The position numbers were made by a program, and so were the translations under genes. The notes beneath the pieces were generated by a model. That model was not told the DNA's origin. It did not search any database and saw nothing but the letters and a program-made list of their open reading frames with translations. Positions 1 through 59,357 of a DNA stretch of 59,357 nt are shown piece after piece; the first letter of the stretch is position 1, and every line of letters begins with the position of its first letter. Origin of the DNA: a virus (taxonomy: Duplodnaviria; Caudoviricetes); IMG/VR virus record IMGVR_UViG_3300033148_005636, positions 1-59,357 of that record; one strand, written 5' to 3'.

Positions 1-114
1 CCTCGGCATCGCGAATATCGCCCACCACAAAGCAGGCGAAGCGGTTCGATTTCAGCATTGTAGCGCATTGCGCGACGATCTCGCGATAGGCGATCAAGAA
101 CGTCTCGAAGTCTT
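1..114. repeat. Terminal direct repeat, left copy (circular assembly overlap)
   Basis: Identical to 59244-59357; the methyltransferase reading frame runs through the junction. Confidence 0.97.
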
Positions 115-574
115 CGGCCTGCGACAAGTCGCACGGGTCATCGGAGTAGACTTCCAAGTCGTAGTAGGGCGGGCAGGAGAAAATGAGGTCATATTCGCCG
201 GGGACAAGTTGCGCTATAGCGCGGCTATCGCCGACGACCCATTTAGGCCGTTGCCCGCCGGACGCATCGGCCTCCGTCCCGAGCATTTCGTCCGCCTGCT
301 CTTCATTTGCCTTGATCTGGTGCGCCGATAAGTCAACGCCGACATAGCGCAGCCCGACCTTCGCGGCAACTATCCCCCTCACGGAGCCGCCCGCAAACGG
401 GTCAAGCACGGCCCCTCCTTCCGGGCAAAACCAGCGGTATATGAGTTCGCATAGTACAGGGTCGAAGACGGACGTGCCCGTGGCGGGCACGGTGACGCCC
501 TCGGGCATCGGCCCGCCATCATAGGCCATCCCGGCCTCGCCAAACCGTTCGGGGCCTGCTATCTCAGGATTCAC
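1..574 (-). CDS. DNA amino-methyltransferase catalytic part, 5' portion (continues across the origin to 58993)
   Basis: GGAGG-7nt-GTG start at 574. Translation contains GTSVFDPVLCELIYRWF, motif I LDPFAGGSVRG and motif IV FSCPPYYDLE. In frame with ORF 58993..59340; 274 aa in total. Confidence 0.85.
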   Translation of the reverse strand, partial: MNPEIAGPERFGEAGMAYDGGPMPEGVTVPATGTSVFDPVLCELIYRWFCPEGGAVLDPFAGGSVRGIVAAKVGLRYVGVDLSAHQIKANEEQADEMLGTEADASGGQRPKWVVGDSRAIAQLVPGEYDLIFSCPPYYDLEVYSDDPCDLSQAEDFETFLIAYREIVAQCATMLKSNRFACFVVGDIRDAE

Positions 575-794
575 TTGCCCGCCTCCCGGTCGTGCAGAGC
601 GCCTCCTAAGTTTCTCATTCAATTCTCCCGCCCCCCCCCCGAAGCGTATGCCCTTGCGTCAACCTTTTTCATTGCCGCGCCCCCTCGCGACGATCAAGTG
701 GCATCGGGCCTCCTCCCGGTGCAATGTTCACTGGACGCCCCCCCCGCTTGCGATAGAAGTTCAGGCCCGGCTCCGTAACCTGTTCGGCCTGCAT
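571..794 (-). other. Chain of three coupled mini-ORFs with poly-G tracts inside the split methyltransferase locus
   Basis: Mini-ORFs 794-669 (41 aa), 672-619 (17 aa) and 618-571 (15 aa), joined by TAATG, ATGA, TGAATG and GTGA junctions. Minus-strand G tracts at 804-810 (G7), 738-745 (G8), 680-684 (G5) and 631-640 (G10). Confidence 0.7.
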
Positions 795-1426
795 TAGCAG
801 GTGCCCCCCCTCCCCAATTCCGACCGTATACCTAGCGCGAGCCATGCGCGCTTGCGTTGTTGCCAGTAACCCTGCCGGGCGTCCAACACGGAGAAGGGGG
901 GAATCCCAAAGCGCTCTGCGAGTGCGCCCGTCGGTTTACTTAGCGCATCGCCATCAAGTAGGGCTCCTTGCTGCTCCGCCAACTCCGCCAACCGCGCCTC
1001 GTGTTCCGCTTCCGACCATCCTGTGCCCACAAGGTCGCCGAAGTCGGAGGCCAGCTCTTGCAGGAGGGTGTGCAGGCGCGCTTCGTCGTCCTCGGCGATG
1101 CGACTGACCTCGTTATCCGCTACCATCAGCAGCCGCTCTTCCGCCTCCCCGCCCTCGAACACGTACACGGCCAGCCGGTCCATCCCGAGTTCGCACGCCG
1201 CCTGCACGACTCCGTGCCCCGCGAGAATCGTGCCGTCGGGCCGGATGACGACGTTCTTGTACTGGCCGAGTTCCCGCAGGCTCGCCTTGATGTGGTCTAT
1301 CTGGTCCGCCGGGTGCTTGCGGTAGTTGTCGGGATGCGGCGTCAGTTCGTGCGGGTCCACATGCTGCAGCTTGAGCTTGTCTGCGAGGTGCGTCAGTGCC
1401 GCGGCGTCCGCGCTGTCATCCGCCAT
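794..1426 (-). CDS. ParB/Srx N-terminal domain fused to the N-terminal segment of the methyltransferase
   Basis: LTPHPDNYRKH...IKASLRELG...ILAGHG...ADNE ParB-like motifs, then FGIPPFSVLDARQGYWQQRKRAW, typical of this phage MTase family. RBS AAGGAGG. Confidence 0.85.
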   Translation of the reverse strand: MADDSADAAALTHLADKLKLQHVDPHELTPHPDNYRKHPADQIDHIKASLRELGQYKNVVIRPDGTILAGHGVVQAACELGMDRLAVYVFEGGEAEERLLMVADNEVSRIAEDDEARLHTLLQELASDFGDLVGTGWSEAEHEARLAELAEQQGALLDGDALSKPTGALAERFGIPPFSVLDARQGYWQQRKRAWLALGIRSELGRGGTC

Positions 1427-1451
1427 CGCCATGTCCCTCCTTCGCCAGTTG

Positions 1452-1631
1452 CTAGTGCCCTCGCCTGCCGGGGTCACTCTGCAGGGCCTGCTTGCGGTCC
1501 TCCTCCAGTCGCACCGGCAAGTACCCGCGCCGGTCATGGCCGCATCGTGGGCACCAGGCGGTTCCTTTAGTGAACTCGGCGCAGCGCGTGCACCACGTGT
1601 ACATCGCCGTCCGCTTCTTCCTCTCGGCCAT
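1452..1631 (-). CDS. Small zinc-ribbon protein
   Basis: CTRC...CPRC; RBS GAGGAGG before MAERKK. Confidence 0.6.
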   Translation of the reverse strand: MAERKKRTAMYTWCTRCAEFTKGTAWCPRCGHDRRGYLPVRLEEDRKQALQSDPGRRGH

Positions 1632-1654
1632 TGTAGCCTCCTCTCGCCGGGCAA

Positions 1655-2059
1655 TCAAGCCTCCGCGTCCTCGTCATCCTCCAGCGCCGCCGCGATTGCC
1701 TCGATAGCGCGTTCGATGGCGATGTCCCACAGCCCGCGCAGCATCTCCCGGCTCTCAGGGCCTACGGCGGTCAGCGCCTGCTCGAATACGGCTTCCGCGT
1801 CGGCGAGCCGCACGTGCAGCAGCTCGTGGCGGATGGTCTGCCGCACCACCCGCTCGTCGCCGTAGACGCCCACGTGCACCTCGGCGCTCTGGTCCTTCAG
1901 CGCGGTCTTCGCGACCCCGCCCAGGATCACGCGCCCATAATCGCCCAGATCCGGGTGGACATGATCGGCCCGGTGGGTGTGGACGCTGAGCGCCCAATCC
2001 TCCAGCCGCAGGCGTCGTTGCCATCGGCACAGGTAGCGATAGGCGTCTCGCGCTCTCAT
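1655..2059 (-). CDS. Hypothetical protein with HExxH metallopeptidase-like motif
   Basis: TIRHELLH motif; start inferred at MRARDAY. Confidence 0.6.
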   Translation of the reverse strand: MRARDAYRYLCRWQRRLRLEDWALSVHTHRADHVHPDLGDYGRVILGGVAKTALKDQSAEVHVGVYGDERVVRQTIRHELLHVRLADAEAVFEQALTAVGPESREMLRGLWDIAIERAIEAIAAALEDDEDAEA

Positions 2060-2353
2060 GGTCCTCCCCGCCGCACGCGCAGGATGGCCGCAGTCAGAGA
2101 GCGCTGCCACGCCCACCGGCGTTTCCATGCCTCGCGCTTTGCTTTGTCGCGTCGCGCATTCCTTCGGCCTCGCTCACGTCCATCGACTTTCATGCTCCTC
2201 GCCCCTTCTTGCGCTGCCTGTTCACGCGCGCCCAGCACGTCGGGCAGGCCCTGAGCACCGTCCCCGCGCTGACCAGATAGGGGCGCAGCGTGTCAGGGTG
2301 CACTTCGCGCCTGCACATCTCGCACGTCGCCGTCTCGGCCTTCCGCTGAAGGG

Positions 2354-2614
2354 TCACTGGTCCTCACCCTCCCCGTCCGTCAGCGCGCGGGCCAAGCGTT
2401 CGGCGACCTCGGCGCGGTCGGGCGGCATGCGCCGCAGGATATTGAATGCGCGCTCCAGCGCCGCACGCAGTGCCTCGCACTCCCTCTCCAGCTCCGCTAC
2501 GCACGCGCGCAACGCCTCGCGCTCCTTCAGCAACTCTGCCAGCCCCTGCCGCAAGGCGTCGTGCTCCCGGTACACCCCCGCCTTCTTCTTCACCACGACC
2601 TCCCGGTCAGTCAT
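2354..2614 (-). CDS. Hypothetical coiled-coil protein
   Basis: Heptad-like sequence; GGAGGG RBS; overlaps the upstream gene stop. Confidence 0.6.
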   Translation of the reverse strand: MTDREVVVKKKAGVYREHDALRQGLAELLKEREALRACVAELERECEALRAALERAFNILRRMPPDRAEVAERLARALTDGEGEDQ

Positions 2615-2921
2615 TTTGCCCTCCAAACCGCCCGAACTTCAACCAGGGCAGGTACTGCGGCATGTACCACGGCGACTCCAGAGTCTGCCGCATCGCATTC
2701 GCCCGCTCACCGGGCTCACCACGAATCTGGTAGGCCCGGTGCCGCCAGTTTCTAAGCGGGTATTCTACAACGTCTTGCCAGGCACCACAGCGTGTGCATC
2801 GCAACTGTCGCCTCGTGTAGCTCCGAGAACATCGAAACCGGAAGCTTTGCAAGTAATCAGGATAGGCAGGATAGACGCGCCACCTGTGCCCAAGCAACCG
2901 GCACAACAGTCTGCGAAGCAT
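2607..2921 (-). CDS. Hypothetical protein (DUF1660-like CxxxGHxW start)
   Basis: MLRRLLCRLLGHRW...CTRCG; TGATG coupling with the upstream gene. Confidence 0.55.
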   Translation of the reverse strand: MLRRLLCRLLGHRWRVYPAYPDYLQSFRFRCSRSYTRRQLRCTRCGAWQDVVEYPLRNWRHRAYQIRGEPGERANAMRQTLESPWYMPQYLPWLKFGRFGGQND

Positions 2922-3235
2922 CACTCTCGCCCCCCCGCCCCGTCCGCCCTCTGCGCTTGCGATGATAACCACTCGCCAAGGCGCCGCGTCGTGAGTGCGT
3001 CGATGCACATCGTATCCGGCCACAAACTACCTGTGGTCAGCAACCGCCAGACCAGCCGCAGACGCTCGCCCGGACTGGGATGTCGCCGAGGGTGGCCGGA
3101 CACGTACAGCAGGCCCCCGAATTGTGGCTCATCGCTCACCTGAAAGCGCAAGTCGCAGCACTCGGACGCGCAATCGCAAGTCACGATGGCGCGCGGTGTG
3201 CCGACCCCATCATCGTCGCACAGGTAGAAGCTCAT
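2921..3235 (-). CDS. Hypothetical protein
   Basis: GGAGGG RBS, Cys-rich N-terminus, fits the gene tiling. Confidence 0.55.
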   Translation of the reverse strand: MSFYLCDDDGVGTPRAIVTCDCASECCDLRFQVSDEPQFGGLLYVSGHPRRHPSPGERLRLVWRLLTTGSLWPDTMCIDALTTRRLGEWLSSQAQRADGAGGRE

Positions 3236-3267
3236 AGCATACCCTCCGCTCGCTTATGTGCCCGCCC

Positions 3268-3957
3268 TTACGCCCATGCCTTCTCGCGGAACTCCCACAC
3301 AATTCCCAGCGCATCCTCGCCCGTCACGTCGATATGCTCTATGCGTCCGGCCTTCGCGTCGGAAAACAGATCCTTGCAGGCCGTCTCGACCTGGTAGGCG
3401 GTCCAGCCAGGATGCTCGTCCTCGCCGCGACCTATATCGCCCAGCAGGAATGCTCGCCGACAGCGCGCGAACTGCATCAGCGCGTACGCCTCCGCCTCGT
3501 CCTCCTGATCCGGCGCGTTCGGCCAGTGGCGCTCGATGAACCTGCCCATGCCCGCCTTCTCCGCATCTCCGCGCCCAGTTACGAACTTCTTAAGCTGTGC
3601 GGGCGTCGGGAGCATAATGTGTAGCCGAGGCTCGACGTACTCGCCACGACCCTCCCGCACCGTTTCGATGATGGCGTTGAACGCGCCCTCGACAACCGCC
3701 CACTGGAGGGCCACGTTCTTCTCAGCCGCCCCGCGCATCCCCGTCAGCCGTTCCGTCGCCACCACGCATAGCCCTTGGCACGGCTTCACCATCACACGGA
3801 CGTAATCACGCACATGTGCCAGCATCCCCACACAGTACAGGTCGCCCGCCCTCGGCCTCCTGATGGACTCAATGCGTTCGGTGCCATCCGCATCGAGCCT
3901 CGCGAACGCCGTCCGCGTCATCGACGTGTCTATACCCATAGCCTCAGTCGGCCCCAT
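3268..3957 (-). CDS. RuvC-like Holliday junction resolvase
   Basis: MGIDTSMTRTA (catalytic Asp), PTPAQLKKFVTGRGDAEK and DEAEAYAL match phage RuvC-like motifs. Confidence 0.8.
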   Translation of the reverse strand: MGPTEAMGIDTSMTRTAFARLDADGTERIESIRRPRAGDLYCVGMLAHVRDYVRVMVKPCQGLCVVATERLTGMRGAAEKNVALQWAVVEGAFNAIIETVREGRGEYVEPRLHIMLPTPAQLKKFVTGRGDAEKAGMGRFIERHWPNAPDQEDEAEAYALMQFARCRRAFLLGDIGRGEDEHPGWTAYQVETACKDLFSDAKAGRIEHIDVTGEDALGIVWEFREKAWA

Positions 3958-3962
3958 TGCTC

Positions 3963-4193
3963 CTACCTCCCATGCCCGTCAGCTTCCTCCCATTCATCAA
4001 GCGCCGCGTGCGCGGCGTCCGACAGCCTCATCCCGAACTCCCGCGCCCGCGGACCGAAACCGTTGTCCGGCGGCACCACGAGGCCGACCCCTCGCGCGAC
4101 CGCCTCCGGCACGCGCACGACCACCTCAAGGCCGGGATACTTACAGCGCCCCGACTTCCCGTTGATGCTGATCCTCAACTCTCGCTCTCCCAT
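3963..4193 (-). CDS. Hypothetical protein
   Basis: MGERELRISING..., coupled to the upstream gene. Confidence 0.5.
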   Translation of the reverse strand: MGERELRISINGKSGRCKYPGLEVVVRVPEAVARGVGLVVPPDNGFGPRAREFGMRLSDAAHAALDEWEEADGHGR

Positions 4194-4615
4194 CACGTTC
4201 CTCTCCTTTGTTTGATGGACTGTGCCGCAGTCAACCCCTCCGCCATCACTTGCGCCGCGACCGCCATGCGCTCCTCCGCGCTCATCTTCGCCTCCGCCAG
4301 TGCCAGCCTCCGGCGCAGCCGATGGATGGTCAGACGCTGCCCGAGCAGGCGAGCGCGCAGTTCGTCTATCTGCCGCCACGTGCACTCGTCGGTGCTGTAC
4401 GCTTCGCCGCTCTCCGTCACCCCAACGGCGGCCCCACACCATCGGCAGTACGCGCGCCCGCCACGGCGCACGAACAGGCGGATGATGGAGCCTCCGTTCT
4501 TCGTCCGCCAGTCATCCGGCGCACCGAGGGCGTGGCTCGCCCCGTACCACGTCAGCCCACACGGGCAGCGGGCCGGAATGTCGAACTTGGCGGCGGCCTC
4601 GGGAATCATCAACAC
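4193..4615 (-). CDS. Hypothetical Zn-binding protein
   Basis: CPCG, CRWC and a C-terminal coiled coil. Confidence 0.55.
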   Translation of the reverse strand: MLMIPEAAAKFDIPARCPCGLTWYGASHALGAPDDWRTKNGGSIIRLFVRRGGRAYCRWCGAAVGVTESGEAYSTDECTWRQIDELRARLLGQRLTIHRLRRRLALAEAKMSAEERMAVAAQVMAEGLTAAQSIKQRRGT

Positions 4616-4818
4616 CCCTCCCCTTCTGCTATCGCCCGGTCCACCTTCGCCATGATCTCGCGCATCTCGTTCTCGGCGAAGAGCGCGATTGTGTGTGCGT
4701 CAAACTCCCGCCCGGTCTCAGCGCGCCGCGCGCTGAGCTTGAGCCGGGCGATTCGGTGGCAGGCAATGATCAGCCCGCTCACGGCACGCATCCGGTCCGT
4801 CTCCGTCACCACGATCAT
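4609..4818 (-). CDS. Hypothetical protein
   Basis: MIVVTETDR..., ATGA overlap with the upstream gene. Confidence 0.5.
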   Translation of the reverse strand: MIVVTETDRMRAVSGLIIACHRIARLKLSARRAETGREFDAHTIALFAENEMREIMAKVDRAIAEGEGC

Positions 4819-5273
4819 CCCTTTCGGCGCGTCTCGTGAGTGTCGTCCATCTCGTCGCGCACGACCTCGAAGTGCAGCAGGTAGAGCCGGGCACGGTATT
4901 CCAACATGCGAGGGCAGTGCAGCTCCGCGAATCTGCGCAGGCACTCGACGGGCGTAACGCTCGGCTGCCACGGTGTGAGCCCCCACGGTGGGGGGCGGAA
5001 CCCATCGGCGTAGGCGAACTCGTCCGTCATCATCCGTTCGTGGCTGATGACCTCGCTCTTCGTAAACCGCACCCACAGCGGGATGCGCTTGCCACCGACC
5101 GTGACCTGGGCGATGGTGCCGGGCCTGCGGCGCTGCCCGCGCACGGTGTGCGTCTTCTCGCCCGAGCGGATGAGCGGGATGGGGTCGTAACAGAAGGCCG
5201 GATCGGGCGTCATCGGGATCGTGCGTACTGCCCACCACAGGGCCTCGATGATGTCGGGCGGCCAGTCACACAT
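4815..5273 (-). CDS. ASCH-domain-like protein, paralog 2
   Basis: IRSGEKTHTVR and FAYADGF are ASCH-like motifs; near-duplicate of 7675-8139. Confidence 0.75.
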   Translation of the reverse strand: MCDWPPDIIEALWWAVRTIPMTPDPAFCYDPIPLIRSGEKTHTVRGQRRRPGTIAQVTVGGKRIPLWVRFTKSEVISHERMMTDEFAYADGFRPPPWGLTPWQPSVTPVECLRRFAELHCPRMLEYRARLYLLHFEVVRDEMDDTHETRRKG

Positions 5274-5443
5274 CAGCTTTCGCCCTGCCTCTGTACGACC
5301 GCGCATAGCCCGGCGCCGAGTACGAAGCCTGCGACCCATGCCACCTCCGCAGGCACGCCCGGTTGTGCAACCAGCCAAATGCAGCCCGCGATGATGAGCC
5401 CAAACAATAGGCCTATGCCCACCAGACAACCAGCGTCATGCAT
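5273..5443 (-). CDS. Small two-TM membrane protein, paralog 3 (not in ORF track)
   Basis: Hand translation MHDAGCLVGIGLLFGLIIAGCIWLVAQPGVPAEVAWVAGFVLGAGLCAVVQRQGES; paralog of 5436-5642 and 8136-8303. Confidence 0.75.
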   Translation of the reverse strand: MHDAGCLVGIGLLFGLIIAGCIWLVAQPGVPAEVAWVAGFVLGAGLCAVVQRQGES

Positions 5444-5642
5444 CGTCGTCACCCCTCTCTGCCGCCGCGAGGGCAGCTATGTTCCTGCCTATCAACACGC
5501 CGATGCCCGTACCGACGACGAGACCTATGACCCATGCCACCTCCGCAGGCACGCCCAGGTGTGCAATCAACCAGGCGCACTCCGCGATAATGAGCCCAAA
5601 CAATACCGCTACGGCCACCAGACGGCCCGTGTCATGCATCAT
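5436..5642 (-). CDS. Small two-TM membrane protein, paralog 2
   Basis: Two hydrophobic helices around GVPAEVAW. Confidence 0.75.
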   Translation of the reverse strand: MMHDTGRLVAVAVLFGLIIAECAWLIAHLGVPAEVAWVIGLVVGTGIGVLIGRNIAALAAAERGDDDA

Positions 5643-6439
5643 CAGTCGCCTCCTCCTGCCGCCCTCCCCGTCGTCTCCCGCACCATCGCCTCCGGCCAGC
5701 GCTGCATCAGCAGCCGCGTCGTCATTGCTTGCAAGTTGTCCTTCTCAAACAGCGGAACACCGTTTACAGCGGTGGATAGGCCAAGCCGCGTAACCCACCG
5801 GTCATCCGGCAGAACCGCCCCCGGCCCCGTCTGCGCGCCGATTATCACCCACCTGACCTCTCGCGGGATCGACTCGCCGATAGGCCCGAGCAGCGGCTCG
5901 GCGCTGATGATCGGCTCGAACGGATGTCTGTCCCCAACGCTCCCGCAGTCCCACCGCAGCAGCAGTTCATCCACGCGCCACCAGTCTGGCTGAGACGTCA
6001 CGCTGACCCCAAGCCAGAGGTTCAGATCGTCGGAGAAGCGCACAAGCTCCTCCGCGTCGATCAGGTCCGGGCGCTTGGTCAGCACCACGTAGTGATGCCA
6101 CGGCGCCGCGCGCATCGCGTCCCACACCCGCTCGCGCTCCACGGCGGTCAGCTCCGGGTCGAACATCTCGCCCATGCTGCCGCAGAACACGATGCGCGGG
6201 CTCTTCACCTTCGCGGGCTGGTCGAGCCGCTCGGGATGCAGGTGCGGGACGAACTCGTAGCAGAGTTGGCAGCCGTAGGTGGTGCCGTCGGCGCGCACGC
6301 CCGGCTTGAACCGATGCCGCATCCTGTACGCGTAGCACCAGCCCTCTGGCAGCTCCGGCGTCGCCCCACACCTCTCGCTGCATCCCGCCCCCAGCGGGTT
6401 CCACGTGTAGTCACACCACTCGATGCCCGTCCGGTTCAT
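5642..6439 (-). CDS. Phage Gp37/Gp68 (DUF5131) family, radical-SAM-like protein
   Basis: TGIEWCDYTWNP, CYAY, VFCGSMGEMF, LTKRP, WLGVSV, SAEPLLGPI and WVIIGAQTG signature blocks. Confidence 0.88.
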   Translation of the reverse strand: MNRTGIEWCDYTWNPLGAGCSERCGATPELPEGWCYAYRMRHRFKPGVRADGTTYGCQLCYEFVPHLHPERLDQPAKVKSPRIVFCGSMGEMFDPELTAVERERVWDAMRAAPWHHYVVLTKRPDLIDAEELVRFSDDLNLWLGVSVTSQPDWWRVDELLLRWDCGSVGDRHPFEPIISAEPLLGPIGESIPREVRWVIIGAQTGPGAVLPDDRWVTRLGLSTAVNGVPLFEKDNLQAMTTRLLMQRWPEAMVRETTGRAAGGGD

Positions 6440-6743
6440 GATGCACCTCCTCCGCCGTCGTCACGCCTTGCGCCCTCCGGCGCTCGCACAGACCAGCCAT
6501 CGCTCGTTCCTGCCAAAGCTCTTCCGCGCGTTGCCTGATGACCTCGCTTCGCACGTTCCTCTCGAACGCTGGCATCCCGGTGCGCAGCACATCGAGAGCC
6601 AGCTCCCACGCACCTTCGTCGAGGTGTCGCATCAGGAGTCCGATAGCGCCCCGGACCCGCTCGGCTACCAGATCGCGAAGTGCGCCCTCTTCGTACTCCA
6701 GCGTTGCCTGGTCAATGGCTATTTCGCGTTGTCTACTCTGCAT
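6411..6743 (-). CDS. Hypothetical protein, paralog of 9050-9475
   Basis: MQSRQREIAIDQA...LRDLVAERVRGA shared with the paralog, as is the upstream RBS context. Confidence 0.7.
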   Translation of the reverse strand: MQSRQREIAIDQATLEYEEGALRDLVAERVRGAIGLLMRHLDEGAWELALDVLRTGMPAFERNVRSEVIRQRAEELWQERAMAGLCERRRAQGVTTAEEVHHEPDGHRVV

Positions 6744-6846
6744 TCTCGCGCCCCTCCATGAAGTCAGTAGCGCTGGTCCGTACCGCCATACTCGCGCGTC
6801 CTGGCCGACACGCTCGCTCGGTTTCGTCCATCGGGGCATAAGCGGG

Positions 6847-7446
6847 TCACCCTGAGACGGAGTTGGCGATTACGCGCGCCTCGATCTCAACGTACTGGCG
6901 CAGCCGCGGACTCTCACCGCGCCAGCGGGACGGCTCGCCGGTCGCCTGTGCCTCCTCCAGCAGCGCCCGGAGCCCACCGTCGCATTCGAAGCCCCATAGC
7001 AGTTGCTGGCAGCGGACGGCGACCGTCGGCCACGGGCCAGCCACGATGTGCAGCACCTCGCCGCCCCCCTCCTGCACCTTCTCCAGCCGCACTACGACTC
7101 GTGGCGGGATGAGCTTTGTGGGCGGCCAGGTATAGCCCGCGCGCCGGCCCCGCTCCGCGATGATGTCCTGGATGTCGCGGCGGGGAATGAACTCTGTGCA
7201 GCGCAGGCCCCATGGCGGGGCCGTCACGTCCGCGAGGACGTGCGGGTCGGGCTTGCCCAGAGCAGCCATGCGGAAGATGATCGCGCAGCCGTGCCACTCG
7301 CCGGGCGAGAGCCCCGGCACCTCGCCGTCCATCACGGACGCCATGGCGGCATCGTAGGCGCAGAGGTCGCAATGCCAGTACTCGAAGTTATCGCAGAATT
7401 CCGAGCCGCACGCGAAGCGCGCAGGCTGGATCACGCGGTCACTCAC
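6847..7446 (-). CDS. Hypothetical protein
   Basis: FACGSEF...WHCDLC Cys-rich N-terminus; fits the tiling. Confidence 0.6.
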   Translation of the reverse strand: MSDRVIQPARFACGSEFCDNFEYWHCDLCAYDAAMASVMDGEVPGLSPGEWHGCAIIFRMAALGKPDPHVLADVTAPPWGLRCTEFIPRRDIQDIIAERGRRAGYTWPPTKLIPPRVVVRLEKVQEGGGEVLHIVAGPWPTVAVRCQQLLWGFECDGGLRALLEEAQATGEPSRWRGESPRLRQYVEIEARVIANSVSG

Positions 7447-7678
7447 GCTCGCTCGCCTCCTGGCCCACTACGGGCTCCTCGTCGGCCACTCGATCAACGG
7501 CGAGCATCGCCAGCGCCGTAAGCGCGTGGCCGATGGCGCCGGTAGCCAGTTGGGCCGCGCGCTCCAGATATTCACATTCAGCGGCGTACTCCGCATGGCT
7601 CATGTACACGCACGCCTGTTCCGCGTGCTTCTCGGGCGTCCAGACGACGTTACCGACCTGCCTCTCCACGGCCCTCAC
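7439..7678 (-). CDS. Hypothetical protein
   Basis: GTGA overlap with the upstream gene; helical, protein-like composition. Confidence 0.55.
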   Translation of the reverse strand: MRAVERQVGNVVWTPEKHAEQACVYMSHAEYAAECEYLERAAQLATGAIGHALTALAMLAVDRVADEEPVVGQEASERE

Positions 7679-8139
7679 CTCTTTCGATATGTTCCATCAC
7701 TGTCGTCCATGCCATCCCGCACGACCTCGAAATGGAGCAGCCACTGCGGGCGCGGTCCACGTCGCAGACGCGTGTGTTGTACGAAGAACTCGCGCAGGCA
7801 CTCGCTCGGAGTCCGCACCGCGCCGCCGGGCTGCTCCGTGCCTTCGCGCCAGCCCGGCGGTCGGAACCCGTCCGCCCAGGCGAAGTCGTCGGTCATCATG
7901 CGCTCGCGCTCGATAACCTCGCGGCCCGTGAAGCGCACCCACAACGGGATGCGCTTGCCACCGACCGTGACCTGCGCGATGCTGCCGGGCCTGCGCGGCT
8001 GCCCGCGCACGGTGTGCGTCTTCTCGCCCGCGCGAATGAGCAGGATGGGATTGTAGGCGAGTTCCGGGGCGGGCGTCATCGGAATGGTGCGCACGCCCCA
8101 CCACAGGGCCTCGATGGTGTCGGGTGGCCAGTTACTCAT
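7675..8139 (-). CDS. ASCH-domain-like protein, paralog 1
   Basis: IRAGEKTHTVR, FAWADGF. Confidence 0.75.
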   Translation of the reverse strand: MSNWPPDTIEALWWGVRTIPMTPAPELAYNPILLIRAGEKTHTVRGQPRRPGSIAQVTVGGKRIPLWVRFTGREVIERERMMTDDFAWADGFRPPGWREGTEQPGGAVRTPSECLREFFVQHTRLRRGPRPQWLLHFEVVRDGMDDSDGTYRKR

Positions 8140-8303
8140 GAGCCTTCGCCCCCTCTGCCTATCAATGTGCCGATGCCCGCACCGATGACGAGTCCCATGA
8201 CCCATGCCACCGCCGCGGGCGCGCCCGGTTGCGCGAATATCCACATCCCGCCCGCGATGACGAGCCCGAGCAGCGCGCCCAGCAGACAGCCAGCGTCATG
8301 CAT
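8136..8303 (-). CDS. Small two-TM membrane protein, paralog 1
   Basis: MHDAGCLLGALLGLVIAGG...; paralog of the two genes at 5273-5642. Confidence 0.75.
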   Translation of the reverse strand: MHDAGCLLGALLGLVIAGGMWIFAQPGAPAAVAWVMGLVIGAGIGTLIGRGGEGS

Positions 8304-9060
8304 CGTCGTCACCCTCCCCCGCCGCCGCAAGGGCGGATAGCAGGGCGTGCCTGCTCTTCGGGAAGGACGTTACGGTTGGCAGCACACCACCCCGGAACTC
8401 CACGTCCGCGAACAGCCCGTCCCTACCGTTGATGCCACGCTCTTCCATGATTTCCCTAAGCCACACCAACAACTCACGTGCCAACTCCTCATTCTCCGCT
8501 GCCACACTCGCAGCGTACTCCACTGCCGCTGCTCGTGCGTGCGGATCCTCGTCGAGGCGGAGGACGAAGTAGCGGGCCTTGGAGTCGGTCGGCGAACCGT
8601 CGGCCTTGCGGATGTCAAACTTGCGGGTGAGACCACCGACCATGTAGCCCGGCTTCTTATCCTCTGGCAGGCTCCGCCCCTTACTCTCCACTGCCACGCG
8701 CGACAGCACCTCCTCCGCCGCCCCGAGAGCAGCCCGCGCGATACACGTCGCGCACTCTCCACCGGGGCCGCTATCAGGCCCTTCATAGGGACACGTCTCG
8801 GGACTCCACGGCGGCGGACAGTGGCGGTCCTGCAACAGCCAGTCAATGACGCGCTCCAGGGCCGCACGCGGCACCATGTCCTCCACAACCGCGTGACCGT
8901 CAACGACGGACAGGCGAGCACCGCAGGTCGGGCAACAGCACATGGCACCGGCAGGTATGCACCACGTCTCGGGCGCGTCGAGGCCCGGCACCCGCACCCG
9001 CCACCACGAATCGCCAATCGGCCCAACCTGGTCCAGCTTGTGACACCACTCATGCATCAT
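8296..9060 (-). CDS. Hypothetical multi-domain protein
   Basis: Cys clusters, then KFDIRKADGSPTD...YFVLRLDEDPHARAA, a module I recognise from other phage proteins. Confidence 0.65.
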   Translation of the reverse strand: MMHEWCHKLDQVGPIGDSWWRVRVPGLDAPETWCIPAGAMCCCPTCGARLSVVDGHAVVEDMVPRAALERVIDWLLQDRHCPPPWSPETCPYEGPDSGPGGECATCIARAALGAAEEVLSRVAVESKGRSLPEDKKPGYMVGGLTRKFDIRKADGSPTDSKARYFVLRLDEDPHARAAAVEYAASVAAENEELARELLVWLREIMEERGINGRDGLFADVEFRGGVLPTVTSFPKSRHALLSALAAAGEGDDDA

Positions 9061-9475
9061 CAGTCGCCTCCTGATCTGCCTCATGCAAGGTCCAATAGCC
9101 AGCAGGGTCATCGACAGACCAATGACTGCCGCCGGGTCGCAACTGAGGCGTGTCCGGCACTGCCGACAGCACCGCCACCTCCTCAGCCGCCGTCACGCCT
9201 TGCGTCCTCCGCCGCTCGCACAGATCAGCAATCGCTCGTTCCTGCCAAAGCTCTTTCGCGCGTTGCCTGATTACATCGCGTCGCACGTTCCGCTCGAACA
9301 CCGGCATTCCCACGCGCAACATATCAACCGCGACCGACCACGTACCTTCGTCGAGTTGCCACACTAAGAGCCGCATAGCGCCCCGGACCCGCTCGGCTAC
9401 CAGATCGCGAAGTTCACCCTCTTCGTACTCGCGCGCCGCCTGCTCAATGGCTGTTTCGCGTTGTTCACTCTGCAT
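9050..9475 (-). CDS. Hypothetical protein, paralog of 6411-6743
   Basis: GGAGGAG RBS; paralogy. Confidence 0.7.
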   Translation of the reverse strand: MQSEQRETAIEQAAREYEEGELRDLVAERVRGAMRLLVWQLDEGTWSVAVDMLRVGMPVFERNVRRDVIRQRAKELWQERAIADLCERRRTQGVTAAEEVAVLSAVPDTPQLRPGGSHWSVDDPAGYWTLHEADQEATDDA

Positions 9476-9490
9476 TCTCGCGCTCCTCCA

Positions 9491-9844
9491 TCACGCGCCA
9501 TCATCTACCGCCTCTTGGTGGGCCTTCCACACATCCCAGCACTCGGCGCAGGTGTACTCCAGCTTGTCGGGCCGGTAGGGGCAGCGGACGCAGTAATCGC
9601 CTTCGAATATTCTGATACCCAGCAACGCCTCCATCGGGCAGGAAGGCAGGTGGTGCGAAGGCACCTGCATGAGCGCGCGCACATAGCGCTCCAGGTGCTC
9701 TTGCATGCGGTCGTACTGACGAACGATTCTGCGTACCGTGTCTGCAAGTGTCTCCTGCGCACAGAACATGCACAGTCCGCTGTCAGCGTTAGAATGCATT
9801 TGCCCACAACGCACACAGGCTTCGCGCGACATCTGCTCATCCAT
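9491..9844 (-). CDS. Hypothetical Cys-rich protein
   Basis: CVRC, CMFC, CVRC and CAEC; GAGGAGG RBS before MDEQ. Confidence 0.6.
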   Translation of the reverse strand: MDEQMSREACVRCGQMHSNADSGLCMFCAQETLADTVRRIVRQYDRMQEHLERYVRALMQVPSHHLPSCPMEALLGIRIFEGDYCVRCPYRPDKLEYTCAECWDVWKAHQEAVDDGA

Positions 9845-9893
9845 ATTGTCATGCCTCCTCGTAAGTTGCACGACGTCAGTTCAGCCGCCCCTC

Positions 9894-11270
9894 TCACCAA
9901 CGCTGATCTACCCCGTCAGATTCGCGCGCCCTGCCCTCCGGCGCATCGGTGATGTGCCCCGTCGCAAGGTCGAACCGCACCGCGTGCACCCCGAACGGCG
10001 GCCTCCGCCGACACGCGTGCAGCCGCAACCGCCCCGACTCCTCCGCCTGCCAATCCTCTCGCCGCCGCTGTGCCCGACGACCCTCAGGCCCCCGCTCAAC
10101 ATCGAACACCAGCGTAGCCGCCTCGTCCCACGCCCGCGCCCACTTCGCGTGCCGCCCCGCCTGACCGTCCGTCAACTGCGATGGCACGATGATAGGGCAC
10201 CGCAGTTCCGCGGCCAGCGCCGCAATCCGATTCGCCTTGTCCTCCGCCGCCTGCACCAGCGTGTCACCCTTGCCCCCCTGGATTAGCTGGGCGTAATCTA
10301 TCAGCACCAGCCCAATCCGCTCGCTGATGCTGATGCGGCGCAGGTCGGTGAGCAGGCGGTCGAGGTCGAAGATGCTACCGCTCACGTAGAGCGGCAACCC
10401 CCGCCACTTCTGCGCCGCCTGCCGGAATCGCTCGCGCTCCTTAGCCGTCACGGGGCTCGCGGGCGAGAACACCGACGCCGAGAACTCGCCCAGCCACGCC
10501 ATCGCCCGCTCCTCCCACACGTCCTGCCCCTCAAGGACGTACGCCACCGCGCACCGGCCATTCTCCCCCTCCTCCGCGAACTCAAGCGCCGAGGACAGGA
10601 TCGCATTCAGCCCCACCATCGACTTGCCCGCCTTCTCGACGCCGCGCACTACCACCAGCCCATGCCCGGCCAGCCCGCCCATCTGCCGGTCGAGGTCCGG
10701 GATGCCCAGCCGCGCCGCGCTCACATGCGGCGGCGCCTCAAGCGCCGTCTCCAGCCGCGCCACCATCTTCTCCGCGTATTCTGCCGCCCGCACCGCCCCC
10801 TGCCCAGCCGTACGGACGCTGCACAACTCCGCGACCGCCCGCGCCGCCTCCGCCAAGACCTCCGCAGGGTCGTCCGGCTTGTCGTACGCCGCCGACTGTA
10901 GCTCAGCGCCCAGTCGCACCAGCGCCCTCAGCACCGCACAGTCGGCCACGATGCTCCCGTAGCGAATCGTGTGCGCGCTCGTCGGCACCTGCGCTATGAG
11001 CGCCGTGAGATACTCGCCGCCTCCACACCGCTCCAACACCTCGCGCCGCCGCAACTCCGCCGCCACCGTCACCGGGTCCACAGCCCCACCGCTGTCCGCC
11101 ACGTGCTCGATGGCGCTGAATATCTCCCGGTGCGCCTCCCGGTAGAAGTCCTCGGCCCGGACGAGCGCCCGCGCCCGCGCCACCGCCTCGGGATCAATCA
11201 GCATCGCCCCGAGTGTCGCCTGTTCGGCCTCAAGGTCCTGCGGGGGCAGGCGGTCGGTGGCGTCAGTCAC
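9894..11270 (-). CDS. dnaB: DnaB-like replicative helicase (divergent)
   Basis: PPQDLEAEQATLGAML N-terminal domain, Walker A GVEKAGKS, Walker B LVLIDY, and SQL. Confidence 0.88.
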   Translation of the reverse strand: MTDATDRLPPQDLEAEQATLGAMLIDPEAVARARALVRAEDFYREAHREIFSAIEHVADSGGAVDPVTVAAELRRREVLERCGGGEYLTALIAQVPTSAHTIRYGSIVADCAVLRALVRLGAELQSAAYDKPDDPAEVLAEAARAVAELCSVRTAGQGAVRAAEYAEKMVARLETALEAPPHVSAARLGIPDLDRQMGGLAGHGLVVVRGVEKAGKSMVGLNAILSSALEFAEEGENGRCAVAYVLEGQDVWEERAMAWLGEFSASVFSPASPVTAKERERFRQAAQKWRGLPLYVSGSIFDLDRLLTDLRRISISERIGLVLIDYAQLIQGGKGDTLVQAAEDKANRIAALAAELRCPIIVPSQLTDGQAGRHAKWARAWDEAATLVFDVERGPEGRRAQRRREDWQAEESGRLRLHACRRRPPFGVHAVRFDLATGHITDAPEGRARESDGVDQRW

Positions 11271-11500
11271 GATTGCCCCTCCCGGCTCTCCGCAACGCCC
11301 GCCTGCTGCTCATACCAGAACGGCCTGTCGCGCTTCACTACGTCCACCTGACCATCGGGAGACACGTTCATCTCATACTGCTCCGTATCTGACCCCATAT
11401 AGACCATGACACCACGGCGAGGGTCGCACGCCACACGCTCGATGCGAAATGGCCCCCAACGGAAGCCGTACGTCGTCTCAGCGAGGTCGAAGCCACTCAT
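11267..11500 (-). CDS. Hypothetical protein
   Basis: Overlaps both neighbours by 4 bp. Confidence 0.6.
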   Translation of the reverse strand: MSGFDLAETTYGFRWGPFRIERVACDPRRGVMVYMGSDTEQYEMNVSPDGQVDVVKRDRPFWYEQQAGVAESREGQS

Positions 11501-12606
11501 CCCTGAGCCTCCGGTCTCTCTTCTGGGTGCTCAGCGTAGTACGCCTCCCACCGCGCCTCCCGCTCTGCATCCAGCTTCCGCTGCAATTCCCATGCCCGGT
11601 CAAGGTCCGGGTCCCTGTCATCCTCCGCTTCCTCGCGCTCGCGCTCGATACGTTCGAGCCACTTTGCGGGCAGATGCTTCTCCGTGGCCTTCGGCGGGTA
11701 GCGCTCCAGCAGCGCTACGGCGTCGTCCTCGTCGGTGATGTACCAGTCCGCCTCGCCCTCTATAGCGATGATCAGTTCCACGAGCCAGCGGTCGCAGATA
11801 TGCTGTGACCACGGGAGATCGAAACACGCATTGCGCAGGTTGGGGTAGTTGAGCTTCTTCATGCCCACATCGTCGGGCAGGTCGTCGTAGGGCCGTGCGC
11901 CGTTGCCGTTGCCGTTGGAAGTACTCTCTTGAGACTCTTCGTCGTGTACGTCTGTGTCTGGTCTAGTCTGGTCTAGTCTAGTCTGGTCTAGTCTGTTGCC
12001 GTCGTGTTCGGCACCTGCCGGAACACCTGTAGGAACACCTGTCCCAGCAGGTGTCGAAACAGGTGTTGGAACAGGTGAGGGGAGAGCTGTGGGCTCAGGT
12101 GCAGCGCCGTCCGAGTCACCTGTGCGAGACATGAGGTGCACTACCCGGTCACATGCGGCACTTAGCCCGACACGAAGCCCATACCTGTCGGGCGTGACGT
12201 TCTTCAGGTGGCCGTACTGCTCGGCGAATGCAACCAGATCAGCGGGCGGTTCCCAGTCTGGCGGTGGCGGGTACTCAGGGCCGCTCACGCGCAGCCAGTT
12301 CGGCCTGTCGTGCCGGTGGTAGTCGACGATTTCGAGGAGTTCGTCGCCGTCTACCTCATAGCGCCGGATCAGCCCGCAAGCCTCCATCGCGTCGAGCGCC
12401 CGCGCCGCCTGTGTAGGCGTTATGCGCGCCAGTCCCCCGATGACGTGGGCGAACCTGGCGGGGTCGGCGGTGAACCTGCCGAAGTCGTCGGCGTGGGCCT
12501 TGAGCGGCCAGTATAGGGCGAGGGCCGTTTTCGACTTCCGCCACAGGCAGCACAGGCGCTCAGACAGCATCGCGTCACGGTGCACCTTCGCCCACTGCTT
12601 CGCCAT
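11497..12606 (-). CDS. Phage replication initiator (replisome organiser-like)
   Basis: WAKVH...LYWPLKAHADDFGR...LDAMEACGLI winged-helix N-terminus, a low-complexity repeat-bearing linker, and position upstream of dnaB. Confidence 0.75.
   Translation of the reverse strand: MAKQWAKVHRDAMLSERLCCLWRKSKTALALYWPLKAHADDFGRFTADPARFAHVIGGLARITPTQAARALDAMEACGLIRRYEVDGDELLEIVDYHRHDRPNWLRVSGPEYPPPPDWEPPADLVAFAEQYGHLKNVTPDRYGLRVGLSAACDRVVHLMSRTGDSDGAAPEPTALPSPVPTPVSTPAGTGVPTGVPAGAEHDGNRLDQTRLDQTRPDTDVHDEESQESTSNGNGNGARPYDDLPDDVGMKKLNYPNLRNACFDLPWSQHICDRWLVELIIAIEGEADWYITDEDDAVALLERYPPKATEKHLPAKWLERIEREREEAEDDRDPDLDRAWELQRKLDAEREARWEAYYAEHPEERPEAQG
11956..12101. repeat. Putative replication origin: (GTCTR)8 plus phased CACCTG/CAGGTG iterons
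   Basis: GTCTR x8 at 11956-11995. CACCTG at 12012, 12024, 12036 and CAGGTG at 12048, 12060, 12072, 12096, all on a 12-bp register. Confidence 0.7.
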
Positions 12607-12621
12607 GGCCACCGGACCTCC

Positions 12622-12788
12622 TCAGAACAGACAAGCCCCCGCAGGGACCGCGATCCTGTCCAGCCAAGACGAGGAGGCCGCGTTAGTGATCCCTGCGGGG
12701 GCAATCCGGTTGATGTACATGAAACGAACCTCCTTGAAGCGCCCTGGCTGGACAGGTTCACCATACAACGTCTCGCGCCCTATGTCAA
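12622..12788 (-). promoter_or_regulatory. Promoter plus structured leader (two interleaved stems, 32-aa leader ORF) upstream of the initiator
   Basis: TTGACA(12788-12783)-17-TATGGT(12765-12760). Inverted repeats 12745-12756/12655-12666 and 12690-12702/12635-12647. AAGGAGG-ATG ORF 12720-12622. Confidence 0.65.
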
Positions 12789-12805
12789 TCGCGCTGTCGC
12801 GGCCG

Positions 12806-12890
12806 TTGCCGCACCTCGCCTTACCTTGCCATGCCTCACCCTGCCTAGCCATGCCATACCCGGCCTCGCCTAGCCTCGCCGCACCGCGCC
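12806..12890 (-). ncRNA. GGY-NN pentamer array A (17 units), candidate guide RNA
   Basis: 17 consecutive perfect GGC/GGT+NN units starting at the base after the TAA of the RAMP-like gene. Confidence 0.8.
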
Positions 12891-13421
12891 TTACAAAGCA
12901 CTCCACGCCGTGACGACGAACCGACCCATCGGCCCCTTGCAGTCTGGCCGCCAGTCCAGTACGCCGACGCGCGACCCAGCGTCGTCAATGATCTGGCGCA
13001 ACTGCTTCTCCGTCACGAGCGCCGGGTCGTACTGGATCGTCGCCTCGATGCGCCACTCGTCGAACCGTGGGCGGTGCCGCACCACACGGCCCTTCGTGCT
13101 GGGCACGACGACCGAGCGGCTGTCGATGGTGTACTCCTGCGGGTCGAGGATGAGGTACTCGGGCTCGATGGCGATACAGGCCGCGACGGGCTTCTGGAGG
13201 CTCGCGCGCCCCTTGCCCTTGGAGTAGACGGCAGCGCGAATGAGGGCCTGCCGCAGGGCCTCCGCCGGGATGTACAGCTCGCCGTCCGGGGTGCGATAGG
13301 CGGCGATCTCCGCCTGGTCCTCGGGCGTCCGCTTCTCCAGCGGAGGGTCGATGTCCTCCAACGGAAATCTGTGCATGAGCAGCGGACTGATACCCGTCAG
13401 TTCGATCTTCACGGCGTCCAT
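12891..13421 (-). CDS. Standalone Cas7/RAMP-like protein (176 aa)
   Basis: N-terminal strand IELTGISPLLMH, YIPAEALRQAL (compare Csm3-type IPGSSLKG), and a C-terminal Gly-rich loop GSRVGVLDWRPDCKGPMGRF. RBS AAGGAG 10 nt before the ATG. Confidence 0.8.
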   Translation of the reverse strand: MDAVKIELTGISPLLMHRFPLEDIDPPLEKRTPEDQAEIAAYRTPDGELYIPAEALRQALIRAAVYSKGKGRASLQKPVAACIAIEPEYLILDPQEYTIDSRSVVVPSTKGRVVRHRPRFDEWRIEATIQYDPALVTEKQLRQIIDDAGSRVGVLDWRPDCKGPMGRFVVTAWSAL

Positions 13422-13471
13422 CGTCGTCACGCTCCTTCTGTGGTCTGTCTCCTTGACATGCCTCGCTAACG

Positions 13472-13596
13472 TCACCCTGCCTCGTCTTGCCACACCTTAC
13501 CCAGCCCTACCGTGCCCGGCCTTGCCGGACCCCGCCCTGCCCTGCCTCGCCAGGCCGCGCCCCGCCAGGCCAGGCCTTACCGGGCCGCGCCTCACC
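13472..13596 (-). ncRNA. GGY-NN pentamer array B (25 units), candidate guide RNA
   Basis: 24 of 25 units are GGY-NN; one degenerate unit (GAC-GA at 13482-13486). Confidence 0.8.
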
Positions 13597-13619
13597 CCGA
13601 GAAGACTCGTAAGCGTCCC

Positions 13620-13734
13620 CTGCCTCGCCCCGCCGCGCCGGGCATTGCCACACCTCGCCCAGCCGTGCCAAGCCTCGCCAGGCCACGCCTCGCCACGCCT
13701 CGCCATGCCATGCCTAACCTCGCCACGCCAAGCC
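13620..13734 (-). ncRNA. GGY-NN pentamer array C (23 units), candidate guide RNA
   Basis: 22 of 23 units are GGY-NN; one degenerate unit (TGC-CC at 13640-13644). Separated from array B by a 23-nt linker that can form a hairpin. Confidence 0.8.
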
Positions 13735-13745
13735 GTACATGCACA

Positions 13746-13907
13746 GCCCCGCGCATACCAGAGCCGCTGTGTGGGGGGAGACAGCAATCGGTACGCGCGG
13801 GGCAATCCGCGTGTCGGGTTCGGGCCAGTTGTCCGCGGCTCATGACTCTTCATCGATGCTGTCTCCCCAGACATCTTCATCCTACCACATCCGCGCGGCC
13901 CCGTCAA
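13746..13907 (-). promoter_or_regulatory. Sigma70-type promoter and pseudoknot-like leader for the array/RAMP locus
   Basis: TTGACG(13907-13902)-17-TAGGAT(13884-13879) with extended TG. Stems 13857-13868/13775-13786 (12 bp) and 13790-13803/13746-13759 (14 bp, one G-U). Confidence 0.7.
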
Positions 13908-14452
13908 GCCCCGATGACCCAGACCTGCCGCACACCCGCGTTGTCGTCGCCCCACAAGGTGCCGCGCCGGGGTTCCCAGAAGTCCAGCCACAGGTCGGCG
14001 CCCTTGCGACGGGCGACGCGGTCGTTGCGGCGCGCGCCGGTATCAAGCACCTGCCGGATGCCGGTTCGCGGGTGCCAGACCCACGTGTATGCGGGCAGCA
14101 GGTTGGCCGCCACGCACCGCTCGTCCACACCGTGGCCGTAGCGCGTCCCCTGCCCGCGCGGGAAGCCCTCCTCCGGGAAGTAGGTGGTGAGCCACGCGCG
14201 AAGCCGTCGCACGTCGCCCTCCAGCGCCCGTTCGTATCCCTCGCGTTGCCAGTCCTCAAGTTCTCCGAAGCAGCCCGATAATGCCTTGGTCGCGCAGCGT
14301 TGCAGCGGTTCGTCGGGCAGGTCCGCCACAGCCTCGACGGCGCTGTCCGGTTCAGCACTCTCCACCACTCGCGGCCCCCACGCCACGGCGCACGAGACAC
14401 CCAGCAGCGTCGCCATCAGCCCGCACGTCACCGCTGTGCGTGGTGTCCTCAC
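13904..14452 (-). CDS. Secreted or membrane 3D/DPBB-like domain protein
   Basis: N-terminal hydrophobic segment; LTTY...CVAAN...VLDTGA...LDFW resembles 3D-domain motifs. Confidence 0.55.
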   Translation of the reverse strand: MRTPRTAVTCGLMATLLGVSCAVAWGPRVVESAEPDSAVEAVADLPDEPLQRCATKALSGCFGELEDWQREGYERALEGDVRRLRAWLTTYFPEEGFPRGQGTRYGHGVDERCVAANLLPAYTWVWHPRTGIRQVLDTGARRNDRVARRKGADLWLDFWEPRRGTLWGDDNAGVRQVWVIGA

Positions 14453-15651
14453 TGCACATCCTCCTCCTCGCAGCCATCGATGCGGAACCGCTCCGCCCCG
14501 TTCCACTTCCGCGGCTCCATCAGCCCCCGCAGGGCCTCAGCGGCGGTGTCGGCCTCGCCATGCCCGAATGGGTCTTCGTCGCGCTCGACAAGGGCCAGCA
14601 GGCGACCGAGGGCCTTCGGGTCCGGGTCGGGGAACAGGACCTCCGTCACCTCGTCCTCGTCAAGGCCCGCGTCCGTCAACACCTCCGCCGCCCGCTGCCG
14701 CTCCACGCTGCGCTTGAGCACGTACTCGCCGTCATAGACGGCTGCCCCGTCACGCTCGACGACGTGGGCCGGCCGCCCGCGATAGGCCACCTTGCCCGCG
14801 GCGCTCACCGGGCCGTGCTCGCGGACCCATGCACTCACCGCATTGCGCAGGCGCTTGAGGTCGGCTTCGTGGGCGACGATGCGGCGCAGGGCGTCCTCAG
14901 CGTCCGCGGTGCAGGTGATCGCCACGCCGGTGCCAGCCGCGTACGGGCACACGTGCGTGTAGTCGCACCATGCACACGCGTGAGGTGAGGGCGTCGCCTC
15001 GAACCGCTTGTTGGCGGCGATGCGTCGCGCAATAGCCACCGCCCAGTCCGGCCGCAGTTCGTCGGGGGCCATCCACCACTCGTGCGTGACCCCGTTGCCG
15101 ATGTAGTGCGCGCGCAGCATCACCTCGGATGCGCCGCTGAACTGCGGCATTCGCAGGAGCGCCCAGCCGTACATCATCAGTTGGGCAGGCGGCTCGTCGG
15201 GGCGGTCCTGCGCCCAACTGGACTTGTAGTCCGTCACGAACAGCCGCCCGTCCGCGGTCGCGTACTCCACCAGGTCCACGCGCCCCTTGAACTTGCCGAG
15301 GCCCTCGGGCAGGTCGGCGGCGACTTCGCGTTCCACGCCCTCGCCGTCCGCCACCACCAGCTCGCGATTGAACTCAACCTGCCGGGCGAATGCGCGGCAG
15401 AGTCTCTCAACTCCGAGCCCGTCGGGGCGGTAGCCGACGGCCTGCTCGTCCGCCCACTCCCAATCGCGCGGCAGGCCCGCCTCAATGCAGTGGCGGCCGT
15501 ACATCTCGGCGAACTCGTGCACGAGCCGCCCGCGGATGCAGGCTTCGCTCTCCTGCCTCTGCTCGCGGTCCACGTAGGCGAAGCGCCATGCCAGCGGGCA
15601 GCGCGCGTAGAGCGACAGGCTGCTGTAGCTCACGTGCGTCGGTTCGGTCAT
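14449..15651 (-). CDS. PD-(D/E)XK RecB/Cas4-like exonuclease
   Basis: SYSSL...CP, GRLVHE, GRVDL, DYKS, QLMMY and CAWCDYTHVCP Fe-S cysteines. Confidence 0.88.
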   Translation of the reverse strand: MTEPTHVSYSSLSLYARCPLAWRFAYVDREQRQESEACIRGRLVHEFAEMYGRHCIEAGLPRDWEWADEQAVGYRPDGLGVERLCRAFARQVEFNRELVVADGEGVEREVAADLPEGLGKFKGRVDLVEYATADGRLFVTDYKSSWAQDRPDEPPAQLMMYGWALLRMPQFSGASEVMLRAHYIGNGVTHEWWMAPDELRPDWAVAIARRIAANKRFEATPSPHACAWCDYTHVCPYAAGTGVAITCTADAEDALRRIVAHEADLKRLRNAVSAWVREHGPVSAAGKVAYRGRPAHVVERDGAAVYDGEYVLKRSVERQRAAEVLTDAGLDEDEVTEVLFPDPDPKALGRLLALVERDEDPFGHGEADTAAEALRGLMEPRKWNGAERFRIDGCEEEDVQ

Positions 15652-15670
15652 CGCGGTCTCTCCTTCCCGG

Positions 15671-15811
15671 TTAGCGCCACAGTCTCTGCACTCCCCGCCC
15701 GATGTAGCGGTTGGCTATTCGGGCGGCTGTCCGGCCCGGCCCGCGCGATAGGGCATTCAGCCAACCCAGCAGGCGGGCGAACGCGTAGAGCAGTCTGCGC
15801 AGTCTGTTCAT
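15671..15811 (-). CDS. Small basic hypothetical protein
   Basis: MNRLRRLLYAFARLLG...; ATGA overlap and GAGGAG RBS. Confidence 0.55.
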   Translation of the reverse strand: MNRLRRLLYAFARLLGWLNALSRGPGRTAARIANRYIGRGVQRLWR

Positions 15812-16614
15812 CCTTTCTCCTCCTCGCGTGCGAGCCGATGCGCCTCGGTATCCTGTGCGTTCGGCGGCGCCTCGTCCGCCTGAAACATGGGCTGCTGCTT
15901 CGGCGCTACAATCTCGGCGGGCTCCCATAGCCGCCCCTGCGCTATCTCCTGCTCCAACCGCCGCGCCGCGAGTTCGCAGTACTCCTCGCTGATCTCGATG
16001 CCGACGCCCCGCCGCCCGAGGCGATAAGCGGCCACGAGCGTGGTGCCGGAACCGAGGAAGGGGTCGAACACTTGACCATCGGGTTGACAAGACAGCTCAC
16101 ACAGTTCTGACATGAGACCGATTGGCTTCTGTGTCGGATGATAACGCTCATTCGATGGCACAACGGGCCATTCGCTGAAGTTATGGCGGCAGTGTCCGCC
16201 ATAGTACGCCCCTGCCCGCTTACCCCATACTGCGAGCTCTACTGACGGTAATGGTAACAATTCCCCATTCATTACCGTGGGATTGGGCTTATGCCATATC
16301 CAGTACCGCGTCGAATAGCCCTGATCTTCGAGACCGTTCACGAGGGGAGAAAGCTGTGTCTCGTGACAGAAACTTACGACGGTTCCCGCAACGCACCGTG
16401 CGCACTCCAGTAGGACTGTAGTTGGGTCCCCACAAGTGTCCCACTCGCCATAGTGCAACCGCCGAAGTCCGTTATCCCGTTGGCTGAGGAGATAGGGAAT
16501 GTCCGTCAGGCACAGGTCGAACTCCTCGCCCAGCGCGGGCATTACCTCCAAGCAGTCCCCGTGGTAGATGCGCAGGCCGTGCGTTTCCGACACCCAGTAG
16601 GGCCTAATCGCCAT
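15808..16614 (-). CDS. DNA N4/N6 methyltransferase (beta class)
   Basis: IYHGDCLEVM, motif IV variant TDIPY, HPTQKP, motif I FDPFLGSGTT, and GIEISEEYC. Confidence 0.92.
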   Translation of the reverse strand: MAIRPYWVSETHGLRIYHGDCLEVMPALGEEFDLCLTDIPYLLSQRDNGLRRLHYGEWDTCGDPTTVLLECARCVAGTVVSFCHETQLSPLVNGLEDQGYSTRYWIWHKPNPTVMNGELLPLPSVELAVWGKRAGAYYGGHCRHNFSEWPVVPSNERYHPTQKPIGLMSELCELSCQPDGQVFDPFLGSGTTLVAAYRLGRRGVGIEISEEYCELAARRLEQEIAQGRLWEPAEIVAPKQQPMFQADEAPPNAQDTEAHRLAREEEKG

Positions 16615-17941
16615 CCCCCACGCCCTCCTTCGGGATGAGCCGCCGCGCCTTCGTCTCGGGCGCGTTCGGGAATGGGTCGTCCTCCTCGTCCCACTCCACG
16701 GGCGGCTCGGCATCCGGCGGCGTCTCGTCCTGCGGCCCGTCGTCCGCCTCCGGCTCCTCGCTGAACTCCGCGTCGGTGGCCTCCCCGTCGCCCTCCAGCG
16801 AGGCAATCTGTCGCACCAGGTCCTCCGGGTCGGCCTCCGCGACGAAGCTGTCAATCGCGGCGTCAGTCCAGCCCGCTTCCGTCGCGACCGCCCGGAACCG
16901 CTCCTCCATGAAGTCGCCAATGCTGGGCTCGCCGCCCGCGGCCAGATCGTGTTCGCCGACGAATGCGTCCGTGTACTCCGCCTCGGTCTCCTCGATTACG
17001 CCATCCAGCATCTTGAGGTGCGACGCCAGTTCGCGTTGCGCCTCCACGCTCTCCCTCAACGCCCGCGCCTTCGCCTCGCCGAGCGCCGGGAGTTCACGCC
17101 ACGGCACCGCAGGCTCAAAGTGCACGACGCCGAGATGCTGCATCCCCATCGGCGTCCTCAGCCTCGGGAACTCCAGCACGAGCTTGAGGGGCAGCCCCGC
17201 GATGACGCCCCCGGCCATGTCGCGGATTTCCTCCCACGACCGCATCAGCCCTGCTGAACTGTACCAGCTCGGCGTGCTGAAGAATGCCCGCGGCGACTCG
17301 TCCTCCACGAACGGGAGCAGCAGCGGCACGACACAGTGGATGCCGCACAGCTTCCGCCCCTCCTCCACGACCTTCTCGCTGGGCCACGCGCCGTAGGCGT
17401 CGCGGTACTCCACGCGCCCCGCGTGGTCCCAGCGCCCTTGAGCGAACGCGCAGGTATGGGGGTCGCACGGGACCTGAACCTTCTCCAGCGGCACGGGATA
17501 GTGGTGCGGTGGCGGCCCCTGTCGCCACCGCGTCCGCGTCGCGGTGCCGACGAAGTATGCTGGGCCAGCGTTCTCCCAGCCGCCCGCCGGCGGGTAGGGA
17601 AGCCCCTGCTGCTCGCAGGTCTCGGGGCTCTTCTGCATCCACCTCCCACAGCGGCACACGTTGCGGTTGTTCGAGCCCCACGCCGCCAGTTCCGTGAAGA
17701 CCGCTCGCTCCAGTTCCTGATACGGGCTGATGACCGGGCACCACTGCGGCTTGTCCGTCCCCGTGATTTCGCACAGCCGGGCCTGGAGGTCCGGGTGCAC
17801 GACCCAGACTTCCTTGGCCCGGTCGTAATAGCGAATCGTGATGTAATCCATAGCCCGCGGCGGGCCGGTCTTCGACTTCCGCTCTCCGATGCTGACCTTC
17901 CACGTCGGCAGCACCGGCCCTCTGCGTCCAGGCAGGGCCAT
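16604..17941 (-). CDS. Gp3-like (recombination directionality factor-like) protein with acidic tail
   Basis: KVSIGER...PRAMDYI N-terminus, Cys clusters, STPSWYS...AGLPLKL; located near the exonuclease. Confidence 0.6.
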   Translation of the reverse strand: MALPGRRGPVLPTWKVSIGERKSKTGPPRAMDYITIRYYDRAKEVWVVHPDLQARLCEITGTDKPQWCPVISPYQELERAVFTELAAWGSNNRNVCRCGRWMQKSPETCEQQGLPYPPAGGWENAGPAYFVGTATRTRWRQGPPPHHYPVPLEKVQVPCDPHTCAFAQGRWDHAGRVEYRDAYGAWPSEKVVEEGRKLCGIHCVVPLLLPFVEDESPRAFFSTPSWYSSAGLMRSWEEIRDMAGGVIAGLPLKLVLEFPRLRTPMGMQHLGVVHFEPAVPWRELPALGEAKARALRESVEAQRELASHLKMLDGVIEETEAEYTDAFVGEHDLAAGGEPSIGDFMEERFRAVATEAGWTDAAIDSFVAEADPEDLVRQIASLEGDGEATDAEFSEEPEADDGPQDETPPDAEPPVEWDEEDDPFPNAPETKARRLIPKEGVGDGD

Positions 17942-17942
17942 A

Positions 17943-18296
17943 TCAGATCACCCTCTCGATGCAGCCGGGCCAATCGCCGTTCGCCCAGCGCTTCGCGATG
18001 GCGACTGCCTCGTCGTCGGGCTTGAGATTCTCGGCCTTACACAGCTCCTCCCGCCAATTCGGCCCGAAGCGGACGCGGCAGAGGGCCTCACCCCACGTCA
18101 GCAGTTCTCCGGCATCGGGCTGGCCCGCCGCTACTCGCGCGTCATGCCGTCCGCGCTCGTGTGGGTACTTATGCTCCATGTAGTCTATCCACCCGCACAC
18201 CAGCCGAGCATTGCTGTGCCGTATGTAGCCATAGTGCCTCGCGAGCAACAGAACGCCCTCCCACCCCTCGGGCACGGTGCTTGCCTTGTTCGGCAT
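17943..18296 (-). CDS. Hypothetical protein
   Basis: GAGAGGA RBS before MPNK; fits the tiling. Confidence 0.5.
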   Translation of the reverse strand: MPNKASTVPEGWEGVLLLARHYGYIRHSNARLVCGWIDYMEHKYPHERGRHDARVAAGQPDAGELLTWGEALCRVRFGPNWREELCKAENLKPDDEAVAIAKRWANGDWPGCIERVI

Positions 18297-18297
18297 G

Positions 18298-18591
18298 TCA
18301 GTCCTCTCCCTTCTCACTGTCGGGCGCAGACCCCTTCGCGGGCGGCGTCGCGCCCCCCATCTCTGCCGCTATGCGCGCGGCCAACTTGGCCGCGTGCACG
18401 ATCAAGAGCTCCCCCGCCGCGCTCAGGTCGGCGGGTGAGAAGCCGTAGAGCGTTACGACATCGCTATTCGCGCCGTGGATGGTCACCCGACTGTACGGGT
18501 TGTGCAGGTCATCGAGTCCTACCATGATGTCGGCCTCAACCCGCAACCTGTCCTCGCTCCCGTGTGCGTGCATCGACACGTTCATGTTCAT
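18298..18591 (-). CDS. Hypothetical protein
   Basis: MNMNVSMH...; ATGA overlap. Confidence 0.55.
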   Translation of the reverse strand: MNMNVSMHAHGSEDRLRVEADIMVGLDDLHNPYSRVTIHGANSDVVTLYGFSPADLSAAGELLIVHAAKLAARIAAEMGGATPPAKGSAPDSEKGED

Positions 18592-18962
18592 CTCTCCTCT
18601 CGCTCCATTATCTCCTTCAGTCTCGCGTCGGCCTCCCGACAAACTGCCTCCGCCGCACGCAGCACATCCTCCGCGAACTCGTCGGCGAAGTCCATCGCCA
18701 CTTCGCGGAGGGCACTATGCAGCCACTCTCGCGCCACGCTCGCATGGTACAACGGGCCCCCGCGCGGCCCCAGCAGCCGATCAAGGCCGCTTTCGAGGTT
18801 GTCGAGCTGCTCGTCGGTAGCACCATCCCCGACCCGCTCCACCACCTCCGCCAGCAGCACCTCCGTGAGCAGCGTCCTCGCCGAGGTGAGCCGGTCAAGC
18901 ATCTCACCCGCATCGCGCAACAGCCGACGCCGGTACTCCTCAACATCCGGGCGCTCATTCAT
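18588..18962 (-). CDS. Hypothetical helical protein
   Basis: Tiling and composition. Confidence 0.6.
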   Translation of the reverse strand: MNERPDVEEYRRRLLRDAGEMLDRLTSARTLLTEVLLAEVVERVGDGATDEQLDNLESGLDRLLGPRGGPLYHASVAREWLHSALREVAMDFADEFAEDVLRAAEAVCREADARLKEIMEREER

Positions 18963-19263
18963 TGCCACACACCGTCCCTTCCAGCGCTTCCTCTATCAGC
19001 CGCTCGCGCAGGGCCTGTCCGTGGGGCGTCTCCAGCATCAGGTCACGCAGCAGGCCGTCGGCCTTCCGAGACCCGTACCGCTTGCCCCAGAATCGCAGGA
19101 GCGCGGCCACCAACTCCTCAACCCCGACAGAGCCCGCCTGCCGCAGAGCATCCTCCAGGTCGGCGTCGTAGTCCCCGTCGGCGATGGCCGCGTCCACCTT
19201 CTCGATCACCGGCGAGTAATCCGCCGGTTCGCCCGTCTTCCACGCATCGTACTTGCTGGTCAT
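18955..19263 (-). CDS. Hypothetical protein
   Basis: YDAWKT start seen in phage early proteins; ATGA overlap. Confidence 0.6.
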   Translation of the reverse strand: MTSKYDAWKTGEPADYSPVIEKVDAAIADGDYDADLEDALRQAGSVGVEELVAALLRFWGKRYGSRKADGLLRDLMLETPHGQALRERLIEEALEGTVCGNE

Positions 19264-19580
19264 CGCTCGACCGCCTCTTCGATGAGTCGCGGCTGCGCCA
19301 GTTGGGGGTGCGCCGCATCAAGCGCGTCGATGGTCTCAAGGATGCCGCGCAGCCGAGCCACGAGTTGCGCCCGCGTCTGCCGCGCCTGAGCCTCTGTGCG
19401 GATGATGTAATACCCGCCCTCAGAAGCAGCGCCGATCAGGTATCCGTGGCGGCGCAGTTCGCGCACGGCATCGATGACCTGCCGCCACGGGATGTCCGTC
19501 TTGCGGGCAATGACTTTCGAGCGGACGGGGCCGCGCTCGATACGGAGGACAGCGAGCACGGCGTGTGCATGTCGGGTCAT
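19260..19580 (-). CDS. Winged helix-turn-helix DNA-binding protein
   Basis: SKVIARKTDIPWRQVIDAVRELRRHGYLIGA...GYY. Confidence 0.75.
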   Translation of the reverse strand: MTRHAHAVLAVLRIERGPVRSKVIARKTDIPWRQVIDAVRELRRHGYLIGAASEGGYYIIRTEAQARQTRAQLVARLRGILETIDALDAAHPQLAQPRLIEEAVER

Positions 19581-19828
19581 CGCGGCCACCTCCGCTCGCT
19601 GTCCGCGAACCGCGCGTCGGCCCACTCGATGGCGTCGCGCGCAAACGCCCGCGCCAGTTCACTGCATCCGTGCGCGACTTCCCGCGCGCACCACACGATG
19701 CCTCGTCCCACCGCCGCGCAGCAGGCGTAGAAGCGCTCGCAGGCCTCCGGCCACTGCAACTCGATGAACAGCCAGATGACCGCGATCAGGAACCCAACGG
19801 CTCCACAGAGGCTCACTGTCTCAATCAT
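19577..19828 (-). CDS. Hypothetical membrane protein
   Basis: N-terminal TM helix. Confidence 0.5.
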   Translation of the reverse strand: MIETVSLCGAVGFLIAVIWLFIELQWPEACERFYACCAAVGRGIVWCAREVAHGCSELARAFARDAIEWADARFADSERRWPR

Positions 19829-20051
19829 CCCCGCCGCCCCCTCCGCCTGCCTGCGCCCGCGCGCGGTGGAGCAGCTCGTGCTCCTCGATTATCATCCGCA
19901 ACGCCGCCGACTGATTCGGCGGGTTGAACTGCTGTGCCACGCGCCGGATGTACTCCATGTGTCGCGGCTGCAACGAGTATCCCCTCCCGGCGAATCCCCC
20001 ATTGCCCGTCTCCTGCCTGCGCTCCATCTTCACTCCTCCCTTCGTCGCCAT
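19821..20051 (-). CDS. Ribbon-helix-helix regulator
   Basis: GYSL...MEYIRRVA...NQSAALRMIIEE; the true start may be MERRQ. Confidence 0.6.
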   Translation of the reverse strand: MATKGGVKMERRQETGNGGFAGRGYSLQPRHMEYIRRVAQQFNPPNQSAALRMIIEEHELLHRARAQAGGGGGGDD

Positions 20052-20378
20052 TTACGACTGCCGCCACATCGCTTCGTCTGCGTCCGCCTCCCGCCATGCC
20101 GCTACCGCCTTCTCCGCCGCCGCCCTCTTCTCCGTGCGGTTCAGCCCCCTCCAGACCCGCGCCGCCTCGATACTGAAACCATCCCGGAACGCGCTGAGCA
20201 CATTTCGAGGGCTGTAGTCCGCCGCGTCTGCGAGCACGGTCTGCGCCATCTCGTCGAGGTCCTCGACCATCTCTGCCACCGCGCGCTCGGGGTCGCGCGG
20301 GATGAAGAACCCGATGACCTCGTGCGCGAGCACATCCAGCAGCGTCTCAGCCGCCTTTTCATCTGTCACGCCGGTCAC
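20052..20378 (-). CDS. Hypothetical early protein
   Basis: AAAGGAGG upstream; tiling. Confidence 0.6.
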   Translation of the reverse strand: MTGVTDEKAAETLLDVLAHEVIGFFIPRDPERAVAEMVEDLDEMAQTVLADAADYSPRNVLSAFRDGFSIEAARVWRGLNRTEKRAAAEKAVAAWREADADEAMWRQS

Positions 20379-20394
20379 CTCCTTTCGTTGCGAC

Positions 20395-20646
20395 CTACTC
20401 CGGCCAGCACTCCGGCCACGATTCCATCACGTCCACCCCGTCCTCGGTCACCAGCACGCTCCAGTACTCCTGAGCGTACGGGATGCCCGTCGGCTCATGC
20501 ACGGGCCGGACGATCTCGATCAGGCCCGCCTCCTCCAGTTCGTGGAGGCTCTCCCACGGCCAGACCTCCAGGAAGTGCCTCCCGGCCTCGTCACGCGTCA
20601 CGATCCGCGCCAGGATGTACGCCCGCTCCTCGTCAGTCATCTCCAT
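20395..20646 (-). CDS. Hypothetical early protein
   Basis: GGGAGG RBS before MEMTDEE. Confidence 0.6.
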   Translation of the reverse strand: MEMTDEERAYILARIVTRDEAGRHFLEVWPWESLHELEEAGLIEIVRPVHEPTGIPYAQEYWSVLVTEDGVDVMESWPECWPE

Positions 20647-20995
20647 CGCCTCCCGTGCCTTCGCTTCGCTCCAGCACAACACTCTCCACGTAGCGCCTGC
20701 CCTGATGCAGGCCGCGCGAATGGAACGTCACCACCGCCTCAATCCCGCAGCCGCGATATGCCCGCATCTCGCGCGGCGCGCCATGATTGTCCCATGGGCG
20801 ATACCCCCCCACCGGCGCAAGCTCCCTAAGCGCGGCCAGCACAAGCTTGTTGCCGCGCGGCGATATAGGGCGGAAGCTACGCCGTGTCGCGTCGGCCACC
20901 CACCGCGTGCCGTCGTACTTTAGCTCCGTCTCGGCGTACCGCCACAGCTTTTCGAGCGCGCCGCCGGGCTTGGGCTTGTCGGCCATATCACTCAT
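20633..20995 (-). CDS. Hypothetical early protein
   Basis: CAGGAGG RBS before MSDMADK. Confidence 0.55.
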   Translation of the reverse strand: MSDMADKPKPGGALEKLWRYAETELKYDGTRWVADATRRSFRPISPRGNKLVLAALRELAPVGGYRPWDNHGAPREMRAYRGCGIEAVVTFHSRGLHQGRRYVESVVLERSEGTGGDGDD

Positions 20996-21066
20996 CGCAA
21001 TCGCCTCCTGATCCTGCCGTCTGACCGCACGCCACCGGGCACTCGTGAGCGCCCGGTAGCCTGCGG

Positions 21067-21411
21067 TCACAGTCCGTAGCTCAAGGCCTGCTTATATACC
21101 AGACTGCCAACCGCCACGATCTGCGCGCTGTCTATCATCACCACTTCGCCCCAACCCGGCTCCGATGTGTCCAGACCGGTCTGCCGCACGACGATGCTGT
21201 TCGCGTCGATGATGCGCTGAACGCGGCCTGCATGTTCGCGCTCGCCATCGTTGTACCTCTGCCGCCAGACTATCAGGCTTCCTGTCTGGTACTTGTCGGC
21301 GCCGGTCTTTGCCATTGCCGTCGCCTCCCACTCATCGAGATATTGCAGCGCGTCGTGGTCTCCCTCTGCGACTGCTGCCCGGCGATACTCCTCGCGCTCT
21401 GTCTGGGTCAT
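21067..21411 (-). CDS. Hypothetical early protein (SH3-like C-terminus)
   Basis: Shared RBS motif CAGGAGGGCGAGGAAGATG. Confidence 0.65.
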   Translation of the reverse strand: MTQTEREEYRRAAVAEGDHDALQYLDEWEATAMAKTGADKYQTGSLIVWRQRYNDGEREHAGRVQRIIDANSIVVRQTGLDTSEPGWGEVVMIDSAQIVAVGSLVYKQALSYGL

Positions 21412-21454
21412 CTTCCTCGCCCTCCTGTCAGCCGATCTTCCACTTCAGCCCGCT

Positions 21455-21718
21455 TCACCACCACTCGCAGCCCGCGTTGCATACCTCGATGCCCGCAGCC
21501 ATCCGTTCGTACAGGTCCGCCCACGCCTCTGCTTTGCCGCCCGGCGTATACAGCGCCACCAGTTCGTGCACGCCCTCTACCCAATGATGGCCGGGCGGTG
21601 CCTCGACGAGAATCTCGCCCTGGACCCCGCCAGCGTTCTCCCTCACCGTGGCCCCGAGGTCCTCCGCCATCGCCAGCACGTCCTGCCGTGTCACTCGTCG
21701 CCTCTTCGTCTCGGCCAT
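21455..21718 (-). CDS. Hypothetical early protein
   Basis: Same RBS motif. Confidence 0.65.
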   Translation of the reverse strand: MAETKRRRVTRQDVLAMAEDLGATVRENAGGVQGEILVEAPPGHHWVEGVHELVALYTPGGKAEAWADLYERMAAGIEVCNAGCEWW

Positions 21719-21769
21719 CTTCCTCGCCCTCCTGTCTCTGTCGTCGTCCGTGTCCGTCTCCAGCGTAGC

Positions 21770-22090
21770 TTAGCGCGGGCGCACCTTGAGATTCGCGGGA
21801 TGGAAGTACTCCGCGAGGCCCTGCTCCACCAAGGCGTCGAGCATCGCCTGAGCGGCCTCGGGCGTGGGGATGCCGTCGAACTCCTGCTCCCACCACTTGT
21901 GCTCGGGGTTCCAGGTGAAGCCTGCGGCCTTGAGCGCCTCCCGATGCGGGTAGGTGTCGCCCTCGATGCTCATGCGATAGGGCCACTCCGACCTTGTGCC
22001 ATCGAGTTCCAGGCGCTGCCCGGCGTGGCGGCCTATTCGTGCGCGAAGCGTGGGCTGAGCCTGCTCGGTTGTCGGGGTCGTCTCGGTCAT
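21770..22090 (-). CDS. Early protein with DUF5710-like motif
   Basis: GDTYPHREALKAAGFTWNPEHKWW. Confidence 0.7.
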   Translation of the reverse strand: MTETTPTTEQAQPTLRARIGRHAGQRLELDGTRSEWPYRMSIEGDTYPHREALKAAGFTWNPEHKWWEQEFDGIPTPEAAQAMLDALVEQGLAEYFHPANLKVRPR

Positions 22091-22132
22091 TTCTCTCGCC
22101 TCCTGCGTCTCTCTGTCCCTCGCGCCGAGGAT

Positions 22133-22161
22133 ATTCTACCACAGTGCGCAAGCCCTGTCAA
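22133..22161 (-). promoter_or_regulatory. Sigma70 early promoter
   Basis: TTGACA-17-TAGAAT with extended TG. Confidence 0.88.
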
Positions 22162-22196
22162 GCGTTGCGAGCGATTGCCAGGGATTTCCCCGGCGG

Positions 22197-22607
22197 TTAC
22201 CCGACCTTCCACTCTATCTCACTCGCGCGCAGCACCCGGTCCAGCGAGCCGTCGCGCCGGATGTAGATCGTGCCGTCGCTCCAAGCCGCGACCTCCCAGC
22301 CGCGACCGAGGCTGATCTGCGTCGCGCTGCCCGGCAACTGCCGCCCGATCCGGGCCAGCACCAGGCTCCACTCGTCGGGACTCAGGTAGAGCCGCTCGCC
22401 GCTGCCGGTGGTGATGATCGCCCAGACCGGCGTGATGTGCGTGTAGAACTCGTCGAGGCTGGCGGTGGTGCTGAACGTCCAGCCCAACCGCGCCGCTGCG
22501 ACCCGCGCCTCGCGCAGGCTCCACGGCGTCTCCTGGAGGTTGATGCTGCCGAGGTTCTGCATGACCGCGTATCGCCGGGTCGCCTGGATTTGCTCGGTCG
22601 TCAGCAT
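22197..22607 (-). CDS. Hypothetical early protein
   Basis: CAGGAGG RBS directly after a promoter. Confidence 0.7.
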   Translation of the reverse strand: MLTTEQIQATRRYAVMQNLGSINLQETPWSLREARVAAARLGWTFSTTASLDEFYTHITPVWAIITTGSGERLYLSPDEWSLVLARIGRQLPGSATQISLGRGWEVAAWSDGTIYIRRDGSLDRVLRASEIEWKVG

Positions 22608-22643
22608 CTCTCTCGCCTCCTGCGCGTGCCTCGTGTCGAGGGT

Positions 22644-22672
22644 ATTCTATCACGGCGCGCAATCGATGTCAA
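22644..22672 (-). promoter_or_regulatory. Sigma70 early promoter (duplicate of 22133-22161)
   Basis: TTGACA-17-TAGAAT; same upstream GGCAATCGCTC(G/T)CAACGC. Confidence 0.88.
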
Positions 22673-22749
22673 GCGTTGAGAGCGATTGCCGGCAGATTTT
22701 TTTTCGAGGGCGGGCAGGGGCGCGCGGGGGGGGGCGGGAGGAAACAGCG

Positions 22750-22882
22750 GAGGCGCCCGCCGTGCTGAGCGGACGCCTCGAATGCTGCTTGCCCTTAGCC
22801 ATCGCAGTCGATGGGGCTCAGCCTGCATCCTTGCCTTTCGGCTCTGCGCCGCGATGACATAGGCGGGAGGGCACAGCGCCCG
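22750..22882 (-). ncRNA. Candidate structured small RNA
   Basis: Follows a consensus promoter with no RBS-led ORF. Hairpins GGCGGG/CCCGCC, GCC-GAAA-GGC, CCATCG/CGATGG nested in GCCC/GGGC and GGATGC/GCATTC, and GAGGCGTCCGC/GCGGGCGCCTC. Confidence 0.5.
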
Positions 22883-22887
22883 CCGGC

Positions 22888-22915
22888 ATTATAGCAGGGC
22901 AGGCCGTCCTGTCAA
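22888..22915 (-). promoter_or_regulatory. Sigma70 promoter
   Basis: TTGACA-16-TATAAT with extended TG. Confidence 0.8.
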
Positions 22916-22967
22916 CAGCCAGCCTGCGCCACTCCACGCGCGCGGCACGTGCAGCGGTCGCGGAACG

Positions 22968-23408
22968 TTATCCGCCAGTCATCATTGGATCGTCGCGCGC
23001 GACCACCTCGGGCACGGGCTCCTGCACCGGATGGATACGCACGGTCTCATAGGCGACCACGGCGCGCAGGATCGCCAGCCAGGTCTCCTCGCAGAACGGG
23101 CCGTCCGGCAGGTCGTTGCCGCGCGTCCACCACTCACCAGCACGTGGCTTGCGCGACGAGGCCACACAGCCGAGGTAGTCCGGCGTCGCGACGACCGCGT
23201 ACTTGTTCGTCTCGGTGTAGAAGTAGAGCCGCCAGCGGTCGGTGCCCAGCGAGTCCGACTGGTTGTGCTGGCTCGGGCCACGCACCAGGTCGTAAGTGAA
23301 CCGATGACCCAGTTGTGCACACCACGTCCTCAACTGCTGCTCCACTGCGGCCAGGTCCGTCTCGGTGTACTTCGGCACTTCGCTGATCGTCTGGTCCTCG
23401 GGCGTCAT
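22968..23408 (-). CDS. Hypothetical protein
   Basis: GGGAGGTG RBS before MTPEDQ; YLGC...RKPRAGEWWTRGNDLPDG block. Confidence 0.7.
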   Translation of the reverse strand: MTPEDQTISEVPKYTETDLAAVEQQLRTWCAQLGHRFTYDLVRGPSQHNQSDSLGTDRWRLYFYTETNKYAVVATPDYLGCVASSRKPRAGEWWTRGNDLPDGPFCEETWLAILRAVVAYETVRIHPVQEPVPEVVARDDPMMTGG

Positions 23409-23479
23409 AACGACACCTCCCGTCGATGATGACCGCGGCGCATAACGCGCCAGCGGATGCGAACCGTCTTCAAAAGCTG

Positions 23480-23568
23480 TGGTGCCCAGGGTGGGACTCG
23501 AACCCACATCCCCGAAGGGCATTACGGGCCAAATGGCTCCAAGCGTCTACCAATTCCGCCACCTAGGC
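23480..23568 (-). tRNA. tRNA-Leu-like gene with non-canonical anticodon arm (anticodon undetermined)
   Basis: Acceptor GCCTAGG/CCTGGGC-A-CCA, D arm GGCGGAATTGGTAGACGC, variable arm CCC-TTCG-GGG, T arm GTGGG-TTCGAGT-CCCAC. Confidence 0.8.
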
Positions 23569-23620
23569 ACCTGGTCTTTCTGCACTTCTGCGCAATCCGG
23601 CCATGTAGCCGGCTCGCCCA

Positions 23621-23896
23621 CTATTGCGCTCGCGTAACTTCCCGCGCCACGTGGTACGCGCCGAACGCACTCAGCGCCGCCGCAAGCGCCGCAGGCCAGT
23701 TGCCGGTCGTGGCGTACGCCGACAGCCCGGCACCCACGGCAATCAGCACGCGCTTGACGTTGTTGGGCACAATCGCCAACCCCGGCGCAATGCGCTGCAC
23801 AAGCGCCACGATCGCGCTCGTGGCCAGGCCGATCAGCGCCGCCTGTCCCGCCGCATCCAGCGCGAGCCACCATTCAGTAAACTGTTCCATCTGCAT
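23621..23896 (-). CDS. Holin-like membrane protein
   Basis: Two to three TM helices at the end of the late operon. Confidence 0.6.
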   Translation of the reverse strand: MQMEQFTEWWLALDAAGQAALIGLATSAIVALVQRIAPGLAIVPNNVKRVLIAVGAGLSAYATTGNWPAALAAALSAFGAYHVAREVTRAQ

Positions 23897-23903
23897 CGCC
23901 CTC

Positions 23904-24146
23904 CTAACTGAAAATGAGCCGCATCACGACCTGCACGATACCCGCCCCCAGGACGGCACCGAGTGCCGCCCACGCGCCTATGCGCGCGCGCATCGTCGCC
24001 ACCTCCATCTCGACTTTCGGTAGAGCGATTTCCAGGCGCGCCAGTCTGCCGTCGATGTTGCCCAGGTCGTCTTTCAGGGCCGTCATGCGTTCATCGAGCC
24101 GTTGGCCCAGCAGACAGCGGCTGCCGTTGGTGTACTCGGCGGTCAT
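23904..24146 (-). CDS. Coiled-coil plus C-terminal TM protein (XhlA-like lysis accessory)
   Basis: Heptads followed by WAALGAVLGAGIVQVV. Confidence 0.55.
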   Translation of the reverse strand: MTAEYTNGSRCLLGQRLDERMTALKDDLGNIDGRLARLEIALPKVEMEVATMRARIGAWAALGAVLGAGIVQVVMRLIFS

Positions 24147-24168
24147 CGTGTCCTCCCTGGTGCGACAG

Positions 24169-26748
24169 TTAGAGCAGGTCGGCTATGTCTATCTGGTCGC
24201 TGGCGTTGGCCTTTGTGCCGTCTATCTCGACGCGGTAGGTGGCGACCTCGCTCGTGCCGTCGGCCATCGTGCGCGTGATTTCGATGGTAACCAACTCGAC
24301 TGTCTTCGGCACCTCGAACGTGATCTGGCCGCTGGCGTCGGAGGTGAATGCGTTCTCTTCGGTCAGCACGACGAGATCGTCCGCGCCCAGGGCGGCGGGA
24401 TATACGTCGAGCACTTTCAGGGACCAGGCCGCCGCACCGACCGCATCGCCCTGTTCGTCGGCGCAGTTCATGTAGAGCACATACTTGTCGGGGCTGGAGG
24501 GCGAGGGGATGGTCTGCGCCGTCAGCGTGATGGTGCCAGTGCTGTTGGCGCTGACGGTAATCTCCGTGTTGCTCGCCTTGTAGTTGACGGTGCTGGGCGT
24601 GAGGAGGTGGTAGGTGCCGCTGTCCAGGTTGAACGTGACGTTGCCGCTGCTGTCCGTAGTCTGCGTCGCGATGACGGCACTTTCGTCGGCGTTCTTGCAC
24701 GTGACCTTCAGGTCGCTCACAGCATTGCCGCTGCCGTCCTTGTAGGTGCGCGTGACGGTGTAACTCCCGCTGCCTGCGCCGCCGGTGACCCACGCGCTGT
24801 CACCACGGTCGCGGATGGCCTCCAGGCTGTCAGCCGACGGGTCGAACGTGCCGCCAATGTCGCTGGGCGCGGAGGCCGCCTTGCTCGCAAGCGCCTTGAT
24901 ACCGCCCAGCACGTTGTTGTCGCCGCTGCCCGCCCATGCGCCCAGACGCGAGAGGATGGTGTCCTGCTTGGCCTCAGTGGCGTCGCCGCCGGAGGTCAGC
25001 GTGCGCGTCGCATAGCTCCAGATGTCGGCTATCAGAGTGCCGAAGCCCGTGAGTGTGCGGCTTGCGGCGCCCCACACGGCAGTCGCAACGTCCGCCGCGC
25101 TGTGCGAGCTGCGCGTGCTGATGGCGGCGTCGATGTTCGCACCATCAAATGGCGTGCTGTCCGAGAGGATGGCATCCCGCACGTCGTTTGCGGCATGTGA
25201 TGACCGGGAACTGATGGCCGCGTCTATATTCGCCCCGTCAAACGGTGTGCTGTCAGACAGGATAGCGTCGCGAACGTCATTAGCCGAATGTGAGGAGCGC
25301 GAACTCACAGCAGCGTCGATGTTGGCTCCGTCGAACGGCGTCGCATCGGACAGTATATCATCCTGCGTCAGCGCCGGGTCCACAGCGTACCCGGACCACG
25401 CGTTGTTGCTACCATTGTCTACCTTGCCGCCGTCGGAGCCACCGGATGCGCAGAAGGCGAACGTATTCTGGTCCGCACCGCTAACCGTCTCAAACCCGGC
25501 TGTGGTGTTGCCTATGCTGGTGCAGTTCAGAAGCTGGTTGAGGTCTGCGCCCGTCCCGCTCAGGTAGAAGCCCCGCACGGCGGCTCCAGCGCCGACTGCT
25601 TTGCAGTGGTCGATGCGGTTGTACTTGCTGGCTACGTCAACCCCGCTCGTTGAGTGTTCGATGCTTCTGCAGTTCCTGAGCCACGTGGCGTCGCCGTTGA
25701 TGTCGAAGCCCACGGAACACTTGCAGGCGCAACAGCCTTCGACGGTAACGTAGTCCGCCCCGGCCTGCACATCCAGCCCGACGCTCGCGCTGCTCGGGTG
25801 GAATATCGCGCCGCTGATCTTGCAGGACGACGCGCTGATCGTCAGGCACGCCGAGGCCCCACCGCTGTCTATGATTACGCCGGGCTCGCAGAACACAACC
25901 ACGCTGGCCGTGGAGAGCGTGAGGTTCGATTCGCTGTAGGTTCCGGGAGCTATGACTATGTGGTCTCCGGCGCTTACGGACGAGAGCGCCTTGCCAATCG
26001 TGGCGAATGGCACATCGGGAGCGTCGCCGTCATTGCCGTCATTGCCGGTAGTGCCGTTGACGTAGTAGGTCGTGAAGAACGGAGCGGTGTCTATCTGCCG
26101 CAGCCTGCGCCCGGCGGAGGTGGGCACATTATGCGTCGCGCCGGTTAGCTGCTCGTCCCATACGCCGTCCGCTATCTCGTCAACGGCGTCATCGGCCAGC
26201 GCGTCGGCGTCGATGGCATCGGTATCTATGACTGCGGCGGTGATGGCTGCGTTGGCGAGGGAGTAGCCGGTCTTGTCATTGTTCGCGGTCAGGGCGTCGG
26301 CAGTCTTCACGCCCTCGACCTTGTTCGTAGCCGGGTCGTAGCCAGCGTCGGCGAAGTCTTTCAGGTCGGTAGCGGACTGGCTATCGCCGCCGATTTGCGT
26401 TACATCGACCTCCAGCACATCGCTACCGGCAACGAGCGAGTCGTACACATCGGCGGGCAGGACCATGAACTCGTGCCAGACGGGTAGCGCACCGCTCACG
26501 GCAATGGCGACGACGAGGCTTCCCAGCGTGCCGGTGTCGGTGGCGTCGAGCGGGCAGCCGTACCATCCGTCCTCATCGTGCGTGCAGCCGGTGGCGTCGT
26601 GCTTCTGGGCAAAGTCTCCGCCGTTCTTGCTCAACCGCACGTCCGCCTGACTGATGGTGAGCCCGGTCTCAGGGGTGACGCCATCGGTGCTATCGACGAA
26701 CGGCCCGATCTTGCGCGTCGCAGCCGTAGACTGTCGCAGGAATTGCAT
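24169..26748 (-). CDS. Tail fibre/spike with parallel beta-helix domain
   Basis: TYYVNGTTGNDGNDG...PFATIGKAL (DUF1565/pectin-lyase-like), beta-helix repeats, and C-terminal Ig-like domains. Confidence 0.75.
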   Translation of the reverse strand: MQFLRQSTAATRKIGPFVDSTDGVTPETGLTISQADVRLSKNGGDFAQKHDATGCTHDEDGWYGCPLDATDTGTLGSLVVAIAVSGALPVWHEFMVLPADVYDSLVAGSDVLEVDVTQIGGDSQSATDLKDFADAGYDPATNKVEGVKTADALTANNDKTGYSLANAAITAAVIDTDAIDADALADDAVDEIADGVWDEQLTGATHNVPTSAGRRLRQIDTAPFFTTYYVNGTTGNDGNDGDAPDVPFATIGKALSSVSAGDHIVIAPGTYSESNLTLSTASVVVFCEPGVIIDSGGASACLTISASSCKISGAIFHPSSASVGLDVQAGADYVTVEGCCACKCSVGFDINGDATWLRNCRSIEHSTSGVDVASKYNRIDHCKAVGAGAAVRGFYLSGTGADLNQLLNCTSIGNTTAGFETVSGADQNTFAFCASGGSDGGKVDNGSNNAWSGYAVDPALTQDDILSDATPFDGANIDAAVSSRSSHSANDVRDAILSDSTPFDGANIDAAISSRSSHAANDVRDAILSDSTPFDGANIDAAISTRSSHSAADVATAVWGAASRTLTGFGTLIADIWSYATRTLTSGGDATEAKQDTILSRLGAWAGSGDNNVLGGIKALASKAASAPSDIGGTFDPSADSLEAIRDRGDSAWVTGGAGSGSYTVTRTYKDGSGNAVSDLKVTCKNADESAVIATQTTDSSGNVTFNLDSGTYHLLTPSTVNYKASNTEITVSANSTGTITLTAQTIPSPSSPDKYVLYMNCADEQGDAVGAAAWSLKVLDVYPAALGADDLVVLTEENAFTSDASGQITFEVPKTVELVTIEITRTMADGTSEVATYRVEIDGTKANASDQIDIADLL
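25083..25362 (-). repeat. Three tandem 93-bp (31-aa) coding repeats
   Basis: ILSD(A/S)TPFDGANIDAA(V/I)S(S/T)RSSH x3; ends approximate. Confidence 0.85.
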
Positions 26749-27551
26749 TATGCCGTCCTCCGCCTACGGTAGTAGTAGTCCATCACGGGCATGATGTTAG
26801 CCGCCGCCTCCCCGTATCGCCACAGGCCCAGCGTGCGCGGCTGGAGGGGCAGCAGCGGCTGCTCATAAAGCGCCCGCACCTCGGCGGCGGAGAGGGCGCG
26901 GGCGTAGACGTATGCAAGCTCCAAGCGCCCGTCTAACACTCTGATAGCCCCTCCGGCCCCATCACCACGGGCGCCGATATATACGTCTACCGATTCGCTA
27001 TCGCACGGGGTGATGTCGCCCGTCGCATCCTCTACGCCATCAATGTAGATGGTAGCGCTGCCCCCTGCCGTTAGCGTAGCAGCGACGTGGCGCAAACTAG
27101 TCCCCACGTTACTCGCACTGTACAGGTTCGATGTTGTCTGCCCGCCGATTAAGTTGGCCCGCCCAGCTCCTGACTCAATCCACAGTCCCCACGCGCAGGT
27201 TCCGCCGTCGCGCTTAGAGACTATGTAGCCGTCTGAGACCATCGTGCCGCATTTTACTATGCCGCCTATTGTCACCGCGCTGACATCGAGCGAAGGATCG
27301 TCCGCTACACGCGCATAATCGTCTGACCCGTCGAAATCCAGCGCTGGCCCGTGCTCTCCCACGACCCAATCCGTCGCCGGGTCCATGTTCGTGAGTGTAC
27401 CATGATTGCCGTAGCCCGTCAGGTCATGCACGACGCCGCCCGCGCCCTCGTGGAAGAGCCAGAAGCCCACAAGGCCTGTCGTGCTCCAGTGGCTTCCCAG
27501 CGGACGCAGGCGCGGCATGTTCGGCTTGCGGTGCCACACTCGCGACGCCAT
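26748..27551 (-). CDS. LamG/concanavalin-A-like domain virion protein
   Basis: GLVGFWLFHEG, ALDFDGSDDY, HVAAT...IYIDGV, YARALSAAEV. Confidence 0.85.
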   Translation of the reverse strand: MASRVWHRKPNMPRLRPLGSHWSTTGLVGFWLFHEGAGGVVHDLTGYGNHGTLTNMDPATDWVVGEHGPALDFDGSDDYARVADDPSLDVSAVTIGGIVKCGTMVSDGYIVSKRDGGTCAWGLWIESGAGRANLIGGQTTSNLYSASNVGTSLRHVAATLTAGGSATIYIDGVEDATGDITPCDSESVDVYIGARGDGAGGAIRVLDGRLELAYVYARALSAAEVRALYEQPLLPLQPRTLGLWRYGEAAANIMPVMDYYYRRRRTA

Positions 27552-27949
27552 TACGCAGTCACCTTCACGACCTCGATCCAGCCATCGACCGCCGAAGCGT
27601 CCGTGTTCTGGCCGGTGTCATTCTTGATAGCCACCTTGAAGTAGCGCGGGAGGCTATCGAGCTTCCACGCCCATTGGTACTTCTGGTCGGCGTCAGCGGT
27701 GGCGAGCAACTCGATGATGTTGTCGTCAAAGCCGTCGCCGGAGGTAGTGTGAATCGGGATGATGTAGATGTGGAAAAGCTCGTTGCCGCCGGGGTTCGCC
27801 GCGAAGCCGGTCACCTGCACGTAGAGCCATATCTGTTCGGCCAGCGTGTCCGCGCCGAGGTCCTGCTCTGGGCTTGTGTACGTGGCCCCGGCATTGATCG
27901 TCTGGCCCGAGACCGGATGTATGAGCGTCCGCGCGAATCCGAGCGCCAT
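27551..27949 (-). CDS. Hypothetical virion protein
   Basis: Beta-rich; coupled to both neighbours. Confidence 0.65.
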   Translation of the reverse strand: MALGFARTLIHPVSGQTINAGATYTSPEQDLGADTLAEQIWLYVQVTGFAANPGGNELFHIYIIPIHTTSGDGFDDNIIELLATADADQKYQWAWKLDSLPRYFKVAIKNDTGQNTDASAVDGWIEVVKVTA

Positions 27950-28353
27950 CAGTCGCGCACCTCCCTCACGGCCTCGCTCGCGAGACGCCGGGCGAGGTCC
28001 TCTCGAATCCCATCCTCAGACAGGCCGACATAGCCGCGCAACTGCGCCACGTTCTCGGGGTAGAGGCGACCGATGCCAAGCGCCTGTGCCCTGCTCGGCC
28101 CCATGACCGGGCGCTCCTCAGTGGCCGCCGCAACCCGGCGCTGCAAGTCTCGGAGGTCCTCCGCGTTGCGGATGGCCTCCGCGAGTCGCCCGGCGTCGGG
28201 CTCGACCGCCACAACTTCGACCTCCCCCGTGGGCTGAGGCGCGTTCATGTGCTCGACGAACTCCTCATCGCTCATGCCCGCCTCCTTCGCCTCCGCAAGC
28301 GCCTCCAGCAGCGGGGGCACATACTTGTACTTCACGATGTCAGGCATCCGCAA
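27949..28353 (-). CDS. Hypothetical protein
   Basis: GGAGGAG RBS. Confidence 0.6.
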   Translation of the reverse strand: MRMPDIVKYKYVPPLLEALAEAKEAGMSDEEFVEHMNAPQPTGEVEVVAVEPDAGRLAEAIRNAEDLRDLQRRVAAATEERPVMGPSRAQALGIGRLYPENVAQLRGYVGLSEDGIREDLARRLASEAVREVRD

Positions 28354-28369
28354 TCACTCCTCCGCTACG

Positions 28370-28483
28370 CTAGCGCCGCCGTCCCTTGCCGACCCTCCGC
28401 GTGGGCTTGCATCCGCCCCGTCCCCTGTTCGCCCTCTGTCCGCGACCGGAACCGTCTCGCTTCGGCACTCCGCGCTTCGCCAT
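28370..28483 (-). CDS. 37-aa Arg/Lys/Gly-rich peptide (not in ORF track)
   Basis: AAGGTGA RBS; MAKRGVPKRDGSGRGQRANRGRGGCKPTRRVGKGRRR fills the intergenic gap. Confidence 0.65.
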   Translation of the reverse strand: MAKRGVPKRDGSGRGQRANRGRGGCKPTRRVGKGRRR

Positions 28484-28512
28484 CTGGTCTCACCTTCTCG
28501 GGTTGCTTCACG

Positions 28513-29565
28513 TCAGAATACACTACCGAACTCGCGCGTCATCTGCTCACCATAGTGCAGCGCGGTCATCCAGTCAATGTTGCGCGCCTCGGGCGCGTCG
28601 AGGTCGGCCCCTCTGTTGATCGCGCGCACAATATCCGCCACCATCGTCTGGACGCCACGCGTAGGTTCCCAACCCAGCGCCTCGCGCATGGCCTCGCAGC
28701 ACATGCCGTAGGACCGGCCCTCACCGCGCGACCAGTCGCCCACGACGCGCACCGAGTAGTGCTTGTTGTGCTCAAGCAGGTGCGCGATGTAGAGCGCCAG
28801 ACACGCAATCGTGTACCCCTCGCCTAGCGGCTGGGCGTTCCAAACGGTATGACGGCGTCTCGCGACGTTGAAAATGCCACCATGCACGTCCTCTGCTTCG
28901 AGAAACCGGACGTGAGCCTCCGCGCAATCCTGTACGTCTATGAGTGGCCGGTACGCTTCGCCGCCGGCATACACGCTGATCTCGCCGCGCGTCACCGCTG
29001 ACCTCACCATCGCGTTGACCACCAGGTCCCACCGCATTCGCGGAGACCATCCGCCGACCGTACCCTGCCGCAGGATGATTGGCTTGAACCCGTCATCTGC
29101 CAGCGAGAGGAGCGCCTGTTCCGCCGCCACTTTGCTCTCGCCATACGCGCTCTGTGGGTTAGTTGGGGCATCTTCCGTCAGGTTCGCCTCATGGCTGGCG
29201 CCGTAGACGCTGGCTGAGGACGCGAACGTCAGCCTGCGCACTCCGGCGGCCTTCGCGGCCTCGGCGATCTGACGCGTCGCCTCATAGTTCAGCGCCCAGT
29301 TGGCGTCTGGATCGAACGCCGCCGTCGGATCATTGCTCAGCCCCGCGAGATGGCATACGGCCTCGATGCCATCGAACACGCCATCAGGCAGGTCGCGAAT
29401 GTCCGCCCGTATCAACTGAGCGTCAGGTGCCCATTCCTCCAGCGCCGCGGCGCCCGACGGGAACAGGCACTTGTCCACGACGCGCACCGCGTGCCCCGCA
29501 TCGCGCAGCTTGCGCACGAGCCACACGCCAATGTAGCCACAGCCGCCGGTCACGATTACGTTCAT
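28513..29565 (-). CDS. NAD-dependent nucleotide-sugar epimerase/dehydratase (extended SDR)
   Basis: TGGCGYIG, HLAGLS, SSASVYG, YGESK. Confidence 0.92.
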   Translation of the reverse strand: MNVIVTGGCGYIGVWLVRKLRDAGHAVRVVDKCLFPSGAAALEEWAPDAQLIRADIRDLPDGVFDGIEAVCHLAGLSNDPTAAFDPDANWALNYEATRQIAEAAKAAGVRRLTFASSASVYGASHEANLTEDAPTNPQSAYGESKVAAEQALLSLADDGFKPIILRQGTVGGWSPRMRWDLVVNAMVRSAVTRGEISVYAGGEAYRPLIDVQDCAEAHVRFLEAEDVHGGIFNVARRRHTVWNAQPLGEGYTIACLALYIAHLLEHNKHYSVRVVGDWSRGEGRSYGMCCEAMREALGWEPTRGVQTMVADIVRAINRGADLDAPEARNIDWMTALHYGEQMTREFGSVF

Positions 29566-30035
29566 CGCGCCTCAACCTTCCAGCAGGCGTCGAACGCGGA
29601 TGCAGGCAGGCGCTCCTCGTCGGGCCGCTCGTAGATGCGCCCGTCGCCACAGTAGGGTTCCGAGGCGACGCTCAGTAGCAGCGTATTCGGCTCCAGCGCC
29701 ATCCAGCCATGCCAGACGCCGGGCGGCACGTGCAGGACGGCGGCCTTGCGGTCGGACAGGGTCATGCGGTAGGGACGCGCATTCTGAGCCGGTTCGCCGG
29801 GGTCCGCATCGACGAACTGGAACAGCGCCGCGCCGTGCACGATGCAGAAGTGGTCCCACATCTCCGCGTGCCTGTGCCATGCCCGGACAACGCCGGGCCA
29901 GCGAGTGCGCACCACGTAAACCTGCCCGAACCGCACGAACTCTTGGTCGTCGCGACGCAGCATCTCAAACAATTCGCCGCGGTCATCCACGTGCGTCGTG
30001 GGCACGGTCATCGTCACCCGTCTCTCATGTGACAT
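29562..30035 (-). CDS. rmlC: RmlC-like dTDP-sugar 3,5-epimerase (cupin)
   Basis: DDRG, VVRAWHRH, LHVPPGVWHG. Confidence 0.85.
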   Translation of the reverse strand: MSHERRVTMTVPTTHVDDRGELFEMLRRDDQEFVRFGQVYVVRTRWPGVVRAWHRHAEMWDHFCIVHGAALFQFVDADPGEPAQNARPYRMTLSDRKAAVLHVPPGVWHGWMALEPNTLLLSVASEPYCGDGRIYERPDEERLPASAFDACWKVEAR

Positions 30036-30870
30036 AGCCATTCTCCTCACAGTAATCTCTGACCGCTTCGGTCCAGTATGGCACATACGGCAGGCGCGTG
30101 TTGATGAGCGCGCTCTGTCCGGGGCGCAGCGGGTCCACGTTGCCAACACGCGCGGTGAACTTCGGCTGGATTCCCACCACCTCCCCAATCAGCATAGCGA
30201 ATTCATAGTGTGAGCAATGCCCGCGGTTCGCGCAATGGAACACGCCGCGTTCCTCGCCGCGCGTGATCAGCCGCGCCACGCATAGCACCTTCTGTGCCGC
30301 GTCCCGCGCGTAGGTAGGCGAGAAACAGGTGTCATCGTCGAGGGCGAGCTGCTTGCCCTCGCGCAGCGCGCCGACGATGAAATCGACGAAGTTGCCGCCG
30401 CCCTTGGCACGACAGCCGCTCCTCCCGAACAGGTGCGAAATGCGACAGACCCCGACGCGTTCCAGCATCGCCAGCGCCGCCAGTTCGCCTGCTCGTTTCG
30501 CGCGGGCGTAGACGGACAGCGGACGACATGCCGCGTATTCATCGTATGCCGCCTTCTGGCCGTCGAACACGTAGTCGGTGCTGATGTAGATGTACGCGGC
30601 CTCGACCCTGCGCGCGGCGAGGATCAGGGGCAGCGCAACGTTCACCTTCCACGCCTGCATCGGCGTCTCCTCGCAGGCCTGCAGGTCGTGCATCGCCGCC
30701 GTGTTGATGATACAGTCGGGCCGGTCGCGCTCGATTGCAGCGACGCCCGCGTCGGTTGCGACCTCCACGTCCGCGTGCGTGTACCCGATAACCTCATGCC
30801 CTGCGGTCTTGCAGGCCACCATCAGTTCCGAGCCGAGTTGCCCGTTTGCGCCGATGACCGCTATGCGCAT
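30025..30870 (-). CDS. rmlD: RmlD-like dTDP-4-dehydrorhamnose reductase
   Basis: GANGQLG, ISTDYVFDG, YARAKRAGE. Confidence 0.9.
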   Translation of the reverse strand: MRIAVIGANGQLGSELMVACKTAGHEVIGYTHADVEVATDAGVAAIERDRPDCIINTAAMHDLQACEETPMQAWKVNVALPLILAARRVEAAYIYISTDYVFDGQKAAYDEYAACRPLSVYARAKRAGELAALAMLERVGVCRISHLFGRSGCRAKGGGNFVDFIVGALREGKQLALDDDTCFSPTYARDAAQKVLCVARLITRGEERGVFHCANRGHCSHYEFAMLIGEVVGIQPKFTARVGNVDPLRPGQSALINTRLPYVPYWTEAVRDYCEENGYVT

Positions 30871-30889
30871 TATCCGTCAGTCCTTTCTC

Positions 30890-31474
30890 TCACGGTATCT
30901 CCTCTTCCTCTGTGTACGTCTGCGCGTACCGCCGTGGTCGCTCGATCTCCACCAGCTCCGCAATCGCCTCCTCCGGCGCGAGCGGTTGCACTCGCGGCAC
31001 CGCCCTGACCCGCATCAGCCTGACCAGGTTCCAGAACAGCGCCCGCGCCACAGCCAGCGGCAGGTCGGGCATCGCGCGTCGCACCTCTCGCAGGAGCGCC
31101 CTGTCGTACTGGTACTCGCACCTCACGTCCGTGAAGTGCCTTCGCCACGTCAGGTCCTGTCGCAGCCACCAGTCGCCGACGTAGAACTGGTGCTGGGTCG
31201 GGACGTACATGGTCTGCGACTGCACCCACGGAACGAGAAACTGCACACGCCCGCCGGGCTTCTTCAGCACGCGGTAAATCTCGGACACGACGGCGTTCAC
31301 GTTGTGCAGGTGCTCCATGAAATGACTGCTGCGCACTACATCGACTGAGTTATCCGCGAGCGGAATACCATCGCGGTCGATGTCGGCGATGATGTCGGCA
31401 CCGGTGCGCTCATCACGGTCGATGCCGACCGCGCCTTTGAGCTTGTAGTGCCCGCAACCGAGGTCAACTATCAT
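30890..31474 (-). CDS. Class I SAM-dependent methyltransferase (likely sugar O-methylation)
   Basis: VDLGCG, HFMEHL, EIYRVLK. Confidence 0.85.
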   Translation of the reverse strand: MIVDLGCGHYKLKGAVGIDRDERTGADIIADIDRDGIPLADNSVDVVRSSHFMEHLHNVNAVVSEIYRVLKKPGGRVQFLVPWVQSQTMYVPTQHQFYVGDWWLRQDLTWRRHFTDVRCEYQYDRALLREVRRAMPDLPLAVARALFWNLVRLMRVRAVPRVQPLAPEEAIAELVEIERPRRYAQTYTEEEEIP

Positions 31475-32432
31475 CGCCGAGCACCTCCAGCAGGCGGGTG
31501 GCGATGACCCCGGCGGAACGCAATCGCAATGCCTCGGCCCTGCCATTCTCGCCCAAGCCACGCCGCAGGTCAGGCATGGCAATCAGGCGCGTGATGTTGC
31601 GCCCCCACTCCTCGGCATAGTAGCACAGCAGGCCGGTTTCGTCACGGCGCACAAGCTCATGATAGCACTGCGCGTCCTCGACGGCGACGGGTAGCCCCAA
31701 CGCCATCAAGCTGGCCGCCTTGTTGTCGCTCTTGCACCAGCACCAGTCGGTCTGCTCCAGCGGTATGACGCTCAGGTCGCAGGACGCCATGTGCTTGGCG
31801 ACGGTGCCGTACTCCCAAGCATGGAACTCAACCTCGCTCGGCAGCAGGGCGCGCGCGAGAGTCTCGTTTCTCTGCCCGACGCATGTTCGCGGCGGCATGG
31901 CGATGACCCACGTCAGGCGAAAGTGCTTCGCAATCTCCGGCAACGCCCACCTGATAGGCGACAGCGCAAACCAGCCGAGGTTGTCGGTGCCGCCCATCCA
32001 CGCGATCCGCACGTCGTTGCGCCTGTCGGTGTACTCGCACCGCCGCGTCAGGTAGATCGGGTCGATTGCCTCCGGCCACAGCCGCACGTTGTCGTGCAGG
32101 CGCGACAGCTTGTCGCGCAGGCGGTTCGAGCACACGAGCAGGCCGTCGTACTCCGCCAGCGTCGCGTCCGGGAAGCCCATGTACTCGCGCCCGGCCCCGA
32201 TGTAGTCATCGTTTACGTCGAGCCACAGTTCGCCCGCCCGCTGCCGCAAGCGCGTCGCCACTGCCACCGGCGCCATCCGCTGCACGATGATGGCGTCGGC
32301 GGTCTCGCCATCGGCGTACGGCCCCGCGTCAACATCGCGCCGCCGCAACTCGTCGATGATGTTCCAGCCGCGGTGCCGGGTCGTCGCACAGTTCCGGTCG
32401 CCGTTATTCCACAGCCACCATCGTATTCGCAT
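31464..32432 (-). CDS. Glycosyltransferase, GT-B/GT4-like
   Basis: IAWMG, DLSVIPL...KSDNK...ALGLPV. Confidence 0.85.
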   Translation of the reverse strand: MRIRWWLWNNGDRNCATTRHRGWNIIDELRRRDVDAGPYADGETADAIIVQRMAPVAVATRLRQRAGELWLDVNDDYIGAGREYMGFPDATLAEYDGLLVCSNRLRDKLSRLHDNVRLWPEAIDPIYLTRRCEYTDRRNDVRIAWMGGTDNLGWFALSPIRWALPEIAKHFRLTWVIAMPPRTCVGQRNETLARALLPSEVEFHAWEYGTVAKHMASCDLSVIPLEQTDWCWCKSDNKAASLMALGLPVAVEDAQCYHELVRRDETGLLCYYAEEWGRNITRLIAMPDLRRGLGENGRAEALRLRSAGVIATRLLEVLGDDS

Positions 32433-35031
32433 CTATCTCCGCCCACTCGCGCTCCAGAATGGCGTCAAACTCGGCGAGGTAGCGCTCCCACGTCCTGCGC
32501 TGGATCAGCCGCAATGCGCTCAGCGCAATGCGTTCGCGCTCGCGCGGATTGTCGAGCAGGTAGCCCACGGCCTCCACGATGGCATTGCTATCGCGCGGCG
32601 GCACGAACATCACGTCCCTGCCGTGCGTCGCGTAATCCTCCACGCCCGTCGGCGTCGTCACCACCGGCGTTCCGCACGCCATCGCCTCGCGCACAGTGCG
32701 CGGCGAGCCCTCGATGATGCTGGGCAGCACGAACACGGTCGCCTGCGAGTACAGTTGCGCCACCTCGTGCTCATCATACGTCTGGTGATGGCGCACGGGG
32801 CACGGCAACGAAGGCGGCGGGTAGCCAAGCCAGTCCACGCTGAGCGTCGGATAGCGCCGGGCAAGCTCCTCCAGCGCCGGAAGCAGGTACTCGTGGCCGC
32901 CATACCATGTTGGGACGCTCTTCGTGATGACGAACAAGCGCGGGGCCTGTTCGCCGAGGCGGCCCGACGGCATGTCGGCCCTCGGCGAGAACGTAATCGT
33001 GTCGATGCCCGGCGTCAGCCTGCCGACGATGTTCATGCCGTACTTCTCGGCGAACTCCGACATGTGCTCGGCGATGATAATGTCGCGGAAGCCGTCGAGT
33101 TCAAAGGCCTGCCGCCACTCGTCGTAATACGCTTCGCCGCGCACCCACTCCGGCTCGTCGGATTGCACGAGGCCGAGTCTGAGCCCGCAACTGATCTCCC
33201 GCGCCTTCGGTCGCGTCGTCACGAACGTCGCCATCGCTATATCGTAATGCGGGCGCGTCCGGCCCCAGGGCACCACCGAGAACTCGTCCCACATATCGGC
33301 GTTTTCGCCGGTCATCAGCGCGATCTCCACGAACCATCCGCGCTGCTGCAGGTGTTGCGCAATGCACCGGATGGCCTTCTCGCCGCCACTGCGCCCGCCT
33401 CTACCGCAGACGATGCAGAACGTGCGCTGGCCGCGTTCCGGCTTGCGCTCCAACTCCATCGGCACGTGACGCGACGGCATACGTATCGGTTGCCGCTGCT
33501 GCCCGCAGTCCTGGAGCACGAGCCGGTACAGCTCCTCATAGCGCGCCGCCTGCGCCTGAAGTGTCCAGCGTTCCCACGGAAGTTCGCCTCCGCGTTGCCC
33601 GACCTGCCCAATCATCGCCGCCGCGACGAGTTCGGCGTCGCGTTCCGACAGAAGTATCGCGTCGTGCGGCACTACCTGCGAGGTGCCGCCCACGTCCGTC
33701 GCCACAATCGGCGTCCGGCACCGCGCGGCTTCGCGCAATGCCAGCGGCGTCGCCTCGTTTGTGCTCGTGCTTGCCACCACGTCCGCCGCGCACATCAGGC
33801 GTATCACGCGCTCCAGCGGCACGTTGTTCTCAGTGCGCACGTCGATTCCCGCGGCCTGCAACTCGGCAACGCGCTCCTGATAGTCATCCCACTCGCGGTG
33901 CCACTCGGCGGGGCCGATGGCGTAGAACGCCGCGCCGGGCACCCGTTGCGCCACGCGCTCGACCGCATCGAGGTAGAGCCGCCAGCCCTTCACCTCCTCG
34001 GCCTTCGTGACGCTCAGGAACACCGGCTCCACGGCTGACAGGCCCTCCGCGACACGCGCCTCGTGCCTCGGCATCCGCGCGGCGTCGATGATGTTCCAGT
34101 CGAGGCCCGATGCAATCTCGATCTGTTCCGGCGCGTAGAAGTCGGCCTCGTGCGGCGCGATGTGATACGGCACCACGCTCCATGCGTCGGTGCGGTAGTA
34201 GCGGATACCGTAGGTGTGCGATGTGACCACGAGCCGCCCCGACTTCTCCAGCGCCTCCAGCACGCCCCACTCGTGGCCCCAATAGTGCAGGTTGACAATG
34301 TCGGCCCGCGCCGCCGCCGCCGGAAAGACCTGCCGCAGTTGCGCTTCGCCGCCGACGACCGTGACGCGTACCCCGGCGGCCTCCAGTTCATCGGCCAGAG
34401 GCCCGCCGCGTATCGCCAGCACCTCTGTCGCGAACTCGTCGCGGTCCACGCTGAGACAGAGGTTGCGCACGGTCCGCTGCGCACCCTGCCGCGTCAGATC
34501 GCCCACGACGCGCAGGATGCGTGTCTGCTGCTCGCGCGCGGCGACGGCTTCCGGCTCGTCAGCACCCCACCGGAGCACGCGCGTCACCGCCGCGCAATCG
34601 GCCAGTATGTCGGCATTGCCGCGCTGGCCCCGGTTGCGGCCTGCGTACATCACCGCCTGTAGCAATGCCCGCCGCACCACAACGCCCGCAATGTAGAGGC
34701 CATAGCGCACCGCTTCGGCGAACCTCGCGGGCGCATACCCCCCCACCTCGCGCGCAATCCAGCACACGCCCACGTCCGGTCGATTGTCAAGGTGCGCAAC
34801 AACCGCCTCCGGGGCCACGCCGCAGTCGTCATCGACGAGCGCGACGTAATCGCTTGCCGTGCCGCTCAGGATGCGGTCGCGCCAGACCAGCGCGTCGCAG
34901 TCCCGCGCGGGCGGCACTATCGCGAGGCGCGGCGGCAGACCGTGCAGCAGCGGCAACTGCGGCGGCATATCCGGCGTCGCGCCCGCGCGTCCGCGCCGCC
35001 TGCGCGTCGCCACCAGCCTTGTGTCTGTCAT
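32404..35031 (-). CDS. Multi-domain glycosyltransferase (GT2-like remnant plus two GT4 domains)
   Basis: YVALVDDD; EATPLALREAARCRTPIVATDVGG; EGSPRTVREAMACGTPVV. Confidence 0.9.
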   Translation of the reverse strand: MTDTRLVATRRRRGRAGATPDMPPQLPLLHGLPPRLAIVPPARDCDALVWRDRILSGTASDYVALVDDDCGVAPEAVVAHLDNRPDVGVCWIAREVGGYAPARFAEAVRYGLYIAGVVVRRALLQAVMYAGRNRGQRGNADILADCAAVTRVLRWGADEPEAVAAREQQTRILRVVGDLTRQGAQRTVRNLCLSVDRDEFATEVLAIRGGPLADELEAAGVRVTVVGGEAQLRQVFPAAAARADIVNLHYWGHEWGVLEALEKSGRLVVTSHTYGIRYYRTDAWSVVPYHIAPHEADFYAPEQIEIASGLDWNIIDAARMPRHEARVAEGLSAVEPVFLSVTKAEEVKGWRLYLDAVERVAQRVPGAAFYAIGPAEWHREWDDYQERVAELQAAGIDVRTENNVPLERVIRLMCAADVVASTSTNEATPLALREAARCRTPIVATDVGGTSQVVPHDAILLSERDAELVAAAMIGQVGQRGGELPWERWTLQAQAARYEELYRLVLQDCGQQRQPIRMPSRHVPMELERKPERGQRTFCIVCGRGGRSGGEKAIRCIAQHLQQRGWFVEIALMTGENADMWDEFSVVPWGRTRPHYDIAMATFVTTRPKAREISCGLRLGLVQSDEPEWVRGEAYYDEWRQAFELDGFRDIIIAEHMSEFAEKYGMNIVGRLTPGIDTITFSPRADMPSGRLGEQAPRLFVITKSVPTWYGGHEYLLPALEELARRYPTLSVDWLGYPPPSLPCPVRHHQTYDEHEVAQLYSQATVFVLPSIIEGSPRTVREAMACGTPVVTTPTGVEDYATHGRDVMFVPPRDSNAIVEAVGYLLDNPRERERIALSALRLIQRRTWERYLAEFDAILEREWAEIDANTMVAVE

Positions 35032-35046
35032 GCTCTCTCTCCCCGC

Positions 35047-35814
35047 CTACTCTACGTAACCGACGCGCTCCCACGACACCCGCACGTAATCAGGGTCGAG
35101 GTAGCCTGTCTCGCCATACGACGGATAGCCGTAGCCGTAACCCGCCGCCCAATTGTTCCAGATATGCAGCCGGAACTTGCCGCCGTCGAGCACCTGCGCC
35201 CACGCGTAGACGTGCGGGTCGGCGTAGGTAATGCGCACGGTGCTGGGCCGCTGAGTGGAGAACGTTATCGTGGAGGAGTGGTCAACCTCATAGATGTTCT
35301 CGGTGGCGACGGCCACCGTAGTGTTGACGGCGCCGCTGACCGTGCGCGTGCGCAGAGGAGCCAGTCGGTCGCGCGGGTAGCCGCTGGGGTTGTCATCGAC
35401 CGCCGTGATATTGCCGCCTGCGGACACCGTCACGCTTCCGATGCGCACCGTGCCAGACGGGTTGCTCGCGCTCAGGCTCGCCGTGAACTGCACGGTGCGG
35501 CTGTCGGTGTGCGAGGTTGAGTCAGTCTCGGCGTAGATGTAGTTCGTGGCGCCGCTCGTGAGCCCGGTCAGGTCCGTCGTGGTCGTGGTCTTGACCATGC
35601 AGCCGTTCACGAGGCCGATGCCGGAACTAACCGTAGCCGTGGAGGTGCCGACGCCGCCGAGGGTCCAGCCGCTCAGTACGCCGCCCACCGCAACCTCCTT
35701 CAGGAAGTTGCCCAGCGGCGACGACAGCAGATACGCTATCTGTTGCGCCCAAGTGCTGGTGGCGTAATCGTCCGCGCCAATTAGCGTTATGTCATAGTTG
35801 GTGGTCGAGGCCAT
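35047..35814 (-). CDS. Minor tail protein
   Basis: Thr/Ser/Gly-rich, beta-type composition; in the tail module. Confidence 0.65.
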   Translation of the reverse strand: MASTTNYDITLIGADDYATSTWAQQIAYLLSSPLGNFLKEVAVGGVLSGWTLGGVGTSTATVSSGIGLVNGCMVKTTTTTDLTGLTSGATNYIYAETDSTSHTDSRTVQFTASLSASNPSGTVRIGSVTVSAGGNITAVDDNPSGYPRDRLAPLRTRTVSGAVNTTVAVATENIYEVDHSSTITFSTQRPSTVRITYADPHVYAWAQVLDGGKFRLHIWNNWAAGYGYGYPSYGETGYLDPDYVRVSWERVGYVE

Positions 35815-35823
35815 AATTCACCC

Positions 35824-36024
35824 CTATCCCGGCAGAGGATACGGATGCTTGTCCATCGTGATGTTCGGGTTATCGAGTTGCCACCAGATTTTGCCGTCAC
35901 TTCCGGGGTTAGCGATTGCTACCGACGCGCCTCGCGTCCGCCATCCCGGCCCCTCATACAGCGTCGCCGCGCCGCGCCGGTCCGGACGACTGCGCTCGTC
36001 GGCCACGCGCTTCTCGTAATCCAT
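35824..36024 (-). CDS. Hypothetical protein
   Basis: Abuts the upstream gene. Confidence 0.55.
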   Translation of the reverse strand: MDYEKRVADERSRPDRRGAATLYEGPGWRTRGASVAIANPGSDGKIWWQLDNPNITMDKHPYPLPG

Positions 36025-38472
36025 TCACGCCACGGTCCCTATCACGCGGCACTTGATGCGCACGTACGTCACCCGGTCGCGCACGATAGGCAGGCTGATC
36101 TGCGCCACGCGCGCCTTCACGTTGTGCAGCCCCACGCGCTCGCCGCCCTTGACGCTGACCACGTAGCCGCGCAGCAGCGAGCCGTCGGCGATGACTGTCC
36201 CGGTGAACCACCTGGGCAGCAGCGTGAGCTTGTTCTTGAGTTCCATCCCGCGCCGCGCCACCTGCCCCGCCGTCTTGAGTTCCGGGCTGGTCTCGACGTG
36301 ATCGACTACCCAGCCGCCCGCGTAGTTGCTGGCCGCCGGGGTGTTGATGCTGTCGTAATCCCACGCCACGTAATGCAGCGGCTTGCCGTCCTCGTCCTCG
36401 CCCATCACGTCAACCCAGTTCGCGAACACCTCGTCGTCGAGCGTCTGATAGTAGGCGCGCACCTGCGTCATCTGGCCGAGGGCGGTCGGGTCCGTGGCGT
36501 CCTCAGGGTTGCAGAAGAGTTCGAGGTCGATGCCGCTGGCATTGCGGGCGAGGTCGGCGGCCAGACACGCGCTCGACAGCCAGCCGTTGTCCTGATGTTG
36601 CAGCCAATCCGAGGATGTGCGCGCCGTGCCACAGTACTTACAGCCGGTCACGATCTGCCCGCGCTCCGCCCAGATTGCGCCGCCGGGCGAACCATGCTCC
36701 ACGACCTGCCGCAGGTATTCGCCCAGGCGCCGCCCGCGTTCCGGTTGCCATGCCGGTTCTTCGGGCCTTCCGACGGCCAGCGACAGGCCCGTATCCTCAA
36801 GGTCCTGCCATGCGTCCCCGATGCGCGCGACGCCGAGGATGTGCCGGACGTAATCGCGCACATTCCAGCCATCGCCTACGGGTATCTGGCCCTTCACCCG
36901 CTGCAGGTTGAGTATCGCCATGAGGTCGAGGCCGGGCAACTCTGCGAAGTGGCCTTCGAGTTCGGGCTCCAGCGCCCACACGTATTCCAGCAGGCTCGTC
37001 ACCGTGCCCGCCTCGTCAGTCCATTGCGCCGGGTACAGCGCCTTCGGATACTCCGCGTAGTAGCCCCTCCAGCGGTGGTTCACAATGCGGAAGCCGCGCA
37101 GCAGGCCGATGTCCTTCGCCCAGTAGCTGTTCTCCGGGCGGTTGTGTACACGGATGCGCGCCTCGACGGCCTCAAAGTCCTCGCCGAAGTCTACGGCGAT
37201 GCTGTGCACCCTGTCCGTCACTGTCTCGCTGACCGCGGGCTCCCCGTTGTCCGTCAGCACCGCCATGCGGTCAAGCCGCACGGCCATGATCCCCGGCGAC
37301 GTGTAGCTCTTGACCGTGACCTCGCTCCCGCCATGCGTGAACGTGCTGGTGTGCTCATAGGGCGACAGGTGGAGTCGCCATCGGCAATGCAGGTCGGGCA
37401 GGCCGTTCGTGCCGTGGTCGGGCACCGAGACATACGCGGCACCGGCGTCATACTCGGCGGTCTCATATGCGCACCGCGTCGTGCTCCCGTAGCCGTCCGC
37501 CCCCACCGAATAGCCCCAGCCGTAGATGTTCAGCCGGTACTTGAGTTCGCCCTCGTCGTAGTAGCTTGCGTCGGCGTCGCCATAGTCTACGCCAACCCAG
37601 AAGTCCTCGCCGGTCACCCACGCGCTTGTCATGTAGAGGGGCTGAGCCAGCACCGACAGTTCGCCGGGGTAATGCCGAATGCGTATCGGCGCCGAGTCAA
37701 CCCAGACCCAATCGTCAACATGCTCGCCCGCGCGATACCACGCATAGTTGTCGCCCGCGCCATCGCCCATGATGGAAACCCCGAGTGCGCCGCGCACGAC
37801 GGAGATCATCAGGATGATCTCCTGCTCCTCGCCTTCCGCGCCTTCCGGGATGTGGTGGCTCCCGTGTGTCCAGTCGCGCTGGACCCATTGCCCGCCGACG
37901 AGTTCGTACCATGTGGCCGCGTCGCCATACGGCAACTGCAGCGCCCAGCCCTTGCCGTCCGCCTCGCCGATGTGCACCTCGGTGAACGGCTCGACGCTGC
38001 ACTCTTCCGGGCGGCCCGGACGGCGAATGCCCACGAGGATGAACGGGTTCGGCGCAAGCGTGTACTTGCTGACCCATTCGCTCGCTACGTAATCCGCCGC
38101 GTCCGCACGCTTCATGTTCCGCTGGCGAGTCCACGTCAGGCCCCACCGCTTGCCGGTCTCCTCGACGAGATCAACATCGCCAGCGGGCGACACATTCCAG
38201 TAGTTGCCTGCAGTCGCGGTGCTCACGTAGGGCCGGCAAATGAACGTGTTGAGGTCGCTTGCGATGAACTGCGCCGTTGGCAGGTTCTCGTTGTCGCCGT
38301 AACCGATGACGGTCGGCCCCGCGGCTGCGGTCGAGATCGTGCAGCCGTCATGCACGTCGCGCATGGCGTCGTGGCGCGCGAACGGGTAGTTGTTCGGCGC
38401 GATGGAGTAGCGCCCCCGATGCTCCATCATCTGCACGTCCGCCGTCACGATCTGCCGCAGGTAGGTGCTCAT
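36025..38472 (-). CDS. Tail tip/hub-like minor tail protein
   Basis: Position; C-terminal FANWVDV...LLRGYVVSV...ARVAQI pattern resembles Tal/hub folds. Confidence 0.6.
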   Translation of the reverse strand: MSTYLRQIVTADVQMMEHRGRYSIAPNNYPFARHDAMRDVHDGCTISTAAAGPTVIGYGDNENLPTAQFIASDLNTFICRPYVSTATAGNYWNVSPAGDVDLVEETGKRWGLTWTRQRNMKRADAADYVASEWVSKYTLAPNPFILVGIRRPGRPEECSVEPFTEVHIGEADGKGWALQLPYGDAATWYELVGGQWVQRDWTHGSHHIPEGAEGEEQEIILMISVVRGALGVSIMGDGAGDNYAWYRAGEHVDDWVWVDSAPIRIRHYPGELSVLAQPLYMTSAWVTGEDFWVGVDYGDADASYYDEGELKYRLNIYGWGYSVGADGYGSTTRCAYETAEYDAGAAYVSVPDHGTNGLPDLHCRWRLHLSPYEHTSTFTHGGSEVTVKSYTSPGIMAVRLDRMAVLTDNGEPAVSETVTDRVHSIAVDFGEDFEAVEARIRVHNRPENSYWAKDIGLLRGFRIVNHRWRGYYAEYPKALYPAQWTDEAGTVTSLLEYVWALEPELEGHFAELPGLDLMAILNLQRVKGQIPVGDGWNVRDYVRHILGVARIGDAWQDLEDTGLSLAVGRPEEPAWQPERGRRLGEYLRQVVEHGSPGGAIWAERGQIVTGCKYCGTARTSSDWLQHQDNGWLSSACLAADLARNASGIDLELFCNPEDATDPTALGQMTQVRAYYQTLDDEVFANWVDVMGEDEDGKPLHYVAWDYDSINTPAASNYAGGWVVDHVETSPELKTAGQVARRGMELKNKLTLLPRWFTGTVIADGSLLRGYVVSVKGGERVGLHNVKARVAQISLPIVRDRVTYVRIKCRVIGTVA

Positions 38473-38476
38473 GCCA

Positions 38477-41400
38477 TCACGTCACCGCCATCGTCTCTGC
38501 CAGCGTCCATTCGCGCCCGTCGCGCCAGCTTTCGTATAGCTTGATCTGGCCGCCTTGCGGCACGGCCATGACCACGGCCCGCGCCGACCCCATCTTCACC
38601 ACCGGCGGGCGTTGCGCGTCGCACGAGGCCACGGTCACGCGGCCCTCCGCGTAGCTCTCGAAATCGTCCGCGTGCCGGATGCGCACAATCGCGTTGCCCG
38701 TGCGTGGCTCATAGCCGCTGATGTACAGCCGCAGGCCGTCATCCCACACGGTCGGGTAGAGCCAGTCGGTCTCGCTGAACGCCTGTTGCCAACTGCCTGC
38801 CTGTCCGTCCTCCCACGAGACCCAGAACGTGGTATCCTCGCCGCTCGACGTGCTCGCGAGCAGATAGCCGTAATCGCGCGACTTGATCAGCGTAGCGGGC
38901 TTCTCGTCGGAGGGCGCAATGTTCACCGTCTCGACGATGCCCTCCTTGTAGATGGTCAGCACCTGATAGCCGCCCGAGTAGCCGATGACGTAGAGCCTGT
39001 CGCCGACGACGCGCGACAACGGATACTTCAGGGCGCCCAGCGAGGCGCTGCTATCCTCCCACTCATTGTTGTCACTTCGCGCCTGCGTCGCAAGCGCCTC
39101 CTCCTGACCGTGCAAGAGGTAGATGCGCCAGAGGCGGCGGTCGTAGCCTATCGTCGGCGCGTCAGCTTCGTACCCTGTCTTCTGTTCGCTCGCCCAGTTC
39201 TTATCCCCGAACATCTTGTAGCGCCACCGCGCCTTGCCGTCCGACCCCGCATAGGTCAGATACAGCCGCGAATGCACGCCCTCCACCAGGTGCGGCCATA
39301 GCGCGCGCAGCACCGACGCGGTGACGTAGCTATACTCGCGCGCCCGCACGTAGAGCCCGCTCGTCGAGCCCACGCGGTATTGCCAGAAGGCCTGCGATGG
39401 CGTGTAGGTGCGCGTGACTTCCAGATTGCCGCTCTTCCAGTAGCCTGCGGCGTTGCTCGTGATCTGCTCGACCGTCTCCCACGCGCTGCCGGTATAGCGG
39501 TCGACGTTCGGCCCGTCCGTAGTTCGCCGCAGGGTTGCACCGCTGACAAGTTGCCCGTGCAGCGCGCCGCCGATGATCTTGTCCGGCCAGAGCTTGTACT
39601 TGATGCCGCGCACTATCTGCCAACTGCCACAGCGGAGGGCCACGTTCAGGGAGCCGCTGTCGGCAGATTGCAGCAGCGGCGTCCCCGCGTCGAGCGGCGC
39701 GCAGATGTCAAATGCGTACCCGTTCGTCAGGCGCGCGCTCTCTTCGTCGAGCGTCTTGGTGTCGAGCAGCGCCGAGTTCAGGCTTGCGTCCCACGCGTCG
39801 CATACGCTGTTGATGCGACTTGCCTGCTGCCCCAGTGAGTAGGCGACGGTGAAGTCGAGGCCGCTCGTCGCGCCGACGCGATAGTCAAACGTGCGCACCG
39901 TGCTGGTCTCGTGCACGTTGTCGTGACCGCCGTTATCCTCCGTGGTATCCATGAGCGCCGTGTGGCACACAGAGTCAACCGCCGCTGAGAGGCCGCCGTC
40001 GCGGTAGTCCGGCCCCTCGAATGCCTTGACCACGGTGTGCGTCGTGATGTCCTCGCTCGGGTCCAGCGCCCACCCCGGCTCCTCCAGCCGCCACGTGCCG
40101 TTGACAAAGCCACTTATCGCAATCTGCGTCACCTGTTCGAGGTCGGGTTCACCGCCCTCCTCGGGCGCGGCCAGATAGACGTACACTTCGCCGTCGGCGC
40201 TCCTGTAATCGACGCTGTAGGTCGCGGTGTGCTGTTGCGAGGTATGCACGCATTCGGTCTGTCGCGTGCTGTCGGTGTGGTGATTGTCCGTGTAGCTGTG
40301 TGTGAGGTAGGTCAGCGTGACGGTCAGCGTGCTGTCCGCGCCTTCGGGGAACGGCAATCGCAGACACGGCCAGCCGCGCCCGCAATACCGCGCCTCGGCA
40401 GGCTCTGACCACGTGCCGCCCGATTGGTCAGCCTCTCCATCGTACTCGCGCCACTTGTCCGCGCGATGGTAGAATGCAATGTCGGGGATGCCCGGCATAC
40501 CGTCGGGGAAGTTCTCGTCAGGCACCGCGTCGAGCCTTGAGCCGTAGTTGCTCGGGAAGGTCAGCGTCAGCGAGCCATTGCCCGTGACCGTGAAGTCGCC
40601 GCCCGCGTTCGGGCTGCTCACGCCGCCGCTCCCGCTCCAGTCGGTGTGGTCCAGCGCAGGTTCGGGGCCGTACACGCCGCGCGCCGTCGGGTGGCTGATG
40701 TTGATACCGCCGTCCCAATCCGGGTTGGCGTCGCAGGTCGTTGCGTCGAGGCCGGGCACCCGCAACTCGATGGTCAGGTCATCGGTTTCGTGCCCGTAGG
40801 TCGCGACGTAGTGTTCCACGCTCTCCTCGGTCAGGCCGAAGCTGAGGACGTTGGATGTCAGCAGGCGATAGCTGTCGTCCGGGTCGCGATAGTCGAGCCC
40901 GGTGACTGTCGGCGGGTCGATGTAGCTCCCGAGGTCGCGCAGTTGCTTGACGGTCGGGTACACCTTGTCGCCCGGCGAGGCGCTGCCCGTAGTCTGTCCG
41001 TCGGGCGTGGTGCTCCAACCCAGGCTCGCCGCGCAGTGATTGCTCGCCTGAAGCGGCCCGTCTATGCACAGGTTCTCGGCAAGGGCCCCGTCTCGGTCCC
41101 AGACGCCGAAGTCCTCAAAGTCGAGAATGTAGGGCGGCTGCACAGTTGCCGTGTGGCTGTCGTTGAGCGCGCCGACCGTCTCGTCCATCAGTACTTCGAC
41201 GCCGTCCGCAACACCCTCCCAGCGCCACGCGCCCAGATCACGGAAGAAGCGCGAGAGGTCGGTGCACACACCGTCCCACTCAAGCTCCAGTGCCGCGTAC
41301 TTTATCCCCGCGTTCCCCTTGTGCTGCTCGACGGCGAACTCCACCGCACTGATCGCCGTGACCTGCGGGTCCCACTCCTCGTACGTCGCGTCCCACGTCT

Positions 41401-42106
41401 GTGTACCTGAATAGTGCATCGACCCGAACGTCACATCGTAGCTTAGCGGATTGGGCAGCGCTGCCCAGGTGTCGGCGTACTTCACCTCGCTGGCGTAGCA
41501 CGGTGCGTCCTGCCGCCCTGCGCCCGGCGTGGTCGTTTCCTCCCGCGTCAACCGGCGACCGCTCGTGCTGATGCTGTACGGCACCTCGATGTTCCACGGC
41601 CCGCCCCCCTGGAAGTAGACAAAGTAGTGGTCCTCAATGCCATCGGTTATGCCGCCATAGCCAATCTCCAGCCCGACAACGAACGTAGCCTCGGTGCCTG
41701 CCGGTGGATCAGGTTGCGGATCGGGGCCGGTGTAGCCGGTGCTCACATCCTCGATCCACAGCCGCACGGAACCGGCCTGCAGTTCCACCAGCGCGGTCGG
41801 GGCGCTGATGTAGAACTGCTCGTCCTGGTTCAACATTGATAGCGTGCCGCTCACCTCAGCCACGCCATCGTAAACCTGCGTCTTCGCCAACCTGCCGACC
41901 TCCCATGTCTCTCCGTCGAACTCGGCAACCAGTCTGTCGCCATTGCGACGAATCACCAGCGTCTCTGTCGCGCCCGCATCCTCCTCCGGCCCGTAGATCA
42001 GCCACCGCCGCAGATGATCCGCACCGTCCGTCCGTTGCCATGTCCCGGCGCCGATGACCAGCAGCACTATCAGCGCCACCGGCCACAGCCAGCGCACCTC
42101 TCTCAT
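38477..42106 (-). CDS. Large (1209 aa) tail-region protein with N-terminal signal/TM segment
   Basis: GAGGTG RBS; MREVRWLWPVALIVLLVIGAG; beta-rich with propeller-like C-terminus; directly downstream of the tape measure gene. Confidence 0.7.
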   Translation of the reverse strand: MREVRWLWPVALIVLLVIGAGTWQRTDGADHLRRWLIYGPEEDAGATETLVIRRNGDRLVAEFDGETWEVGRLAKTQVYDGVAEVSGTLSMLNQDEQFYISAPTALVELQAGSVRLWIEDVSTGYTGPDPQPDPPAGTEATFVVGLEIGYGGITDGIEDHYFVYFQGGGPWNIEVPYSISTSGRRLTREETTTPGAGRQDAPCYASEVKYADTWAALPNPLSYDVTFGSMHYSGTQTWDATYEEWDPQVTAISAVEFAVEQHKGNAGIKYAALELEWDGVCTDLSRFFRDLGAWRWEGVADGVEVLMDETVGALNDSHTATVQPPYILDFEDFGVWDRDGALAENLCIDGPLQASNHCAASLGWSTTPDGQTTGSASPGDKVYPTVKQLRDLGSYIDPPTVTGLDYRDPDDSYRLLTSNVLSFGLTEESVEHYVATYGHETDDLTIELRVPGLDATTCDANPDWDGGINISHPTARGVYGPEPALDHTDWSGSGGVSSPNAGGDFTVTGNGSLTLTFPSNYGSRLDAVPDENFPDGMPGIPDIAFYHRADKWREYDGEADQSGGTWSEPAEARYCGRGWPCLRLPFPEGADSTLTVTLTYLTHSYTDNHHTDSTRQTECVHTSQQHTATYSVDYRSADGEVYVYLAAPEEGGEPDLEQVTQIAISGFVNGTWRLEEPGWALDPSEDITTHTVVKAFEGPDYRDGGLSAAVDSVCHTALMDTTEDNGGHDNVHETSTVRTFDYRVGATSGLDFTVAYSLGQQASRINSVCDAWDASLNSALLDTKTLDEESARLTNGYAFDICAPLDAGTPLLQSADSGSLNVALRCGSWQIVRGIKYKLWPDKIIGGALHGQLVSGATLRRTTDGPNVDRYTGSAWETVEQITSNAAGYWKSGNLEVTRTYTPSQAFWQYRVGSTSGLYVRAREYSYVTASVLRALWPHLVEGVHSRLYLTYAGSDGKARWRYKMFGDKNWASEQKTGYEADAPTIGYDRRLWRIYLLHGQEEALATQARSDNNEWEDSSASLGALKYPLSRVVGDRLYVIGYSGGYQVLTIYKEGIVETVNIAPSDEKPATLIKSRDYGYLLASTSSGEDTTFWVSWEDGQAGSWQQAFSETDWLYPTVWDDGLRLYISGYEPRTGNAIVRIRHADDFESYAEGRVTVASCDAQRPPVVKMGSARAVVMAVPQGGQIKLYESWRDGREWTLAETMAVT

Positions 42107-42134
42107 GTCCTTGCACCTCTCTCTATGCGCGTCT

Positions 42135-44267
42135 CTATCTCACCAACTGCGTCCGCTGCCGCCCCCGCGCCCGTTCGTACTCGCGCTGGGCAAGCTCGCC
42201 GATACGCCGCTCGTCATTCGTCTGGATGACAATCGTGGAGCCGTAGCCTCCCGCCGCCTGATATTGTCCCGCGCCCGTCACGTAGGGCGAGCCCCACCGA
42301 CGGTACGCGTAGCCCGCAATCGACGGATAGACGCCACTTGCGAACCGCAGACCCCAATCGACCATGTGACGATACGCGCCGAACGCCCGCTCGCCCAGGC
42401 CCGCTTCCGGCCCGCCCTGCTGCCAGCCGCGGTAGGCGGCGCTGCCGACATCATAGGCCGTTGTCGCCACCGCCACCGCGGGAATGGCACGGCCTGCAAC
42501 TCCGCCCACCCGTCCCAGCCATGGTGCTACACGCCCGAGCCATCCGCCCGCCGCCCCCCCTCCCGCCACCTCAGCCCCACCAGCGGCAGCGCCGCCACCG
42601 AGCAACCTCGTCATCGCCTGCCCACCAAGCGCCTGTAGCGCACCTCCCGCAAGCGGCTTCCCCACCGCAAACGCCCCCGCCAGGAACATCGCCGCATACG
42701 GATGCTTCTCGACGAAGTTGGCTATCCGTGTTATGACGCGCGCCAGAATCGGGGCAAGCTGCACAAGGGCCCGAGAAGTCGCGATGATGGCCTCCGCCAT
42801 CGCGACGAATGCGTTCTTCAGGCCCTCGACGAACTTCTGCCACTGCTCCTCGCCGCCGAATAGCTCAGCCCCGAGCTTGTTGATGAACGCTTTGACGCGC
42901 GTGATTACGTCCCCGAAGCCAGCCATCAGCGCGTCGCCAACCTGCTTGACGAAGCGCCCCAACGCCTCCTTCGCAGACCCCTCCGTCCCGAAGCTCGCCC
43001 ACAGTCCGCGCAGCGCGTTCAATACGCCTCGCACCACCGCCCCGACCCGCCGCCCGAGTTGCTCAGCCCATCCTGCCTGGCTGATCTGCTGGGCTATGTT
43101 GCGGAGTATGTCCACGAACCCGCGCGCGCTTGGGTTTATCCCGCGCGCGAACTCGACGGACAGCTTCTGCACATCCCCGACGAATGACCGCCACTGCCCC
43201 TGCAGCGTATTAAGCTGCTGCTGCTGCATGTCATACGCGCGGTTCGTGCCCGTGATCTGTTCGCGCAGCCGCGCGTACTCCTCGATGTTGCGGCGCAGGA
43301 TCATGACCGCGCCCGCCGCCCGGACGCCGAATATCTTCGCGAGCAGGTCCGGCGGCAGCTTCTGCAGCTTCTGCATTACGTCAACCAGACCGTGCGTCTT
43401 GATGTTGAGGTCGGCAACGGACAGCCCGTATCGAGCGAGCGCCTTCTGGTTCTCCTTGCTCACGTTCAGCAGGCTGTAGAGCGTCATGCGCAACTGCGTC
43501 CCGGCCATGCTCGCGTCGAGCCCGCGGTTGACAAGCAATGCCAGCGCCGCCAGCGTGTCCTCCAATTGCAGCCCGAACTCCGCCGCCGCCGCGCCGACGT
43601 ACGGCAATGACACGGCCAGTCGGGTCATGTTCATCCGGCTCTTGCCAATCGTAGCAGCGAGAGCGTTGACGATGCGATCCGTATCCTCGGCATTCAGCCG
43701 GAACATCTTCATCGTGCTCGTGACCAGTTCGGTCGTGAGCCCCATGTCGGCCAGCGTGCCTTCCGCCAGCGCCAGCACGCCGGGCATTGTTCGCATCACC
43801 TCGTCGATGCTCAACCCCGCGCTGGCAAGAGCGTAGAACCCGTCCGCAATCTCCGTCGCCATCTTGTTGGACTGCTGAGCGAGCGCAAGCCCGAAGTCCG
43901 ACAGCTTCGCGCGCGCTTCCGTAAACGCGTCGCCCACGAGGCCCGTGACCGTCAGCGCATTCACGACCGCCTGCTCGTAATCAGCGAAGGCATTCAGCGC
44001 CCGTCGGCCTATCTCCTCGGCAATCACTGCGCCCGCCACGACCGCCATGCGCGCCATGTTCCACAGGCGCCGGGCGACGTTAGCCACCGTCCGCCCGATG
44101 GCCGCAAGCGCCCGCGCCCCGACGCGCCCCATCACGCGGAAGCCGGTATTCACGCGCTGGGCATACCGCTCGATCCCCCGCAGGTCACGTTGCGTCTGGC
44201 GGTACGCCTGCTGGCCCTGGCGCTTTGCCCCCAAGACTACGCCATATTCTATCGTTCGTGACGGCAT
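42135..44267 (-). CDS. Tail tape measure protein (TP901 family)
   Basis: EIADGFYALASAG, PGVLALA, RGLDASMAGTQLR, IFGVRA motifs. Confidence 0.92.
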   Translation of the reverse strand: MPSRTIEYGVVLGAKRQGQQAYRQTQRDLRGIERYAQRVNTGFRVMGRVGARALAAIGRTVANVARRLWNMARMAVVAGAVIAEEIGRRALNAFADYEQAVVNALTVTGLVGDAFTEARAKLSDFGLALAQQSNKMATEIADGFYALASAGLSIDEVMRTMPGVLALAEGTLADMGLTTELVTSTMKMFRLNAEDTDRIVNALAATIGKSRMNMTRLAVSLPYVGAAAAEFGLQLEDTLAALALLVNRGLDASMAGTQLRMTLYSLLNVSKENQKALARYGLSVADLNIKTHGLVDVMQKLQKLPPDLLAKIFGVRAAGAVMILRRNIEEYARLREQITGTNRAYDMQQQQLNTLQGQWRSFVGDVQKLSVEFARGINPSARGFVDILRNIAQQISQAGWAEQLGRRVGAVVRGVLNALRGLWASFGTEGSAKEALGRFVKQVGDALMAGFGDVITRVKAFINKLGAELFGGEEQWQKFVEGLKNAFVAMAEAIIATSRALVQLAPILARVITRIANFVEKHPYAAMFLAGAFAVGKPLAGGALQALGGQAMTRLLGGGAAAGGAEVAGGGAAGGWLGRVAPWLGRVGGVAGRAIPAVAVATTAYDVGSAAYRGWQQGGPEAGLGERAFGAYRHMVDWGLRFASGVYPSIAGYAYRRWGSPYVTGAGQYQAAGGYGSTIVIQTNDERRIGELAQREYERARGRQRTQLVR

Positions 44268-44673
44268 CGGCTACCTCGGCGAGCAGCGACAGGATGTGTT
44301 GCCATGCCTCGATGCGCCACCGTGCGTGGGCGTCTATCGGCTGGCCGCTCGGCGGCTGCCCCGTGCGCTCCAGCCACAGCGCCTCCTCCCACAGCGCCGC
44401 AATCCAGTGCAGCAGCGCCCGTTCGGATACATCGCAGAAACGCTCCTGCAACAACTGTCTCTCGCGCTCCCGCCGTGCGGCCTCGCGTTGCGCCGCTATC
44501 CGCCGCAACCGCCGACGCTCCTCCGGCGGCGACTGCAGCGTCACGACAGGCCCGTCCGTCGGCTCGGTCTCTATCTCCACCTCCGGCTGCGTCAGTTGCC
44601 AGAGCCCGCGCTCCTGCCCTGTCCGCTCGTCCTCGATTAGTCTCTCCGCAAGCCGGGCTGTTCGGACAAAAAA
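44185..44673 (-). CDS. Tail assembly chaperone extension reached by -1 frameshift (G-T type)
   Basis: GCT TTT TTG slippery run (44668-44673); the -1 frame reads FVRTARLAERL... into ORF 44185..44580. Confidence 0.7.
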   Translation of the reverse strand, partial: FFVRTARLAERLIEDERTGQERGLWQLTQPEVEIETEPTDGPVVTLQSPPEERRRLRRIAAQREAARRERERQLLQERFCDVSERALLHWIAALWEEALWLERTGQPPSGQPIDAHARWRIEAWQHILSLLAEVADAVTNDRIWRSLGGKAPGPAGVPPDAT

Positions 44674-45161
44674 GCCTCGAACGCCTCTCGCGCGTCGCCC
44701 GTCCGCCCCGCAACGTAGTCCATCGCGCCCTCGATGTAATCGGCCAGCTTGGGCGACATGCTCTCATAGACGGCGAGGTTGTGCTCGTTGCGCCCCTCTT
44801 TCTCGCGCTTGTAGGTCACGCGCCCGCAGGCATTGCCGTCCGCGTCAACATGCGGCAGGCAGAAGTCCACAATCTGCGCGTAGCACTTCTCAAGGAAAAT
44901 CGCCCAGCCATCCACGGTCCCCGCGAACTGAGCGCGCTCGGGCTCGCCATCGCCCCCGAGTTCGACCCGGTCGGCGCGGAACGTGAGGCCCGCCGGTTCG
45001 ATCCGCCGCTCACCGCGATTGTCCGGCGCCCGCACCTCGATGAAGTACTCTTGCGGCAGCGTCGGGATGCCGAACCGCACCGGCTGCCGCTCCATGACAA
45101 TCCCGAACTGCGCCCAGTCGCCGCCTGCCCTCTGCTCTTCATCTTTGCGCTCGTCGCTCAT
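44637..45161 (-). CDS. Tail assembly chaperone
   Basis: Between the tail tube and tape measure genes, with a slippery site near its 3' end. Confidence 0.7.
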   Translation of the reverse strand: MSDERKDEEQRAGGDWAQFGIVMERQPVRFGIPTLPQEYFIEVRAPDNRGERRIEPAGLTFRADRVELGGDGEPERAQFAGTVDGWAIFLEKCYAQIVDFCLPHVDADGNACGRVTYKREKEGRNEHNLAVYESMSPKLADYIEGAMDYVAGRTGDAREAFEAFLSEQPGLRRD

Positions 45162-45164
45162 CGT

Positions 45165-45473
45165 CTACCTCCCGTTGTCTGTGTCCCGCAGTCTGCCAAT
45201 CCACTCCCGACACTTCCGCACGCCTCTGGCGTATCGCCCGATGTGTATCCACGCCCCGCGTGTTTCCGCCGCGCACAGGGCGTCCCGAAACTCCTGCGTC
45301 TCGGTATCGCCGCGCAGTTCGAAGGCTATGCTTCCCTCCCGCGCCTGCCGGTCCCCCTCTTCACGCAACGCCTCCGCATCAGCGGCATCAAGTACGCGCG
45401 CGCCGACAATCGGAAACCCACATGCGTGCAACACGGCGGCACGCGTTATGCTCGTGGTCACGTAACCACCCAT
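45165..45473 (-). CDS. Hypothetical protein
   Basis: Tiling; start uncertain (45473 or 45497). Confidence 0.55.
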   Translation of the reverse strand: MGGYVTTSITRAAVLHACGFPIVGARVLDAADAEALREEGDRQAREGSIAFELRGDTETQEFRDALCAAETRGAWIHIGRYARGVRKCREWIGRLRDTDNGR

Positions 45474-45493
45474 GCGCTCTCTCCCTCCCTGCA

Positions 45494-46405
45494 TCATGTC
45501 TCCGCGATGGTGATCGGCGCCGTCGTACCGTCCGCGCTCGACAGCGCCGTGAACGGCACGCCCTCCTCGATGATCGTCTGGCTCGCATCGCCACCGGCGT
45601 GCAGCGCCTGCCCGGTGTAGACAATGCGCGGCAACTCGATAGTCACCGTCCCGACGGCAGACCGCTCGCAGACTATCTTCAGCGCCGCTTCCTGACCGTT
45701 GAGGAAGTCGTTGTAGACTGCCGCGTCGATGAAGCGCCGGTCAAACGTGCCGGTCACGAGTTGAATGCCGTTTGCCAGATACTGCGGGTAGAGTTGCGTG
45801 TTGATGGCCGCGCCATCCCCGGCGCTCTCGACCTGATTGTCGATCTCGATGGTGACGTTGTGGACGGCGTTCGTGGTGGCGTACGCGCCGCCGCCGGTCT
45901 TCATCTCGATGTAGCTCTCGTGCTTCTCATACGGCGTCGTCGTCACCGCGTCCTCGCTCGTCAGGTCAACGCCCGTGTCGCCGAACTTGCCCGTCACGTC
46001 CATCCGCCACATCGGCGTCCCGGAACCCGTGAACTCCAGCCGCGCCGACGCGCACTTGCAATCCCGGAACTTCCGCCGCGTAGTGACGAACTCCACCGCA
46101 ATCGTCGCCCACTTGCCCTGCCCGTCGGAGTCGCGCGTGATGATCCAGTCGATCAGATCGGAGCTACCGCCCGGTATCGGCCACAGCGTCAGGCTGCCCG
46201 ATACCGACTGCACCTCCCGCAGGTAGTGGTTCTGGTACTGTACGCCGTCCGCCCAGTCCAGAAACGAGTAGGCGGGGTCTTCGCTGAGACTCTCGGCCTC
46301 GGGCAGGCGCCAGACCGTAAACGATCCCGCCGCCGTAATATCCTCGCCCTCGCTGTTCTGGAGCGCGAAGCCGAGCTTTGTCCGCTTGCGTTGTATCAGG
46401 CTCAT
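45494..46405 (-). CDS. Major tail tube protein
   Basis: 303 aa beta-rich; VTGTF...TIELPRIVY pattern; position. Confidence 0.78.
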   Translation of the reverse strand: MSLIQRKRTKLGFALQNSEGEDITAAGSFTVWRLPEAESLSEDPAYSFLDWADGVQYQNHYLREVQSVSGSLTLWPIPGGSSDLIDWIITRDSDGQGKWATIAVEFVTTRRKFRDCKCASARLEFTGSGTPMWRMDVTGKFGDTGVDLTSEDAVTTTPYEKHESYIEMKTGGGAYATTNAVHNVTIEIDNQVESAGDGAAINTQLYPQYLANGIQLVTGTFDRRFIDAAVYNDFLNGQEAALKIVCERSAVGTVTIELPRIVYTGQALHAGGDASQTIIEEGVPFTALSSADGTTAPITIAET

Positions 46406-46448
46406 CGCTACCTACCACCTCCGGCACCTCTCGCGCCGAGGTTAGTCA

Positions 46449-46952
46449 TTACGTGTACTCTCCGGCTTCTCGCCCTATCTTCACCCGCACGTCTATGCCC
46501 GCGGCCCGCACGCGCCGCGAGAACCCTTCGATGTTCAGCCCCGGCGTCGTGCTGCACCGCATCGCCAGCAGAATGTCCTCCGCCGCGCCGCCCAGCGTCA
46601 TGTTGTCGTAATCGTCGAGCACGGCTGCAATCGCGTCCGCATACGCGGCCAGCGCCTCGTCAGCCTCCTCCGGGTCGTCGTCATGGATGACCACAAGCAC
46701 CCGGAAATCGTACAGGCGCTCGATGTACGTGTCCGCCCCGCCGATGGATGGCCCGGCGCCGCCCTCGCCCTGCGCCCAGCCCATGAAGCGCACCACAACC
46801 GCCGGGCATTCGTGCGTGCTGCGCGGCTCGTCCCGCTTGCTGAACCACGTTTCGATGGGCGGCAGGTTCAGCGCGGTCAACTTCGCGGGCAGGTCGGCCT
46901 GCAGCGCCGACAGCAGCCCGGCCCTGATTGCGTTCGCGTAGGTGGTCGCCAT
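46449..46952 (-). CDS. Tail terminator/completion protein
   Basis: PAVVV...MTLGG motif; position before the tail tube gene. Confidence 0.65.
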   Translation of the reverse strand: MATTYANAIRAGLLSALQADLPAKLTALNLPPIETWFSKRDEPRSTHECPAVVVRFMGWAQGEGGAGPSIGGADTYIERLYDFRVLVVIHDDDPEEADEALAAYADAIAAVLDDYDNMTLGGAAEDILLAMRCSTTPGLNIEGFSRRVRAAGIDVRVKIGREAGEYT

Positions 46953-46956
46953 CCCC

Positions 46957-47451
46957 TCAGTCCTCGACGAACAGGTGCTGCATGATGATGCCCGCCCACG
47001 CCTCGTCCTGCTCCCGCGTGGGGCGGATGGCCTCGCGCTTGGGCAGGTTGCCCGCGCCCACGGCGTGCAGCAGGCCGAGGTTGAACATGCGGCCCTTCTT
47101 GCCCACGACCGCAAGGCTTCCGATGACCAGACTGTCGCGCTCTATGAACCGGACCGCCGTCGGCCAGTTGCTATCCGTCAGCGATTGCGCGAGGTCCCCG
47201 CGCGCCACCAGTATCGGCATGTCGCCGAAGAGCCACTGCTTCCGCTTGCGATAGCGGTCGCTGAGCGCCCTCCAGCGGGGACGCCCTCCGTACGCGCCGC
47301 TGGCCTCGAATACCTCCTCCTGCTCGCCCTCGAACTGCGCCACGATACCGCGCCACGCGGGCGTCAGGTCGGCCTGTGCGCGCAATGCCTTATCGATGAC
47401 GGCCATCGTCTCCTCGAAGCCGTACGTGACGACCGAGAGTTCAACGCCCAT
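46957..47451 (-). CDS. Virion morphogenesis/neck protein (Mu gpG-like)
   Basis: WRALS..Y, ILVARGDLAQSL, LPKR motifs. Confidence 0.75.
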   Translation of the reverse strand: MGVELSVVTYGFEETMAVIDKALRAQADLTPAWRGIVAQFEGEQEEVFEASGAYGGRPRWRALSDRYRKRKQWLFGDMPILVARGDLAQSLTDSNWPTAVRFIERDSLVIGSLAVVGKKGRMFNLGLLHAVGAGNLPKREAIRPTREQDEAWAGIIMQHLFVED

Positions 47452-47903
47452 TACCACTCATCGCTCCGCGCAAACCACGCGTCGAGATAGTCCTGTTCCG
47501 TGCTCGTGAGTGAGTCGTACCCGTCCTCCAGGTCGAGCCCAGGGCCATCCGTCGCGACGCTGGCATCGCTCAGTTCGTCCTCGCCGCTGAGGATGCGCGC
47601 AAGCTCGTCCATGACCTGCTTTTCGAGCCCGTCGGCGTGCGCGTTGCGCTCCTCGGGGTCGTCGTTGGCGTGGAACCATTGCAGCGCCCGCGCCGCCGTC
47701 AGCCGCGCACACAGAGACACTATCCGCCGGTAGGCAATCGGATTCGCCGCGCTCGTCACAGGCAGCGAGTAGACTGTGCCCAACATCCCGGTCACCAGGT
47801 CCTCGCACGCCTGCTGGACCGTCGTCCCGTAGTTCCGCAGGTCCACGTTGCCCTGGAACCCCGACGGAATGTGCTCCTCGATGTCCGCCCAGTCAGCGTA
47901 CAC
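47451..47903 (-). CDS. Head-tail adaptor (Mu gp36/DUF1320-like)
   Basis: YADWADI...YSLPV...LARILSG. Confidence 0.7.
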   Translation of the reverse strand: MYADWADIEEHIPSGFQGNVDLRNYGTTVQQACEDLVTGMLGTVYSLPVTSAANPIAYRRIVSLCARLTAARALQWFHANDDPEERNAHADGLEKQVMDELARILSGEDELSDASVATDGPGLDLEDGYDSLTSTEQDYLDAWFARSDEW

Positions 47904-47908
47904 TCGCC

Positions 47909-48265
47909 CTACCCCTCAAGCGGCATTTCATCGTGCGCGAGGTCCCGCCATGTCTTAAATGCAGGCTGCTTCGTCCGCTGCACGCTCGCGAGCTCCTTGC
48001 GCAGCATGTCGCGCCGCTGGTTCGCGCCCCACATATCCACATTGTCCGGGGCGCGCCCCTTTGCCTCGGCGCGCGCGATCTCGACCTCCAGCCAGCGGAT
48101 GTACGCGCTACGGTCGAGGTAGTGGCCCGCCGCCGTCTGGAACACCGCGCCCTCCGGCAACTGCGGTTCGCTCACGCGTTCAAGGTCGTCCGCGCTCAGC
48201 ACCTGCGGCCCGTCATCGACCTTCTCCTCGGTCGTCCTCTCCTGGGTCTTCTCTGCGTCCTGCAT
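47909..48265 (-). CDS. Hypothetical protein
   Basis: AAGGAG RBS. Confidence 0.6.
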   Translation of the reverse strand: MQDAEKTQERTTEEKVDDGPQVLSADDLERVSEPQLPEGAVFQTAAGHYLDRSAYIRWLEVEIARAEAKGRAPDNVDMWGANQRRDMLRKELASVQRTKQPAFKTWRDLAHDEMPLEG

Positions 48266-48286
48266 TTTGCTCTCTCCTTTGTGCCC

Positions 48287-48646
48287 TCATATGCTCCCGA
48301 ACGCAATCAGCGTGACGGTCGCGCCATTGTCGCCGCCGTTCACGGCACGCACGCGGAACTGATAGGCGTTTATGTCCAGCCGCAAGACGCCACTACCGTC
48401 CGCGGTCAGCGTCTTGCTGCTGACGTAGTTGCCGCTGGCGGTGGTCAGGTCGCGCACCGGCACCCCCTGCCGCCACGTGCTCCCGTCCTCGCTGATGTCC
48501 ACGTACAGCACGACGGACTCGCTGCCCGCCCCGACATCGATGCTGTAGTAGATGTCAACGTGCCGGTACGCCGGAAACGTCACGGCCCCGCCCGTCAGCG
48601 TCTTGCCCGCCGCCACCGCCTGTGCATCCGCGATTATCTGCTCCAT
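48287..48646 (-). CDS. Hypothetical beta-sandwich virion protein
   Basis: GGAGGTG RBS; follows the capsid gene. Confidence 0.65.
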   Translation of the reverse strand: MEQIIADAQAVAAGKTLTGGAVTFPAYRHVDIYYSIDVGAGSESVVLYVDISEDGSTWRQGVPVRDLTTASGNYVSSKTLTADGSGVLRLDINAYQFRVRAVNGGDNGATVTLIAFGSI

Positions 48647-48670
48647 GTAGCACCTCCGCCCGCCTGGGCT

Positions 48671-48700
48671 GAGGGGCGGCGAGCGTCCCTGCCGCCCCTC
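48671..48700. terminator. Strong hairpin after the major capsid gene
   Basis: GAGGGGCGGC-10nt-GCCGCCCCTC. No clear U-tract on the minus strand, so it may be a stabiliser rather than a terminator. Confidence 0.45.
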
Positions 48701-48724
48701 CCTTTAGCGCGCTACGGCTATCCG

Positions 48725-49696
48725 TCAGTAGTCAAACGTCGGGTCCGTCCAACTCGCCCCGCCCAGGTAGATACAGGCACCGGCGCCGCGCTGCGTCACC
48801 TTCACGCTCCCATAGCGCCGGTACATCGTGACGACCTTCGTGAAGTCGTCTTCGGTCTCGGTGATGAGGTCCTTCCCCGGCCCCTCCACGTCGCGCCAGT
48901 AACACGGCTTGACGTTGGTGTCCACGATCAGGATGTAGTTCTCCGGCACCCAATCGTTCACCACGAGCGGCACGCCCGCAATGGTGATCGGCTTCTCGGG
49001 GAAAATCCCGGCCTCCTGCAACCGGGCAATCGTCGGCGTCGTGACGTAGTTACTGGTCGTGTTGAGTTCGGCCTTGCCCTCCAGCTTCTCCGCTTGCGCG
49101 GAGTTCATCCAGCCCATGAGGCCGCCGTTCTGGGCGTACCCATGCTCCAGGATGTCCTGCTTGGCCGCCGCAATGTGAGCCAGCGTCAGCGAGCCAGAGA
49201 CATTGTAGGCCAGGTAATGGTCGTGCGACGTGGTGAAGCTGTTCATCTTGTAGGCAGGCGGGGCTACGGACATACTCGCATCCCAGAAGCCCCCGTCCTT
49301 GAGCATCGCCGCGATGACAAGCTCCTGGATGAGCCGCTCGTCCGCCTTCATCGCGTCCTGCGCCAGGTCGCGAACCTCCTGCGAACTCAGCCCTCGCTCC
49401 CACGCCTCCTTCGTGTGCCCGACGGCCAGGTGATACTTCACCGGCTCGCTCAGGCTGATGTCGCGGTACAGGTAGCGGTCCCAGCCGGGTTCGCCATGAT
49501 CGTCGCCACCCGTCCGAAACCGCGCGGCACTCTGCGCCACGCGTACCGTCTTCTTCTCCGTCCGCACGCAGAACAGGTCACGGAACAACTCGCGCTCTGC
49601 GGCGGTCAGCTCGATGGACCGAGTAATCTCGGTGTAGAGTATCGAGCTGGGCACGTTGTCCGTGGTGATCAGTCCCTGCGGTGCTCCCACAGCCAT
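48725..49696 (-). CDS. Major capsid protein
   Basis: 323 aa, after protease and decoration genes; TIAGVPLVVNDWVPENY..., C-terminal RRYG. Confidence 0.8.
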   Translation of the reverse strand: MAVGAPQGLITTDNVPSSILYTEITRSIELTAAERELFRDLFCVRTEKKTVRVAQSAARFRTGGDDHGEPGWDRYLYRDISLSEPVKYHLAVGHTKEAWERGLSSQEVRDLAQDAMKADERLIQELVIAAMLKDGGFWDASMSVAPPAYKMNSFTTSHDHYLAYNVSGSLTLAHIAAAKQDILEHGYAQNGGLMGWMNSAQAEKLEGKAELNTTSNYVTTPTIARLQEAGIFPEKPITIAGVPLVVNDWVPENYILIVDTNVKPCYWRDVEGPGKDLITETEDDFTKVVTMYRRYGSVKVTQRGAGACIYLGGASWTDPTFDY

Positions 49697-49711
49697 CAGT
49701 CTACACCTCCA

Positions 49712-50098
49712 TTACGCGGTCGGAATGTTGTACGAGAGTTGCGGCTGGAAGTACCAGATCTTATCTGAAATCGCTACACCAATGGCCTGCTTGCCCGACC
49801 CGCCGGTCTGCGTTTCCGCGCCAGCGGTCGTGCTCAGGTAGACAAGCGCGCCCTTGGTGAGCGAGCTTCCGTCGTTACGCACGCCCTGCGTGATGATAGT
49901 CACCGGGTCGCCGCTGCTGGCGTCCGTGTCCACGGCGCCGATGCACGGGCGCAGGTCCGAGTCATCCGCATCGGCCTTGTACACCTTGCCGTCCGCCGAC
50001 TTGATGCACACGTTGTCGCCCGCCGACAGCGCCTGACCAGCCTCCAGCGAATCGGCCCAGCTACTATCAACCCTCACAAAGACAGCCACGCAGGTCAC
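49712..50098 (-). CDS. Capsid decoration/cement protein (DUF2190-like)
   Basis: KVYKADAD...IGAV...GALVYLS...IGVA; start uncertain. Confidence 0.7.
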   Translation of the reverse strand: MTCVAVFVRVDSSWADSLEAGQALSAGDNVCIKSADGKVYKADADDSDLRPCIGAVDTDASSGDPVTIITQGVRNDGSSLTKGALVYLSTTAGAETQTGGSGKQAIGVAISDKIWYFQPQLSYNIPTA

Positions 50099-50136
50099 CT
50101 CCTATCGTGGCGGCGCGCAACGTCCGCGCCGCGTGT

Positions 50137-51924
50137 TCAGATGTTTGCGCCGTACTGCGCCTTGATCGCCATGTCTATCGCCTTCTGCGCGTCGCGCGGG
50201 TCCGTCAGCTTCTCGCGCTCCGCGAACTGCACCGCCCGCCGCTTGGTGTCCTCGGCGACGTCGAACTTCTCGATGGCCTTCTCGATGCTCCCGGCCTCGG
50301 CCATCCCAATCGCCGACGTGCCCCACTCGCCCAGCGGCATCGTATCCAACCCGCCATCGCAGAACTCCACGAACTTCTCGCGCATCTCGTCCGGCAGCGC
50401 GAGGTAGATGTCGCGGGCAAGCTCGACGGCGTGCGGCGCGAGCCTTGCGGTGTAGCGCACGACGCCGCGCGCCTTCTCCACCTGCCCGTACTCGCCGAAC
50501 TCCATCCCGGCGAACAGGTCCTCGGCGGCGCGCATGGCCTTCTCGCGCTCAAGCTCCGTCAACCGCTCCTGCATGGCGATGAACTCCGCCATGCTCACGC
50601 TATCGCTCTCCTCTGTCTCTACCGCCTCCACGGGTTCCTCGGCAGCCTCCACAGCATCGTCATCCGGCTCCTGCTGTGCCTCGTCCGTCTCAGGCTCCGC
50701 GTCGGCCTCCGCGGTCACTTCCGCCCCGGCGTCCGGCTCGGCGGCCTCGACCGCTTCCTCCTGCTCTTCCGCCGCCTGCACTGCAGGTTCGGCCCTCTCT
50801 CCGGCGGCGGGCTCCGTGTCGGCGATGGTCTCCTCAGCTTCCACGACGTTCACGTCCTCCGGCATGTCGTCACCTCCTTCGTCGATTGCTGTGTACTCGG
50901 ACATAGCTACCTGCAACTCCGGCTGGCCCTTGAAGACCGGCCGGTTGGTCAGCCCCACGCTGCGCACCACGTACGGCACCTCGTTGCCCTCGCTGTCCAC
51001 ATAGGGCTTATCCCGCGTGTGCAGGACGGGGCTGATGTACTTGTACCGGCGCTCGCGGATGGCCTGCGCGCCCGGCGGGGTCCACTCGAACAGGCCCCAC
51101 ACTCCATCATCGCGCAGGTCAACGTCCTTCAGCCAGCCGTAGGCACCGTCCGTCGAAATGCGGTGGCCCTCAAGTTCATCGACGGGAATGTCCTGCCCGC
51201 GCACCCCCGCCTTAACGTTGTTCGCGAACTGCGCCGCGTCCTCCGGCGTGATCTCGACCATGCCGTAGCGCGGATGATGCCAGCGCCCCACGGGGACGAG
51301 CGGATGCCACGATTGCGGCAGCGCCTCGGCATCCTCGGCCTCGTCGCAGGCCAGCGCCTCCGGCTGCACCTCGGCCAGCGCCCGCACCTCGTCGTCGTCG
51401 AAGTACACGACGGGTTCGCTCGTCTCTATCCCCCGCCGCTTGAGTTCCTCCGCCAGGATGCGCCGCGCCTTCGCCTGCAGCCGCTTCTTCAGGTCCGCCG
51501 ACAGGTTGCTCTGCGGGATGCGCGCGATGGCGTTGCGCAGGTGCGGCAGGTCGATCTCTCCCTGCGCATTCCGGTACGGGAAGTGCCGCAGGGTGCGCGG
51601 CACCGTCCTGTCTGTCTCGTCCTTCTCCCCGCCCGGCTCGACGTACAGGAAGTCCTCGTCTTTGAGGTCGTTTATGTACGCCCTGCTCCACTCGGCCATA
51701 GCGACTTCACCGCCCTCCGTTGCGCGGCGCACCCACCTGCCGCCGCGCACAACATACCGCTTCTCAAACTGTGCCCACGCCACCGCCCACGGCGAGTCGA
51801 CCTTCCCCTCAGCCTCAAGCGCGTCCGCTATCTCAGCCACCCAATTCGCCTGTTCCAGCGTCAGCGGCACGTCCTTGTGCTTGCGCACCTGTGCGGGTAC
51901 ATCCTCCAGCCGGCTCCACGGCAT
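50137..51924 (-). CDS. Mu gpI-like prohead protease/scaffold with extra N-terminal domains
   Basis: GRWHHPRYG, AYGW, EWTPPG...YKYISP, VGLTNRP; acidic scaffold C-terminus; ChaB-like AVAWAQFEKRY and INDL.DEDF...RHFPY domains at the N-terminus. Confidence 0.85.
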   Translation of the reverse strand: MPWSRLEDVPAQVRKHKDVPLTLEQANWVAEIADALEAEGKVDSPWAVAWAQFEKRYVVRGGRWVRRATEGGEVAMAEWSRAYINDLKDEDFLYVEPGGEKDETDRTVPRTLRHFPYRNAQGEIDLPHLRNAIARIPQSNLSADLKKRLQAKARRILAEELKRRGIETSEPVVYFDDDEVRALAEVQPEALACDEAEDAEALPQSWHPLVPVGRWHHPRYGMVEITPEDAAQFANNVKAGVRGQDIPVDELEGHRISTDGAYGWLKDVDLRDDGVWGLFEWTPPGAQAIRERRYKYISPVLHTRDKPYVDSEGNEVPYVVRSVGLTNRPVFKGQPELQVAMSEYTAIDEGGDDMPEDVNVVEAEETIADTEPAAGERAEPAVQAAEEQEEAVEAAEPDAGAEVTAEADAEPETDEAQQEPDDDAVEAAEEPVEAVETEESDSVSMAEFIAMQERLTELEREKAMRAAEDLFAGMEFGEYGQVEKARGVVRYTARLAPHAVELARDIYLALPDEMREKFVEFCDGGLDTMPLGEWGTSAIGMAEAGSIEKAIEKFDVAEDTKRRAVQFAEREKLTDPRDAQKAIDMAIKAQYGANI

Positions 51925-52940
51925 TACTCGCCGACCTCCGCGCTTCGGAAATGCAATGCCGCTATCCGTCCCCGTCGCGTCAGGCGCAACTGCCGCGCGT
52001 CGCGCTCCCGGTACACCGCCTGCCATTGCGGTACTATGCGCGCGCCGATGCGTGTCGCGCCGATGTTGTCGATAGCCTCGACGAGTGCAGTCGGATGCTC
52101 GCGTAGCAATGCCGTCCGCGCCGCCGCCTCGCTGCTGGCCGCCACCACCGTTGTGCGCGGCTCGCCCAGCACCTGCACGACGCGCATCCAGCCGTGGTCC
52201 ACAAGCGGGGCCAGATCGTTGGCCGCGACGAATGCCTCCACATCGGGCGCTGGCAATGTGACCGCACGGTCGAGCAGCGACACCAGCGTCCGGCGCGCCT
52301 CCGCCGTCGGCAACGTCTCCGGCATCTTCACGAAGTCGATGCGCGTCACGATCTGCCCGCTACGCGGGTCCTTCACGCGCCTCACGATGAAATCGCGGCC
52401 CTCCGGCGTCGCGGGCACGCGCAGGTCCCGGTACTTCTGCGGCTTGCTCACGAAGTGCCCGTGCCTGTCTACGATCTCTTCCGGCGGCGGCTCGAACTCG
52501 CCGACTTCCTGCGCCTGCGGCTCGTCGGCGGCGTAGTAGACATACACATGCCTGCAATTAATATGTACCGGCGGCATGAACTTGTGGTATTCATTGCTCC
52601 CCACCCGGAACCGCGCGCCCAATAGCATCCGGCACAGCGGGCACGTCTTCTCGTCATCCGGCCCCCAAAACTCGGCGACGGCCGCATTCTCCGGCGGCGT
52701 CATGCCATACCCGCCCCACATGCCCGCGCCCGCCGCTTTGCCAGCCTCGAACGCCCGCTGCGTCGCCACCGCACTCGTCGCCGCAAGCTGCTTGCCCGCC
52801 TCCTCCGCCGCGACCGGCCCCAGCGCCACGCCGTACACGCCGCCGATGACCTCCTCAGGATGCTCAAGCGCATAGCGCGCCAGTTCCGGGTCGCGCATCT
52901 GCTGGGTTATCCGCGCTACCGTAGGCCGCAGGGCCATCAC
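51924..52940 (-). CDS. Minor head protein (Mu gpF/SPP1 gp7-like)
   Basis: DEKTCPLC...PPVHINCR. Confidence 0.8.
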   Translation of the reverse strand: MMALRPTVARITQQMRDPELARYALEHPEEVIGGVYGVALGPVAAEEAGKQLAATSAVATQRAFEAGKAAGAGMWGGYGMTPPENAAVAEFWGPDDEKTCPLCRMLLGARFRVGSNEYHKFMPPVHINCRHVYVYYAADEPQAQEVGEFEPPPEEIVDRHGHFVSKPQKYRDLRVPATPEGRDFIVRRVKDPRSGQIVTRIDFVKMPETLPTAEARRTLVSLLDRAVTLPAPDVEAFVAANDLAPLVDHGWMRVVQVLGEPRTTVVAASSEAAARTALLREHPTALVEAIDNIGATRIGARIVPQWQAVYRERDARQLRLTRRGRIAALHFRSAEVGE

Positions 52941-54856
52941 GCCTCACCCGCCTGCAGCTTCTCGGTGGCTACCTCGGAGGCGGCGAGCAGGTCCTCCGTA
53001 ACCTGCCCGCTCATGGTGGCGTTGGTGAGCGCCAGCGCGTTGCGGAGGGCGGTCTCGATGTCCATGCCGCCCTGCAGGTCATTCATCAAGCCCTGCCGCA
53101 CGACGAAGCTTACGATGCCGGTGTGATACTCGGCCAGCGACCGCGCCTGCGCCCTTATCCATTGCCGCAGTTCATTGGGGATCGGGCGCGGCTTCTCCTC
53201 GGTCGCCGCAATCGCGTCGCGCCCAAGCTCCACCACGCTCAGCAGATACTTGCGCAGCCAGTTCTCATACTTCCCGGCCAGCGGGACGCGCACCTCCGCC
53301 ATGTCCGCCCAGCGCCGTTCCTCCACTACGGGGCGCAGGCGCTGCAGGAACTGCCGCACCATGTCGCCGATGATAGCCTCGCCCTCGGCCCGGAACTCGT
53401 CCTCAGCCTTCTGCAACTGCCGCGACGCCTTGCCCTCGGCGAACAGCACCGGCTCGATGCGGTCACCGGCCACATGCGCGGTCTCGACCTCTTCCGGTTC
53501 CGGCTCGGGCGCGCCCTGCTGCTCCTCGACCGGCGTCTCCTCCTCCGGCATCTCCGGCAGATCGAACGCCTCGCGCACGTACTCGCCGATTTCGTCATCG
53601 CGGTCGAGCAGGCTGCCGTCGGACAGCGCCTTCAGCATCTGCGCCAGGGCCGTGCTGTCGCGCACCCCAATGTCCTCGCAGACGAGCCGGGGGTACTGGT
53701 CGCGCTCGCCCCAGTTGTAGGCTACCCGCTGAGGGATGGCGTAGCGGTTGATGTAGTCGCAGATCCATTGCGTCGTGCCGTTCAGGCTGGAGAGGAACAG
53801 CGAGGATGCGTCGCGCGACAGCGCATACGCGCCGGTGTTCTCGCCCTGACCTAGGCCGATGAACTGGGCGAGGCCGGTGCGAAGCAGCATCTGGTGGCAA
53901 TGCTCGATGAACTCGAGGAACGGCACCTCGCTGCCCGCAATCTCGAACTTATCCAGCGTGACGTTCTTGGGCAGGACGATGCCGCCGCTTTCGTACGTGC
54001 GAATGCGCCCCAGGGCCGTCTGCAGCTTCTCCTCCGCGTCCTCCTGCAGCGTCGGGCCTTGCTGGTCTATGTAGCTGGCGACCGGCGTCGGGCACGCCGT
54101 GCGCTCCACGCGGATGCAGGCCAGCGTGTAGAGCTTATCCAGCATCCAGAAGTACCTGTAGGCGTCCCGGAACAGCCCCCGCCCCTCAAAGTTCCCGTAC
54201 TCCTGCTGCCAACTCATGAGCAGCAGCTTCTCCACCGGGATGAAGCGACTGCTCACGTAGCTCCAGTTGCCGTCCTCGTCGTAATCGTATCCGCGTTGCT
54301 CCACGCCCGCCAGACCGCCACCCTCGCCGACGCGCCAGCGGTACACCGTCTTCGGCGCCCGCGGCGCGAACTTGCGCCACCGCGCCTCGCCGTCGCGTAT
54401 CTCCCAGACCTTCTCGAAAAGCGAGAAGCCGTAGAAGACGCCCATGAGCGCATGGCGCACGAAGTCGTCCCACGTGTGGCTCATGCCCTCGAACAGGTTC
54501 TGCTCGATGCTCTCGGCGATCTCTACCTCTTCGCGCTTGCCCTGCTCGGCGGGCTCGACGTACCAGCGCGCCCCGCGTATCGGCAGCGTGATGGCCGTCA
54601 CGAGCGGCGCGGCCACCGCACGCATACGGTCGTACTCACTGATGCGGTCGTCGAGGTCTTCAAGTGCGTCGAGGTACTCCTCACCGATGACCCCCGCGAC
54701 GATCTCAAGCCCCGTGAAGCCGATCTCTTCCGTGCTGACGCGCCGATTGCGGAACTCGACCTGCTCCTGCGCCATGCGCAGCACGCGGTCCCGCTCGCGC
54801 GCGAACGCCCCGCTGATCCGACCGGCTGTCGCACTCACGCGTTCGAGAATGCTCAT
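52937..54856 (-). CDS. Portal protein (DUF935/Mu gp29-like) with C-terminal extension
   Basis: YGFSLFEKVW, GNFEGRGL, follows TerL. Confidence 0.88.
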   Translation of the reverse strand: MSILERVSATAGRISGAFARERDRVLRMAQEQVEFRNRRVSTEEIGFTGLEIVAGVIGEEYLDALEDLDDRISEYDRMRAVAAPLVTAITLPIRGARWYVEPAEQGKREEVEIAESIEQNLFEGMSHTWDDFVRHALMGVFYGFSLFEKVWEIRDGEARWRKFAPRAPKTVYRWRVGEGGGLAGVEQRGYDYDEDGNWSYVSSRFIPVEKLLLMSWQQEYGNFEGRGLFRDAYRYFWMLDKLYTLACIRVERTACPTPVASYIDQQGPTLQEDAEEKLQTALGRIRTYESGGIVLPKNVTLDKFEIAGSEVPFLEFIEHCHQMLLRTGLAQFIGLGQGENTGAYALSRDASSLFLSSLNGTTQWICDYINRYAIPQRVAYNWGERDQYPRLVCEDIGVRDSTALAQMLKALSDGSLLDRDDEIGEYVREAFDLPEMPEEETPVEEQQGAPEPEPEEVETAHVAGDRIEPVLFAEGKASRQLQKAEDEFRAEGEAIIGDMVRQFLQRLRPVVEERRWADMAEVRVPLAGKYENWLRKYLLSVVELGRDAIAATEEKPRPIPNELRQWIRAQARSLAEYHTGIVSFVVRQGLMNDLQGGMDIETALRNALALTNATMSGQVTEDLLAASEVATEKLQAGEA

Positions 54857-54858
54857 GC

Positions 54859-57300
54859 TCACCAGATACGCTGCGACGTGTCGGCCTTGGGAACGTCATA
54901 TCGTGTCCGCCCGCCCGCTTCGCCGTAGCGCTCTATCTGTTCGCGTTCGGCCCGCGTCATCCGGTCGGCCCGCGTCTCGCCGAAACCGAGCACCGGGGCG
55001 CGCTCGACGAGGTGCGGCACCGCGTTCATGTGCGCGGTCTCCGACAACAACCTGAACGCCCCGCTCAGCGCGTCAACCTGGTCGTCATGCACCCCCTCCG
55101 CCGGGAACGCGCACACCTCGTCCAGGAAGTCCGCGATCCAGGCCCCCTCCACGAGCGCGACGTGTCCCAGCGCCACCTGCCCGGCCACGCCGCGCGCCCG
55201 CACCTCCTTGCTCCCCGTGGCGGGAACCGCGTGCACCTCGAACTCGGGCAGGACGTGCCGCGACAGATAGCTGATATAGCCCTTGCCTGCCGACCCCGGC
55301 TCGCGCTCGACGTAGATGCCGACCTCGCGGCCATCCTCCTCGGCGGTCCGCCGCAGCAGCGCCTCCACGCCCGCCGGAGCCTCCCGACAGCCCTTCACGT
55401 CCAGCACATAGTAGAGCCCGTCCGGCGTCCGGGCCAGCTTCAGCCCCCGCGTCCAGTCCGCCGCGCCCTCGGTGGCCGCGAGGTCCCAGTACCGCACGAC
55501 CTGCGCTCGCACCCTCTGCGGCAACGGGATGCCCGCGACAATCCGAAAGTCCTCGCGCCGGAACATCCCGCCTTCCGGCGTTACATCCCAGTCGCCCCAT
55601 CTTAGCTGCTGCCGCGTCACCGGGTCAAGCTGCTGAAGCGATTCTTCGTACTCTTCGGCGTCCAGCGACGGATTGTCTTCCAGTCGCGACGGCACAAAGA
55701 TGCGCACCGGCCTGCCTTCCGCGTCGTAGCTCGGCGCGCCCTCGATGAACCGCCGCCGCACCCACTCGTGCCCAGGACCGCCGGGGTTGCTCGCGGCCCG
55801 CATTCGCAGCGGCACCTCACTCCCCTCCAGCCTCCGCAAGCGCGAGAACAAGTACTTGTAGTCGCGCTCCTTAAAGTCTGTGAGTTCGTCGAATGCGATG
55901 AACTGGAACGCAGACGACTGGTAGCGGAAGCGGTCATTGGCGGCGTCCAGATAGCCAAAGCTTAGCCGTGCGCCCGACGGGAACCACCACGTCCTGGTGT
56001 CGTCATCCCACTTCGCATCGGTCGGCCCGAGCCACTCGTGCGCGCGGTCCATCAGCCCCTCGGCCATGCTCAGTTGTGCGTACGTCCGGCGCAGCAGCAG
56101 CGCGCTGTAGCCCGGCACATCCACGTACTGCAGCGCGGCCATCAGCAGTGCCTCGGAGTTATGCGTGGGCACCATGTTCTCGCTGCAGAGAAACTGCCCG
56201 GATGCCGCCTCCACCTGAATGCACTTGACCGGCTCGCTCTCGATCGGGCGCACGTCCACGATGTAACGGCGGTCATGCGTCCCTCGGAAGCCATCGCGCT
56301 TCTGCCGATCCGCCTTGCGAGGTAGCCGGAACACCGGCAGCGCCGTCATGAACTTGATCCGGTACTTCGGCCCGCAGTCCTTGCCGTTCAGCTTCGCGCG
56401 TCCCGTGCCGATAGCTGCTTTGATGCCGAGGCTGACAATCAACTCATGGGCGTCGTCGGCAAGCCTCCTATTGGTCGTGTAGAACTCACACTGGCCCCGT
56501 GTGTCTACCGTGCCGTCGGTGTCCATAAGACCCTGCAGCAGCGCCAGCCGCTGTTCTACACTGGCCCGCAGATAGGCGCTGGGGACATGCTTGTTGCCGT
56601 TGAGACCCAACGCGCGCAGTTGCGTGATCAGACCATGGACGCAATAACCGTAGTCATCACACTTATGCTTGGTCACTTCGTAACCCAGGCCGCGCAACTG
56701 CTCGACGATCTCCTCGTCGGCGGTGGTGATCTCACTGCTCGTTGCCGTGCCGTCGCCCAGCCACACGCCCAGTGCGTAGGGGTCGATGGGTAGATCGGCT
56801 TCGGGACATTGCAGCGCCCCACCGACGGTCACGGAATGGTTCACGCGCTCGCCGACAAGCAGCGAAGCTGCGATCTCCGCGGTCGTACGCACATCACCTG
56901 TCGGCGGAGGCAGACACTGATACTCGCGCTCGCGGTTGGCTTGGATGAGGTCGGGCCGCTTGCCGGTGCTTCGGCTTGCCCGCCGCGCGCGGCGATGCTC
57001 GCGCCACTCTGGCGTCCGATGAACCGCAGCGATCCGCTCCTTGGCGGTCATTGTGTGCCAGCCGTGCTCACCATCGGCGATGATGTTGCTGCCGTCGGAG
57101 AAGCAAACCTCACAGCATGGACGATTGTGCATGATTTCAGAGACCGCTACGACCCGCGTTGGCCTGCCAGCCTCGTCGAATATCACGTCGCCCGGCATGA
57201 TCGCGCCGATGGTCGTCCAGCCGTGCAGACTAGGCACCGGCGTACTGAGGCTCAGCGCCTTGCCTCCGCCTGCGCTGCCGCCGAACATGACCTCCAGCAC
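54859..57300 (-). CDS. terL: Terminase large subunit with intein (true start probably further upstream)
   Basis: Walker A GGSAGGGK|S, Walker B FIAFDE, ASNPGG, nuclease YWDLA and HDDQVDA. Confidence 0.95.
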   Translation of the reverse strand: MLEVMFGGSAGGGKALSLSTPVPSLHGWTTIGAIMPGDVIFDEAGRPTRVVAVSEIMHNRPCCEVCFSDGSNIIADGEHGWHTMTAKERIAAVHRTPEWREHRRARRASRSTGKRPDLIQANREREYQCLPPPTGDVRTTAEIAASLLVGERVNHSVTVGGALQCPEADLPIDPYALGVWLGDGTATSSEITTADEEIVEQLRGLGYEVTKHKCDDYGYCVHGLITQLRALGLNGNKHVPSAYLRASVEQRLALLQGLMDTDGTVDTRGQCEFYTTNRRLADDAHELIVSLGIKAAIGTGRAKLNGKDCGPKYRIKFMTALPVFRLPRKADRQKRDGFRGTHDRRYIVDVRPIESEPVKCIQVEAASGQFLCSENMVPTHNSEALLMAALQYVDVPGYSALLLRRTYAQLSMAEGLMDRAHEWLGPTDAKWDDDTRTWWFPSGARLSFGYLDAANDRFRYQSSAFQFIAFDELTDFKERDYKYLFSRLRRLEGSEVPLRMRAASNPGGPGHEWVRRRFIEGAPSYDAEGRPVRIFVPSRLEDNPSLDAEEYEESLQQLDPVTRQQLRWGDWDVTPEGGMFRREDFRIVAGIPLPQRVRAQVVRYWDLAATEGAADWTRGLKLARTPDGLYYVLDVKGCREAPAGVEALLRRTAEEDGREVGIYVEREPGSAGKGYISYLSRHVLPEFEVHAVPATGSKEVRARGVAGQVALGHVALVEGAWIADFLDEVCAFPAEGVHDDQVDALSGAFRLLSETAHMNAVPHLVERAPVLGFGETRADRMTRAEREQIERYGEAGGRTRYDVPKADTSQRIW
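56158..57258 (-). mobile_element. Class 3 intein (367 aa) with LAGLIDADG homing endonuclease
   Basis: Ala1 start (ALSLST), block B EHGW, block F VKCIQV, block G PTHN|S; endonuclease motifs ALGVWLGDG and LLQGLMDTDG. Confidence 0.93.
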
Positions 57301-57355
57301 ATCGTCGAGCAGCAGGAATGCCTGCTGCTTCGGGTGCGGGCTGTGCGGGATGTAG

Positions 57356-57883
57356 CTAGTCAGCCTCGGAACTATCAGCCGCCGCAGCTTCCGGTCCTTC
57401 CACCACTCCCGCCTGCCGGAGGATGTTGACGATCTCTTGCGTGCGATCTGCGCCGTTGAGGCCGTCGTGTTTCACCTCCACGGGGCCGCCGCCTGCGCCG
57501 CTGACCTCATGCCGCTGCTTACGCATCCCCCACGTGTCGGGCCTGCGCATCTTCAGGAACGCCTCCGCCGCCCGCCAGTCACCTTCGACCTCCGCCGTCG
57601 CCGCCCGCTGGATAATCGCGAGGTTGCGGGCGATAGCCTGCGCCGCTCGCGCGCGTACCGTGTGCGAGAATCGCGCGTAGACGCGCTTCTCTTCGGGCAC
57701 GTCGTCGAGGTTGCCGCCCGCCGCGTCTAACGCCTCTTCGCCCCACTTCAGCCAGTCATAGGCCGTACGCCGCCCAATGCCGCACAGGTCGCAGGCGTCC
57801 TCGAAATACAGCCCAGCGGCCATGTAGCCCGCGAACTGTTCCGTGAGTTCAGGCGTGCATTTTGTCGGGCGTCCGGCGGGCAT
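57356..57883 (-). CDS. terS: Terminase small subunit
   Basis: GRPTKCTPE, HTH ACDLCGIGRRTAYDW, DWRAA...L, EVSGAGGGPV. Confidence 0.85.
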   Translation of the reverse strand: MPAGRPTKCTPELTEQFAGYMAAGLYFEDACDLCGIGRRTAYDWLKWGEEALDAAGGNLDDVPEEKRVYARFSHTVRARAAQAIARNLAIIQRAATAEVEGDWRAAEAFLKMRRPDTWGMRKQRHEVSGAGGGPVEVKHDGLNGADRTQEIVNILRQAGVVEGPEAAAADSSEAD

Positions 57884-57900
57884 GGCTCTTCACCTCCCCG

Positions 57901-58188
57901 TCAGAACTGGCGCGCGATGGCGCGGAACAGTTCCCGCAGGCGCTCCTTCCTCTCGTCTCTTTCGACGCCCTGCCAGCCCATGAGTTCCGCGATGGCCTCG
58001 TCCTCCGCGAGGCGACGCGACTTCATCTCCAACAGAGCGTACACCGCCGCCTCGCCCTCCGTCAACCCCTTGCGGCGCGCGTCGGCATAGCCCTCCACGG
58101 CATCGAGAAGCTCCTCCGCGTCGGTTTCAATCAGGCGCAGCGCGTCCGTGACCATGCGCCAGAAGACCCCGGCGTCGCTAGGCACCAT
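57901..58188 (-). CDS. Hypothetical protein
   Basis: Tiling between the endolysin and TerS. Confidence 0.55.
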   Translation of the reverse strand: MVPSDAGVFWRMVTDALRLIETDAEELLDAVEGYADARRKGLTEGEAAVYALLEMKSRRLAEDEAIAELMGWQGVERDERKERLRELFRAIARQF

Positions 58189-58996
58189 CGTCATTGCCCT
58201 CCCTGCGCAGGTACAGCTTCCCGTCCTTCGCACGGCGGTCTATCAGTTCCCAGCCCATGAGCCGGGCCGCATCGCGGACGCTGATGTAGTGCGTCCCGTC
58301 GATGAACAGGGGCTCGGCTGTATTTTCGTAGCCGGGTAGGGCGACGACGAGCCGGGCCGCCCCAAGCCTGTCGCCGGTCGGACCTCCATCGCGCAGGATT
58401 TGCAGCGTCAGTTCCGTGGCTTCGTAGTGCATCGGGTCGAGGTACGCCCGCGAGAAGTGCCCGCCCCAGGCAAAGCCCCAACGGTTGGCGTACCTCGCGA
58501 GGCGGCGGCAACTGCCCGGCACTTCGTACGGCTCGCAGTGAAAGTTCCATCGGGCGGCCCGGTACTCCTTGCCGGAGTTGTTGCAGAGGTGGTGAACGTT
58601 GAGGTCGATGGCTATCCCCCACGAGTGCGGACTCGGCGTCCGGCTGCCACGGGTCGTGCGGCAGTTGTAGGTGCCGCCGTAGTCGTCCAGATCGACGAGG
58701 TGCTCTTCGCCCGCTTTCTGCACGTCGTGGAGCCAGCCGATCATGGCGTCGGCGATCTCCCGATGGACCGTCGCCCGCCCCACAATCGGCAGGCGCGCTG
58801 TGACCAGACTGCCGCCGTCGCACCTCCGCCCGAACCAGTAGCGCACGTGCCCGGCGTCAATCGCGCCCGTCCGTCGCAAGGGCTTGATTACTCCGTCCCT
58901 GGTAGGCATAGGCCACGCCTCCCTGTCTGCTGCCATTATACCCGCCGCGCGCGTCACGTCAACTCTTCGCAGGCGCGGTTTGTACCGCATGGTCAC
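58178..58996 (-). CDS. M15-family peptidoglycan peptidase (endolysin) with C-terminal copper-amine-oxidase-N-like domain
   Basis: YNCR...SPHSWGIAIDLN...WGG...DPMHYE; C-terminal FIDGTHYISVRDAA. Confidence 0.85.
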   Translation of the reverse strand: MTMRYKPRLRRVDVTRAAGIMAADREAWPMPTRDGVIKPLRRTGAIDAGHVRYWFGRRCDGGSLVTARLPIVGRATVHREIADAMIGWLHDVQKAGEEHLVDLDDYGGTYNCRTTRGSRTPSPHSWGIAIDLNVHHLCNNSGKEYRAARWNFHCEPYEVPGSCRRLARYANRWGFAWGGHFSRAYLDPMHYEATELTLQILRDGGPTGDRLGAARLVVALPGYENTAEPLFIDGTHYISVRDAARLMGWELIDRRAKDGKLYLRREGNDDGA

Positions 58997-59357
58997 GCGT
59001 CGGACAAGTACTCACCGAAGGGCACCGCTGCACTGAAATCCCGCGGTATCCGTTTCGGGTCGCCCTTGAAGAAGACGAGCACGTTCTGATGTGTCTTGCC
59101 CAATTTGCGGTAGTTCGCAAATTGGCGGCCCACGCGTACGGGCAGCGAGCCCACCGCTGTGACCATTACCGCGTCGTTGTACAGTCGCATCCCGGCATCC
59201 TCAAATGCTCGAATGGTCTCCGTGGGCAGGCCACGGTAAAAGCCCTCGGCATCGCGAATATCGCCCACCACAAAGCAGGCGAAGCGGTTCGATTTCAGCA
59301 TTGTAGCGCATTGCGCGACGATCTCGCGATAGGCGATCAAGAACGTCTCGAAGTCTT
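58993..59357 (-). CDS. DNA methyltransferase catalytic part, 3' portion (continuation from 574-1)
   Basis: RFACFVVGDIRD...RKLGKTHQNVLVFFKGDP. Confidence 0.88.
   Translation of the reverse strand, partial: DFETFLIAYREIVAQCATMLKSNRFACFVVGDIRDAEGFYRGLPTETIRAFEDAGMRLYNDAVMVTAVGSLPVRVGRQFANYRKLGKTHQNVLVFFKGDPKRIPRDFSAAVPFGEYLSDA
59244..59357. repeat. Terminal direct repeat, right copy
   Basis: Identical to 1-114. Confidence 0.97.

Follow-up and report, generated by a model that had tools for sequence, protein, structure and literature searches.

Poly-G tracts as candidate one-base-slip switches in overlapping ParB-like and DNA methyltransferase genes of a circular 59-kb phage genome

The stretch of DNA analysed in this study, referred to as the window, is 59,357 nt long and represents a whole circular 59-kb phage genome. 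Its last 114 bp (59244..59357, unstranded) are an exact repeat of positions 1-114, an overlap left by the assembly of a genome that is circular or permuted, and because the contig ends share these 114 bases, the methylase gene described below passes window position 1 and resumes at 59243..58993. The region under study had been described as a methyltransferase split at poly-G tracts, and everything in it, from the tracts and stop codons to the mini-ORFs and reading frames, is on the minus strand. Judged from its sequence, the best reading of this "split methyltransferase" is a pair of overlapping minus-strand genes, encoding a ParB-like protein and a PF01555 methyltransferase, with one break in each.

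In its full reading, the ParB-like gene runs from 1432 or 1426 to 669 on the minus strand and is broken at a G7 tract. The start codon is ATG 1432 or, likelier, ATG 1426 (Shine-Dalgarno sequence GGAGGG, 1440-1435). As assembled, the gene occupies 794..1432 (minus strand), where a premature TAA (796-794) leaves a product of 212 or 210 aa ending in ELGRGGTC, exactly the truncation reported in the original prediction; the 210-aa protein P0121 is the window's ParB-like ORF. The N-terminal part matched the PHROG ParB-like families phrog_620 (E 4.8e-30) and phrog_15396 (E 1.3e-29). PF02195 is present in many homologues of this part, and a Pfam search of the window's own N-terminal part gave no match at E <= 0.01. 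With the ParB-like frame taken as frame 0, the TAA comes directly after G4-A-G7 (804..815, minus strand), which lies at the conserved ELGRGG motif and whose G7 (804-810) is one base below the in-phase G8.

Beyond this tract, the module homologous to AEQVTEPGLNFYRK lies in frame 2, as does the whole of the ParB-like tail (HLLMQAEQVTEPGLNFYRKRGGRPVNIAPGGGPMPLDRREGARQ; 669..803, minus strand), which matched P0016 by blastp (E 4e-7), as well as P0120 and P0076, and ends at a natural stop, TGA 671-669. The complete frame-2 ORF spans 845..669, and ATG 794-792, overlapping the ParB stop (TAATG), opens 41 codons. The read-through product aligns to the stand-alone ParB protein P0218 (247 aa) as far as the C-terminal PLDR module, and the window's tail stops where P0135 and P0209 do. 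A G8 tract within the tail (KRGGRP; 738..745, minus strand) is in phase, with homologous modules in frame 2 on either side of it.

The methyltransferase gene extends on the minus strand from ATG 672 over the contig ends to a stop at 58995-58993. It exceeds the curated cut-off of PF01555 (N6_N4_Mtase) with 36.1 versus 26.7 bits (window 2-640, minus strand), matched phrog_498 'DNA methyltransferase' (E 3e-45) and phrog_12517, and has 4550 homologues. The start of the gene (619..672, minus strand) begins with ATG 672-670, in an ATGA overlap with the ParB stop, and as assembled it is read for 17 codons in frame 1 to TGA 621-619. The break lies at a G10 tract (631..640, minus strand) in codons 12-15, which is one base short: P0244 and P0094 are colinear with frame 1 up to the tract and with frame 0 beyond it, P0244 beginning MSKKYGKTFGSGSPGEM and the window MKKVDARAYASGGG/AGEL. 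The body of the gene (1..640, minus strand, frame 0) contains the SAM-binding motif I (DPFAGGS) and the catalytic motif IV (SCPPYY), both invariant in the homologue alignment and arranged with I before IV, which is permuted relative to 2zie. Wrap-around translation gave the 3' end over the circular junction (58993..59243, minus strand), where phrog_498 matched at E 2e-38 on 58996-59355.

Frame 0 is open from 658, and the catalytic part resumes there with its own Shine-Dalgarno sequence and GTG 574, as had been described. Two putative in-frame internal restarts lie within 572..622 (minus strand), namely TTG 622-620, located 8 nt past G10, and GTG 574-572, which overlaps TGA 573-571 and has GGGAGG (587-582) 7 nt upstream. 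We infer that translation may restart at TTG 622 or GTG 574; short leaders are found in some homologues (P0253, P0310). The same segment contains a 15-codon ORF in frame 1 (MRNLGGALHDREAGK; 571..618, minus strand), the ATG of which (618-616) abuts TGA 621-619. The true frame here being frame 0, this ORF is, on such a reading, out-of-frame junk and no coding module.

A three-frame reading of the minus strand gives the frame path 0->2->1->0 along the region. According to the original prediction, one G added at each of three tracts would restore one continuous frame. The frame arithmetic of that proposal is correct, and the coding path does change frame at G runs, homologues both fused and stand-alone matching frame 2 past G7 and frame 0 past G10. 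However, the change from frame 2 to frame 1, for which a G5 tract had been held responsible, is the ATGA boundary between the two genes, and two one-base deficits (G7 and G10), not three, are sufficient. That G5 (684-680) is part of GAGGGGG (680..686, minus strand), which fits a Shine-Dalgarno sequence serving the methyltransferase gene, whose ATG 672 follows 7 nt later, and it was rejected as a slippage site. A single gene with three breaks is thus probably the wrong reading, and two genes fit better. When translated with X at the break, the methylase aligns over residues 1-298 to residues 1-300 of the stand-alone protein P0244 (56% identity, E 4e-114), and stand-alone ParB proteins terminate at the end of the window's frame 2. 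The same layout is found in an isolate, Microcystis phage Mae-JY30 (PP438422.1), where a 244-aa ParB and a 294-aa methylase are encoded by two CDS with an 8-nt overlap, and in the related loci L001 and L121, a Shine-Dalgarno sequence precedes an ATG that overlaps the stop of the upstream gene.

The variable segment had also been proposed to carry target-recognition modules. This was not borne out, as the same junction modules recur as C-terminal tails in ParB-only proteins, and in the structure model of P0244 the leader (residues 1-77) has a pLDDT of ~35-53, compared with ~90 or higher for the catalytic core. The segment is probably a disordered tail or leader, modelled with low confidence, which does not exclude that its modules may still contact DNA. 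In the ParB-like product, a folded N-domain would precede a modular tail rich in Gly, Pro and Arg, and in the methylase, the catalytic domain would come after a modular leader that is probably disordered.

Long G runs are concentrated in this part of the genome. Three of the genome's eight G/C runs of at least 7 fall within 631-810 (180 nt), and GGG-GGG, which codes for 2 of 118 Gly-Gly pairs in 26 long ORFs, occurs as three GGG-GGG(-GGG) sites in a 190-nt stretch of the junction, an enrichment that exceeds chance. Both candidate contingency tracts sit inside ORFs, G7 at the joint between the ParB core and tail and G10 in the methylase, where a change in length shifts the frame.

The three mini-ORFs (41, 17 and 15 aa), with overlapping or abutting starts, and the tracts G8 (745-738), G5 (684-680) and G10 (640-631) were all found at the coordinates given for them. 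The neat stop/start coupling had been taken as an argument against sequencing error, but 369 of 667 off-frame stops (55%) in 26 long ORFs have an overlapping or abutting ATG, GTG or TTG. Given this background, coupling at four stops out of four has a probability of ~0.09 and does not exceed chance; a chain of mini-ORFs designed as a relay was rejected on the same grounds. Also rejected were a G-quadruplex, the G runs being 40-60 nt apart, and a known RNA element, for which Rfam gave no match.

Related junctions were then compared, with frames judged by per-fragment blastp and three-frame views. Among 139 distinct junctions, 16 of the 17 with a G run of at least 7 were interrupted, as opposed to 8 of the 122 without one (Fisher p 3e-14), "interrupted" being in part the ordinary two-gene layout and not an off state. 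The remaining 114 of these 122 were intact, and the possibility raised earlier that homologues are uninterrupted holds for most of them and fails for the carriers of long G runs. The 17 poly-G lineages have 26 runs in 6.2 kb of junction versus 4 in 50.4 kb of flanks. The domains themselves were rarely broken (C-domain, 2 of 134; N-domain, 0-1 of 130), compared with 9 of 125 junctions. Tracts of G8/G9 are carried even by junctions of 42-45% G+C (L001, L010), the whole locus of L010 having 37% G+C. On the C-domain tree the poly-G trait is patchy, with 12 changes versus a shuffled mean of 17.2 (FastTree only).

The phase of the tracts also differs between lineages. At ELGRGG, L001 and L010 carry an in-phase tract, whereas the tract is at +1 in L142, L011, L157 and L144 and at -1 in the window and L160; in the relatives, G8 is in phase and G9 or G10 is out of phase. 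At DIL-RGGGY, three lineages (L160, L178 and L211) have the tract in phase, and L217 has it out of phase. Counted by eye in three-frame views, ~10 homologous tracts are in phase, 13 are out and 6 are unclear. Over 3296 nt with 0 mismatches, the sole difference between L010 and L011 is G8 versus G9 at ELGRGG. This is the one pair of near-identical records that differ in tract length, L154 being identical to L011 and possibly the same record. An all-against-all indel listing added only this pair, L128 being an error-prone record. DNA-pattern searches spanning G10 in the window, or the ELGRGG tract in L010 and in L001, found no further near-identical copies, and no relative above ~64% protein identity came out of protein-guided scans, which covered viral, metagenome and genome collections. 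Some of the relatives are metagenome contigs with coverage of 2-7x in their names, and given this coverage, some of their phases could be assembly errors. Taken together, the tract variation among the relatives favours real hypermutable tracts. The slippage component of the original prediction thus gains support from tract-length variation, whereas its single split gene reads better as two.

From these comparisons, we lean, by somewhat more than an even chance, towards ParB-like and methylase genes carrying hypermutable poly-G tracts that act as a one-base-slip on/off switch; a mutational switch of this sort would probably be of an already known kind. The three long poly-G tracts of the junction encode Gly-Gly(-Gly) and, as simple-sequence repeats, would be hypermutable, slipped-strand mispairing during replication of the phage DNA adding or dropping one G. 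With G7 in place of G8, the ParB-like protein would be cut after its core domain and lose the tail, and with G10 in place of G11 at methylase codons 12-15, translation would halt after 17 codons; the third tract (G8) is in phase in the assembled genotype. The out-of-phase G10 would leave the methylase off, or limited to what a restart at TTG 622 or GTG 574 yields, and one-base slips could turn each gene back on. The tract lengths given here are those of the assembled sequence, and we infer that they vary within this phage's own population. Switching would presumably be reversible and frequent, and may serve bet-hedging over self-methylation. A weakly constrained junction would likewise gather slippage mutations, so adaptive switching is one reading only.

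A more elaborate form of this proposal, which we put forward only tentatively, is that selection has shaped the junction into a multi-tract combinatorial switch, common to a loose group of uncultured phages and hedging self-methylation states. At least three poly-G tracts, plus (GA)n in some lineages, would then slip independently at module joints. The slips would set the methylase on, low or off and would choose between ParB-like tail modules, including an inter-tract cassette in another frame (L142). One burst would mix self-methylation states, a hedge between two kinds of host, those whose restriction targets unmethylated DNA and those in which it targets methylated DNA.

An assembly or sequencing miscall is a substantial, if minority, possibility: the phage would truly have G8 and G11, with both genes intact and one-base undercalls at long G runs. 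Consistent with this, both deficits are -1 and fall at two of the region's three longest G runs, in genes that are otherwise intact and well conserved. The 114-bp end overlap is also unlike usual k-mer overlaps and points to no particular sequencing platform. However, the frame is kept at the intervening G8 and at two further tracts, both G7, within long ORFs (34738, 42554), and the assembly elsewhere is clean, with 29 G/C runs of 5-7 lying within 27 long intact ORFs. Undercalling also sits poorly with the relatives, in which more than half of the judgeable tracts are out of phase across many independent assemblies, a rate far above that expected from consensus errors.

Fixed decay appears unlikely. 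It would mean that the ParB tail and the methylase are being lost through slips not reversed at a useful rate, and that the phage survives with a truncated ParB-like protein and with the methylase absent or restart-made. Both genes are indeed broken in the consensus, the family's junctions are often interrupted and its domains rarely (the counts given above), and another methyltransferase is encoded elsewhere in the genome (15811-16995, phrog_67). Nevertheless, ~300 methylase codons and the ParB tail are free of further stops or lesions and have kept their homology. Decay would also be expected to interrupt G runs, and it counts against this reading that diverged lineages retain long unbroken runs at homologous positions, in some cases within junctions of 42-45% G+C.

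Programmed recoding, by which a -1 ribosomal frameshift (G_GGG_GGC; within G10) or slippage of transcription at the G runs would give full-length products from DNA fixed out of phase, is very improbable: the G7 site formally fits the heptamer X_XXY_YYZ in the zero frame, both required shifts are -1 and a modest hairpin follows G10 (z -2.08; 6 of 200 shuffles fold as well), but stimulatory structure is absent after G7 (z +0.50), Rfam has no match in 1-2000, and the homologous tracts are in phase 0, +1 or -1 by lineage, where a programmed site would keep one phase.

Orphan methylases of phages shield phage DNA from restriction but may expose it to methylation-dependent nucleases. If slippage switching is true, a mutational methylase switch would give rise to epigenetically mixed phage populations, with host range affected. 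For the window alone the finding is modest, a known kind of switch with switching predicted here from sequence. More broadly, long G runs recur at the same ParB-like/methylase joints in many uncultured phages, out of phase in approximately half of cases, and constitute a testable set of candidate phage contingency loci. They also carry a warning for annotation, since a "split ParB-methyltransferase" at G runs is neither a simple pseudogene nor a single fused gene.

In the phasevarions of bacteria, a repeat tract near the 5' end switches a methylase on and off, and by analogy the tract near the 5' end of the window's methylase is a candidate switch. Phasevarion genes are Type III or Type I mod or hsdS genes on bacterial chromosomes, whereas the window's enzyme is an orphan phage PF01555 methylase with no restriction partner seen. 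Hypermutable poly-G tracts were reportedly found by Sorensen et al. 2021 in Campylobacter Fletchervirus phages. In these phages and in T2/T4, homopolymer slippage in phage genes yields reversible frameshift variants in populations, as proposed here; however, their tracts lie in receptor-binding or other genes, and the window's three at a ParB-like/methylase junction. One preprint describes the contingency loci of T2/T4 together with poly-G loci in other phages (bioRxiv 10.1101/2025.10.21.683753).

The closest parallel is a DNA methylase ORF of Bordetella phages with a variable-length poly-G, for which frameshift control has been proposed, as cited in two sources (PMC4791379; bioRxiv 10.1101/2025.10.21.683753). 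This gene, bpm, resembles the window's in having a variable G run inside a phage methylase ORF (G8 at codon 195 in NC_005357). It differs in that its product is a beta-class enzyme standing alone (DPPY first), in lacking a ParB-like neighbour and in having one tract, next to motif I, and no Bordetella phage was among the 35 records matched by the window's methylase. A literature search at title and abstract level returned no report of poly-G tracts in a ParB-like/methylase junction. Fusions of a ParB fold with an N6_N4 methyltransferase have been described in phages (PMC12704722). Among the related junctions compared here, most are uninterrupted and lack long G runs, unlike that of the window. 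The fusions and Mae-JY30 otherwise have both domains and the modular junction in common with the window, the methylase of Mae-JY30 being 60% identical.

The window, at 59,357 bases and with a G+C content of 66%, is the entire assembly, and its bases 1-114 recur exactly at the end (59244-59357), indicating that the genome is circular or permuted. The gene array, which lies nearly all on the minus strand, includes genes for a terminase, portal, major head protein, tape measure, DnaB-like helicase and RuvC-like resolvase; the genome is that of a tailed phage. The methylase gene runs over the contig ends, its 3' part lying at 59243-58993 (minus strand), and the annotation of the linear record therefore shortens it.

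Every tract, stop, start and mini-ORF in the original prediction was found on the minus strand. The ParB-like frame (frame 0) stops at TAA 796-794, directly after G4-A-G7 (815-804), and a 41-codon ORF in frame 2 starts at ATG 794, overlapping that stop (TAATG). A 17-codon ORF in frame 1 follows from ATG 672 (ATGA overlap), then a 15-codon ORF from ATG 618, adjoining TGA 621-619, and a possible start at GTG 574 (GTGA overlap), with GGGAGG 7 nt upstream. The other tracts are G8 (745-738), G5 (684-680) and G10 (640-631). This clustering is far above chance: three of the eight G/C runs of at least 7 in the genome fall inside 180 nt of the junction, and GGG-GGG occurs at three sites there, although just 2 of the 118 Gly-Gly pairs counted over 26 long ORFs are encoded in this way. 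The neat stop/start coupling, taken in the original prediction to argue against sequencing error, is within chance, as 369 of 667 off-frame stops (55%) in these 26 ORFs are overlapped or adjoined by a start codon; a designed relay of mini-ORFs was rejected, since coupling occurs at this background frequency.

The frame path 0-2-1-0 was borne out by homologues matching on both sides of the tracts. A search with the N part returned 455 longer fused ParB-like/PF01555 proteins, the junctions of which are composed of short recurring modules. Frame 2 after G7 matches one module order of these proteins, with AEQVTEPGLNFYRK followed by PGGGPMPLDR matching homologue P0016 (E 4e-7) and also P0120, P0076, P0102 and P0074; around G10, frame 1 before the tract and frame 0 after it are colinear with P0094 and P0107.

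Five agreeing lines of evidence indicate that the change from frame 2 to frame 1 is very probably an ordinary ATGA gene boundary. A near-length search yielded 953 shorter proteins, and many among the 120 of these matches listed are stand-alone ParB-like proteins closing after the same modules; one of them, P0218, ends in ...VTEPGLNHYRNRNNAAPGGSPRPLDR plus 11 residues, while P0135 and P0209 stop 6-10 residues past PLDR and window frame 2 stops 7 residues past it. When the catalytic part was used for an exhaustive profile search, 4550 relatives were returned, some of which are stand-alone methylases, including P0244 (324 aa; N-terminus MSKKYGKTFGSGSPGEM). The read-through alignments agree, in that the ParB read-through reaches the end of P0218, and residues 1-298 of the ORF from ATG 672 (with X at the break) align to P0244 1-300 (56% identity, E 4e-114). 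GAGGGGG, previously counted as the G5 tract, lies 7 nt upstream of ATG 672, the position expected for a ribosome-binding site. Finally, in the annotation of Microcystis phage Mae-JY30, the best isolate-phage match (60% identity), the ParB-like protein (244 aa) and the methylase (294 aa) have separate CDSs that share 8 nt. The stand-alone homologues, GAGGGGG and Mae-JY30 thus favour two genes over one gene with three breaks, and with a gene boundary at the 2-to-1 change two one-base deficits, at G7 and G10, suffice. The 41-aa mini-ORF would then be the ParB tail, the 17-aa one would comprise methylase codons 1-14 plus three wrong-frame codons, and the 15-aa one would be out of frame. In the Mae-JY30 locus (PP438422.1, 280-410), the non-coding DNA preceding the ParB-like gene has C6, G6, C9, C6, C9 and T7 runs in a stretch of 130 nt.

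No close relative of the window phage was found in the collections searched. Related loci holding both a ParB end and a methylase start numbered 194 and gave 139 distinct junctions. Junctions with a G run of at least 7 were interrupted in 16 cases and intact in 1, versus 8 interrupted and 114 intact without such a run (Fisher p 3e-14). The 17 poly-G lineages had 26 long G/C runs in a total of 6.2 kb of junction versus 4 in 50.4 kb of flanks, a comparison biased by the choice of lineages and still many-fold after dropping one run per lineage. Over 3296 nt, the sole difference between loci L010 and L011 is G8 versus G9 at ELGRGG, and L154 equals L011. Phase at homologous tracts was called from our own reading of three-frame translations, the in-phase length at ELGRGG being G8, or G9 where the following codon begins with G. 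This tract is at -1 in the window and L160, at 0 in L001 and L010, and at +1 in L142, L011, L157 and L144; at DIL-RGGGY, L160, L178 and L211 are in phase and L217 is not. Over lineages, about 10 tracts were judged to be in phase and 13 out of phase, with 6 unclear. G8/G9 tracts are kept at junctions with 42-45% G+C (L001, L010; the L010 locus as fetched has 37%). In L142 (465-545), the cassette QLLMESEQVTTQNLNYYRNQ between G9 and G8 is one frame off and the flanking frame is open throughout; this is a compensated pair of tract changes swapping the peptide read between the tracts.

Some lineages have (GA)n repeats instead of poly-G at the junction, namely L143, the window's nearest neighbour (about 200-260), L146 (about 560-600) and L009 (about 2300). 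These read ERERERE, with frame changes at or near them, and represent a second kind of simple repeat at the same site.

The junction pattern is as expected from slippage-prone tracts, and in our judgement the best explanation, held with moderate confidence, is that the two overlapping genes carry poly-G tracts that are real and hypermutable. An assembly miscall of tract length is less likely: consensus error can hardly account for a per-tract out-of-phase rate above one half. Elsewhere the window assembly is clean; 27 long intact ORFs contain 29 G/C runs of 5-7, and the G8 that separates the two breaks keeps phase. Broken domains are rare among the related loci (2/134 C-domains, 0-1/130 N-domains). 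Fixed decay of the genes is improbable. Programmed recoding is highly improbable; that phase differs among homologous tracts, that no structure follows G7 (z +0.50) and that no Rfam match was found speak against programmed frameshifting. The original prediction is supported in part: the slippage tracts are retained, and the single gene with three breaks, the mini-ORF relay and the specificity modules are not supported.

With hypermutable tracts, slipped-strand mispairing at G runs during replication would lengthen or shorten a tract by one base. At G7 such a change would remove or restore the ParB tail. G10 lies twelve codons into the methylase gene, where a slip would switch the enzyme off or on. 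Contingency tracts classically sit this near to a start codon. Leaky methylase expression may occur from TTG 622 (8 nt past G10) or from GTG 574, which has an SD of its own, and, more speculatively, the switch may hedge between restriction of unmethylated and of methylated DNA.

Proteins that join the ParB fold to an N6_N4 methylase are reported to be enriched in phages and prophages (PMC12704722). PMC4791379 and bioRxiv 10.1101/2025.10.21.683753 cite a variable poly-G in the methylase ORF of Bordetella phages as well as poly-G tracts in genes of other phages, and the preprint also reports contingency loci in T2 and T4. Like the window methylase, BPP-1 bpm has a G tract within the ORF (G8 at codon 195), but it has no ParB-like neighbour and no relationship to the window methylase was detectable. 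Among the papers returned by literature searches, none mentioned poly-G tracts at a ParB-like/methylase junction in its title or abstract.

The variable segment found no support as a specificity module, the same modules being ParB-only tails and stand-alone methylase leaders. In an AlphaFold2 model of P0244 (35 sequences), residues 1-77 have pLDDT values of 35-53 by block and the catalytic core is mostly above 90. The junction modules are a shuffled short Gly/Pro/Arg-rich set (e.g. APGGSPRPLDR, ARGDGRGR, FGQDLMRGEH, MAMHNDPMQRK), appearing as ParB-only tails, methylase leaders and fusion linkers (proteins P0123-P0240, P0242-P0367). The catalytic part scores 36.1 bits against PF01555 (cut-off 26.7) and has motif I before motif IV, an order permuted relative to the beta-class structure 2zie. 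Its PDB matches (window 2-640, minus strand) are split in line with this order, query 134-210 matching 2zie residues 24-101 and query 68-106 matching 9c3u 198-236. The methylase has the beta-class layout in circularly permuted form.

Another DNA methyltransferase gene, in which no long G run was noted, lies at 15811-16995 (minus strand; phrog_67, E 1.7e-49), and methylation by this phage may extend to more than one motif. T8 and G9 runs 20 nt apart (22697-22734, plus strand) lie inside the sole sizeable non-coding gap of the minus-strand array (22647-22967), possibly a promoter or terminator region that has a variable tract of its own. A G7 at 2930-2936 (minus strand) lies near the end of ORF 2921-3235, directly upstream of the next ORF's GTG/ATG (GAGTGATG), and resembles a ribosome-binding stretch more than a tract that breaks a frame. 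The large terminase ORF (54862-57471, minus strand; 870 aa) has PHROG matches in separate stretches and may contain an insertion, either an intein or an extra domain.

Follow-up and report, generated by a model that had tools for sequence, protein, structure and literature searches.

A vipr gene set among GGY/NN pentamer arrays in a complete uncultivated 59-kb tailed phage

The locus and its place in the phage genome

The locus described here occupies the minus strand of IMGVR_UViG_3300033148_005636, a genome of 59,357 nt, which was analysed at its full length and is referred to below as the window. Read along that strand, it presents a putative promoter, a leader, array C, array B, a gene of 176 aa and array A, and the coordinates of these features are collected in Table 1. 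The positions and counts that an initial annotation, made from the letters alone, had assigned to the promoter, arrays, linker, RBS and open reading frame all hold on this strand. The record is a DTR record, 100% complete, with genes for terminase, portal, capsid and tape measure, and its source is a complete uncultivated tailed phage of 59 kb. The relatives of its TerL are spread over psiM2, Gordonia and Acinetobacter phages, with identities of 25-50%, and the capsid protein, used as bait for related phages, returned only a sister phage and one contig with 61% identity.

Table 1. Features of the vipr locus, listed in the order of the minus strand
Feature	Position	Strand	Description	Basis
Putative promoter of the VIPR transcription unit	13879..13907	-	TTGACG, 17 nt, TG-TAGGAT	Consensus scan; sequence kept in sister phage
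Leader	13735..13872	-	~138 nt; long stem with arms GGGGAGACAG / CTGTCTCCCC	Fold z = -2.2
vrRNA array C	13620..13734	-	23 GGYNN units, 22 with GGY	
Linker / 3' tail of array C	13597..13619	-	23 nt, GGGACGCTTACGAG; small CGAG-TCTT-CTCG hairpin	Stability equal to shuffles (z = 0)
vrRNA array B	13472..13596	-	25 units, 24 with GGY	
Array B tail and translation start region	13422..13471	-	RBS AAGGAG at 13437..13432	Sequence
vipr	12891..13421	-	176 aa, ATG 13421 to TAA 12891; predicted minimal RAMP (Cas7-like) protein	Homology, AF2, Foldseek
Match of sister spacer 3 in vipr	13375..13409 (match 13406..13375)	-	Codons 5-16	32/32
vrRNA array A	12806..12890	-	17/17 GGYNN units; first base directly after the vipr stop codon	

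The locus lies within the replication module, with a Cas4-like exonuclease gene on one side and genes for a replication initiator and DnaB on the other. The former, an ORF at 14449-15651, encodes a Cas4-like PD-(D/E)XK domain and is the one exception to an absence of cas genes in the phage genome. None of the 64 ORFs in the 59,357-nt genome matches the PADLOC models for cas1, cas2, cas3, cas5, cas6 or cas10, as the initial annotation had already stated for these six genes. A repeat-spacer array, likewise reported as absent at the outset, was found in the window neither by TRF nor by a crude k-mer scan, the latter being insensitive to the point that it missed the array of the sister too.

VIPR, or Viral Interference Programmable Repeat, was first described in 2026 (bioRxiv 10.64898/2026.04.26.720920 and three further preprints) and is presented there as a CRISPR-related RNA-guided DNA silencer (10.64898/2026.04.26.720920). 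The discovery paper describes an accessory vap gene as "typically" present in VIPR, not as universal, and gives six vap genes for seven types (10.64898/2026.04.26.720920); because of this count, a vap-less VIPR type may exist. Within ~2.5 kb of vipr in the present phage, no conserved accessory gene of this sort was found. Five neighbouring genes and a sixth ~3 kb upstream are absent from every relative's locus except that of the sister, and an upstream ORF of 200 aa belongs to no Pfam or PHROG family. Across VIPR loci, the only recurring gene cluster is that of vipr itself, bar one group of near-identical phages.

The element TTGACG-17-TAGGAT is one of only 2 sigma-70-like sites in 11400-14600, where shuffled sequence gives a mean of 0.3, and its sequence suggests that 13907..13879 serves as the promoter. 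The leader downstream of it had been called structured. This description is partly supported: the long stem has the same two arms in the sister phage, around an interior that differs between the two genomes, but the predicted fold (MFE -58.5 kcal/mol) stands out only modestly from its background, with a z of only -2.2 and 6 of 200 shuffles folding equally well. A search of Rfam over 12400-14100 gave nothing above chance, and no hammerhead was found in that interval.

In the arrays, 63 of the 65 units open with GGC or GGT and the last two bases vary, just as had been noticed at first sight. The entropy per unit position is 0.11, 0.11 and 0.75 bits at positions 1 to 3, against 1.79 and 1.93 bits at the NN dinucleotide. 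The longest perfect run of GGY at period 5 counts 22 units, compared with 3-4 in 20 Markov-1 simulated genomes and 3 in the rest of the genome. All three arrays of the genome adjoin vipr and lie on its strand, and no further array of at least 6 units was found on either strand of the 59,357 bases.

Array C opens with 18 clean units, after which come a broken unit and, at its end, the block GGCGA GGCAG; array B has 22 clean units followed by GACGA GGCAG GGTGA. These two arrays have a 3' end of ~25 nt in common, and the end of array A is a different one, found also in the array of the sister. The last units of arrays B and C do not act as free guide but make up a semi-constant 3' end common to both. 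When the tails of the three arrays were folded, none did better than shuffles (z ~0). An invariant structured 3' tail after the repeat tract is reported for the SUSP1 clade, and arrays A, B and C match that description only partly.

The Vipr protein and its relatives

The product of the 176-aa gene is homologous to the Vipr protein of SUSP1, and the name VIPR, which the initial annotation had brought up, proved to be the right one. As a single sequence, the protein matches PDB chain 36pp_D ("SUSP1 Vipr protein") with phmmer at E 1.2e-9, and a profile of 35 relatives matches the same chain at E 1.7e-12, over residues 6-171 of the query and 4-187 of the chain. Additionally, it matches phrog_4652 (E 2.7e-22), and a search of Pfam gave no Cas7 or RAMP family. 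Identity to the Viprs of GenBank phages is ~28-30%, and identity to SUSP1 Vipr is low.

The AF2 model of Vipr (pLDDT 91.8, pTM 0.86) follows a beta-alpha-beta-beta-alpha-beta order with a hairpin at 98-120, and its thumb and G-loop were assigned through alignment to SUSP1. Among PDB entries, Foldseek ranks the backbones of type VII Cas7 and Csm3 highest (E 1e-6 to 1e-4, TM 0.5-0.65). At E<=0.001 there are 89 PDB chains, and nearly all among the matches listed are Cas7-family backbone subunits (Csm3, Cmr, type VII Cas7, Cas7-11). The model thus predicts that Vipr folds as a minimal Cas7-type RAMP. Structure prediction with Foldseek, the check proposed for the idea of a RAMP gene, returned this fold, and sequence homology to SUSP1 Vipr came in addition. 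Of the earlier label "RAMP/Cas7 (Csm3-like)", the RAMP fold is borne out, but the likeness to Csm3 exists at the level of the fold only, with identities to the Cas7/Csm3 fold matches of 9-17%.

The residues that contact GGY in SUSP1 are given as H17, R138, D177, W178 and R179 (10.64898/2026.04.26.720927), and these align with H17, R117, D156, W157 and R158 of the present protein. Among the 35 relatives, H17 and R117 are invariant, D156 and R158 are conserved in at least 90%, and the position of W157 is mostly F. All invariant residues of the family are present in the intact vipr ORF. The SUSP1 residue K33, which contacts the skipped base from the helical bundle, lies where the shorter protein of this phage has a gap, in a segment that stands as an insertion against the family profile, and has no clear counterpart in the alignment.

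The family is large, with 818 relatives at E<=1e-3, and it extends over many phyla, with members of the clade in MAGs that carry the labels Planctomycetales, Chloroflexota, Verrucomicrobiota and Methanoregula. Arrays on the same strand adjoin the homologue in 53 of the 54 tabulated IMG/VR viral loci (a set that leaves out 26 further fetched loci, mostly near-duplicates) and in 14 of 17 MAG loci. On the opposite strand of the IMG/VR loci, the same array caller gave just 1 array. The association of vipr with arrays extends over viral and MAG loci of 30-95% protein identity. The arrays beside these homologues keep a constant GGY and differ in NN, as a survey of homologues was initially proposed to verify; in the clade they have a median of 17 units, and the last three units are biased to AA/AG.

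Guide content and the sister phage

Natural VIPR systems are reported to have no targets in their own genome (10.64898/2026.04.26.720920), and the natural targets that are reported match at least 80% of NN under the 1-nt-skip rule. Searched against their own genome at skips of 0 to 3, arrays A, B and C gave no self-target at a skip of 0, 1 or 2, the only match being the trivial self-match at skip 3, and their best 1-nt-skip scores there stay within the shuffled-guide null. Against the 57,890-bp genome of the sister, the three arrays at full length and as 10-unit sub-guides score inside the shuffled-guide null, and the same holds, at a 1-nt skip, against 79 IMG/VR VIPR loci (397 kb) and 17 MAG loci (126 kb). 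In the reverse test, 151 distinct foreign arrays reach a best score of 17/20 on the phage genome, which is within the null, and the GGYNN array of the sister also scores inside the shuffled-guide null against the window. The NN composition best fits codon positions 1-2 of the sense strand (log2 likelihood -220.5), compared with -245 to -290 for the other frames and strands and -228 for a uniform composition, and this fit agrees with the published wobble-skip pattern.

The sister phage, at ~93% DNA identity, carries a TnpB element and a four-repeat CRISPR-like array in place of the two upstream vrRNA arrays. Its remaining downstream array keeps GGY and the register, with a different guide content. 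A block of 41 nt in array A (12815-12855) is part of this downstream array, and the units flanking the block differ. The two genomes hence display guide turnover between sister phages, and a guide content that differs while GGY is kept is the mark of selection on the scaffold and not of drift.

The repeat-spacer array of the sister lies within the VIPR transcription unit, beside an intact TnpB whose relatives are metagenome proteins. No cas genes were found in the 8.6 kb of sister-specific DNA, and the repeat, 29 nt long, has no match in GenBank phages or PLSDB plasmids and belongs to no Rfam CRISPR-DR family. For spacers 1 and 2, neither phage contains a match. Spacer 3 matches vipr of the present phage over its whole length (Table 1), and the 32-nt protospacer is preceded by AAG at 13409..13407, a putative type I-E PAM. 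The sister's own vipr mismatches this spacer at the first protospacer base.

Tentatively, and with a slight leaning of our own against it, the VIPR locus in this phage lineage can be pictured as a battleground, where two different RNA-guided systems exchange their guide cassettes downstream of a common promoter and leader. The oldest spacer, as a perfect copy of codons 6-16 next to AAG, would then be a natural instance of CRISPR-against-VIPR targeting, which the sister's vipr may escape through its first-base change. If this is true, the array of the sister would work via host Cas proteins or the adjacent TnpB, and the published picture of vrRNAs against a rival vipr would extend to a conflict between two kinds of RNA-guided systems. 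It is improbable that Vipr and a repeat-spacer array work together at such a locus as a VIPR-to-CRISPR intermediate, a form which the discovery paper draws only as hypothetical (10.64898/2026.04.26.720920).

Interpretation and comparison with known systems

The locus is very probably a canonical GGY/NN VIPR system of its phage. What the analysis shows of it is its anatomy, the family it belongs to, its fold, the contact residues it has kept, the occurrence of gene and arrays together and the turnover of guides between the sister phages. That the locus is transcribed and processed, forms an RNP, obeys the 1-nt-skip rule and silences would follow by analogy from the papers, as would the nature of its targets. 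As published, each GGY is gripped jointly by two adjacent protomers (10.64898/2026.04.26.720920; 10.64898/2026.04.26.720927), and double-stranded DNA serves as the target, in an NN-x-NN reading that skips one base (10.64898/2026.04.26.720920; 10.64898/2026.04.26.720927). The preprints present this targeting rule as shown for type II systems only, describe the repeat code as shared by all seven VIPR types (10.64898/2026.04.26.720920), and report filament formation to be RNA-dependent in the solved SUSP1 system.

The mechanism proposed in the initial annotation, a Cas7 protein which polymerises on (GGY-NN)n, holds GGY, presents NN and represses without a nuclease, coincides with the VIPR mechanism as the preprints give it. 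It needs correction in its details: a protomer for each 5-nt unit is indeed what has been published, but each GGY is held by two neighbours and not by one subunit, and pairing is with double-stranded DNA and passes over one base. The kind of system is not new, as VIPR had been described already in 2026, and the locus is a fresh example of this known kind.

Transferred to the present phage, a single promoter would give rise to one RNA that spans the leader, the two upstream guide arrays, vipr as mRNA and the array behind it, and the arrays would be freed from this RNA as vrRNAs. As in the solved structure of the homologous SUSP1 complex, one Vipr protomer per 5-nt unit would assemble along each vrRNA, and pockets built from H17, R117 and the D156-W157-R158 loop would take up the flipped GGY, with the NN dinucleotides exposed. 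Double-stranded DNA would be paired by such a filament as NN-x-NN-x, so that one base of the target is passed over in each unit; once bound, the filament would act as a transcription roadblock devoid of nuclease activity. The target genes would likely belong to competing phages, satellites or prophages that share its host.

A locus of VIPR descent could nevertheless act unlike the published type II systems, whether by binding or cleaving RNA as type III and VII Cas7 proteins do, by following another skip rule, or by regulating the phage's own genes or controlling its replication rather than serving in inter-phage conflict. We regard this as unlikely. Its nearest neighbours by fold are the backbones of type III and VII systems, which target RNA, and the part of the helical bundle that grips the skipped base in SUSP1 has a shorter equivalent in this protein; however, with the GGY-holding residues kept, the RNA should adopt an unchanged geometry, and the repeat code is reported to be common to all seven types (10.64898/2026.04.26.720920). 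A role in self-regulation or replication could be read from the position inside the replication module, between the Cas4-like exonuclease and the initiator and DnaB genes, and from the failure to find an external target in the sister genome, the 79 IMG/VR loci or the 17 MAG loci, yet the lack of any own-genome match at skip 0 to 2 argues against self-regulation.

Still less probable is a decaying or orphaned VIPR locus, in which gene and arrays were inherited and go unused, or in which the arrays serve the protein of a rival phage. Solo vrRNAs and loss of vipr are documented in SUSP1-like phages (10.64898/2026.10.15.759431), both upstream arrays have been lost in the sister phage, and the sister genome and the 79 IMG/VR loci yielded no target. 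Against such decay speak the intact ORF with every invariant family residue in place, the conformity of all but two of the units, the intact promoter and RBS, and the change of guide content in the sister under a GGY that is kept. A slippage microsatellite or low-complexity coding repeat lying beside a RAMP-like gene by chance, which the TRF period-5 rows at the arrays and the long ORFs through them might suggest, is effectively refuted, as slippage would homogenise all five positions and positions 4 and 5 carry 1.8-1.9 bits, the 5-nt period does not keep a reading frame, and the association with vipr recurs in the viral and MAG loci across their whole range of protein identity.

Taken as a canonical VIPR system, the locus has a confirmatory value, being a clean and complete GGY/NN example in a high-GC environmental phage. 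The clade to which it belongs is large and little-studied, with long arrays, no vap gene and repeat-like 3' ends. The sister pair is more useful, as it offers a natural before-and-after view of block-wise array change with the GGY scaffold kept, and it may be an instance of a CRISPR-type spacer directed against a vipr gene.

In comparison with VIPR type II, as described for Escherichia phage SUSP1 and a Pseudomonas fulva prophage (10.64898/2026.04.26.720920, 10.64898/2026.04.26.720927, PDB 36pp), the locus has a homologous minimal RAMP with identical GGY-contact residues, the same GGY/NN pentamer arrays on both sides of the gene and on the gene strand, and the same phage-borne setting, without cas genes, without self-targets and with guide turnover between close relatives. 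It differs in several respects. Vipr is 176 aa long here against 202 aa in SUSP1, with a shorter helical region, and the arrays are longer, with 17-25 called units (clade median 17) against the 9-16 that are reported for type II. Furthermore, the 3' end consists of semi-constant AA/AG units and a short unstructured tail, not of a pseudoknot, and a conserved vap gene is missing.

In relation to the Cas7 proteins of class 1 CRISPR-Cas systems (Csm3, Cmr4, type VII Cas7), the RRM core, the thumb hairpin and the glycine-rich loop are the same, and so, on the mechanism given in the papers, is the binding of one protomer to each RNA period of fixed length, where the thumb flips bases. Unlike class 1 systems, the locus comes without a repeat-spacer array, Cas5, Cas6, Cas10, Cas1 or Cas2, and the VIPR period is 5 nt, not 6, with three guide bases sequestered per unit.

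Phage-borne mini-CRISPR arrays are used against related viruses, in archaeal viruses as well as in huge phages. The sister phage resembles these in its short, cas-less array, in which a spacer matches the gene of a close relative and its own copy of that gene is mismatched. It differs from them in the position of the array within the VIPR unit, where it replaces vrRNA arrays, in having vipr as the matched gene, and in its TnpB neighbour.

The locus and its setting

Judged from its sequence, the locus is a VIPR (Viral Interference Programmable Repeat) system, which displays every defining feature testable here. Three arrays of five-base units surround the vipr gene, as set out in the table.

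Features of the VIPR locus
Feature	Position or length	Strand	Details
VIPR locus	13907..12806	minus	order: promoter, leader, C, linker, B, RBS, vipr, A
Predicted sigma-70-like promoter	starts 13907	minus	TTGACG-17-TAGGAT; consensus scan
Leader	138 nt	minus	between promoter and array C
Array C	23 five-base units	minus	followed by 23-nt linker
Array B	25 units	minus	followed by AAGGAG ribosome-binding site
vipr ORF	13421..12891	minus	176 codons, TAA stop
Array A	17 units	minus	first base directly after the TAA stop

The initial annotation had counted 23, 25 and 17 units, with GGC or GGT opening 63 of all 65, and every count is confirmed. Across the three arrays, unit positions 1-3 have entropies of 0.11, 0.11 and 0.75 bits, and positions 4-5 have 1.79 and 1.93 bits. 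The longest perfect GGY run spans 22 units; 20 genomes simulated under a Markov-1 model give 3-4 and the remaining genome gives 3, and no further array was called on either strand across 59,357 bases. The reported absence of cas1/2/3/5/6/10 also holds, as 0 of 64 window ORFs match the PADLOC models. Sigma-70-like sites number two in the 3.2 kb around the locus, the VIPR promoter being one, compared with 0.3 in shuffles. Both arms of the leader stem are identical in a sister phage, while the 80 nt between them have diverged; the stem is thus probably functional, a hint drawn from the two sequences compared. Arrays B and C have a common 3' end of about 25 nt, GAGGCAGGG.GACG.TTA.CGAG, unlike that of array A, which resembles the sister's array. 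None of the three array tails folds better than shuffles, the structured invariant 3' tail typical of VIPR is not cleanly present in the window arrays, and no ribozyme was found by Rfam.

The window is a complete IMG/VR virus record with a terminal repeat of 114 bp, rated 100% complete, and its G+C content is 66%. PHROGs assign structural genes (terminase, portal, major head protein, tape measure protein) and replication genes (DnaB-like helicase, replication initiator, PD-(D/E)XK exonuclease, the last with a Cas4-like domain), and the VIPR locus sits within the replication module. A capsid-protein bait recovers only the sister phage and one distant contig; the lineage is thinly sampled. DNA-methyltransferase PHROG matches are divided between ORFs 794-1654 and 58993-59340, and the minus-strand ORF 622..2 runs off the window start, open-ended, so one gene probably crosses the terminal repeat (window 1-622, 58993-59357), which suggests that the assembly is circular or permuted and that the ends are not physical ones. 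Elsewhere, a 93-bp tandem repeat (25118-25363; 2.6 copies, 75% matches) lies inside an 859-aa ORF, 24169-26748, which has no PHROG family.

Right after array A stands a second strong minus-strand promoter, TTGACA-17-TATGGT. Next come a 32-codon ORF (12720..12622), whose ribosome-binding site is strong, and long-range complementary segments that close with a terminator-like hairpin (12649..12634). This region, 12613-12788, precedes the replication-initiator gene, is conserved in the sister phage, and looks like a leader-peptide or attenuator arrangement.

The Vipr protein and its relatives

The protein has no Pfam match and belongs to an unnamed PHROGs family (phrog_4652, E 2.7e-22). Its best match among PDB sequences is chain D of 36pp, the SUSP1 Vipr protein (E 1.2e-9 as a single sequence); a profile of 35 relatives reaches E 1.7e-12, aligning residues 6-171 with residues 4-187 of that chain. 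The SUSP1 residues described in the cryo-EM preprint as holding the two G and the Y, H17, R138, D177, W178 and R179 (10.64898/2026.04.26.720927), align to H17, R117, D156, W157 and R158 of the window protein. Across the 35 relatives, H17 and R117 never vary, D156 and R158 hardly do, and the W157 position is mostly phenylalanine. The window protein is shorter around SUSP1 K33, the skip-base contact, and the counterpart residue is ambiguous in the alignment. A confident AlphaFold2 model (pLDDT 91.8, pTM 0.86) was compared with solved structures deposited up to 8 April 2026, a library that does not include 36pp. The best matches there are backbone subunits of the Cas7 family from type VII and type III complexes (TM 0.5-0.65, E 1e-6 to 1e-4, identity 9-17%).

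The Vipr family comprises 818 proteins at E<=1e-3, the best outside the window being 81% identical and many 55-67%. The family profile was used to fetch 80 IMG/VR loci, of which 54 were tabulated, the omitted 26 being mostly near-identical copies. Runs of at least five GGY units adjoin the homologue on the same strand in 53 of the 54, and the same caller made a single array call on their opposite strand. Arrays also lie beside the homologue in 14 of 17 GTDB MAG loci; MAG record titles with Vipr relatives include Planctomycetales, Chloroflexota, Verrucomicrobiota, Methanoregula and others. The sub-clade sharing at least 50% identity contributes 71 distinct arrays, whose median length is 17 units (quartiles 12.5-22.5). 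Their final three units favour AA/AG (2.7 bits of entropy, compared with 3.9 within the arrays), and GG mostly comes after them. The window's long arrays and GGCAA/GGCAG endings are therefore clade traits. Some arrays of the IMG/VR relatives L033, L036, L043, L075 and L081 are very long or very numerous, with 72 of 78 units in a single run in L033, and 58 of 65 units in L036; in L043, vipr is followed downstream by 13 arrays in succession.

The anatomy, homology, fold, contact residues and gene-array linkage of the locus are established. The name VIPR, which the initial annotation had put forward, is correct, and its interpretation of the locus is supported.

Guide turnover and a CRISPR-like array in the sister phage

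The sister phage is IMGVR_UViG_3300010330_000010, a genome of 57,890 bp. Apart from mosaic replacements it is collinear with the window, sharing about 93% identity, and the two Vipr proteins are 95% identical. In the sister's downstream array, 25 units long, one 41-nt block (8 units, window 12815-12855) is identical to part of array A; the units on either side differ, with about ten extra. Guide content thus changes by blocks, with GGY and register kept.

Upstream of vipr, the sister keeps the VIPR promoter and leader, but 1,745 bp replace window 13431-13858. The insert contains a 19-bp hairpin, an intact-looking TnpB gene (405 aa; Pfam HTH_OrfB_IS605, OrfB_IS605 and Cas12f1-like_TNB) and a four-copy repeat array; the 3' end of TnpB carries a weak Transposase-2 RNA match (omega-RNA-like; Rfam E 0.008, below the gathering score). 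In the coordinates of the sister's locus (L002), the IS200/IS605-type element occupies 1380-2700, just after the conserved leader and directly upstream of the repeat-spacer array. A Mom-family protein gene (L002 3806-4774; Pfam PF25680, E 5e-42) lies between the downstream vrRNA array and the replication-initiator gene, with no window counterpart there.

The repeat array (L002 2761-2972) stands where the window has its two upstream vrRNA arrays. It consists of a 29-nt repeat present four times with a period of 61 nt, giving 32-nt spacers, a geometry resembling types I-E and I-F. Spacer 3 is identical to window 13406..13375, codons 6-16 of vipr, over 32 of 32 positions, and in the window this protospacer is preceded by AAG, presumably a type I-E PAM (13375-13409 with the AAG). 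For spacers 1 and 2, neither phage contains a match. The repeat copy nearest vipr is the most degenerate, resembling the oldest, leader-distal end of a CRISPR array. No cas genes occur in 8.6 kb of sister-private DNA, and the array matches nothing in GenBank phages, PLSDB plasmids or Rfam CRISPR-DR families. The sister's own vipr matches spacer 3 at 31 of 32 positions, the mismatch (I6V) falling at the first protospacer base. Our best reading, a tentative one, is a phage-borne mini-CRISPR array that would exploit host Cas proteins (or TnpB) against relatives, aimed at their vipr, the carrier being protected by the seed-position change. The array may instead be a piece captured from a host array, or an escape mutation may have preceded a capture. 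The closest parallel is the targeting of early codons of rival vipr genes by vrRNAs, described in an October preprint (10.64898/2026.10.15.759431); the texts of three VIPR preprints, searched for it, mention no CRISPR-type spacer or array against vipr.

Proposed action and comparison with described VIPR systems

The promoter at 13907 would drive a single transcription unit made up of leader, C, B, vipr and A; no terminator-like site lies between these, and the next promoter, at 12788, presumably belongs to downstream genes. The arrays would be cut out of the transcript as vrRNAs and coated by Vipr, and the filaments may silence DNA matching NN-x-NN. The 57 NN dinucleotides in the clean stretches of arrays A, B and C fit the frequencies of codon positions 1-2 of the phage's own genes (log2 likelihood -220.5, against -245 to -290 for five other frame/strand models and -228 for a uniform model), which agrees with the published wobble-skip pattern, a weak argument from composition only. 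The A, B and C guides gave nothing above shuffled-guide nulls in this phage's genome, the result a functional system should give, nor in the sister genome, 79 viral VIPR loci or 17 MAG loci, and 151 foreign arrays had no match in the window genome.

VIPR systems were described in April 2026 (10.64898/2026.04.26.720920; 10.64898/2026.04.26.720927) and in later preprints (10.64898/2026.10.15.759431; 10.64898/2026.10.21.760802). These four present Vipr as a minimal RAMP and the vrRNA as a run of 9-16 YNNGG units that ends in a 3' tail. Each unit takes one protomer; GGY is sequestered, NN pairs with double-stranded DNA with one target base skipped per unit, and transcription is silenced with no cleavage. 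In nature the systems target satellites, prophages and rival VIPR systems. Seven types have been published.

This kind of system is already in print, and the window is a further example. It shares the GGY-contact residues of SUSP1 Vipr, whereas its protein is shorter near K33, and its arrays of 17-25 units exceed the published vrRNA lengths. Two features typical of VIPR loci are not cleanly present, a structured invariant tail and a vap gene: five neighbouring genes and a sixth about 3 kb upstream are absent from other VIPR loci except the sister's, and all-against-all ORF clustering of 81 loci gave no recurrent neighbour beyond one near-identical phage group. The locus gives a clean view of a large and uncharacterised clade, one with long arrays and apparently lacking vap, and the comparison with the sister phage adds to its value.

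What the first reader, a model, noticed from the sequence alone, without database searches (positions are those of the whole stretch)
12806..13659. All three arrays share a 3' boundary motif, GGYRA-GGTGY-GGCAA, after which the register breaks
Seen: C has GGCGA GGTGT GGCAA then TGC (13659-13645); B has GGTAA GGTGT GGCAA then GAC (13501-13487); A has GGCGA GGTGC GGCAA then CGG (12820-12806). The only non-GGY positions come directly after this motif. Short hairpins are possible downstream (GCCC/GGGC and AGGGGAC/GTCTTCT after C; CGCG-ACAG-CGCG after A). Inference: this is a conserved handle or processing signal that defines three separate guides of 18, 22 and 17 uninterrupted units, whose last three NN are probably constant rather than target-specifying.
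Basis: partly seen in the sequence, partly recalled or inferred. Interest (0 to 1): 0.72.

Follow-up and report, generated by a model that had tools for sequence, protein, structure and literature searches.

The report
Shared 3' end of VIPR guide arrays
The three five-base repeat arrays are guide RNAs of a phage VIPR system, a CRISPR-related DNA silencer described in 2026, and their shared last three units look like the start of the guides' constant 3' end rather than a new signal.

Summary
Unit shuffles reach that much 3'-anchored agreement in 160 of 200,000 trials.

The locus is a VIPR system, known from three 2026 bioRxiv preprints. The 176-aa gene between the arrays matches the solved SUSP1 Vipr protein (36pp, E 9.5e-13). 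GGYNN arrays lie on the gene's strand in 78 of 85 homologous loci. This scan has met VIPR before on other DNA.

For it:
- Arrays of one locus share their last unit far more often than shuffles allow (0.37 against 0.09).
- The closest relative keeps the motif across a 10-unit insertion.

Against it:
- None of 149 arrays in other loci ends with this motif.
- Its two other occurrences lie inside arrays.
- The register does not break in B and C. One off-pattern unit is followed by more in-phase units and a shared tail block.
- The proposed hairpins fold no better than shuffles.

No RNA data and no natural targets were found, so the role of the last NN stays open. Verdict: a new member of a known kind.

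The parts
13879..13907 (-). Promoter-like site (TTGACG-17-TAGGAT) upstream of array C; probable start of the unit that carries the arrays and vipr
   Evidence: 2 promoter-like sites in 12500-14100 against 0.2 expected. Homology to the close relative L005 ends just downstream of this site. Function is inferred.
13645..13734 (-). Array C: 18 uninterrupted GGY-NN units (candidate vrRNA guide tract)
13645..13659 (-). Motif copy C: GGCGA GGTGT GGCAA
13597..13644 (-). 3' continuation of C. It holds one off-pattern unit (13644-13640), four in-phase GGY units (13639-13620) and the tail. The block 13627-13606 is shared with B.
   Evidence: 21 of 24 aligned positions identical; 0 of 1000 shuffles score as high
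13487..13596 (-). Array B: 22 uninterrupted GGY-NN units
13487..13501 (-). Motif copy B: GGTAA GGTGT GGCAA
13422..13486 (-). 3' continuation of B. It holds one off-pattern unit (13486-13482), two in-phase units (13481-13472), the shared tail block 13484-13462, and then the ribosome-binding site of vipr.
12891..13421 (-). vipr gene: 176 aa (P0001) plus the stop codon; a Cas7-like RAMP
   Evidence: phrog_4652, E 1.7e-22; pLDDT 91.1; type VII Cas7 and Csm3 as top folds; PDB 36pp SUSP1 Vipr, E 9.5e-13
12806..12890 (-). Array A: 17 uninterrupted GGY-NN units, starting on the base after the vipr stop codon
12806..12820 (-). Motif copy A: GGCGA GGTGC GGCAA
12760..12788 (-). Promoter-like site (TTGACA-17-TATGGT) 17 bases after array A. 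It belongs to the next (replication) operon and bounds the locus.
   Evidence: The downstream ORF 11497-12612 matches replication-initiator PHROGs.

Best explanation
Window 12806-13907 (minus strand) is a VIPR (Viral Interference Programmable Repeat) locus of a phage. One promoter-like site is followed by two guide arrays (C, B), the vipr gene and a third array (A).

By the published mechanism, which was not tested here, Vipr protomers bind one GGY each and polymerise along the RNA. The NN dinucleotides are presented to pair with double-stranded DNA, skipping every third target base, and the target is silenced.

The shared 15 bases GGYRA-GGTGY-GGCAA are most likely the array-proximal start of this phage lineage's constant 3' region. 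That region is the vrRNA part carried along unchanged when guide tracts are exchanged or duplicated. In B and C it continues, still in 5-base phase, through one degenerate unit into a shared tail block.

The motif is lineage-specific. It is neither a family-wide handle nor by itself a stop or cleavage signal.

Shown here:
- Membership of the protein and arrays in VIPR.
- The non-random sharing of the motif.
- The family-wide constancy of the last unit.

Inferred:
- That the motif belongs to the functional constant region, used for assembly or capping.
- That all three arrays are expressed as separate vrRNAs.
For: Membership in VIPR:
- A profile of the protein's relatives hits one PDB sequence only, 'SUSP1 Vipr protein' 36pp_D, E 9.5e-13 over profile positions 5-170.
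- The AlphaFold2 model has pLDDT 91.1 and pTM 0.85. Its best Foldseek matches are Cas7 of type VII and Csm3 of type III-A, E from 1.5e-6, with 90 chains at E <= 1e-3.
- The SUSP1 residues that hold G1, G2 and Y3 are H17, R138, D177, W178 and R179 (paper 2, section 5). They align to H17, R117, D156, W157 and R158 of P0001 through the Felixounavirus tootiki homologue. H17, R117 and R158 are invariant, and D156 nearly so, in 32 relatives.
- Strict GGY arrays of 6 or more units lie on the gene's strand in 78 of 85 sequences (the window region plus L001-L084), and on the opposite strand in 0.
- The three preprints describe exactly this architecture.

The motif:
- It is unique to the three array ends in the window, with P = 0.0008 by unit shuffles.
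- The 95%-identical relative L005 keeps GGCGA GGTGC GGCGA as the last three units, although 10 units are inserted just before the last two and the 5' units differ.
- B and C also share unit -4 (GGCTG) and a 21-of-24 tail block. 0 of 1000 shuffles score as high.
- A similar tail start (GGCAR GGK..CGTT after GGCAA plus one GMCRR unit) recurs in L007, which is 61% identical in protein, and in L044.

Family-wide pattern:
- In 39 deduplicated multi-array loci, the mean per-locus share of array pairs with the same NN is 0.366 at the last unit against 0.089 in shuffles. 0 of 2000 shuffles reach it.
- Counted by pairs, the share is 72/188, 49/188 and 25/188 at units -1, -2 and -3, against 744/9754 in the interior. 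There is no comparable effect at the 5' end.
- In the close clade, AA or AG fills 27, 38 and 36 of 64 arrays at units -1, -2 and -3. In the interior, AA is 0.11 and AG is below 0.06.
Against: - None of the 64 close-clade and 85 distant-clade arrays ends in GGYRA-GGTGY-GGCAA.
- The 15-mer occurs in only 2 of the 226 loci held (L028, L073), both times inside an array with normal units after it. It is therefore not sufficient as a boundary.
- In L005 the last unit is GGCGA, not GGCAA.
- With loci weighted equally, sharing at units -2, -3 and -4 is only 0.137, 0.136 and 0.163 against 0.089. 178, 189 and 48 of 2000 shuffles reach these values. So 'three constant units' is not a family rule.
- Array A has no tail resembling those of B and C (shuffle P 0.74 and 0.37).
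- The window's -2 unit (GT or GC) does not fit the clade's AR preference.
- B and C could simply be recent duplicates.
- No RNA ends, no RNP data and no targets are available for this locus.
- No vap gene was identified.
Confidence: 0.6

Rival explanations
1. The shared units are only a remnant of descent. The arrays arose by duplication of one vrRNA cassette, interior units were later replaced, and the 3' units are simply the part not yet overwritten. They have no role of their own.
For: - B and C share four terminal units and a tail block.
- The window and L005 arrays are mosaics with an identical 8-unit core, different 5' parts and a 10-unit indel.
- The exact motif is absent from all other loci's array ends.
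Against: - Within-locus sharing is concentrated at the very last unit in 39 independent loci and decays to background by units -5 and -6. There is no such effect at the 5' end. Random survival of ancestral units would not be anchored that way.
- The last three units carry a clade-wide AA/AG bias.
Confidence: 0.2
2. The last three NN are ordinary target-specifying positions. The three guides end alike because their targets share a short coding motif, with codon positions 1-2 reading RA, GY, AA.
For: - In SUSP1 the 3'-proximal protomers 8-12 are always engaged on DNA, and the Fig. 2A legend describes a register across all 12 protomers (paper 2, and passages).
- Paper 1 states that specificity lies entirely in the NN.
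- The LESphi2 array 1 guide matches 20 of 20 informative bases, the terminal GGCAA unit included, in 2 of 80 target loci (L168, L183).
Against: - In 78 of the 80 LESphi2 target loci the last unit is not fully matched. 69 of them carry one identical target with units 1-9 at 18 of 18 and unit 10 at 0 of 2.
- Three unrelated guides sharing three consecutive codon-like pairs exactly at their ends has P about 0.0008 under shuffling.
- No target was found for any of the three arrays, so no shared target motif is in evidence.
Confidence: 0.1
3. The motif is itself an RNA processing signal. A host or phage RNase cuts at or just after GGCAA and defines the mature 3' ends there.
For: - All three uninterrupted runs stop at GGCAA.
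- The arrays appear to share one promoter with no terminator-like site between them, so some processing is needed.
- GGCAA is the last unit in 14 of 64 close-clade arrays.
Against: - The same 15-mer is interior in L028 and L073.
- B and C continue in phase into a conserved block. That would be cut off and so should not be conserved.
- No Rfam family, hammerhead ribozymes included, matches 11000-15500 at E <= 1.
- There is no supported local structure.
Confidence: 0.1

Closest known systems
VIPR systems (Vipr + vrRNA, with or without Vap). Sources: bioRxiv 10.64898/2026.04.26.720920 (results and three methods sections read, further passages searched); 10.64898/2026.04.26.720927 (outline, sections 5 and 8 read, further passages searched); 10.64898/2026.10.15.759431 (passages only).
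   Same: - A lone minimal Cas7-like RAMP encoded in a phage.
- Arrays of GGY-NN pentamers on the gene's strand, both upstream and downstream of the gene.
- A variable tract followed by a conserved 3' part.
- The GGY-contact residues are conserved.
- Sequence match to the solved SUSP1 Vipr.
   Different: - The protein is only 28% identical to the Felixounavirus (SUSP1-type) homologue.
- The uninterrupted tracts have 17-22 units, against the 9-16 reported for the SUSP1 and P. fulva clades.
- No vap gene was recognised.
- The tail of B and C is unrelated to anything I could compare, and A has no such tail.
- The constant region seems to begin inside the repeat tract, in the last units. The text I read places it after the last repeat. 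Figures and supplements were not seen.
- The VIPR type (I-VII) could not be assigned without the supplements.
Class 1 CRISPR-Cas effector backbones (Cas7/Csm3 filaments on crRNA with a repeat-derived handle)
   Same: - The RAMP fold, with best structural matches to type VII Cas7 and type III-A Csm3.
- One protomer per short RNA segment.
- A variable guide capped by a constant segment.
   Different: - There is no repeat-spacer array in the window and no other cas genes.
- The period is 5 nt, with 3 sequestered and 2 pairing bases, instead of 6 nt with 5 pairing bases.
- The constant part is at the 3' end and is not derived from a CRISPR repeat.
TRAP-type RNA binding (protein oligomer reading triplets spaced by 2-3 bases); recalled, considered early as an analogy
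   Same: A periodic triplet plus a 2-base spacer, read by one subunit each.
   Different: - There is no fold or sequence relation. The protein is a RAMP.
- Here the spacers are the informative part.

Membership tests
VIPR system | Vipr protein: a minimal single-RRM RAMP related to the solved SUSP1 Vipr | tested here: met
   A profile of 32 relatives hits PDB 36pp_D 'SUSP1 Vipr protein', E 9.5e-13, as the only PDB sequence at E <= 0.01. The model has pLDDT 91.1. The top Foldseek matches are Cas7 of type VII and Csm3.
VIPR system | Residues that bind G1, G2 and Y3 of each repeat (SUSP1 H17, R138, D177, W178, R179; paper 2, section 5) | tested here: met
   BLASTP against the tootiki (Felixounavirus) homologue aligns H17, R117, D156, W157 and R158 of P0001 with those positions. 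This assumes that tootiki and SUSP1 numbering agree, which I did not verify. H17, R117 and R158 are invariant in 32 relatives.
VIPR system | vrRNA arrays of alternating GGY / NN pentamers next to vipr, on its strand | tested here: met
   Runs of 18, 22 and 17 uninterrupted units, which with a 4-unit run between C and B are the only runs of 4 or more units in the window. 78 of 85 homologous sequences carry such arrays on the gene's strand, 0 on the other strand.
VIPR system | Invariable, structured 3' tail after the repeat tract | tested here: inconclusive
   B and C share a 21-of-24 block and A does not. No fold is better than shuffles. There are too few close relatives for covariation: only L005/L085, plus partial similarity in L007 and L044.
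VIPR system | vap accessory gene beside vipr (typical, not universal: 'stand-alone genes or simple two-gene operons', paper 1 methods) | tested here: inconclusive
   Array A begins on the base after the vipr stop codon, so no gene can lie between them. The upstream 200-aa ORF has no Pfam match above its cutoff and no PHROG match. The downstream ORF matches replication initiators. Neighbours were not compared with published Vap proteins, because the supplements are closed.
VIPR system | vrRNAs expressed and bound by Vipr | not testable with these tools
   No RNA run was listed for the stretch.
VIPR system | Targets that match the NN with one skipped base per unit | tested here: inconclusive
   No match above shuffled controls was found in the window, in the full L005 record or in the fetched loci. 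Five sub-guide scans of public collections gave only chance-level extensions. The rule itself reproduced for LESphi2 array 1: 80 prophage loci, with wobble-position variation tolerated.
CRISPR-Cas (class 1) | Repeat-spacer array and further cas genes | tested here: not met
   The tandem-repeat search of the window lists no repeat-spacer array, only the period-5 arrays here and short simple repeats elsewhere. No Cas family match lies nearby except a weak Cas4-like hit of the PD-(D/E)XK exonuclease, below its cutoff.

The most novel reading that the evidence does not exclude
In this Vipr clade the constant 3' handle of the guide RNA reaches into the repeat tract. The last unit, and here the last three, would be read by the terminal Vipr protomers as a fixed assembly or capping element and would contribute little or nothing to target choice. 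The published rule that every NN specifies the target would then need a positional exception, with lineage-specific terminal units acting like a CRISPR handle.
Probability: 0.3. Interest if true: 0.45.

Novelty: new member of a known kind. Interest (0 to 1): 0.35.

Why it matters
The locus adds a GC-rich, apparently vap-less phage example to the newly described VIPR systems, with unusually long uninterrupted guide tracts. The useful general point is not the motif itself. Across 39 other loci, arrays of one locus share their last unit about four times more often than chance allows. That suggests the boundary between guide and constant region lies inside the repeat tract. It would matter for predicting natural targets, where terminal units would be scored differently, and for designing reprogrammed vrRNAs. 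It is a refinement of a known system, not a new kind of system.

Tried and rejected
1. TRAP-like or other RNA-binding ring. This was my first guess before the homologue and literature searches. I dropped it once the protein proved to be a RAMP and a Vipr relative.

2. Origin iterons or DNA-binding sites. Rejected because arrays are strand-locked to the gene in 78 of 85 loci and match the published RNA.

3. Rfam. No match at E <= 1 in 11000-15500, so no hammerhead-punctuated arrays here.

4. RNA evidence. No RNA holder was listed.

5. Natural targets of the window's arrays under the 1-nt-skip rule.
- In the window, the fetched loci and the whole L005 record, the best scores (C 23/36, B 26/44, A 21/34) lie within shuffled-guide controls.
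- Exact sub-guide scans: A units 6-14, 5 hits in viral contigs. C units 8-15, 11 hits. B units 9-17, 3 hits in genome contigs. B units 12-19, 3 hits. A units 8-15, the core shared with L005, 108 stretches, of which the 104 held as loci L227-L330 were scored.
- In every case the flanking units matched at about the random rate.
- Exact sub-window scans miss targets with scattered mismatches, so this result is no evidence of absence.

6. LESphi2 array 3 gave 30 hits, all at chance level.

7. Conserved structure of the tails. Single-sequence folds are no better than shuffles. There are too few related tails for covariation.

8. Closer relatives.
- The single-protein scans of viral and metagenome contigs returned only one relative, and L005 and L085 have the same sequence.

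9. Within-locus against between-locus tail similarity. The medians are 18 and 11, but the between-locus 99th percentile is inflated by near-duplicate contigs, and 42 of 234 within-locus pairs lie above it. I use this only as background.

10. Supplements of the three preprints are closed. Figs S8, S9, S17 and S18 of paper 1 and Fig. 3B of paper 3 (a logo from -15 to +60 around the tail start) may already show whether terminal units are conserved. My statement that the text places the constant part after the last repeat rests on the sections and passages I read.
Full report
**What is in the sequence**

The minus strand of 12806-13734 holds the only long runs of in-phase GGY-NN pentamers in the 59,357-base window:
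- C, 13734-13645, 18 units.
- B, 13596-13487, 22 units.
- A, 12890-12806, 17 units.
- A 4-unit run, 13639-13620, lying one unit after C and in the same phase.

As a pattern, the 15-mer has exactly these three matches in the window even with one mismatch allowed, against 0.09 expected.

Anchored at the 3' ends, 6 of 9 variable columns agree in all three arrays. Shuffling the units within each array reaches this in 160 of 200,000 trials. The 5' ends agree in only 2 columns. If the anchor is dropped, a 6-of-9 triple somewhere is ordinary, with 263 of 300 shuffles reaching it. The result therefore depends on the end being a privileged position, which the comparative data below support.

The register does not break after the motif in B and C.
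- In C, one off-pattern unit (TGCCC) is followed by four more GGY units in phase.
- In B, one off-pattern unit (GACGA) is followed by GGCAG GGTGA in phase.

Beyond that, B and C share a block, CGAGGCAGGG(T)GACG(C)TTA(G)CGAG, at 13484-13462 and 13627-13606. It is identical at 21 of 24 aligned positions, and none of 1000 shuffles scores as high. The sequence after A resembles neither (P 0.74 and 0.37). Relative to B, C carries an in-phase 15-base insertion between the motif and this block.

The hairpins suggested downstream are not supported. The three 3' regions fold with z-scores of +0.40, -0.59 and +0.30 against shuffles.

**What the locus is**

The ORF between B and A most likely starts at the ATG at 13421, behind a GAAGGAG ribosome-binding site, and encodes 176 aa (P0001).
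- It has no Pfam family but matches phrog_4652, a family of unknown function (E 1.7e-22).
- It has 818 relatives at E <= 1e-3 in the protein collection.
- It has homologues in 158 phage records, among them Felixounavirus, Mycobacterium, Gordonia and Pseudomonas phages.
- The AlphaFold2 model is confident (pLDDT 91.1). Its best PDB fold matches are Cas7 of type VII and Csm3 of type III-A.
- A profile of 32 relatives finds one PDB sequence only, 'SUSP1 Vipr protein' (36pp_D, E 9.5e-13).

A literature search led to three 2026 bioRxiv preprints on VIPR systems.
- Paper 1 (10.64898/2026.04.26.720920; results and methods sections 18 and 20 read). It describes a phage-encoded minimal RAMP, Vipr. It also describes vrRNAs of 9-16 YNNGG repeats followed by an invariable 3' tail. 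dsDNA is recognised by the NN dinucleotides with one target base skipped per unit. There are seven types, with variable array architectures and frequent internal degeneracy of repeats.
- Paper 2 (10.64898/2026.04.26.720927; outline, sections 5 and 8 read, further passages). It gives the cryo-EM picture. One protomer binds per repeat, and the GGY is held by H17, R138, D177, W178 and R179. A 3' pseudoknot caps the RNA, and target engagement is always resolved at protomers 8-12 near the 3' end and grows toward the 5' end.
- Paper 3 (10.64898/2026.10.15.759431; passages only). It treats the tail as what makes a vrRNA competent for Vipr loading. It reports vrRNAs aimed at rivals' vipr genes and at the repeat-tail junction.

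P0001 aligns H17, R117, D156, W157 and R158 with the GGY-contact residues through the tootiki homologue. Several of these are invariant in its relatives.

Strict GGY arrays of 6 or more units are on the gene's strand in 78 of 85 homologous sequences, and never on the other strand. The annotated phages L001-L004 all carry GG-phased runs on the gene's strand, and L002 also has one 4-unit run on the other strand.

The window is a virus record. The identification as a VIPR locus is therefore secure. This scan has made the same identification at least 18 times on other genomes.

**Transcription context**

- A promoter-like site lies at 13907-13879, about 145 bases before C.
- A second lies at 12788-12760, 17 bases after A, in front of the replication-initiator-like gene.
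- No terminator-like site lies between them.

C, B, vipr and A are therefore probably one primary transcript that must be processed. This is inference.

**Is the motif a conserved handle?**

Evidence against:
- None of the 64 arrays in the close clade (46-63% protein identity) and none of the 85 arrays in the distant clade ends in it.
- The 15-mer occurs in only two of the 226 loci held at that point, L028 and L073. In both it sits inside an array and normal units follow.
- The motif is therefore not a family-wide signal and is not sufficient to end an array.

Evidence for:
- The nearest relative, L005 (95% protein identity, about 90% DNA identity in the flanks), has an orthologous downstream array. 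It has a different 5' part, an identical 8-unit core, 10 extra units, and then GGCGA GGTGC GGCGA at the end. The motif is kept with one substitution.
In 39 other deduplicated loci with two or more arrays, arrays of one locus carry the same NN in their last unit in 72 of 188 pairs. The figures are 49 of 188 at -2 and 25 of 188 at -3, against 744 of 9754 for interior units. There is no such effect at the 5' end.
- With each locus weighted equally, only the last unit is clearly non-random (0.366 against 0.089, 0 of 2000 shuffles). Units -2, -3 and -4 are marginal, with 178, 189 and 48 of 2000 shuffles reaching the observed values.
- The close clade has a strong AA/AG preference in its last three units: 27, 38 and 36 of 64 arrays, against under 0.17 in the interior. 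The tail there often starts with GGA or GGG.
- The distant clade ends in AA or AC in 62 of 85 arrays.
- The window's GGCAA fits this pattern. It is the last unit in 14 of 64 close-clade arrays. The GGTGY unit does not fit and looks lineage-specific.
- A tail start like that of B and C recurs in L007 and L044: GGCAA, one GMCRR unit, then GGCAR GGK..CGTT.

**Do the last NN specify the target?**

I could not answer this for the window.
- There are no self-matches, and no matches in the L005 genome or the fetched loci above shuffled controls.
- Five exact sub-guide scans of public collections gave only hits whose flanks match at the random rate.

As a positive control and a proxy, array 1 of Pseudomonas phage LESphi2 (L001) found a real target.
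- A pattern of its first 8 units hit 86 stretches, and I examined 80 loci.
- In 69 of the 80 loci the identical site also matches unit 9 (18 of 18 informative bases) but not the last unit, GGCAA (0 of 2).
- In 2 loci (L168, L183) a variant of the same small gene matches all 10 units. It differs from the main variant at the skipped wobble positions.

This reproduces the 1-nt-skip rule independently. It leaves the role of the terminal unit open. The SUSP1 structures argue that 3'-proximal units are engaged on DNA in that clade.

**Conclusion**

The finding is real and non-random, but it sits inside a system that is already described.

The best reading (about 0.6) is that the motif is the array-proximal beginning of this phage lineage's constant vrRNA 3' region. 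In B and C that region continues through a degenerate unit into a shared tail.

The rivals are:
- a functionless duplication remnant (0.2);
- ordinary guide positions that happen to agree (0.1);
- a cleavage signal in its own right (0.1).

The general observation that the last unit is locus-constant across the family is a modest refinement. Figures I could not see may already show it.

Noticed in passing
L005 747-2488 (same sequence as L085). It replaces the window's 13430-13859 region.: In the closest relative, the upstream vrRNA arrays B and C are replaced by about 1.7 kb. The insert holds a 405-aa TnpB/Cas12f-like ORF (Pfam Cas12f1-like_TNB E 3.9e-24, OrfB_IS605, HTH_OrfB_IS605). It is followed by four 29-31-nt direct repeats at 61-nt spacing, a CRISPR-like mini-array. 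Its third 32-nt spacer matches the early codons of the window's vipr at 32 of 32 bases and L005's own vipr at 31 of 32. This may be a phage-borne type V-like system aimed at, or regulating, vipr. Spacers 1 and 2 have no match in either genome.
   Followed up: partly
L001 2594-2648 (Pseudomonas phage LESphi2) and L138-L217: [quoted passage not shown] It was found in 80 examined loci. Variants differ at the skipped wobble bases.
   Followed up: partly
window 12806-12890 against L005 3043-3167: The orthologous downstream arrays are mosaics. They share an identical 8-unit core, have unrelated 5' units (7 against 5), and differ by a 10-unit insertion bounded by GGCGA units. This suggests guide turnover by recombination between repeat units.
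   Followed up: partly
window 13904-14506 (-): A 200-aa ORF directly upstream of the VIPR promoter, conserved in L005 (99-701). It has no PHROG match and no Pfam match above the cutoff. It was not tested as a possible accessory gene.
   Followed up: no
L073 2150-2310: A long array in a distant relative contains in-phase TGY units (TGCGA, TGCAA) after GGCAA and GGCCG units, like the TGCCC unit after array C here. It ends in GGCAG followed by GGG, as the C continuation does. This is an example of the internal degeneracy mentioned in paper 1.
   Followed up: no
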